DNA from: Firmicutes bacterium HGW-Firmicutes-2
GTDB taxonomy: Bacteria; Bacillota; Clostridia; Lachnospirales; Vallitaleaceae
DNA length: 24,000 nucleotides
Reading direction: 5' to 3'
Assembly: GCA_002841495.1 (NCBI GenBank)
Contig: PGZV01000018.1
Coordinates: 25,612-49,611, forward strand
Under the pieces are notes generated by a model, which was given only the letters and a program-made list of their open reading frames with translations, had not been told where the DNA came from and made no database searches. Of this stretch, positions 1 through 24,000 are shown one piece after another. The translations under genes were made by a program, and so were the position numbers. How positions within the stretch are numbered: the first letter of the stretch is position 1; each line of letters opens with the position of its first letter.

Positions 1-1372
1 AGAAACGACTAAATATTTCTTTTATCATATCTTCATTGACTGTATCACCTGTAATAATACCTATGTTCTCATATGCATTTTTTAAATCGATTGACCAGCA
101 ATCTTCAGGCATCCTATTATTAATGGATTCTAAGACTTCATTTAAGCTTATTAAAGCTTTTTCAAGTGCATTCTTATGTCTTATATTCGTAATATAAAGA
201 TCATTATTAACATCAATTTCTCCAAGATAAAACATATCTTTTATAGCATGTTCAAGTGCATCTATACCTTCAGAGTTTTTAGCTGAAATATCAATCATAT
301 AACCATGATCTAATATATGCTCTATGCTTTTACGATCAATTTTTTCATCCAAATCCATCTTGTTAAACAAACAAATGACTTCTCTATCTTTTATCAATTC
401 AATAATGTGCATATCCTCATTGTCAAGGACCCTTGAAGCATCTAATACAAAGATGATTAAGTCTGCTTCTTCAAGTTTAGACTTTGATCTTTGTACACCA
501 ATTTTTTCTATTTGATCCTCCGTGACTCTTATACCTGCAGTATCTATAAGCTTTAAAGGTATGCCATGTATATTCATATATTCTTCAAGTACATCTCTCG
601 TTGTACCGGGAATATCTGTTACAATCGCTCTTTCCTCTTTCAATAATGCATTTAGAAGAGATGATTTCCCTACATTAGGCTTTCCTATAATCGCTGTACT
701 AATACCATCTCTAATGAGTTTACCACTATCATAAGTGCGCATCAATTCATAAATATCTTTGATAATTCTTTCTATATCTAACTTTACCTTATTCTCGTTT
801 AGTGCTTCAATGTCATACTCCGGATAATCAATGGAAGCTTCAATATGTGCGATCAAATGAATCAACTGACTTTTAATCATATCCATTTTTTTACTTAGTT
901 GACCATTAAGCTGATTAACAGATGATTTAAGGGATAATTGAGTCTTAGAATTAATGATATCAATGACCGCCTCAGCTTGGGATAGATCAATGCGCCCATT
1001 CATAAAAGCCCTTTTAGTAAACTCACCTGGTTCAGAAAGCCTGGCTCCCATGGTTAGAACAAGTTTTAGAACATTTTCTAGTACCATTATACCGCCATGA
1101 CAATTAATTTCTACCACATCTTCACGTGTAAAACTTAGGGGACCTTTCATAATGGATACAATAACTTCATCTATAATTTCATCTGTAGTGGGCATAATAA
1201 TGTGACCATAATGAATGGTATGAGTCTTAGCTTGATCTAGTTTCAAATCTTTATGAACCGATCTAAAAATTTTATTAACAATTGCTATGCTATGTTCTCC
1301 ACTAACACGAATTATACCAATTCCTGATGGTGATAAGGCTGTTGCAATGGAACAAATAGTATCATTTAACAT
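1..1372 (-). CDS. mnmE: tRNA modification GTPase MnmE (TrmE); the 3' end runs off the window, with about 4 codons plus the stop missing
   Basis: Absent from the ORF track because no stop codon lies in the window. Hand translation of the minus strand from the ATG at 1372-1370 gives MLNDTICSIATALSPSGIGIIRVSGEHS... The frame stays open for 457 codons down to position 2 and ends ...VNEDMIKEIFSRF, just short of the conserved C-terminal FCIGK. An AAGGAG RBS lies at 1384-1379, 6 nt upstream of the ATG. Confidence 0.93.
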   Translation of the reverse strand, partial: MLNDTICSIATALSPSGIGIIRVSGEHSIAIVNKIFRSVHKDLKLDQAKTHTIHYGHIIMPTTDEIIDEVIVSIMKGPLSFTREDVVEINCHGGIMVLENVLKLVLTMGARLSEPGEFTKRAFMNGRIDLSQAEAVIDIINSKTQLSLKSSVNQLNGQLSKKMDMIKSQLIHLIAHIEASIDYPEYDIEALNENKVKLDIERIIKDIYELMRTYDSGKLIRDGISTAIIGKPNVGKSSLLNALLKEERAIVTDIPGTTRDVLEEYMNIHGIPLKLIDTAGIRVTEDQIEKIGVQRSKSKLEEADLIIFVLDASRVLDNEDMHIIELIKDREVICLFNKMDLDEKIDRKSIEHILDHGYMIDISAKNSEGIDALEHAIKDMFYLGEIDVNNDLYITNIRHKNALEKALISLNEVLESINNRMPEDCWSIDLKNAYENIGIITGDTVNEDMIKEIFSRF

Positions 1373-1392
1373 ATTAAACTCCTTTATCTAAT

Positions 1393-1419
1393 AAAACCCA
1401 TGCCTTGGCATGGGTTTTT
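1393..1419 (-). terminator. Stem-loop between jag and mnmE, flanked by A/T tracts; an intrinsic-terminator-like hairpin
   Basis: CCCATGCC (1397-1404) pairs with GGCATGGG (1407-1414). AAAA (1393-1396) and TTTTT (1415-1419) flank the stem. On the minus strand the stem is followed by TTTTATT. The hairpin sits 14 nt downstream of the jag stop. Confidence 0.5.
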
Positions 1420-1432
1420 AATTCTGTATAAA

Positions 1433-2125
1433 TCACTGCTTCTTAACAACTCTCTTATGCGTGGTTTTTGGCCCAGAAATCTCTTTTGGCTTACTAGTAG
1501 GCTTCGTTGATGGTGTTATAACAACTTTTCTATAAGGCTCATCACCTTCACTATGGGTTTCAACATTTTTATTGTTTTGTAATGTTGAATGTATAATACG
1601 TCGTTCATAAGGATTCATAGGTTCTAATATAAATTTCTTCTTCGTAATTTTTACTTTGTGTGCTAGATTTTTAGCTAATGTCTCCAAGGTTTCCTTACGT
1701 CGATCCCTATAGTTTTCTGTGTCTAACTTAACGCGCATATAGCTATCCGCCTCTTTGTTAACGACCAAACTGACCAGATACTGTAAGGAATCTAAAGTTT
1801 GCCCTCTTTTACCAATCAGTACACCCATACTAGGTCCACTTAAATCTACGGTCATATTGTTATGTTCATCCAAAGTCACTTGAATGTTAACCTCAATATT
1901 CATTTTTTGAAATACTTCTTCTAGAAAATCATAAGCAACTTGTTCAACATTAATTTTCTTATATACTCGAACCTTTGCTAACTTATTACTGAAGATGCTC
2001 ATTAAACCGCTTGGTCCTTTTTCAATAACTTCTACCGTAACCTGATCACTTGTTGCGCCCATTTCAACCAGTGCTTCAGTTATAGCGTCTTCTACAGTTT
2101 TTGCCTGTTTTTCAACATACTTCAT
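1433..2125 (-). CDS. jag: Jag/KhpB-type RNA-binding protein with Jag_N, KH and R3H domains
   Basis: The ORF-track protein matches Jag: VEKQAKTVEDAITEAL at the N-terminus and an R3H-like LEPMNPYERRIIHSTL. The track start at 2134 is a TTG only 1 nt after the AGGAGGG RBS. The ATG at 2125 (MKYVEKQ...) lies 10 nt from the RBS and is preferred. The position downstream of yidC is conserved. Confidence 0.9.
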   Translation of the reverse strand: MKYVEKQAKTVEDAITEALVEMGATSDQVTVEVIEKGPSGLMSIFSNKLAKVRVYKKINVEQVAYDFLEEVFQKMNIEVNIQVTLDEHNNMTVDLSGPSMGVLIGKRGQTLDSLQYLVSLVVNKEADSYMRVKLDTENYRDRRKETLETLAKNLAHKVKITKKKFILEPMNPYERRIIHSTLQNNKNVETHSEGDEPYRKVVITPSTKPTSKPKEISGPKTTHKRVVKKQ

Positions 2126-2140
2126 GAAGACCAATCCCTC

Positions 2141-3100
2141 CTATTTTTTCTCTTTATCCTTTAAATGACTATTAATAACAACTTGCTGTGCCCATTGGAA
2201 AATACTACTTGCCAACCAATACAAACCTAGCCCAGCAGGCATTGTTGATACAAAGAATGCCGTAATGAGTGGCATAGTATACAACATGGATTTCTGTGTA
2301 GAGTTCTGTTCTGCAGATGCAGATGACGTACTAGACTTCATAACCATGAATTGAACCACAACATTTAATAGTGGGAGTAAAACGCCAATAGACATCAAGT
2401 CTGGTTTGTCAGACAAATTAATGCCTAGGAACATATACATTTCTGTAATTTTTTCCAAACTTGGTGTTATAAGATGTGCTACCGAACTAAACTGGCCAAT
2501 AAATGTGGTCCATTGATCTGAACTGAATTTAGCTAAAACATCAATAACCATTTGAACTTTCGTAATATCAAAATTCTTAACCATTAATTCACTTGCCCAT
2601 TCTGATAAAATACCTTCAGAACCTTCTACCGGTACAACTATATGTACAATATCTTCATAGATTAAACCAATGCTTTTAATATATGCCGGAAGATTTCTTA
2701 GTACTTGAAACAATGCAATAATGATTGGAAATTGAACCAAAACAGGTAAACAACCACCAAATGGACTAACACCATGCTCTTTATACAGTTGATTCATTTC
2801 CATTTGAAATTTTTGTTGAGATTCAGGGTCTTTTTTATTTTTATATTTATCTTGAATTTTTTTCAACTCAGGTTGGATTTTTTGCATTTCCTGCATAGAT
2901 TTTTGTTGCTTGAATGCAAGAGGTAACATCAAGGTTCTAACGATCAAAGTAAATACGATAATACTAATCCCTAATGATTTAATACCCATATTACTAAAAA
3001 TATTATAAATTGTATCCATAATAATGCCGAATAACTGAGCAATTGGCCCAATTATAAAAGTTGTGTTCTGAGTGAGTAAAACCATGTGATCTAAAAACAT
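2141..3100 (-). CDS. yidC: Membrane protein insertase YidC (SpoIIIJ/OxaA family)
   Basis: 319-aa multi-pass membrane protein containing the conserved YidC core ...MQKIQPELKKIQDKYKNKKDPESQQKFQMEMNQLYKEHGVSPFGGCLPVLVQFPI... A GGAGG RBS lies upstream. Synteny follows rnpA-yidD-yidC-jag. Confidence 0.93.
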   Translation of the reverse strand: MFLDHMVLLTQNTTFIIGPIAQLFGIIMDTIYNIFSNMGIKSLGISIIVFTLIVRTLMLPLAFKQQKSMQEMQKIQPELKKIQDKYKNKKDPESQQKFQMEMNQLYKEHGVSPFGGCLPVLVQFPIIIALFQVLRNLPAYIKSIGLIYEDIVHIVVPVEGSEGILSEWASELMVKNFDITKVQMVIDVLAKFSSDQWTTFIGQFSSVAHLITPSLEKITEMYMFLGINLSDKPDLMSIGVLLPLLNVVVQFMVMKSSTSSASAEQNSTQKSMLYTMPLITAFFVSTMPAGLGLYWLASSIFQWAQQVVINSHLKDKEKK

Positions 3101-3148
3101 GAATGAATCCTCCTAATTATAGTTACCAAAAATACTTACACGATTCTT

Positions 3149-3358
3149 TTATTTAAGCGGATCAAAACCACCCTTTGCGAAAGGATGACATCGTAAGATC
3201 CTTTTAATAGACAAATAACTTCCCTTGAAAAATCCATATTTTTCAAGAGCCTCCAAAGCATACATCGAACAAGTCGGTATATAAATACAGCTAGATTTTG
3301 TCATAGGAGATATGAACTTTCTATAAAAAAGAACAATACGTATCGCAATTCTTTTCAT
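3149..3358 (-). CDS. yidD: Membrane protein insertion efficiency factor YidD
   Basis: Carries the YidD signature YRKFISP...[19 protein letters not shown]...ILRCHPF..GGFDP. The ORF track starts at a TTG (3376). The ATG at 3358 (MKRIAIRIV...) gives the usual length of about 69 aa. The start choice is uncertain. Confidence 0.85.
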
Positions 3359-3417
3359 TATACCATCTTTTCTCAAATAAACGAATTAATCCTATTATAT
3401 CGAATTATAGTAGGATT

Positions 3418-3756
3418 TTAAAGTACTAATATTTTATTTAATTTTACCAAGTGCATCAATGCACTTTCAATGTCTTTATAGCTTTTATCTTTAGCTGTAC
3501 TTCTTGCAATAATTACAATATCATAACCTGGCCAAAAAGACTTACTATTTAATCTATAAGCTTCTTTTATAAGTCTTTTAACACGATGTCTTATGACACT
3601 GTTGCCTACTTTTTTACTTACAGAAATTCCAAGTCTACTGCTGTTTTCATTTTTTTTTAACACATACATAATTAAAAATTTGTTGGCTTTTGATTTTCCA
3701 GTTTGATAAACTTTTACAAATTCATTGTTTTTTAACGCAATTATTTTTTCACTCAT
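3418..3756 (-). CDS. rnpA: Ribonuclease P protein component
   Basis: 112-aa basic protein carrying the RnpA motif SVSKKVGNSVIRHRVKRLIKEAYR. It lies immediately downstream of rpmH, as in most bacteria. Confidence 0.93.
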   Translation of the reverse strand: MSEKIIALKNNEFVKVYQTGKSKANKFLIMYVLKKNENSSRLGISVSKKVGNSVIRHRVKRLIKEAYRLNSKSFWPGYDIVIIARSTAKDKSYKDIESALMHLVKLNKILVL

Positions 3757-3766
3757 TATTGAGTAT

Positions 3767-3794
3767 AAGAATAAAAGGCCACATAAATGCGGCC
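3767..3794 (-). terminator. Hairpin plus T-tract overlapping the rpmH stop codon; likely attenuator between rpmH and rnpA
   Basis: The minus strand reads TAG-GCCGCA-TTTA-TGTGGCC-TTTTATTCTT. This is a 7-bp stem (one G-U pair) with a 4-nt loop and a U-rich tail. Differential rpmH/rnpA expression through such terminators is well known. Confidence 0.55.
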
Positions 3795-3928
3795 TATGCT
3801 GACAATTGCTTTCTGCCTTTAGCTCTTCTTCTAGCTAAAACATTTCTTCCGCTCTTATTTTTCATTCTTTTTCTAAAGCCATGTTCTCTACTTCTTTGTC
3901 TCTTTTTTGGCTGATAAGTTCTTTTCAT
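3794..3928 (-). CDS. rpmH: 50S ribosomal protein L34
   Basis: Too short for the ORF track. Hand translation of the minus strand from the ATG at 3928-3926 gives [44 protein letters not shown], followed by a TAG at 3796-3794. A GGAGG RBS lies upstream (CCTCC at about 3939-3943 on the plus strand). Confidence 0.97.
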
Positions 3929-4084
3929 TGATATGCACCTCCTTATATAATTCGTAAAAGCTCTATCAAATTAATGACTTTAATTAATTTGTTAAAAAAA
4001 GTTGCTTCAAAAGCACCATTTCAATTATAGTCACAAAACCCTTAAGAGTCAAGAAAAAAAAGCCTTAATTATTTTTTATTTAGT

Positions 4085-4346
4085 TTATCCACATAAAAAA
4101 GCAAATTAACTTGAATGTTGTGGATAAGTTGTTCAAATCCTTTTATCCACATCTTATAAAATTTATGTGGATAAAACCGTCATTAATTTAAAATATTCCG
4201 TTAATTACTATATTGATTATAGGCCAAAACCGTTTAAATTAAACGCTCCTAATAATTTTGATAACCTCATGGTGTATGATGTGTATAACCTTAATTTTAA
4301 ATAGTTATACACACTTTCCACATTTTTTTCATATCATTCATACACA
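4085..4346. other. oriC upstream DnaA-box cluster, overlapping the dnaA promoter region
   Basis: Four perfect consensus DnaA boxes in alternating orientation: TTATCCACA at 4085-4093 and 4143-4151, TGTGGATAA at 4119-4127 and 4166-4174. Two one-mismatch boxes: TGTGTATAA at 4280-4288 and TTATACACA at 4305-4313. Two weaker boxes: CTTTCCACA at 4314-4322 and TCATACACA at 4338-4346. The cluster lies in the divergent rpmH/dnaA intergenic region where gene orientation switches. Confidence 0.9.
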
Positions 4347-4529
4347 TTTATAACCTTTTTCTATCAAAAACTTCAATTGAAATCCTTCTACTGATAGAGT
4401 ATTATATATACTAGACTTCATCTCTTTGGATAGTGTGCTTGTATTCATATTATAAGAACGCTTCCAAAATTAATTATAAAAAGTTATTAACAGTTATGAG
4501 CCCATACTCATTTAATCCGTATGGATTAC

Positions 4530-4577
4530 TTAGTTTAATCATGTCAATGGAAGCTTCCATTGACATGATTAAACTAA
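4530..4577. repeat. Perfect 48-bp palindrome (24-bp arms, no spacer) in the dnaA leader
   Basis: TTAGTTTAATCATGTCAATGGAAG|CTTCCATTGACATGATTAAACTAA. I checked by hand that the reverse complement of the left half equals the right half. The centre is AAGCTT at 4551-4556. The palindrome ends 78 nt upstream of the dnaA ATG. Confidence 0.95.
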
Positions 4578-4655
4578 TGTCTGCTCGTTATATACTCATA
4601 TATTAAGAGAAAAAGGCCTACTACTACTATACTATAAAAAAAAGGGGGTATTTTA

Positions 4656-6014
4656 ATGGATCATCCAATAATCAACAAATGGGATGACATAAAAAATCTT
4701 TTAAGATACGAATCGGATATATCCATTATATCTTACAAAACATTTTTGGAAAAACTAGAGCCCGTAAAAGTAATGGGTGACCTTATTTTCCTAGAAGCAG
4801 ATGATCAAATGGCCAAAAATGTTATTGAAAAAAAATACTATAAGTCCATTCAAATTGCTATTAATGAAGTTATGGGAAAAGTCTATGACATACAATTTGT
4901 TCTTCCCAATCAAAGCTTAGAACTTGATTCAAAATCAAGTTCTAACAATAACTTAATTGGATTTTCAAACAACAACACCAGTGATCAAAAGAACTTAAAT
5001 GCCAGATATACTTTTGACACTTTTGTTGTAGGCAATAACAACAAATTTGCCCATGCAGCTTCTTTGGCAGTGGCAGAAGCACCTGCTGAAGCTTACAATC
5101 CACTTTTTATTTATGGTGGTGTTGGTTTAGGCAAAACACACTTAATGCACTCTATCGCTCATTTTATATTAGATGATGATTCTAAAGCAAATGTGCTGTA
5201 TGTTTCATCTGAAAAATTCACCAATGAACTAATCAATTCAATTCGTGATGATAAAAATGAGGAATTTAGAAAAAAATACCGAAGTATAGATGTACTTCTC
5301 GTAGATGATATTCAATTTATTGCCGGAAAAGAAAGAACTCAGGAAGAATTTTTCCATACTTTTAATACTTTATATGAAGCAAAAAAACAAATAATAATTT
5401 GTTCTGACCGACCACCAAAAGAAATTGAAACCTTAGAAGAACGTCTTCGATCAAGGTTTGAATGGGGCTTAATAGCTGATATTCAAGCCCCTGATTTTGA
5501 AACCAGAGTCGCAATATTAAGGAAGAAAGCTGAAATAGAAAATCTTGATCTACCTGATGATGTTATGCAATATGTTGCAAACAATGTTAAATCTAATATT
5601 AGAGAGCTTGAAGGTGCTGTTAATAAAATTTTAGCTTATTCCAGACTTCTTTTACCAAAAGAAATAACAAAAGATATGGCTGAGGCAGCATTAAAAGACT
5701 TAATATCACCGCAAGAAGATACTAAAATTACTTTTAAGCTTATTTTAGAAATCGTATCTGAACATTATAATGTAACACCTGCAGATATATTATCTAAAAA
5801 AAGACCAAGAGAAATTGCTTATCCTAGGCAGATTGTTATGTATCTATGTCGAAAATTGACAGACATGTCATTACCTAAAGTTGGTGAAGAAATTGGTCGG
5901 AGAGACCATACCACCGTACTACATGGTTATGAAAAAATTAAGACAGAGCTTGTTACAGATATGACTTTAAAAAACACAATTGATATACTAACAAAAAAAA
6001 TCACAGGAAAATAA
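4656..6014 (+). CDS. dnaA: Chromosomal replication initiator protein DnaA
   Basis: 452 aa with the AAA+ Walker A motif [14 protein letters not shown], a Walker B motif at LLVDDIQF and the C-terminal DNA-binding helix [14 protein letters not shown]. An AAGGGGG RBS lies 7 nt upstream. Confidence 0.98.
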
Positions 6015-6066
6015 TAGTTAAAAAGTTAAAACCATATACTTGAGCATTCACATTAGTTTTGACACC

Positions 6067-6277
6067 TGTGTACAACATATCTATAAACTCTTGTATTAGC
6101 TGTTGACGGTTCTATAATAACTATGATGATGTGGATGAAAAAGAATAACTTTTTTATCTGTACACAGGGTTATTAAACTTTAAAAAACCTTATCGTCTAT
6201 GGGCTCAGAACACTTATACACATATTCACATCCCTTACTACTATCATTACTATAAAAAATCATATATTTTATCTTTT
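6067..6277. other. oriC downstream part in the dnaA-dnaN spacer: DnaA boxes, a DnaA-trio-like run and an AT-rich candidate unwinding element
   Basis: Boxes: TGTGTACAA 6067-6075 (2 mismatches), TGTGGATGA 6130-6138 (1 mismatch), TTATACACA 6214-6222 (1 mismatch) and an abutting ATATTCACA 6222-6230 (2 mismatches). These are followed by CCC, then the triplets TTA CTA CTA TCA TTA CTA at 6235-6252, whose complement read 3'->5' is AAT GAT GAT AGT AAT GAT. The AT-rich stretch TAAAAAATCATATATTTTATCTTTT follows at 6253-6277. Confidence 0.65.
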
Positions 6278-6302
6278 GCACAGGAGAGGAGTTTATCACA
6301 TC

Positions 6303-7409
6303 ATGAAAATTAATTGTCATAAAAATGACTTGCTAAATGGCGTTAATACATCCCTTAAGGCTGTATCAACTCGAACAACTTTACCCATACTCCAATGTAT
6401 ACTTCTTCAAGCAACACAAAATGAATTTAAACTCATTAGCAATGATTTGGAAATTGGTATTGAAAGTCATGTAAAAGCTCAAATCATTGAGTCAGGTAGT
6501 GTGGCTATTGATGCAAGAATATTCTCTGAAATCGTAAAGAAATTACCTGATGCTATGGTCGATATTACCGTAGATGAAAGTAATATGACCACTATTGTTT
6601 GTCAAAAATCTATTTTTAATATCCCGGGTCAACCCGGTACTGAATTTATTCAATTGCCTCAAGTCACAAAAGATACAAGTATTTCCATTAAGCAAAGTGT
6701 TTTAAAAGACATGATCCATCAAACTTTATTCAGTATTGCCATAAAAGAGATTAAACCTATTTTAACTGGGGAATTGATTGAAATAAAAGAAAATGCTCTA
6801 AGTATTATATCGATGGATGGTTATAGAATATCCATTAGAAAAGTAGAATTTATGGATGAGTTTAGTGATACTGCTGTGGTTGTACCTGGTAAGACATTAA
6901 GTGAAATAAGTAAAATACTATCTGGTGATGAATCTGATATGTTATCTATTTACTTCACAGATAAACATGTTCTATTTGAACTTGAGGATAGTATTGTTGT
7001 ATCTAGATTACTAGAAGGGGAGTATCCAAAGTATGCAAATCTTTTTTCTGGAGACTATGAAACACTGATTACTGTGAATCGAAAAGAACTAATGATGAGT
7101 ATTGAGAGAGCAGCTCTGATCGCTAGAGAAAGTAAAAAAAGTCCGGTCAAATTTGAAATTAAAGAAGATACATTACTGATTACTTCTAATACGGAACTTG
7201 GTAATGTCCATGAAGAATTAATGATTGTAAGAGAAGGTCAGTCTATTGATATTGCATTTAATCCTAAGTATCTTTTAGATGCACTTAAGGCGATCGAAGA
7301 TGAAGAAATATGTATGCAGTTTACCAATGCACTGAATCCTTGTATTGTTCGCCAAGTTGAAGGTGAAGATTACAAATACTTAATATTACCAATTAGATTG
7401 AATGGGTGA
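6303..7409 (+). CDS. dnaN: DNA polymerase III beta subunit (sliding clamp)
   Basis: The protein begins MKINCHKNDLLNGVNTSLKAVSTRTTLPILQCILL... and ends ...YLILPIRL, both typical of DnaN. The track start at 6276 is an upstream extension that overlaps the GGAGAGGAG RBS (6283-6291). The ATG at 6303 is preferred. Confidence 0.96.
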   Translation: MKINCHKNDLLNGVNTSLKAVSTRTTLPILQCILLQATQNEFKLISNDLEIGIESHVKAQIIESGSVAIDARIFSEIVKKLPDAMVDITVDESNMTTIVCQKSIFNIPGQPGTEFIQLPQVTKDTSISIKQSVLKDMIHQTLFSIAIKEIKPILTGELIEIKENALSIISMDGYRISIRKVEFMDEFSDTAVVVPGKTLSEISKILSGDESDMLSIYFTDKHVLFELEDSIVVSRLLEGEYPKYANLFSGDYETLITVNRKELMMSIERAALIARESKKSPVKFEIKEDTLLITSNTELGNVHEELMIVREGQSIDIAFNPKYLLDALKAIEDEEICMQFTNALNPCIVRQVEGEDYKYLILPIRLNG

Positions 7410-7414
7410 TGGCT

Positions 7415-7633
7415 ATGAAAGAAATTATAATTAATACGGAATTTATTAAATTAGGCGCATTATTAAAAATGGCGGGTATTGCTGATTCAGGCGTTCATGC
7501 TAAAATAATGATCCTAAACGGAGAAGTAAAGTACAACGGAGAAGTAGAATATCAAAGAGGAAAAAAAGTAAGAGATGGTGATAAGATTGAGGTAACCGGT
7601 TTTGATTTAATTGTTGTCAAATATAGTGTTTAA
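7415..7633 (+). CDS. yaaA: S4-domain RNA-binding protein YaaA
   Basis: Small protein of about 72 aa: MKEIIINTEFIKLGALLKMAGIADSGVHAKIMILNGEVKYNGEVEYQRGKKVRDGDKIEV. It occupies the conserved slot between dnaN and recF. Alternative starts lie at 7406 (GTG) and 7409 (ATG), overlapping the dnaN stop. Confidence 0.85.
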   Translation: MKEIIINTEFIKLGALLKMAGIADSGVHAKIMILNGEVKYNGEVEYQRGKKVRDGDKIEVTGFDLIVVKYSV

Positions 7634-7707
7634 AGTGTTAAACTAGTTTTGAAATTTAAGCCTATGTTACCAGTTGAATTGATAGGGTAACTTCTTGAGG
7701 TGAATGC

Positions 7708-8808
7708 ATGTACATAAGACACTTGGAATTGAATAATTATAGGAATTATCATACAGCTGCTATTGATTTTAATCCAGGCATCAATATTTTATATGGTGAT
7801 AATGCCCAAGGAAAGACAAATCTTATAGAAGCCATCTATTTGTGTGCGACTTCCAAGTCTCATCGATTAAGTAAAGACAAAGAATTGATTCGGATCAATG
7901 AAAAAGATGCCCACGTGTACATGATTTTTGACAAAAATGATATCATTGAAACCGTAGATGTGCATCTTAAAAAAATAGGTAAAAAAAGTATTGCAGTTAA
8001 TAAAATACCTATTAAAAAACTCAACGAATTATTTGGATTAATTAATATCATCATGTTTTCTCCGGAAGATTTAGGTTTAATAAAAAATGGTCCAAAAGAT
8101 AGAAGAAGGTTTATTGATCTTGAGTTAAGTCAGCTTAAACCTTTATATATGTATTATTTAAGCCATTATCATAAAGTATTAAAGCAAAGAAATCAGCTAT
8201 TAAAAAATAACCATAATAAATCGGATATGCAAAGTCTTCTAGATGTATGGGACGATCAGTTGGTGAAGTATGGAACGACCATTATTGAAATGAGAAGAAA
8301 TTTCATTGAAGACTTAAGGCCAATATTGTATGAAAAACATTTACATCTATCCGGAAAAAAAGAATCTTTAGATATGATTTATGAAAATGATGTTGATGTA
8401 GAAGACTATAAAGATAAATTAGCAAATGCCAGAACCGGTGATTTAAAAAAAGGAACAACGACAGTCGGTCCTCATAGAGACGATATTCGGTTTGATATTA
8501 ATTCGATTGATATTCGCATCTATGGATCACAGGGACAGCAAAGAACAGCTGCTTTGGCTTTAAAATTATCTGAAATAGAGTTGATAAAAAAGCAGGTTAA
8601 TCATGCGCCTATCCTTCTTCTTGATGATGTTCTATCTGAACTTGATCATCAAAGACAACATTATTTGATTGAGCATTTGAAAGGTATTCAAACATTTATT
8701 ACTTGTACCGGTATTGATGATTTTATAAAAAAAGAGTTAAGTGGTTATGAGATATATCAAGTTAAAGATGCAAAAGTAATTAATGAGTCAGATTTGCATA
8801 AGTACTAA
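7708..8808 (+). CDS. recF: DNA replication and repair protein RecF
   Basis: 366 aa with the Walker A motif GDNAQGKTNLIEAI, the signature motif SQGQQRTAALALKLSE and the Walker B motif ILLLDDVLSELD. A GAGGTGA RBS lies upstream. Confidence 0.97.
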   Translation: MYIRHLELNNYRNYHTAAIDFNPGINILYGDNAQGKTNLIEAIYLCATSKSHRLSKDKELIRINEKDAHVYMIFDKNDIIETVDVHLKKIGKKSIAVNKIPIKKLNELFGLINIIMFSPEDLGLIKNGPKDRRRFIDLELSQLKPLYMYYLSHYHKVLKQRNQLLKNNHNKSDMQSLLDVWDDQLVKYGTTIIEMRRNFIEDLRPILYEKHLHLSGKKESLDMIYENDVDVEDYKDKLANARTGDLKKGTTTVGPHRDDIRFDINSIDIRIYGSQGQQRTAALALKLSEIELIKKQVNHAPILLLDDVLSELDHQRQHYLIEHLKGIQTFITCTGIDDFIKKELSGYEIYQVKDAKVINESDLHKY

Positions 8809-8830
8809 GACTCATATATAATCAATATGA

Positions 8831-10774
<1,944 letters not shown>

Positions 10775-10824
10775 AAGCATTGTTTACCGTTTTATAATAG
10801 AAACCAGTTATGGAGGAAACATGA

Positions 10825-13273
10825 ATGGATGATAACAATCAATTTGATAAAATCATATCGGTAGATCTTCAAGATGAAATGAAAAAATCATATATTGACT
10901 ATGCGATGAGTGTTATTGCATCTTACACCGGATAAGCCTTATAGAAAATCGGCTCGTATTGTCGGTGATACCATGGGTAAGTATCACCCTCATGGTGACA
11001 GTTCTATCTATGAGACCATGGTTAGAATGGCACAAGACTTTTCCTATAGGTATATGCTCGTAGACGGTCATGGTAATTATGGATCTGTCGATGGGGATAG
11101 TGCAGCAGCAATGCGTTATACAGAAGCAAGAATGAGTAAAATCGCAATGGAATTATTAGCGGATATAGGTAAGGATACTGTGGATTTTGGTCCAAACTTT
11201 GATGAATCCTTAAAACAGCCGCTGGTATTGCCTGCCAGATTCCCTAATTTATTGGTTAATGGTGCATCCGGTATTGCTGTAGGTATGGCAACGAATATAC
11301 CACCTCACAATCTTGGAGAAGTTATTGATGGTGTGACTAGAATTATTGACAACCGAGTTATCGAAGATCGAGATACAGATATTGATGAGATACTGGAAAT
11401 TATCAAAGGACCTGATTTTCCAACATCGGGTATTATACTTGGTAGTCAAGGTATTGAGCAAGCTTATAGAACCGGACGTGGTATTGTCAAAGTAAGAGCC
11501 GTAGCTAATATTGAAGCCATGTCAGGTGGAAAAAATAGAATTGTTATTACTGAATTACCTTATCAAGTGAATAAAGCAAAACTTATTGAGAAGATAGCGG
11601 ATCTTGTTAAAGAGAAAAAAATGGATGGCATATCAGACTTAAGAGATGAATCAGATAGAAATGGTATGCATGTGGTAGTTGAATTAAAGCGCGATGCTAA
11701 TCCAAATGTGGTATTAAATCAACTTTATAAGCATACCCAGTTACAGGATTCTTTTGGAATTAATATGCTTGCATTGGTCAATAATGAGCCTAGAGTTCTT
11801 AATCTAAAAGAGGTACTAGAACATTATCTAAACCACCAAGTGGATGTGGTTACAAGAAGAACCAAGTATGATCTAAAAAAAGCAGAAGAGCGTGCACATA
11901 TACTTGAAGGATTGCTTAAAGCCCTTGACTTTATTGATGAAGTTATTAAAGTTATCCGAGCTTCCAATTCAACAGCGGATGCGAAATTAAATCTAATGGA
12001 GAGATTTGGTTTTTCAGAAGTACAGTCTCAAGCCATTGTTGATTTAAGACTTAGAGCTTTAACAGGCCTTGAAAGAGAAAAACTTGAAGCTGAGTTTAAT
12101 GAACTTCAAGAAACAATTAAAGAATTAAAAGCATTATTAGCAGATGAAAAATTGCTGTATCAAAAAATAAAAGAAGAAATTCTCATTATTAAAGAAAAAT
12201 ATGCAGATCCAAGAAGAACTGAATTAACCTATGATTCTTCAGAAATTGACATGGAAGATCTCATTAAAAAGGAAAATACAGTTATTACTATGACCAGGCT
12301 TGGCTATGTAAAACGTATGCCTACAGATACGTATAAAAGTCAGAATCGTGGTGGTAAGGGCATTAAAGGTATGAAAACCATGGAAGATGATTTTGTAAAA
12401 GATATTTTCCTTACATCCACCCACCACTACTTACTGTTTTTCACCAATAAAGGTAAGGCATATCGCTTAAAAGCTTATGAAATACCGGAGTCCGGAAGAA
12501 CAGCAAGAGGAACAGCCATAGTTAATCTTTTACAGCTTGATCCAGGTGAAAAAATAACGGCGGTTATTCCTTTGAAATCTTATGAGGAAGATACTTATAT
12601 TGTTATGGCAACAAAAAAAGGTGTCATTAAGAAATCCTCAATTATGGAGTATCAGAACATAAGACAAAATGGCTTAATTGCAATTGGTATTAAAGATGAA
12701 GATGATCTAATAGAGGTAAAACTGACCAATGACAATGAAGAAATAATTCTAGGGACCAAGTATGGTCAGTGTATACGATTTGATGAAAAAGATGTTCGTA
12801 TAACAGGAAGAACTTCCCAGGGTGTTAGAGGTATGAACTTAAATGAAGGTGACGAAGTCATCGGTATGCAACTCATATCTCAAGGAACAGATTTACTAAT
12901 CGTGTCAGAAGGTGGACTTGGTAAGAGAACCAAGATGGAACAGTTTACCGTTCAACATAGAGGCGGTAAGGGTGTTAAGTTCTATAAAATCAGCGAACGT
13001 TCAGGTAATGTCTTAGGTATGAAAGCGGTTAGAAAAGGTGATGAAATGATCATTATAACCACCGAAGGCATTGTTATAAGAATTCGTGTAGGTGATGTTT
13101 CAAGACTTGGAAGAATCACTTCCGGTGTAAAACTCATGAATTTTAAGAAAGAGATTCGAATAGCGAGTATTGCAAGAATTAAAGTGGTTATTGATGAAGA
13201 TTTGAAAAATGATTTTAATGAAGCAGATATAATAGAATCAGAAATAGTTGAAGACAGCAGTCATGAGAATTAA
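10825..13273 (+). pseudogene. gyrA: DNA gyrase subunit A, disrupted as sequenced by loss of about 25 N-terminal codons plus a +1 frame change
   Basis: The ATG at 10825 lies 8 nt after a GGAGG RBS. It encodes [33 protein letters not shown], then YTG and a stop at 10933-10935. The rest of GyrA reads in the next frame from 10910: (V)[19 protein letters not shown]...HPHGD...AAMRYTE... through to 13273. The near-universal block [21 protein letters not shown] that normally joins these two pieces is absent. Confidence 0.85.
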
Positions 13274-13287
13274 ATCAGAATAATTAT

Positions 13288-13330
13288 AAACATGCCTTTA
13301 TCGTTTTTTATAAAGGCATGTTTTAATTTT
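13288..13330 (+). terminator. Rho-independent terminator after gyrA
   Basis: AAACATGCCTTTAT (13288-13301) pairs with ATAAAGGCATGTTT (13310-13323) across an 8-nt loop. The stem is followed by TTTTAATTTT. Confidence 0.85.
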
Positions 13331-13350
13331 ACCAGGAAGTTTGGATCAAC

Positions 13351-13379
13351 TTGACGCATATCTTTAATACCATTGTAAT
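13351..13379 (+). promoter_or_regulatory. Candidate sigma-A promoter for the CAP/SLH gene
   Basis: TTGACG (13351-13356), a 17-nt spacer, then TGTAAT (13374-13379). A second candidate extended -10 element, TGATATAAT, lies at 13398-13406. No experimental support. Confidence 0.3.
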
Positions 13380-13452
13380 GAGGTTGACATCATCATTTGA
13401 TATAATGAGATTTGTAGAATTGTATTATTATGAGTTAGGAGATGGCAATATC

Positions 13453-14805
13453 ATGAAGCGAATTATTATGTGGATACTAATATTAATCATAGCTATGGGC
13501 AGTAAGTCATATGCAAGTACTATAGTCATTCAATCAAAAATTGATGCAGATGAGATTGAAAGAACCGTTAATGCCATCAATATCTCAAGGGAGAATATGT
13601 CTTTGAGGCCACTTAGAGTCAATAATACTCTAAAAGAAATGGCTTTGACTCATTCAAAATATATGAATCACAATAAGACTTTATCCAGTATGGAACAAGC
13701 CGGAAAACTTTATTTTAGGGGTCGATATCCATGGGATAGGGCAAATTTCTTTAAATACAATAAAGCCTATGTTTATGAATTCGTTAAAAAAGATTTGAAT
13801 AATTACATGGAAGGTTATAATCAGCTCATTCATGACCCTGTAACGAGAGTTGTATTATTAGATAATCAGTACTTAGACATTGGCATGAATAAAGAAAATA
13901 ATTACTTTACATACTTATTAGGAGGTAGTGTACGAACTGAAGATCAGTTGGTGATTTATCCATATGATGGATTAAAAAATGTTCCATTAAAATGGCAAGG
14001 AGATTCTCATGCATTGCTTTATAAAAATACGACAACAAATGGTAATTTTGGTTTGCCGATTACGGTGACTTACTATGGTAATCCCATTGAAAGAGTAACA
14101 TCTTTAAAAAGTTCCATAGTACGAAAGGACAATGGTAAATCTGTAAGTCATAGAGTTATACTTCCGACGGATCTACATCAATTAAAAAATACCATAACAC
14201 TTTTACCACTTGAAGCTTATGATCAGAATACAACCTATCAAGTTAAAGCGAGCTTTATCTTACGACTGGAAAATGGATCATTAAAGTATATTAATGAAAC
14301 AATTGAATTTACGACAACGAGTAGTGTCGTAAAATCTACGGATAGCAGATATTTGACAAGAGCTCTTTTTGTTGAAAAAGTTTTAAAGAATCAATTTTTA
14401 GGCTTTACATTGCAAGAACCTTTAAAGCTTGAGTTTAAAGATGTGGATATAAACTCAACTGAAAGCATTTATATCTATACCGCAAGTCAAGAAAACTTGA
14501 TTTCCGGTTTTCCGGACCAGAGTTTCAGACCTTTAATAAATATTACAAAAGAGCAAGCGTATATTATACTTATTAAAGCCTATGAAAAGAAATTTCCCAG
14601 GATTTCTTTAAGCGGTAGTGATCAACTTAATCAATACCAAGATCATACCAATATTAGCAGTTGGGCCAGAGAATCCTTATTGAAAGCACAACAACTTGGC
14701 ATAGTGATTCATACGAATAAAAGAATTGAACCACAAGCTTTTATTAAAGAAGATGAATTTGACCAAATAATGGCCTTATTTAGTAAAGTTTTAAAAGATA
14801 AATAG
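13453..14805 (+). CDS. Secreted cell-wall-associated protein with an N-terminal CAP/SCP (YkwD-like) domain, a central beta-rich region and C-terminal SLH repeats
   Basis: The start is placed at the ATG at 13453, 11 nt after an AGGAG RBS. This gives the signal peptide MKRIIMWILILIIAMGSKSYA/S. The CAP-like region includes INISRENMSLRPLRVNNTLKEMALTHSKYM. SLH-like repeats include FKDVDINSTESIYIYTASQENLISGFPDQSFRPLINITKEQAYIIL and a second repeat around ISSWARESLLKAQQLGIV. The track start at 13351 adds a non-homologous extension. Confidence 0.75.
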   Translation: MKRIIMWILILIIAMGSKSYASTIVIQSKIDADEIERTVNAINISRENMSLRPLRVNNTLKEMALTHSKYMNHNKTLSSMEQAGKLYFRGRYPWDRANFFKYNKAYVYEFVKKDLNNYMEGYNQLIHDPVTRVVLLDNQYLDIGMNKENNYFTYLLGGSVRTEDQLVIYPYDGLKNVPLKWQGDSHALLYKNTTTNGNFGLPITVTYYGNPIERVTSLKSSIVRKDNGKSVSHRVILPTDLHQLKNTITLLPLEAYDQNTTYQVKASFILRLENGSLKYINETIEFTTTSSVVKSTDSRYLTRALFVEKVLKNQFLGFTLQEPLKLEFKDVDINSTESIYIYTASQENLISGFPDQSFRPLINITKEQAYIILIKAYEKKFPRISLSGSDQLNQYQDHTNISSWARESLLKAQQLGIVIHTNKRIEPQAFIKEDEFDQIMALFSKVLKDK

Positions 14806-14817
14806 CAATAAAAATAA

Positions 14818-14853
14818 TAAAAAACGCAATCTTTATATAGATTGCGTTTTTTA
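14818..14853 (+). terminator. Rho-independent terminator after the CAP/SLH gene
   Basis: CGCAATCT (14825-14832) pairs with AGATTGCG (14839-14846) across the loop TTATAT. An A-tract lies upstream and TTTTTTAT downstream. Confidence 0.85.
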
Positions 14854-14979
14854 TTCTCAAGGAAAGTCATACTATAGTATTTGGCCTAAAAACATGGCAG
14901 AATACGTTAAAGACCTTTCCTATCGAACCATTCAGAAATATGAGCAGAGCTCATAACGAAGCAAAGCTTCTTTTCTTGT

Positions 14980-15008
14980 TTGACCATTTTAGGATTTGGC
15001 TTTAAAAT
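14980..15008 (+). promoter_or_regulatory. Candidate sigma-A promoter for the hydro-lyase operon
   Basis: TTGACC (14980-14985), a 17-nt spacer, then TAAAAT (15003-15008). It lies about 35 nt upstream of the ATG at 15044. Confidence 0.4.
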
Positions 15009-15043
15009 AGAAGATAAGTAGGTATTTATGAAGGAGAGCAATA

Positions 15044-15886
15044 ATGAGAAAAGTAAATGTAGAAATTATAACAAAGACAGTAAAAGAATTATGCATAGAA
15101 GCAAACTATTATTGTAACGATGATATAATAGATGCACTAAAAAAAAGTAAAGAAACAGAAGAATCGCCCATAGGGTCTGGCATATTAGACCAAATCATTC
15201 AAAATGCCGAAATTGCAGGTAGGAAAAAAATGCCCATATGTCAAGATACAGGTATGGCCATTATATTTTTGACCATAGGGCAGGAAATATTCTTTGAAGG
15301 TGGATTAATTGAAGAAGCAGTGCAAGAAGGTGTTAGACAGGGATATGAAGAAGGCTTTCTTAGAAAATCCATTGTGGGTGATCCATTTAACAGAATAAAC
15401 ACAGGTGATAATACACCTGCTATCATTCATTATGATCTTATTAAAGGTGACAGGCTGACGATAGAAGTAGCGCCAAAAGGATTCGGAAGTGAGAATATGA
15501 GCCGTATACATATGCTAAAACCTTCAGATGGTATAGAAGGTGCTAAGGAAGCGATTATTTCAACAGTAGACCTGGCAGGTGGAAATGCATGTCCACCTAT
15601 GATTGTGGGTGTGGGCATTGGCGGATCTTTTGAAAAAGCAGCTTTATTATCAAAAAGGGCTTTATTAAGAGACGTAGGTGAATACTCGACCATTCCTTAT
15701 GTCAAAGACTTAGAAATCGAACTATTAGATAAAATCAATCAGTTGGGTATTGGACCACAAGGACTTGGTGGACGAACAACCGCTCTAGATGTACATATAG
15801 AAGTATTTCCAACACATATAGCCGGACTTCCTGTAGCAGTTAATATTGGATGTCATGTAACACGTCATGCTAAAAAAACCATATAG
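15044..15886 (+). CDS. Fe-S hydro-lyase alpha subunit of the tartrate/fumarate subfamily (class I fumarate hydratase, N-terminal-domain type)
   Basis: 280 aa with MPICQDTGMAIIFL, NTPAIIHYD, ACPPMIVGVGIGGS and GPQGLGGRTTALDV, all typical of FumA-N/TtdA. An AAGGAGAG RBS lies upstream. Confidence 0.92.
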   Translation: MRKVNVEIITKTVKELCIEANYYCNDDIIDALKKSKETEESPIGSGILDQIIQNAEIAGRKKMPICQDTGMAIIFLTIGQEIFFEGGLIEEAVQEGVRQGYEEGFLRKSIVGDPFNRINTGDNTPAIIHYDLIKGDRLTIEVAPKGFGSENMSRIHMLKPSDGIEGAKEAIISTVDLAGGNACPPMIVGVGIGGSFEKAALLSKRALLRDVGEYSTIPYVKDLEIELLDKINQLGIGPQGLGGRTTALDVHIEVFPTHIAGLPVAVNIGCHVTRHAKKTI

Positions 15887-15894
15887 GAGGTACT

Positions 15895-16455
15895 ATGACA
15901 AAAAAAATAACAACACCTTTAGATAAAGCAACAATTATAAAGCTAAAAGCAGGCGATGAGGTATTACTATCCGGAGTAATCTATACATCAAGAGACGCGG
16001 GGCATAAAAGAATGATAGAACAAATGGAAAGAGGAGAAGCTTTGCCCTTTAACATTAGGGATGCAATCATTTACTACGTGGGCCCATCCCCAAAGAAGCC
16101 AGGAGAGATTATAGGATCAGCAGGTCCGACCACAAGTTATCGTATGGATGCTTATACACCGAAGTTGCTAGATTCTGGACTTAGTGGTATGATTGGTAAA
16201 GGGGATAGAAATGACGTCGTCATTCAATCTATAATTAAAAACAAAGCAGTTTATTTTGCTGCTGTTGGCGGCGCTGCAGCGTTGATTGCGGACAGAATTG
16301 TGTCTTCAGAAATTATTGCCTATGATGACTTGGGAACAGAAGCATTAAGAAGACTTATTGTTAAAGATTTCCCATGTATCGTCGTTATTGATCATGAAGG
16401 TCGTAATTTGTATAAGTCTGAAAAAGAGAAGTATAGAGTAACAAATAAACAGTAA
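15895..16455 (+). CDS. Fe-S hydro-lyase beta subunit (class I fumarate hydratase, C-terminal-domain type)
   Basis: 186 aa with LSGVIYTSRDAGHKRM, GPTTSYRMD, GMIGKG and AVGGAAAL, typical of FumA-C/TtdB. It begins 8 nt after the alpha subunit gene and has an AGGAGG RBS. Confidence 0.92.
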   Translation: MTKKITTPLDKATIIKLKAGDEVLLSGVIYTSRDAGHKRMIEQMERGEALPFNIRDAIIYYVGPSPKKPGEIIGSAGPTTSYRMDAYTPKLLDSGLSGMIGKGDRNDVVIQSIIKNKAVYFAAVGGAAALIADRIVSSEIIAYDDLGTEALRRLIVKDFPCIVVIDHEGRNLYKSEKEKYRVTNKQ

Positions 16456-16729
16456 GTCTTTAAATAATTACATACCTAGGACATATTATGTTGTATCAAC
16501 TTACAAGTTAAATTATACTAATACTAAGCGTTTCTTATATTTAATTGTAGGAAACATTTACAAATATTTATTGCAATTAGAAGAATAATTATGTGTTCCA
16601 TTTATATAGCCGGATTTATAATGCATTTCCATTTAAGACAATCAGATATAAATAAGTCTTTTATAGAAGCATCACCGATTTGGTTATATATGTAAAAATA
16701 AAATGCATTTAAAAAAAGGGAGGTCAATT

Positions 16730-17830
16730 ATGTTTAAGAAATTATTAACAATCGTATTCGCTTTAGCAATGATTTTATCATTGGCTCTTGTAACAGGTTG
16801 CGCAAAAAATGAACCAGAGGTTACAACAGATCCGGTGGCTGAAACACCAGAAGAAACACCAGAAGAAGAACCTGCAGAGGTTAGAGAGTTTACAGTAGGG
16901 CTTGTAACTGACGTTGGTGGTATTGATGACAAATCATTCAACCAAGGTACTTGGGAAGGTATCCTTGAATTTGCATCAGCAAAAGGTGCTCAAACAAAAT
17001 ATCTTCAATCGGATTCGGATGCAGACTATATTCCAAATCTATCAAACTTCTCAGACGAAGAGATGGACATTATCATAGCACCAGGCTTTTTATTTGAAGC
17101 TGCTTTAACAGAAGTTGCAACGAATTTCCCAGACCAAAAATATCTAATTATTGATATGGTAATTGGTGATAAACCTAATGTTGCCAGTGCAGTATTTGCT
17201 GAAGAACAAGGATCATTCCTTGTTGGTGTTGCAGCAGCTTTAACAGCACAAGAAGCTGGAAAAGACACAGTAGGTTTTATTGGCGGTATGGACTTTGACC
17301 TTATTCAAAAATTTGAAGCAGGATTTGAAGCTGGTGTTGCAGCTGTTGATCCTAATATGACTGTGTTAGTTGAGTATGCAGGCGATTTCTCAAACGCACA
17401 AATCGGTCAAACTTTAGCAGCTAAAATGTATAATCAAGGTGCATATATTATTTTCCATGCAGCTGGTGGTACAGGAAACGGACTGATTAAAGAAGCTAAA
17501 GACCGTCGTACAAATGGAGAAGATGTTTGGGCGATAGGTGTTGATAAAGATCAATATGAAGATGGTATCTATGAAGGTGATATGTCAGCTGTTTTGACAT
17601 CTATGATGAAACGTGTTGACGTAGCAGCATATGATGTGGCTGAAATGACTTACAATGGTAATTTCCCAGGTGGCGGAATCCTTGTATTTGACTTGACGAA
17701 CCAAGGTGTTGGTATACCAGAAACCAATCCAAACTTAGCGGATACAGTTGTAGAAGAAGTAAAAGTATATGAAGGAAAAGTTGTTGCTGGTGAAATTGAA
17801 GTACCGGTAATACCAAATCGTTTAAAATAG
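16730..17830 (+). CDS. BMP-family (PnrA/Med/NupN-like) ABC transporter substrate-binding lipoprotein, probably nucleoside-binding
   Basis: The ATG at 16730 lies 6 nt after a GGGAGG RBS. The signal peptide ends in the lipobox LVTG|C. A PE-rich linker is followed by the BMP core GLVTDVGGIDDKSFNQGTWEGI...IIAPGF...GFIGGMD. The track start at 16703 reads through the RBS. Confidence 0.92.
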   Translation: MFKKLLTIVFALAMILSLALVTGCAKNEPEVTTDPVAETPEETPEEEPAEVREFTVGLVTDVGGIDDKSFNQGTWEGILEFASAKGAQTKYLQSDSDADYIPNLSNFSDEEMDIIIAPGFLFEAALTEVATNFPDQKYLIIDMVIGDKPNVASAVFAEEQGSFLVGVAAALTAQEAGKDTVGFIGGMDFDLIQKFEAGFEAGVAAVDPNMTVLVEYAGDFSNAQIGQTLAAKMYNQGAYIIFHAAGGTGNGLIKEAKDRRTNGEDVWAIGVDKDQYEDGIYEGDMSAVLTSMMKRVDVAAYDVAEMTYNGNFPGGGILVFDLTNQGVGIPETNPNLADTVVEEVKVYEGKVVAGEIEVPVIPNRLK

Positions 17831-17844
17831 TTTATTTACTTTTT

Positions 17845-17876
17845 AAAGCCAAGACGATTTAGTCTTGGCTTTTTAT
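17845..17876 (+). terminator. Rho-independent terminator directly after the binding-protein gene
   Basis: AAAGCCAAGAC (17845-17855) pairs with GTCTTGGCTTT (17862-17872) across the loop GATTTA. The stem is followed by TTTTAT. Confidence 0.85.
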
Positions 17877-17882
17877 CTTCCA

Positions 17883-17959
17883 TCATCATGCTCTACTGCA
17901 TGATGACCATTGTTACTTAGAAATCTAAGTGGTAATGGTCATCATACCGTTGTAACAAT
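17883..17959 (+). promoter_or_regulatory. Structured leader or inverted-repeat element upstream of the glycyl-radical enzyme gene; class unknown
   Basis: P1 pairs 17883-17891 (TCATCATGC) with 17898-17906 (GCATGATGA). P2 is 21 bp, pairing 17900-17920 with 17925-17945 across the loop AAAT, and includes three G-U pairs. P1 and P2 share nucleotides 17900-17906 and are therefore mutually exclusive. A third option pairs ATTGTTAC (17909-17916) with GTAACAAT (17952-17959). No T-tract follows any of these stems. Confidence 0.3.
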
Positions 17960-17996
17960 CCATGTATATATGAACCTGAAATGAAGAGGTAAAAAT

Positions 17997-19520
17997 ATGA
18001 GATCTGTCCTAAATGATTTGACATCGATAGCTTCTGCTATCAATATGACGTATCAACAAAAGCTTTCCTCAATGGCAAATATTGGAGAAAGACTTGTAGA
18101 TCCAAGAGTGTCATTAGGCTACACTGATGAAGAGATGATATATATTGAAAACGACATGATTTGTGATCTGAATGAAGGCTATTTACCTTACAGACCCAGA
18201 TATATCGTTCCTGATTATGATGTCTTTGTTAGAAATGGCTGTGATTTCCTAGACATAAAGCCACCAACAGACTTGGATACCCTCCTTGACGGACTGTTAA
18301 TACTTTATCGCCATGTACCATCTATTACATCCTTTCCTGTCTACATAGGTAGATTAGATCAACTTATAGACCCTTTCATTCGTGATGAGGCTTCAGATTA
18401 TACTAAAATAAAAAGATTTTTAAATCATATTGATAAAACCATTGTCGATTCTTTTTGTCATGGAAATATTGGTCCATCACAGACCCGTGCCGGTTATTTA
18501 ATATTAAAAGCCGTGGTTGAGCTACAGAACCCGACACCCAACTTAACGTTATTATATGATGCACATTTAACATCAAAAGATTTTGCCCTTGAAGCTGTAA
18601 AAACATGTTTGTTAGCTGCAAAACCATCTTTTAGTAATCAAGTTATGTACCAAAAAGATGTTGGTAATCATGGGATTGTCAGTTGTTATAATGCACTGCC
18701 ATTAGCAGGTGGTGCCTATACACTTTTAAGATTAAGACTAGGAACAATGGCAAAAAAAGCGGATTCTACGAAACAGTTTATTGAAGATATTTTGCCCGAA
18801 GTTGCAATTAAAATGGCAACGATGATGGATAAAAGGGTCAAATATATGGTGGAGCAAAGCAACTTTTTTGAAACGTCCTTTTTGATTAAGGAAGGTTTTA
18901 TCAGTCAGGAAAATTTTACGGCTATGTTTGGTATCGTAGGTTTAGCGGATGCGGTGAATCACCTATTAAAACTTGAAGGAATTTTAGAAACCTTTGGACA
19001 ATCAATAAGAGGCGATGAAATAGGCCATAAAATCTTATCTACATTAGAACAAATTGTGGATCAACATGAGGCACCTTATCTTCAAAGGACCGATGGCCAT
19101 TACCTATTACATGCACAAGTCGGTGCGGACTTAAGTCCAGAAGATAAAGACAATACTCCGGCTCATCGCATCAAAGTAGGTCAAGAGCCTATACTACCCA
19201 TTCATTTAACCCAATCTGCGTCTTTTCATAAATACTTCAAATCCGGAACAGGTGACTTATTTGCATTTGATCAAACCTATTTGGACCACTTAGACGCTCT
19301 TCTTGATATTATTCAAGGTGCTTTTTCTGAGGGCTACCGATACATTACCACCTATTTGCAGAACTCTGATTTAATTAGAGTAACAGGTTATTTGGTGAAA
19401 CGCAGTGATGTTGAACGATTTAATCATAATCAAGTTGTTCTAAGAGATACGGATATATTTGGTAGTGGTACCAATAATAACGCTAATGTTTTTAACAGAC
19501 AAACGAGGACCTACAAGTGA
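17997..19520 (+). CDS. yjjI: YjjI-family (DUF3029) putative glycyl-radical enzyme
   Basis: 507 aa. The glycyl-radical fingerprint RVTGY occupies residues 461-465 (nt 19377-19391; Gly464 at 19386-19388), about 43 aa from the C-terminus. A candidate thiyl-Cys loop, GIVSCYNALP, contains Cys230 at 18684-18686. The size and the pairing with a YjjW-type activase match E. coli YjjI/YjjW, which are about 516 and 287 aa from memory. An AGAGG RBS lies 7 nt upstream. Confidence 0.75.
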   Translation: MRSVLNDLTSIASAINMTYQQKLSSMANIGERLVDPRVSLGYTDEEMIYIENDMICDLNEGYLPYRPRYIVPDYDVFVRNGCDFLDIKPPTDLDTLLDGLLILYRHVPSITSFPVYIGRLDQLIDPFIRDEASDYTKIKRFLNHIDKTIVDSFCHGNIGPSQTRAGYLILKAVVELQNPTPNLTLLYDAHLTSKDFALEAVKTCLLAAKPSFSNQVMYQKDVGNHGIVSCYNALPLAGGAYTLLRLRLGTMAKKADSTKQFIEDILPEVAIKMATMMDKRVKYMVEQSNFFETSFLIKEGFISQENFTAMFGIVGLADAVNHLLKLEGILETFGQSIRGDEIGHKILSTLEQIVDQHEAPYLQRTDGHYLLHAQVGADLSPEDKDNTPAHRIKVGQEPILPIHLTQSASFHKYFKSGTGDLFAFDQTYLDHLDALLDIIQGAFSEGYRYITTYLQNSDLIRVTGYLVKRSDVERFNHNQVVLRDTDIFGSGTNNNANVFNRQTRTYK

Positions 19521-20359
19521 ATCAGAAGATCTTAGTGAATCAGATTATACCCTTTTCAAATGTAGACGGAGAAGGTAACCGGTGTAGTATTTTTGTTCAA
19601 GGCTGTCAGTTAAATTGCCTCTATTGCCATAACAGTGAGACGATTCAGACATGCAGAAATTGTGGTATTTGTATTGAGCATTGCCCCAGTCATGCATTAA
19701 GCTTTCAATCTAATCTCGTTATATATGAAGAAAGTCAATGTAGTCATTGTGATACGTGTATAATGGTATGTCCTTATCAATCAACACCAAAAGCAAAAGC
19801 ATATACTCAAGACGACCTCATGGCCAGGATAGAAATATATCGTCCATATATTAGAGGTGTAACTTTGTCTGGAGGCGAGCCTACACTTTATGCTGATTTT
19901 TTGACGGGGTTGGCACAAAAAATCAAAAAACTCGGGTTAACTGTATATATCGACTCTAACGGATTCTTTGACTTTGAAGCTACTTCACCATTAATTAATA
20001 TTGTTGATGGATTTTTGTTGGATATTAAAGCAGTCGATAACATCGAACATCTTTGTGGTATAAAAAGTCAGCTTCATTTAAAAAATCTAGAAAAGTTACT
20101 TGGAATTAATAAAGTTATAGAAGTTAGGACGGTGCTTTTAAATAAGCATATGGATCAGATGAATACGCTGAATCAGGTGGTAGATCGATTAGAAGGCTAT
20201 CCTCAGGTGCCTTATAGACTTATAAGAGCCCATGTTACAGGACTAAAAAAAGTGCAAGAGGCATATATCGGTGAGGCCATTATGACTGAGGAAGAATTTG
20301 TGGCTTACGGTGACTATTTGAACCAAAAAGGTTTTCATAACTTTAAGTTACAGAGATAA
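19517..20359 (+). CDS. yjjW: YjjW-type glycyl-radical enzyme activating enzyme (radical SAM)
   Basis: The GTG start overlaps the upstream stop (GTGA), which suggests translational coupling. The N-terminus, VDGEGNRCSIFVQGCQLNCLYCHN, carries the activase CX3CX2C motif. Two ferredoxin-like motifs follow: CRNCGICIEHCP and CSHCDTCIMVCP. The SAM-binding motif is LSGGEPTL. Confidence 0.85.
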   Translation: MNQKILVNQIIPFSNVDGEGNRCSIFVQGCQLNCLYCHNSETIQTCRNCGICIEHCPSHALSFQSNLVIYEESQCSHCDTCIMVCPYQSTPKAKAYTQDDLMARIEIYRPYIRGVTLSGGEPTLYADFLTGLAQKIKKLGLTVYIDSNGFFDFEATSPLINIVDGFLLDIKAVDNIEHLCGIKSQLHLKNLEKLLGINKVIEVRTVLLNKHMDQMNTLNQVVDRLEGYPQVPYRLIRAHVTGLKKVQEAYIGEAIMTEEEFVAYGDYLNQKGFHNFKLQR

Positions 20360-20421
20360 TGAAGGTATTATGATGTAGTCAATCTTAATATAGTTATTAA
20401 AAATTAGACAGGAGATGTGTT

Positions 20422-21948
20422 ATGGAATACGTAGTTGAAATGCTGAATATCACTAAAGAATTTCCAGGCATAAAAGCAAATGATGATGTAACCTTACGGG
20501 TTGAAAAAGGAGAAATCCATGCGTTGCTCGGAGAGAATGGTGCAGGTAAATCGACCTTAATGAGTGTATTATTTGGATTATATCAAGCAGAAAAAGGAAC
20601 CATAAGAATTCATGGTAAAGAAGTTGATATCAGCAATCCGAACGTGGCGAACAAGCATGGCATTGGAATGGTGCATCAACATTTTAAGCTTGTTCACAAT
20701 TTCACAGTAACTGAAAACATTATTTTAGGTTTAGAGCCTACTAAATCTTTCGGACGTATTGATATTGATAAAGCTGCTAAAAAAGTTATGGAAATTAGCC
20801 AAAAGTACGGGCTGAAAGTAGATCCTCATTCTAAAATCGAAGATATTACTGTAGGTATGCAACAAAGAGTAGAGATTCTAAAGATGCTATATAGAAACGC
20901 AGAAATCTTAATTTTTGACGAACCCACTGCTGTTTTAACACCTCAAGAAATAAAAGAATTAATGGGTATTATGCGCGAGTTGGTCAAAGAAGGAAAATCT
21001 ATTGTACTCATTACGCATAAGTTGAAAGAAATATCCATGGTAGCAGACCACTGTACGGTACTTAGAAGAGGTCGATATATAGGAACTGTTAAAGTTTCAG
21101 AGACCACAGAAGAAGAAATGGCTGAGATGATGGTAGGACGTGAAGTTAGCTTTGAAGTAGATAAAGTACCTGCTACGCCTTCTGATATTGTGTTGAAAAT
21201 TGAAAATCTTAATATTAAGAATTCAAGAAACCTTATGGCAGTCAAAAATCTTAATCTTGAAGTAAAGGCCGGAGAAATATTATGTGTTGCGGGAATAGAT
21301 GGTAATGGGCAATCAGAATTAATTAAAGGCATTACAGGGCTTACAAAAATTGAATCCGGCAAGATCTTATTTGACGGTCAGGATATTGCTCATGATTCCG
21401 TTAGAAATAGAACACTTAAGGGTATTGGACATATTCCAGAAGACAGACATAAATATGGACTGGTTTTAGATTTCTCATTAGAAGAAAATATGGCGCTTCA
21501 AAGTTATTTTCAAGAACCTTTGTCAAAAAATGGTATTTTACAACCGGAGGCACTTAGAAAACATTCTGACATTTTAATTGAAGAGTTTGATATTAGAAGT
21601 GGGCAAGGTAGTGTTACAAGTGCCAGATCTATGTCCGGAGGTAATCAGCAAAAAGCAATTATCGCCAGAGAAGTGGAACGTTCGCCTAGACTATTAATAG
21701 CAGCTCAACCAACGAGAGGACTGGATGTAGGTGCTATTGAATATATTCATCAACGTTTGGTGAGAGAACGGGATAGTGGGAAAGCTATTTTACTCATGTC
21801 TCTGGAGATGGAAGAAGTATTGAATCTATCCGACCGTATTGCTGTTATATATGAAGGTGAGATAGTCGGCATCGTTGATGCAACAAAAACTAATGAGAAC
21901 GAACTTGGTTTGATGATGGCCGGTTCAAGAAAGGGGAAAGTTGATTAA
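20422..21948 (+). CDS. ABC transporter ATP-binding protein with duplicated ATPase domains (NupO/RnsB-like, BMP-type nucleoside/sugar importer)
   Basis: 508 aa. Walker A motif GENGAGKST, signature-like VGMQQRVEI, Walker B ILIFDEPT. The second domain carries a degenerate P-loop (GIDGNGQSE), LSGGNQQK-like MSGGNQQKA and LLIAAQPTRGLD. An AGGAG RBS lies upstream. Confidence 0.93.
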   Translation: MEYVVEMLNITKEFPGIKANDDVTLRVEKGEIHALLGENGAGKSTLMSVLFGLYQAEKGTIRIHGKEVDISNPNVANKHGIGMVHQHFKLVHNFTVTENIILGLEPTKSFGRIDIDKAAKKVMEISQKYGLKVDPHSKIEDITVGMQQRVEILKMLYRNAEILIFDEPTAVLTPQEIKELMGIMRELVKEGKSIVLITHKLKEISMVADHCTVLRRGRYIGTVKVSETTEEEMAEMMVGREVSFEVDKVPATPSDIVLKIENLNIKNSRNLMAVKNLNLEVKAGEILCVAGIDGNGQSELIKGITGLTKIESGKILFDGQDIAHDSVRNRTLKGIGHIPEDRHKYGLVLDFSLEENMALQSYFQEPLSKNGILQPEALRKHSDILIEEFDIRSGQGSVTSARSMSGGNQQKAIIAREVERSPRLLIAAQPTRGLDVGAIEYIHQRLVRERDSGKAILLMSLEMEEVLNLSDRIAVIYEGEIVGIVDATKTNENELGLMMAGSRKGKVD

Positions 21949-21950
21949 TC

Positions 21951-23051
21951 ATGAAGAAATTTATCGATTTCATCACAAACGAGAAGAATCATAAGTTCGT
22001 CATCCCTGCAATTGCCATTTTTTTGGGTTTCTTTGTAGGATCAATTATCCTAATCCTAACAGGACAAAATCCGATTAAACTATTTACTTCTATCATTAGA
22101 GGCGTTCTTGGGATTGATATGAGCCGTATTGGAAGCGGAAGAAGTGTTTTTAACGCCAGATATGTTGGAGAATATTTTGTATTTGCTATGCCAATAATCT
22201 TAACAGGTCTGTCTGTGGCTTTTGCATTTAGAACAGGTTTGTTTAATATAGGTGCAGAAGGACAACTTTTAGTTGGTTCTTTTGCCTCTGTAGCAGCAGG
22301 GGTGACCCTAGACCTTCCCGGTGTTATATTACTACCGGTGGTTATTCTTTCAGGTACATTAGCTGGTGCTATATGGGGATTTGTACCGGGTATACTTAAA
22401 GCAAAGTTTAATGTGCATGAGGTTGTTGTCACCATCATGATGAATTATACAGCTTTATATTTAACCAATTATTACTTAAAACAGTTGCCAGGTAGTGATA
22501 ATGTAAAATCTATACCACTACCCGCCGGCGCTACCCTGAAAAGTGAGTTTTTGATTGAGATGACCAATAGATCTAGATTGCATTGGGGTTTTATTCTCGT
22601 TATTATTGCCATTTTCATATTTTGGTATATTATTGAAAAAACAACCTTTGGCTATGAGTTAAAAGCAGTTGGATATAACCCTCATGCAGCTAGATATGCA
22701 GGGATGAAAGTAGAGCGTAATGCGGCGTTATCTATGGCTATTGCAGGCGCGTTTTCCGGTCTAGCCGGAACGGTCATAGCTATTGGTACTTTTGGTTATG
22801 GTAGAGTACTAGGAAGTTTTGAGAATTATGGATTTGAAGGTATAGCCGTAGCTCTCGTTGGTGGTAACACAGCTCTTGGCTCTGTGTTTGGCGGGTTGTT
22901 GTTTGGCTCATTGAGCGCCGCGCAACCGGTCATGCAATCCAGTGGCATACCTAGAGATATTGCCATTATTATCAGTTCAACGATTATCTTATTTGTAGCG
23001 ATGCAAAATGGAATTAAAATTATTCTTAAACGTATAAAGGGGGCAAAGTAA
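21951..23051 (+). CDS. ABC transporter permease (NupP/YufP-like)
   Basis: 366-aa polytopic membrane protein. It begins 2 nt after the ATPase stop. The branched-chain/ribose-type permease core includes FNIGAEGQLLVGSF. Confidence 0.9.
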   Translation: MKKFIDFITNEKNHKFVIPAIAIFLGFFVGSIILILTGQNPIKLFTSIIRGVLGIDMSRIGSGRSVFNARYVGEYFVFAMPIILTGLSVAFAFRTGLFNIGAEGQLLVGSFASVAAGVTLDLPGVILLPVVILSGTLAGAIWGFVPGILKAKFNVHEVVVTIMMNYTALYLTNYYLKQLPGSDNVKSIPLPAGATLKSEFLIEMTNRSRLHWGFILVIIAIFIFWYIIEKTTFGYELKAVGYNPHAARYAGMKVERNAALSMAIAGAFSGLAGTVIAIGTFGYGRVLGSFENYGFEGIAVALVGGNTALGSVFGGLLFGSLSAAQPVMQSSGIPRDIAIIISSTIILFVAMQNGIKIILKRIKGAK

Positions 23052-23052
23052 T

Positions 23053-24000
23053 ATGGATATACTTTACTCAATGTTGGCTTTGACGTTAATCTACTCAACT
23101 CCGATTATTATTACAGCGATTGGCGGTATGTTCTCAGAGCGTAGTGGTGTTGCTAATATTGCTCTTGAAGGCATGATGATGATTGGTGGTTTTACAGCAG
23201 CTACAACCATTGTATTTTTGGAAGGAACAACCAGTTTTGCGCCATGGATGTCTTTGATGATTGGTGCGTTGGCCGGAGGTCTCATATCTGTTATTCACGC
23301 TTACTTAAGCATACACTTAAGTAGTGATCAGATTATATCAGGAACAGCTATTAATATTTTGGCAGGTGGCTTGACCATCTATTTGTCTCAGATTATTTTC
23401 GGACAACAAAGAACGGCAACCTTTAGACAAGGCTTTATTAAGAGAACCTATAGTGGTTTAAGTGAGATTCCAATTATTGGAAAAATCTTTTTTACGAATA
23501 TGTATCCAACTGTATTCTTGGCATTTGCATTGGTAATACTAAGTTGGTATATTCTCTATAAAACCCCCTTTGGTCTTAGATTAAGAGCAACAGGTGAGCA
23601 TCCTCATGCCGTAGACAGTATGGGTATCAGTGTTTATAAGATGCGTTATATCGGTGTTATTGTATCCGGATGTCTTGCGGGACTTGGTGGTGGGGTTATG
23701 GTATTGACCCAAGATACGCAATTCACGATTATGAGTATTCATGGTACTGGATTTATTGCTCTTGCAGCATTGATATTTGGTAAGTGGAGGCCCCTTGGTC
23801 TATTAAGTGCAAGTTTGTTCTTTGGCTTTTCACAGATACTAAGTATTTACTCAACCAGTATTGGTTTTTTATCGAAATTACCAATGGAGTATTTTAAAGC
23901 ACTACCATATATATTTACAATTGTGGCGTTGGTCGTATTTAGTAATAAAGCGGTTGGTCCAAAAGCTGTAGGCGAACCTTATGACAAAGGTCAAAGATAA
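23053..24000 (+). CDS. ABC transporter permease (NupQ/YufQ-like)
   Basis: 315-aa polytopic membrane protein. It begins 1 nt after the preceding stop. It contains SERSGVANIALEGMMMIGGF. The TAA stop falls exactly at 23998-24000. Confidence 0.9.
   Translation: MDILYSMLALTLIYSTPIIITAIGGMFSERSGVANIALEGMMMIGGFTAATTIVFLEGTTSFAPWMSLMIGALAGGLISVIHAYLSIHLSSDQIISGTAINILAGGLTIYLSQIIFGQQRTATFRQGFIKRTYSGLSEIPIIGKIFFTNMYPTVFLAFALVILSWYILYKTPFGLRLRATGEHPHAVDSMGISVYKMRYIGVIVSGCLAGLGGGVMVLTQDTQFTIMSIHGTGFIALAALIFGKWRPLGLLSASLFFGFSQILSIYSTSIGFLSKLPMEYFKALPYIFTIVALVVFSNKAVGPKAVGEPYDKGQR

Follow-up and report, generated by a model that had tools for sequence, protein, structure and literature searches.

A conserved six-gene cassette associates a PnrA-type ABC importer with YjjI, an orphan glycyl radical enzyme, and with the YjjW activase

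The PnrA, NupNOPQ and BmpD operons encode a binding protein, an ATPase, a permease and a second permease, in that order, and are not known to contain intervening enzyme genes. These systems, described in Treponema pallidum (PnrA, also called TmpC or Tp0319), Bacillus subtilis and Borrelia, respectively, have in common with the locus analyzed here a tandem-domain ATPase and two BPD_transp_2 permeases, the order of which is kept. PnrA of T. pallidum has been crystallised with purine nucleosides (2FQW/2FQX/2FQY). In the window, a stretch of 24,000 nucleotides from Firmicutes bacterium HGW-Firmicutes-2, the order of these operons is interrupted downstream of the binding-protein gene by the genes of YjjI, a glycyl radical enzyme, and of YjjW, which is the activase of YjjI. 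The E. coli YjjI protein was labelled at Gly465 by a radical probe in vivo and was still described as uncharacterised in August 2026 (preprint 10.64898/2026.08.13.742689). In our literature searches no published YjjI function and no published link of YjjI to nucleosides was found, and the sole functional proposal found for E. coli yjjI, "nitrogen metabolism", came from co-expression (PMC3228777).

The six genes lie on the + strand, and the positions given for them in the original prediction were borne out by matches to family models. The gene of a PnrA/BMP-family substrate-binding lipoprotein (16730-17830; PF02608 Bmp/PnrA-like, 265.6 bits) starts with an ATG preceded by the ribosome-binding site AAAGGGAGG. 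The yjjI gene (17997-19520) and the yjjW gene (19517-20359) overlap by 4 nt and are separated by a 62-nt spacer (20360-20421) from the gene of an ABC ATPase of the NupO/RbsA type, in which two nucleotide-binding domains are fused (20422-21948; two ABC_tran domains). Two BPD_transp_2 permease genes follow, the first NupP-like (21951-23051; PF02653, 155.8 bits) and the second NupQ-like (23053-24000; PF02653, 156.7 bits). The importer is thus of the NupNOPQ type, with a fused two-domain ATPase and two permeases encoded downstream of a BMP gene and with yjjIW interrupting the operon.

The N-terminus of the binding protein is a lipoprotein signal peptide with the lipobox LVTGC at its end. Alignment with PnrA (2FQW) extended over 312 residues without gaps at 56% identity (E = 1e-114), and this level of identity applies to all three PnrA structures. 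In the ligand pocket, Asp27 of loop-2 and the two base-stacking residues Phe36 and Phe186 of PnrA are identical in the aligned protein, and residues on the base side are changed (Ser28 to Val, and Ser86/Phe87 to Phe/Leu). Because these base-side residues differ, the base preference of the protein may not be that of PnrA. Combined, these similarities indicate that the lipoprotein encoded at 16730-17830 probably binds purine nucleosides. An improbable alternative is that the importer carries no nucleosides and that another BMP ligand, such as riboflavin or possibly a vitamin B6-type or other compound, is both its cargo and the substrate of YjjI. The best NCBIfam matches of the four transporter proteins are to "putative B6 ABC transporter" models, all of them far below the cut-offs, a riboflavin binder of the BMP family exists (4IIL; PMC3573665), and the two base-side differences in the pocket would be compatible with such a cargo. 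However, similarity to the riboflavin binder is weaker (E = 1e-9) compared to the ungapped 56% identity to PnrA, the protein keeps Asp27 and both of the stacking Phe residues, and the links of yjjIW to NupC, DeoD and DeoCABD described below are independent of BMP proteins.

The neighbourhood of yjjI was surveyed in 80 metagenome loci with clustering of open reading frames and in 12 contigs, giving 49 dereplicated YjjI loci; a scan of genome contigs with a single protein had recovered three near-identical relatives only. The six-gene cassette was present in 11 of the 49 loci (L001-L003, L013, L014, L085, L086/87, L091, L092 and L088, the last from Alkaliphilus metalliredigens). The interruption of the operon, which the original prediction had described in one genome, is therefore a conserved feature of a six-gene unit and not an accident of that genome. 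All six proteins are co-conserved across the cassette loci. The ATPase of the window is 70-84% identical to those of other cassette loci and 96-97% identical in the closest relatives, L001 and L003; in these two relatives the first permease is 96% and the second 94-95% identical, compared to 64-75% and 62-72%, respectively, in more distant cassette loci. Other ABC systems near YjjI genes (L011, L015, L016 and L017) were considered as nucleoside importers and rejected because they belong to other types (Peripla_BP_4 sugar systems, PotD-type spermidine systems and others), and because the sugar ABC ATPases of the two loci checked, L011 and L016, are only 31-37% identical to the ATPase of the window. 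The genes upstream in L016 (Dak1, Dak2, TIM and RpiB) suggest a pathway for a tetrose or pentulose, but this arrangement appeared in a single locus and carries no weight in what follows.

It could be argued that yjjIW landed once in an ABC operon and was carried along by descent and block transfer, the linkage being a historical accident that was never selected. A distinctive terminator stem common to the cassette loci (see below) is consistent with a single origin, and 7 of the 11 cassette loci checked share gyrA-SLH-fumarase synteny at their flanks. We regard this explanation as very improbable: the gene order is kept although YjjI has diverged to 64-74% and YjjW to 36-56% identity, the block survives in Alkaliphilus where the flanking genes differ, the distance from yjjW to the ATPase gene has shrunk to 11 nt in several lines, and the associations of yjjIW with NupC and Deo genes arose separately. 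Overall, we judge the functional linkage of the importer to YjjIW to be real and conserved, and of use in the search for the substrate.

The strong terminator that the original prediction had placed after the binding-protein gene is represented by a terminator-like hairpin of 11 pairs at 17845-17872, followed by TTTTTAT (the whole element spanning 17845-17877). The core of the stem, CCAAGAC/GTCTTGG, and the T-run were present at 11 of 11 Bmp-YjjI junctions examined, Alkaliphilus included and with a single mismatch in one, and the combination did not occur elsewhere in the 1.3 Mb of compared loci. Because a terminator is conserved at this position, the binding-protein gene is probably, at least in part, a separate transcript. 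The spacer between this hairpin and yjjI (17873-17996) is structured, in agreement with the leader anticipated there, and folds at -33.8 kcal/mol (z = -4.9). It contains two hairpins within 17884-17945, one of 8 bp at 17884-17905 and one of 21 bp at 17900-17945, which are predicted to be mutually exclusive because they overlap. In four close relatives, the only ones that can be aligned (91% identical), the stems are invariant or changed from G.U to G-C and the loops vary; in more distant cassette loci, which do not align, this position upstream of yjjI is occupied by a strong hairpin that differs from these. A known riboswitch or leader was rejected for the bmp-yjjI spacer, as Rfam searches at the gathering threshold and at E <= 10 returned noise only.

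The 62-nt gap between yjjW and the ATPase gene, supposed to be free of hairpins, has no match to a terminator and is no more structured than expected by chance (z = +0.33). The corresponding gap is 11-17 nt long in five relatives (L013, L014, L088, L091 and L092). These short gaps and the lack of a terminator match favour a common transcript for yjjIW and the genes of the ATPase and permeases, as had been proposed, although we infer this from comparison of sequences. Against one transcript for the whole cassette count the conserved terminator between the binding-protein gene and yjjI and a weak promoter-like match before the ATPase gene (GTTACA-16-TATGAT, 9/12, at 20347-20374) that overlaps the yjjW stop codon; such matches are no commoner in the region than in shuffled sequences.

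Both enzymes belong to their families by curated criteria. YjjI scores 703.4 bits with TIGR04040 (cut-off 498.3) over residues 8-504 and 686.8 bits with PF11230. The glycyl motif RVTGY (R461-V-T-G464-Y465) is invariant in alignments of 14 and 30 sequences, and Cys230, in the motif VSCYNALP, is likewise invariant in alignments of YjjI sequences; it lies just beyond a sub-threshold match to a PFL-like model (residues 164-226 in the window protein and 166-232 in that of Alkaliphilus). As in other glycyl radical enzyme systems, a dedicated radical-SAM activase gene adjoins yjjI: YjjW scores 284.8 bits with TIGR04041 (cut-off 250.2) and carries a CX3CX2C motif at Cys30/34/37 and two CX2CX2CX3C ferredoxin motifs.

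An AF2 model of YjjI (pLDDT 84.5, pTM 0.88) was compared with the PDB using Foldseek. The top 15 matches were all NrdD (TMq 0.63-0.71), and the model matched NrdD, PFL, PflD, HypD, GDH and CutC with a probability of 1.00, in agreement with the ten-stranded barrel that PFL and NrdD have in common. The predicted fold is therefore closest to that of class III ribonucleotide reductase (TMq 0.65-0.71 for the nearest solved structures). Each of the two is a glycyl radical enzyme for which there is a dedicated radical-SAM activase, and the substrate of NrdD contains a ribose ring. Between the proteins themselves, the likeness is one of fold only. The two proteins are about 12% identical in sequence, hhalign gave a probability of 13%, the NRDD Pfam model (PF13597) had no match in the YjjI of the window, relatives scored 11-24 bits (21.0-24.3 in P0119 and P0367) compared to a threshold of 26.2, and a PDB sequence search with a YjjI profile gave no match. 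Furthermore, compared to E. coli NrdD, YjjI has about 200 residues fewer, and it has no cysteine after Cys230, and so none in its last 270 residues, where NrdD has a C-terminal Zn-binding Cys cluster. YjjW is an activase of the type with two ferredoxin motifs, whereas the NrdD activase is of the NrdG type, and the genomic context of YjjI points to nucleosides, whereas NrdD acts on nucleoside triphosphates.

Links of yjjIW to nucleoside genes were found in other lineages as well. In E. coli, yjjW-yjjI are encoded on the minus strand and diverge from deoCABD, with 257 bp in between. The adjacency to deoC stated in the original prediction is thus correct, and it gains strength from the DeoR operators O1 and O2, which are 599 bp apart and bracket the start and the promoter of yjjI. 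The E. coli proteins (b4380/b4379) belong to the same families as the window pair, both above curated cut-offs, and resemble it in gene order and overlap, in the RVTGY motif, in the invariant Cys and in having nucleoside genes next to them, although YjjI is only 38% identical and the pair is divergent from deoCABD instead of embedded in an importer operon. In Edwardsiella, deoDBAC is followed by yjjIW on the other strand and then by NupC. Haemophilus-like and Suttonella-like loci have the order yjjI-yjjW-nupC(-deoD). In clusters of the Haemophilus HI0521-HI0518 type (yjjI-yjjW-nupC-deoD), YjjI belongs to the clade of the window protein (62-63% identical) and yjjIW is directly coupled to genes for nucleoside uptake and cleavage; these clusters differ in that the carrier is a secondary one of the NupC type and not an ABC system, and in that they also contain a gene for a purine nucleoside phosphorylase. 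Within flanks of +/-10 kb in the surveyed loci, BMP, NupC and DeoD genes occurred only where they directly adjoined yjjIW.

In separate lineages, yjjIW is thus flanked by two unrelated families of transporters, BMP-ABC and NupC, and by DeoD and DeoCABD. The association with nucleoside genes is not sporadic in this respect. On the other side, about 30 of the 49 dereplicated loci (~60%) have no nucleoside gene nearby, and their neighbours are miscellaneous. It is conceivable, though in our judgement rather unlikely, that regulation is shared and the pathway is not: yjjIW and the nucleoside genes would both serve anaerobic growth or scavenging and lie together for ease of co-expression, and YjjI would act on an unrelated compound such as a sugar phosphate, a keto acid or a diol. 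In most of the loci yjjI and yjjW stand alone as a pair, often next to a regulator of the Crp/Fnr type, and in one divergent lineage an MFS transporter and a glycerophosphodiesterase (GDPD) enzyme are linked to YjjI-YjjW. In E. coli, expression of yjjI clusters with genes controlled by FNR and NarL and was tied to nitrate control, not to nucleosides (PMC3228777). Shared regulation is nevertheless hard to fit to an insertion within one importer, to gaps of 11 nt and to the association with two nucleoside transporter families as well as DeoD/DeoCABD; it also leaves aside that NrdD, whose fold the predicted one of YjjI resembles most, is the only known glycyl radical enzyme acting on a ribose ring.

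The original prediction agreed with the sequence comparisons wherever these could bear on it. The explanation that we favour, with moderate confidence, is a conserved cassette in which a nucleoside ABC importer of the PnrA type is coupled to the orphan enzyme YjjI and to YjjW, the activase, operating as follows. The lipoprotein gene would be transcribed in excess, most transcripts ending at the conserved hairpin, and transcripts that read through or start within the spacer would cover yjjI-yjjW-ATPase-permease-permease; sharing these transcripts, the enzyme, the activase and the membrane parts would be made together. Under anoxic conditions, YjjW would use S-adenosylmethionine to install a radical on Gly464, which would move to Cys230, and Cys230 would abstract a hydrogen from the nucleoside after its import, or from the pentose or pentose phosphate formed from it. 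The chemistry that we favour is an attack on the ribose ring like that of ribonucleotide reductase, with loss or reduction of a hydroxyl and possibly subsequent release of the base, and the product would feed a Deo-type route of phosphorylase, mutase and aldolase. A more specific proposal, which we put forward tentatively and which is doubtful as it stands, is that YjjI is a reductase-like glycyl radical enzyme acting on free nucleosides or their pentose (phosphate) and not on triphosphates; it could be a radical 2'-dehydratase or reductase, the product of which would either lose its base or proceed along the DeoC aldolase route.

To our knowledge, YjjI is among the last glycyl radical enzymes of E. 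coli without an assigned substrate. The family is small, as 1.8 billion representative proteins yield only about 25 full-length clusters when grouped at 50% identity. It is also strongly conserved, with members in E. coli, Salmonella, Haemophilus and many anaerobes of gut and sediment. Taken together, the cassette with the enzyme inside the importer, the separate links to NupC, DeoD and DeoCABD and the predicted fold like that of class III ribonucleotide reductase reduce the field of candidate substrates, which could have been any anaerobic metabolite, to a short list of purine nucleosides, deoxynucleosides and the pentose phosphates of these. If the link holds, a radical step would be added to anaerobic nucleoside metabolism, of relevance for gut and oral bacteria that live on host and dietary nucleic acids. 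If YjjI acts on free nucleosides or pentoses, it would represent a new class of glycyl radical reaction and an unrecognised branch of anaerobic nucleoside catabolism or salvage in E. coli, Haemophilus and many Clostridia.

The gene order predicted for the segment from 16730 onwards was reproduced exactly by family-model matches. A lipoprotein gene of the BMP/PnrA family (bmp) starts at 16730 (PF02608, 265.6 bits) and is followed by genes for the glycyl-radical enzyme YjjI (TIGR04040, 703 bits against a cut-off of 498) and the radical-SAM activase YjjW (TIGR04041, 285 bits against a cut-off of 250), which overlap by 4 nt, then by an ATPase gene encoding two ABC domains and by two permease genes (BPD_transp_2). 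YjjI carries the glycyl motif RVTGY at residues 461-465 and an invariant Cys230; YjjW carries a CX3CX2C radical-SAM motif and two ferredoxin-type cluster motifs. The strong terminator proposed after the binding-protein gene corresponds to a terminator-like hairpin (17845-17872) followed by TTTTTAT, 14 nt past the lipoprotein stop codon. The structured leader proposed upstream of yjjI was also recovered, as the ~120 nt located 3' of this hairpin fold far more strongly than shuffled sequences (z = -4.9). This spacer matched no Rfam family. Two hairpins overlap in it, one of 8 bp (17884-17905) and one of 21 bp (17900-17945), the 3' arm of the first sharing positions with the 5' arm of the second. 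Three close relatives retain the stems and vary in the loops, with two G.U pairs converted to G-C in one of the surveyed loci (L001), a pattern that fits a plus-strand RNA structure. Terminator scans and fold statistics revealed neither a terminator nor structure above chance in the 62-nt yjjW-ATPase spacer, in agreement with the claimed lack of a hairpin or T-tract there.

The window covers the origin of replication of a Firmicute. On one side of the origin, mnmE, jag, yidC and rnpA lie on the minus strand; the other side holds dnaA, dnaN, a small S4-domain gene, recF, gyrB, gyrA, an SLH/CAP surface protein gene and a two-subunit fumarase. The origin intervals (3757-4655 and 6015-6275) include four perfect DnaA boxes and two with one mismatch upstream of dnaA (4085-4313) and two further boxes between dnaA and dnaN (6130-6222). 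About 12 kb separate the cassette from oriC, and several related genomes preserve this synteny; the 90% cluster of the window YjjI also includes Petrocella atlantisensis and Vallitaleaceae MAGs. The surface protein (13351-14805), which is secreted and combines a CAP (cysteine-rich secretory protein) domain with an SLH cell-wall anchor, keeps its position between the gyrA and fumarase genes in related genomes.

The order Bmp, YjjI, YjjW, ATPase, permease, permease recurs in several locus groups: close relatives (L001-L003), more distant loci with the gyrA-SLH-fumarase flank (L013, L085, L086/87, L091 and L092; YjjI 66-74% identical), a short contig (L014) and Alkaliphilus metalliredigens QYMF (L088), in which the cassette is flanked instead by glycine reductase and sigma-54 genes. 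Loci of the [Eubacterium] yurii type (L029, L037) keep YjjI-YjjW-ATPase-permease-permease and have no Bmp gene nearby; apart from this missing Bmp, all cassette proteins are co-conserved with those of the window. Identities to the window in the more distant loci are 64-79% for Bmp, 70-84% for the ATPase and 62-75% for the permeases, whereas the ATPases of sugar ABC systems located near other YjjI genes reach only 31-37% identity to the window ATPase. YjjW evolves much faster than YjjI in the same more distant loci (30-56% versus 63-74% identity). Co-transcription is best argued from the yjjW-ATPase gap, which is only 11-17 nt in L013, L014, L088, L091 and L092. The six genes very probably constitute a selected, co-inherited unit; that their arrangement is a historical accident appears highly improbable.

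At all 11 Bmp-YjjI junctions compared (17845-17877 in the window; L001-L003, L013, L014, L085, L086, L088, L091 and L092), the terminator has the stem core CCAAGAC/GTCTTGG and a T-run, with a single mismatch at one junction. The motif is absent elsewhere in 1.3 Mb of locus DNA. The hairpin loop (4-6 nt) and the remaining spacer are not conserved across these junctions. The stem sequence is constant although the cassette proteins in those lineages are only 64-79% identical. Since the stem is conserved at every junction, the separation of the lipoprotein gene from yjjI is itself a selected feature. In the simplest reading, transcription would terminate partially at the hairpin, or the hairpin would stabilise the 3' end, generating an excess of binding-protein mRNA; many ABC operons produce binding-protein mRNA in excess.

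To survey YjjI neighbourhoods, 80 metagenome loci, three genome loci, E. coli and 12 contig look-ups were dereplicated at 95% YjjI identity to 49 loci. The predicted association with nucleoside genes held for part of this set. The full cassette was found in 11/49 loci and the cassette without Bmp in two; in three, yjjI-yjjW is followed by a NupC-type nucleoside carrier with all three Pfam nucleoside-transporter domains; in two, E. coli and Edwardsiella, yjjIW is divergent from deoCABD, with NupC additionally flanking the pair on its far side in Edwardsiella; and in one, on a short contig, a divergent YjjI directly follows a permease 36% identical to the second permease of the window. About 30 of the 49 have no adjacent nucleoside gene. 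In two of these NupC groups, which represent 10 and 3 loci that are nearly identical, DeoD adjoins NupC; their YjjI is 62-63% identical to that of the window, and their upstream genes are shared with a locus group with YjjI recorded as Haemophilus. The third NupC group is Suttonella-like. Within the +/-10 kb flanks surveyed, BMP, NupC and DeoD homologues occur only directly beside yjjIW. In a rough neighbour-joining tree without support values, cassette-bearing YjjI branch off early in the main clade, at several points, and the NupC-linked proteobacterial YjjI are placed beside the E. yurii type; these positions suggest an old cassette with repeated losses, and a NupC link that arose separately by re-association.

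Neighbours in the remaining ~30 loci are miscellaneous (endonuclease III, TetR, trigger factor, GGDEF, glutamine synthetase, asparaginase and others), and the only recurrent partner is a Crp/Fnr-type regulator (L011, L012, L082, L083, L090). This gene (cNMP_binding and HTH_Crp_2; L011 12331-13167, L083 9265-9906, L090 10323-11000) adjoins yjjI or yjjW in one spirochaete and four metagenome contigs, all five lacking nucleoside genes nearby, which suggests dedicated control of yjjIW, possibly by sensing of redox state or oxygen. In 33 near-identical Haemophilus metagenome loci (L059 group), YjjI is intact (513 aa), the next gene is recQ on the opposite strand, and no YjjW, NupC or DeoD gene is nearby. 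The upstream genes are the ones found in the yjjI-yjjW-nupC-deoD group L026, and this YjjI is either an orphan or served by an activase encoded elsewhere. In a divergent lineage (L096 7001-11572; 40% identical), yjjI-yjjW precedes a co-directional MFS transporter and glycerophosphodiester phosphodiesterase (GDPD), with a Cof-type HAD phosphatase divergently upstream; the substrate there may be a phosphorylated sugar or polyol. On one Clostridia-like contig (L016 6951-9870), Dak1, Dak2, a TIM paralogue and RpiB lie directly upstream of yjjI and behind a sugar ABC system, a single occurrence resembling erythritol or erythrulose-type pathways.

The stated adjacency of E. coli yjjI and deo proved correct. 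Two DeoR operator palindromes (TGTTAGAATTCTAACA; 0.03 expected by chance) occur 599 bp apart in the E. coli K-12 locus (10665-10680 and 11264-11279 of L004), one within the yjjI coding region, 386 nt from its start, and the other, with one mismatch, in the yjjI-deoC spacer. We take these sites to be O1 and O2 of the deo operon, which would enclose the yjjI promoter in the DeoR repression loop and predicts DeoR control of yjjI. No report of DeoR or CytR control of yjjI was found in the literature searched. Co-regulation of yjjIW with nucleoside genes, with no pathway in common, is conceivable but rather unlikely.

The window lipoprotein aligns without gaps to the purine-nucleoside receptor PnrA of Treponema pallidum (56% identity), which was crystallised with purine nucleosides including inosine and adenosine. 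Phe36 and Phe186, named as stacking on the base (numbering from PMC7093131), and Asp27 are identical, but Ser28, Ser86 and Phe87 differ; from these residues nucleoside binding is likely and the base preference uncertain. A non-nucleoside cargo for the importer seems improbable. A PDB sequence search with the YjjI profile gave no relative. The AlphaFold model of YjjI (pLDDT 84.5, pTM 0.88) best matches class III ribonucleotide reductases, the best 15 PDB matches all being NrdD (TMq 0.63-0.71); PFL-type enzymes score lower, most so relative to their own lengths. An NrdD-like domain had been predicted in YjjI, and nitrogen metabolism proposed from FNR- and NarL-type co-expression, in 2011 (PMC3228777). 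YjjI being NrdD itself was ruled out: it scores below the NRDD model threshold, lacks a C-terminal cysteine cluster and is paired with a two-ferredoxin-type activase.

Combined, these results confirm the observation behind the original prediction and support its interpretation as far as sequence analysis goes. We lean towards YjjI acting on an imported nucleoside or a nucleoside-derived pentose product; an RNR-like attack on ribose would be a guess from fold and context only. Full-text searches, which covered literature outside subscription journals, returned neither an assigned YjjI function nor a paper tying YjjI to nucleosides. The gene families are all known; novelty lies in the architecture of the operon and in the convergence of nucleoside contexts, which make the substrate question of this orphan radical enzyme directly testable.

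Follow-up and report, generated by a model that had tools for sequence, protein, structure and literature searches.

The 24,000-nt stretch of DNA analysed here (hereafter the window; Firmicutes bacterium HGW-Firmicutes-2, assembly GCA_002841495.1, contig PGZV01000018.1, positions 25,612-49,611 of the forward strand) raises the question of what a short glycyl-radical enzyme (GRE) may be doing between the genes of a putative purine-nucleoside importer. The protein belongs to the YjjI family, for which the earlier note on this DNA had held that no substrate or reaction is established, in agreement with the accessible literature: no published function or reaction was found for YjjI in sources searchable to late 2026, and a preprint of August 2026 calls it an uncharacterized putative GRE. 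A published probe labelled the glycine of E. coli YjjI equivalent to that of the window protein, Gly465, in living cells (10.64898/2026.08.13.742689). Anaerobic induction was described for yjjI and yjjW of Yersinia intermedia (PMC3792023). The family as such is already known; added here are its setting within a putative purine-nucleoside importer operon and a predicted fold to which the class III ribonucleotide reductase (RNR) NrdD is nearest.

Gene Organization of the Locus

The part of the window relevant to this question contains the following features.

16703..17830, plus strand: Bmp/PnrA-type substrate-binding lipoprotein (purine-nucleoside receptor type), gene 1 of the ABC importer (PF02608 Bmp, E=6.3e-79)
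17845..17872, plus strand: terminator-like hairpin with T-run 3' of the binding-protein gene (consensus scan; 11 pairs, then TTATCTT)
17884-17905 and 17903-17942, plus strand: two more hairpins of the yjjI leader, the second an 18-bp stem (MFE fold)
17997..19520, plus strand: yjjI, 507-aa YjjI-family glycyl-radical enzyme (ORF, PF11230, TIGR04040)
19517..20359, plus strand: yjjW, 280-aa radical-SAM activase, long form, GTG start (TIGR04041, Radical_SAM, Fer4_12, Fer4_7)
20422..21948, plus strand: ABC transporter ATPase, 508 aa, an RbsA/RnsA-like length (NCBIfam ABC ATPase models, E=4e-139 and below)
21951..23051, plus strand: ABC permease 1 (BPD_transp_2; PF02653, E=1.6e-45)
23053..24000, plus strand: ABC permease 2 (BPD_transp_2), open at the 3' end of the window (PF02653, E=8.3e-46)

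The pair yjjI-yjjW thus sits between the PnrA/TmpC-type binding-protein gene and the ATPase and permease genes of the importer. The binding protein matches the Treponema pallidum TmpC/PnrA structures 2fqw/2fqx/2fqy over residues 62-373 (E=1.3e-114), and the complete domain set and gene order of a PnrA/Bmp importer (Bmp lipoprotein, ABC ATPase, two BPD_transp_2 permeases) are present, which marks the surrounding operon as a putative purine-nucleoside importer of PnrA type. The order of binding protein, ATPase and two permeases is that of the T. pallidum PnrA (TmpC) system, from which the locus differs by the insertion of yjjI-yjjW between the binding-protein and ATPase genes, found here and also in some Treponema/Sphaerochaetaceae relatives.

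Since yjjI ends with TAC AAG TGA and the GTG of yjjW lies at 19517-19519, the two genes overlap by the four nucleotides GTGA; an AGGA stands 7-8 nt upstream of the start, and by this arrangement yjjW is taken to be translationally coupled to yjjI. The ATPase gene starts 62 nt 3' of yjjW, in the same place as in related loci, and no terminator was predicted between them by the consensus terminator scan, so that transcription of the importer's ATPase and permease genes appears to run through yjjI-yjjW. The hairpin at 17845..17872 is identical in two relatives (L004 and L005) and is probably an attenuating stop that fixes how much binding protein is made relative to transporter. Both leader hairpins (17884..17942) are kept in the same relatives with substitutions preserving G-U or G-C pairing. 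Their origin from a repeated or mobile element is ruled out by their single copy in the genome, and an Rfam search of the operon leaders at E<=1 gave no match to a riboswitch or other known RNA near the operon.

Assignment of YjjI and YjjW

Matches to all three family models exceed the curated cut-offs: 703.4 bits for YjjI against TIGR04040 (cut-off 498.3), E=1.6e-206 over model positions 1-485 of 485 for PF11230 (formerly DUF3029), and 284.8 bits for YjjW against TIGR04041 (cut-off 250.2). The radical-glycine motif RVTGY occupies residues 461-465, Gly464 (codon 19386-19388) being 43 residues before the C-terminus, and the thiyl loop reads GIVSCYNALPL, with Cys230 (codon 18684-18686) in its SCYN. 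Cysteines are found at positions 56, 82, 154, 204 and 230 and none after residue 230; Cys230 is the only one conserved throughout the family. S229, C230, N232, R461 and G464 are invariant in 19 diverse and 87 closer YjjI members, and about 30 residues are invariant family-wide. YjjW possesses the radical-SAM motif C30-X3-C34-X2-C37 followed by two ferredoxin-type CX2CX2CX3C motifs (C46/49/52/56 and C75/78/81/85). Judged from these sequence features, the 507-aa protein is a genuine YjjI-family GRE with its own activase. The reading frame, the position of both predicted catalytic residues, the GTGA overlap and the cluster motifs of the activase are all as the earlier note had described them. The short length that it had emphasized also stands and proves to be a trait of the family, the full-length representatives of which all have about 490-530 aa.

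The closest known counterpart is the E. coli K-12 pair YjjI (b4380)/YjjW (b4379), which falls into the same families by HMM cut-offs, belongs to the same length class, shares SCYN and RVTGY and has a long activase with two ferredoxin motifs. In contrast to this likeness in architecture, identity to E. coli YjjI is only 38%, and the window protein falls within a clade of its own, tightly conserved and shared by Clostridia, spirochaetes and Pasteurellaceae.

One might suppose that YjjI is non-catalytic or decayed, a radical-bearing relic or a sensor, since H. parainfluenzae loci retain yjjI without adjacent yjjW and one congener has an in-frame stop. Yet the gene is found in five of five genomes of the genus, is intact in the window and coupled to its activase, and the family shows extreme conservation, as the number of invariant residues illustrates; we regard this as the least probable of all explanations considered.

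Predicted Fold and Relation to Class III Ribonucleotide Reductases

A profile search of PDB sequences yielded no solved structure of a YjjI family member, its matches being marginal ones to NrdD and PFL. The AlphaFold model of YjjI is confident (pLDDT 93.6, pTM 0.92); in it, two beta-hairpins carry Cys230 and Gly464 at their tips. Both the order of strands and the Foldseek matches agree with a barrel of GRE/RNR type, the kind of fold that the earlier note had proposed to look for. The top 20 Foldseek matches are all NrdD (TM 0.67-0.75, E down to 5e-15), followed by PFL-type GREs, among them PflD (8yjo, E=9e-12). Alignment to an NrdD profile by HHalign gave a probability of 97.5% over about 380 columns, with Cys230 on the thiyl Cys384 of E. 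coli NrdD and Gly464 on its radical Gly681 (RRVCG681Y), the following tyrosine being aligned as well. Identity between YjjI and NrdD amounts to 12-13%, and at this level the NrdD-like fold is evidence of ancestry, not of substrate.

This likeness invites the assumption that YjjI is a pared-down anaerobic reductase of ribonucleotides or ribonucleosides, producing deoxyribose compounds with a reductant supplied from outside, whether to back up NrdD or as an electron sink directing ribose to the DeoC aldolase route. Besides the nearest fold with its aligned Cys and Gly loops, several invariant Arg and His residues that could bind phosphate speak in its favour. The elements of the reductase are, however, largely absent. 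The C-terminal Zn ribbon of NrdD (CX2C...CX2C; 644-665 in the E. coli protein) forms an insertion relative to YjjI, which bears out the claim that no NrdD-type Zn site precedes the glycine; the specificity site is likewise lacking. The search for an ATP-cone gave no domain match in YjjI, where the aligned core starts after only 55-85 residues, and PF13597 (NRDD) had no match in the window protein at E<=0.01, the 497-aa subgroup of the family giving only weak precomputed matches. At the position of NrdD Met382, the Met found two residues ahead of the thiyl Cys in formate-type enzymes, the window protein has Val228, with Ala or Val throughout the family. The second catalytic cysteine on the first barrel strand is required in all class III RNRs (PMC11226230); a fragment alignment of low confidence (anchors G81 to G187 and D73 to D179) pairs NrdD Cys175 with the invariant Tyr69, which probably occupies this place in YjjI. 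Cys56, another candidate for the second cysteine, gained no support: it did not pair with Cys175 in relaxed whole-length HHalign or in the fragment alignment and is conserved in 13 of the 19 diverse members. The role of sole anaerobic RNR of the organism was rejected, since its own genome codes for a canonical NrdD some 800 aa long, as do those of E. coli and of all five further YjjI carriers that were checked. Without ATP-cone, Zn ribbon and the Met of formate-type enzymes, and probably without a second catalytic cysteine, YjjI would thus not be an RNR, and reduction of this kind is unlikely. Redox-neutral chemistry with a single cysteine appears more likely.

Such chemistry brings YjjI closer to the eliminases and lyases of the PFL clan (PflD, glycerol and propanediol dehydratases, HypD, CutC), with which it would share the predicted barrel of ten strands and its Cys and Gly finger loops, single-Cys redox-neutral catalysis being what fits YjjI best. 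The activase is not NrdG-like (NrdG models <=82 bits) and is closest to the ferredoxin-domain activases of this clan (T4HPD, or hydroxyproline dehydratase, activase, 147 bits; PFLE_PFLC, 130 bits). Unlike these enzymes, YjjI is about 250-350 residues shorter, has Asn instead of Glu at Cys+2 and stays below their family HMM thresholds. A PFL-like C-C lyase acting on a 2-keto acid, or another classical reaction of the clan, for instance on a fermentation intermediate, could also be imagined from this likeness of the activase, from a weak, sub-threshold PFL-like Pfam match at residues about 164-226 and from the naming of HI0521 as pflB homologue in EcoGene-era annotation. The thiyl loop SCYN is nevertheless devoid of a Cys-Cys pair, PFL-type structures rank below NrdD in Foldseek, and PF02901 scores 16.9 bits against a gathering threshold of 24.3, making this option very improbable.

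In the predicted model the invariant residues R68, Y69, H155, N182, R245, H372 and Q374 are located within barrel strands or where these begin, a placement that would fit a polar or anionic ligand of sugar type.

Nucleoside Genes in the Neighborhood of YjjI

Nucleoside transporter or deo genes occur within 0-3 genes of yjjI-yjjW in 16 of 45 family lineages, compared with a background rate of about 3% estimated from a single genome, that of the organism itself, and in the YjjI tree the linkage recurs on no fewer than five deep branches that are separate from one another. Three arrangements may be distinguished. In Vallitaleaceae, Treponema, Sphaerochaetaceae, Deferribacteraceae and other Clostridia the pair is inserted in the Bmp-ABC importer order; Pasteurellaceae have the order yjjI-yjjW-nupC-deoC-deoB-deoD; and in E. 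coli and Edwardsiella the pair is divergent from deoCABD, Edwardsiella having nupC on the other side too. The window pair therefore resembles that of E. coli in adjoining nucleoside genes and differs from it in being embedded in a Bmp/PnrA importer operon. Linkage to nucleoside or nucleotide metabolism is also shared with NrdD. In E. coli, Edwardsiella and Pasteurellaceae the pair lies close to deoC, whose product is the aldolase specific for deoxyribose, and in some Clostridia tmk and folA are among the neighbors; both observations would also suit the reductase considered above.

The importer operon around the pair is the strongest clue, one that the earlier note had not used. Taken with the predicted fold, this context favors the reading that yjjI-yjjW is a working GRE system whose substrate is a nucleoside taken up by the surrounding PnrA-type importer, or else a pentose or pentose phosphate formed from that nucleoside, and we assign to it a probability of roughly 55%.

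The main competitor is a real GRE with a substrate unrelated to nucleosides, encoded by a mobile pair of genes that inserted into nucleoside operons and travelled with them, whether by chance or owing to shared anaerobic expression. In 29 of the 45 lineages, including Proteus, Providencia and most of the 497-aa subgroup with its varied gene contexts, no nucleoside gene was found near the pair. Identity of 62-64% between YjjI of Pasteurellaceae and Bacillota, as against 38% to the E. coli protein, points to horizontal transfer; part of the embedded importer arrangement may descend from one ancestral operon spread in this way, and the lineage counts given above are then not fully independent. 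In a co-expression study of 2011, E. coli yjjI covaried with nitrate and FNR-regulated genes, not with those for nucleosides (PMC3228777). Against an accidental association stand its recurrence with different gene sets (Bmp-ABC, NupC and deoCABD) on separate deep branches, the constant distance of 0-3 genes wherever linkage is seen, and the apparent transcription of importer genes through yjjI-yjjW in the window. An unrelated substrate is thus a possibility to be taken seriously, if clearly less probable than a nucleoside-derived one.

Proposed Mechanism

If the substrate is indeed nucleoside-derived, catalysis may be envisaged in four steps. Under anoxia, the [4Fe-4S] cluster of YjjW on C30/C34/C37, fed via the two auxiliary clusters, would cleave S-adenosylmethionine and withdraw a hydrogen from Gly464 of YjjI. 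The glycyl radical would then turn Cys230 into a thiyl radical, this residue being predicted to lie at the end of the finger loop opposite, in the middle of the ten-stranded barrel. This thiyl radical would remove hydrogen from one of the carbons of the ribosyl substrate that bear a hydroxyl group, and the resulting substrate radical would lose a neighboring group by 1,2-elimination, for example the 2'-OH, as happens when ribonucleotide reductases go through the first half of their reaction, and finally recover a hydrogen from Cys230, whereby the cycle would be redox-neutral. Activation of Gly464 by YjjW and formation of the Cys230 radical have strong homology behind them; the identity of the substrate as nucleoside or pentose is suggested by gene neighborhood and fold, and the reaction type of the last two steps we infer.

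Direct action of a new radical reaction on the (purine) nucleoside taken up, or on its pentose phosphate, with 1,2-elimination of the 2'-hydroxyl or of the base as a candidate yielding a deoxy- or keto-pentose for the DeoB/DeoC route, is put forward tentatively, and we consider it rather doubtful. Nucleosides are normally cleaved without radical chemistry, which counts against the need for a radical enzyme and so against the nucleoside reading as a whole. In GRE eliminases the general base is a Glu at Cys+2, and the presence of Asn232 in this position of YjjI counts against an eliminase reading.

Implications

YjjI is among the last GREs of E. coli without a reaction, and its family is widespread in anaerobes of gut, oral and sediment habitats. 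The combination of a fold nearest to RNR, the loss of reductase residues and a position next to nucleoside importers or deo genes that recurs independently narrows the search for its substrate to a short testable list. Should the link with nucleosides be true, it would imply an as yet unknown anaerobic step in nucleoside use and the reuse of a ribonucleotide reductase scaffold for other chemistry. A radical reaction directly on a nucleoside or pentose phosphate, if true, would make YjjI the first GRE to act in nucleoside catabolism and provide an evolutionary link between ribonucleotide reductases and glycyl-radical enzymes of eliminase type.

Identity of the YjjI-YjjW pair

Two overlapping genes of the window certainly encode YjjI and its activase YjjW:

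17997..19520, + strand: yjjI, 507-aa ORF ending ...TAC AAG TGA
19517..20359, + strand: yjjW, 280-aa ORF with GTG start at 19517

Window YjjI covers the full PF11230 (DUF3029) model with E=1.6e-206 and reaches 703 bits against TIGR04040 (cut-off 498), while YjjW reaches 285 bits against TIGR04041 (cut-off 250). The genes overlap by GTGA, with AGGA placed 7-8 nt upstream of the yjjW start. The glycine loop RVTGY occupies residues 461-465, with 43 residues from Gly464 to the C-terminus; Cys230 lies within GIVSCYNALPL, and YjjW carries C30-X3-C34-X2-C37 together with two CX2CX2CX3C motifs (C46-C56 and C75-C85). Since curated models and sequence features confirm both proteins, the description in the earlier note (a 507-aa ORF with RVTGY at Gly464 and SCYN at Cys230, coupled by the GTGA overlap to an activase with a CX3CX2C cluster and two extra ferredoxin-type motifs) was right in every element. 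The enzyme had also been called unusually short, which is correct as to size, but all full-length members measure about 490-530 aa, and short length is therefore a trait of the family.

The literature searched assigns no reaction to YjjI, as the earlier note had maintained; a 2026 preprint, in which Gly465 of the E. coli protein was labelled in vivo by a radical-trapping probe, still calls it uncharacterized (10.64898/2026.08.13.742689). Anaerobic induction of yjjI and yjjW was described in Yersinia intermedia (PMC3792023), and a 2011 study noted an NrdD-like predicted fold and co-expression of yjjI with nitrate and FNR-regulated genes (PMC3228777). Window YjjI very likely forms a Gly464 radical acting through Cys230.

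Family distribution and variation

The family is represented by only 419 clusters at E<=0.001 in a search of 1.84 billion representatives. Window YjjI shares 90-91% identity with proteins from a Firmicutes MAG and Petrocella sp., 62-64% with Pasteurellaceae proteins, about 48-50% with a second subgroup of 497 aa, and only 38% with E. coli YjjI. Invariant in 19 diverse members are E60, R68, Y69, H155, N182, S229, C230, N232, R245, E299, H372, Q374, D383, R391, R461, and G464. Cys230 is the only cysteine conserved in all members examined; Cys56 is kept in 87/87 closer members and E. coli, and in 13 of the 19 diverse ones. The gene is present in 5/5 genomes of the genus, 9/15 of the family, and 23/401 sampled from the phylum. 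One congener holds a shorter match (G404:C1:997624-998952; 376 bits, model positions 1-442) with one in-frame TAA; this match is a pseudogene or else reflects misassembly. On the maximum-likelihood tree, YjjI proteins of Pasteurellaceae, Erysipelotrichaceae, Treponema, Deferribacteraceae, Izemoplasma, and many Clostridia form a single tight, long-stemmed clade, with E. coli YjjI placed far from it; this topology indicates that yjjI was transferred horizontally across phyla.

The activase occurs in a long form of about 280 aa with two CX2CX2CX3C ferredoxin motifs (window, E. coli, Clostridium) and a short form of about 240-265 aa devoid of them (Pasteurellaceae, Vallitaleaceae loci L013 and L015, Treponema, Izemoplasma), both being present inside the same tight YjjI clade (loci L004-L125). 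H. influenzae and H. haemolyticus have yjjI-yjjW-nupC-deoD intact. At Haemophilus parainfluenzae loci (L035, L040-L045, L050, L051, and others) full-length yjjI is followed by a convergent recQ-like helicase gene instead of yjjW; this copy may have become an orphan or be in decay.

Predicted fold and relation to class III ribonucleotide reductases

In the AlphaFold2 model of window YjjI, built on 87 sequences (mean pLDDT 93.6, pTM 0.92), Cys230 and Gly464 occupy the tips of predicted hairpins (strands 225-228/232-235 and 459-462/465-468, respectively), each preceded by about five strands, as in the ten-stranded GRE/RNR barrel. No solved structure of any family member was found in PDB, where the best Foldseek matches are NrdD of P. 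copri, S. thermophilus, phage T4, and T. maritima (TM 0.67-0.75, E down to 5e-15), followed by PFL-clan enzymes with PflD best at E=9e-12. HHalign of the YjjI profile against an NrdD profile made from sequences of the window's own genome, relatives, and E. coli gave 97.5% probability over 377 columns, aligning E. coli NrdD Cys384 with Cys230 and Gly681-Tyr682 with Gly464-Tyr465. YjjI thus shares common ancestry and core architecture with NrdD.

Membership in NrdD itself was considered and rejected. The Zn ribbon of E. coli NrdD (Cys644 to Cys665) aligns as an insertion without counterpart in YjjI, in line with the missing Zn site reported earlier; Val228 stands at the position of Met382; domain search of the window protein found no ATP-cone; and YjjW is much closer to PFL-clan activases with a ferredoxin insert than to NrdG. 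Class III RNRs need another cysteine, located on the first strand of the barrel (PMC11226230), and its position would be taken in YjjI by invariant Tyr69, according to a local fragment alignment of low confidence on its own, anchored by invariant Gly81/Gly187 and Asp73/Asp179 (YjjI/NrdD). The window's own genome, E. coli, and 5/5 other YjjI-bearing genomes tested all encode a canonical NrdD as well. By its make-up YjjI looks like a redox-neutral radical enzyme of the single-cysteine type. In the genus of locus L108 (G160:C55) about 8 kb separate yjjI from the canonical nrdD gene, and another small radical-SAM gene adjoins a polyprenyl synthase gene upstream of the Bmp transporter.

The predicted nucleoside-importer operon and its leader hairpins

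The window covers the replication-origin region of a low-GC Firmicute (mnmE, jag, yidC, rnpA, then dnaA, dnaN, recF, gyrB, gyrA), with split class I fumarate hydratase genes preceding the importer operon; a 484-aa protein with CAP (cysteine-rich secretory protein) and S-layer homology domains is encoded between gyrA and the fumarate hydratase genes (13351-14805). The operon runs in the order Bmp/PnrA lipoprotein, hairpins, yjjI, yjjW, ABC ATPase, and two BPD_transp_2 permeases, and includes upstream of yjjI:

16703-17830: Bmp/PnrA lipoprotein matching T. pallidum purine-nucleoside receptor TmpC/PnrA (E=1.3e-114)
17845-17872: terminator-like hairpin
17884-17905: second hairpin
17903-17942: third hairpin, 18-bp stem

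The ABC ATPase gene follows yjjW after 62 nt with no terminator predicted. Because this order holds no other enzyme genes, YjjI and YjjW would be the only enzymes co-transcribed with the importer. Elsewhere the same genome encodes a second, ordinary Bmp-type transporter together with deoD, deoC, and a thymidine-phosphorylase homologue. All three hairpins of the 166-nt spacer (17831-17996) are conserved in two 90%-identical relatives, with substitutions keeping G-U or G-C pairs; they are unique in their genome, have no Rfam match, and could be an element of processing, stability, or attenuation.

Gene neighbourhoods and the proposed substrate

ORFs were called and clustered, and neighbours named by Pfam, at 80 loci of species-representative genomes, at 20 of a phylum sample, and in E. 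coli. Vallitaleaceae, two Treponema, one Sphaerochaetaceae, one Deferribacteraceae, and several Clostridia share the arrangement in which the pair is embedded among the importer genes (binding protein, yjjI, yjjW, ATPase, permease, permease). In Pasteurellaceae the order is yjjI-yjjW-nupC, then either deoC-deoB-deoD or deoD; the E. coli pair is divergent from deoCABD, and Edwardsiella repeats this arrangement with nupC on the opposite side. In other lineages the genes upstream of the pair are deoD, deoB, and one for a Crp-type regulator, or two to three genes separate the pair from the Bmp transporter. Pseudouridine genes psuK (PfkB kinase) and psuG (Indigoidine_A family, pseudouridine-5'-phosphate glycosidase type) adjoin the cluster at two loci, in one member of Pasteurellaceae (L025:7876-9902) and one Treponema (L072:15908-17725). 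At one locus (L116:5241-8132) yjjI-yjjW precedes genes for an MtnA-like (IF-2B family) isomerase, a class II aldolase, and a SorC/DeoR-type regulator, then a Bmp ABC transporter, a set resembling 5-deoxyribose or methylthioribose salvage.

When YjjI proteins were grouped at 85% identity (n=45), a nucleoside-type gene occurred near the pair in 16 groups, always 0-3 genes away. About 3% of the window's own genome, the one genome used as background, lies equally close to such genes; the binomial P is 1e-13 at this value and 4e-6 at 10%, both rough as lineages are not independent. The main rival explanation is that the pair is a cassette merely travelling with nucleoside operons, and it gains from loci at which no nucleoside neighbours were found (most of those in the 497-aa subgroup, many in Clostridium, and those of Proteus and Providencia); against it, the tree has the nucleoside link on no fewer than five separate deep branches, with three unrelated transporter or enzyme sets. 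At a few of the loci devoid of this link, further genes of nucleotide metabolism (tmk, folA, one for a phosphoribosyltransferase) are adjacent. At a locus of Caminicella sporogenes type (L152:7499-9494) the dihydrofolate reductase gene overlaps the yjjI start by 8 nt (folA-yjjI-yjjW), and tmk-holB lies downstream of the pair in three other Clostridia.

Gene neighbourhood and fold together make it moderately likely, at about one in two, that YjjI acts on a nucleoside delivered by the flanking importer, or on a pentose or its phosphate formed from that nucleoside. More speculatively, the ribosyl ring would undergo a 1,2-elimination like that of RNR, with no net reduction.
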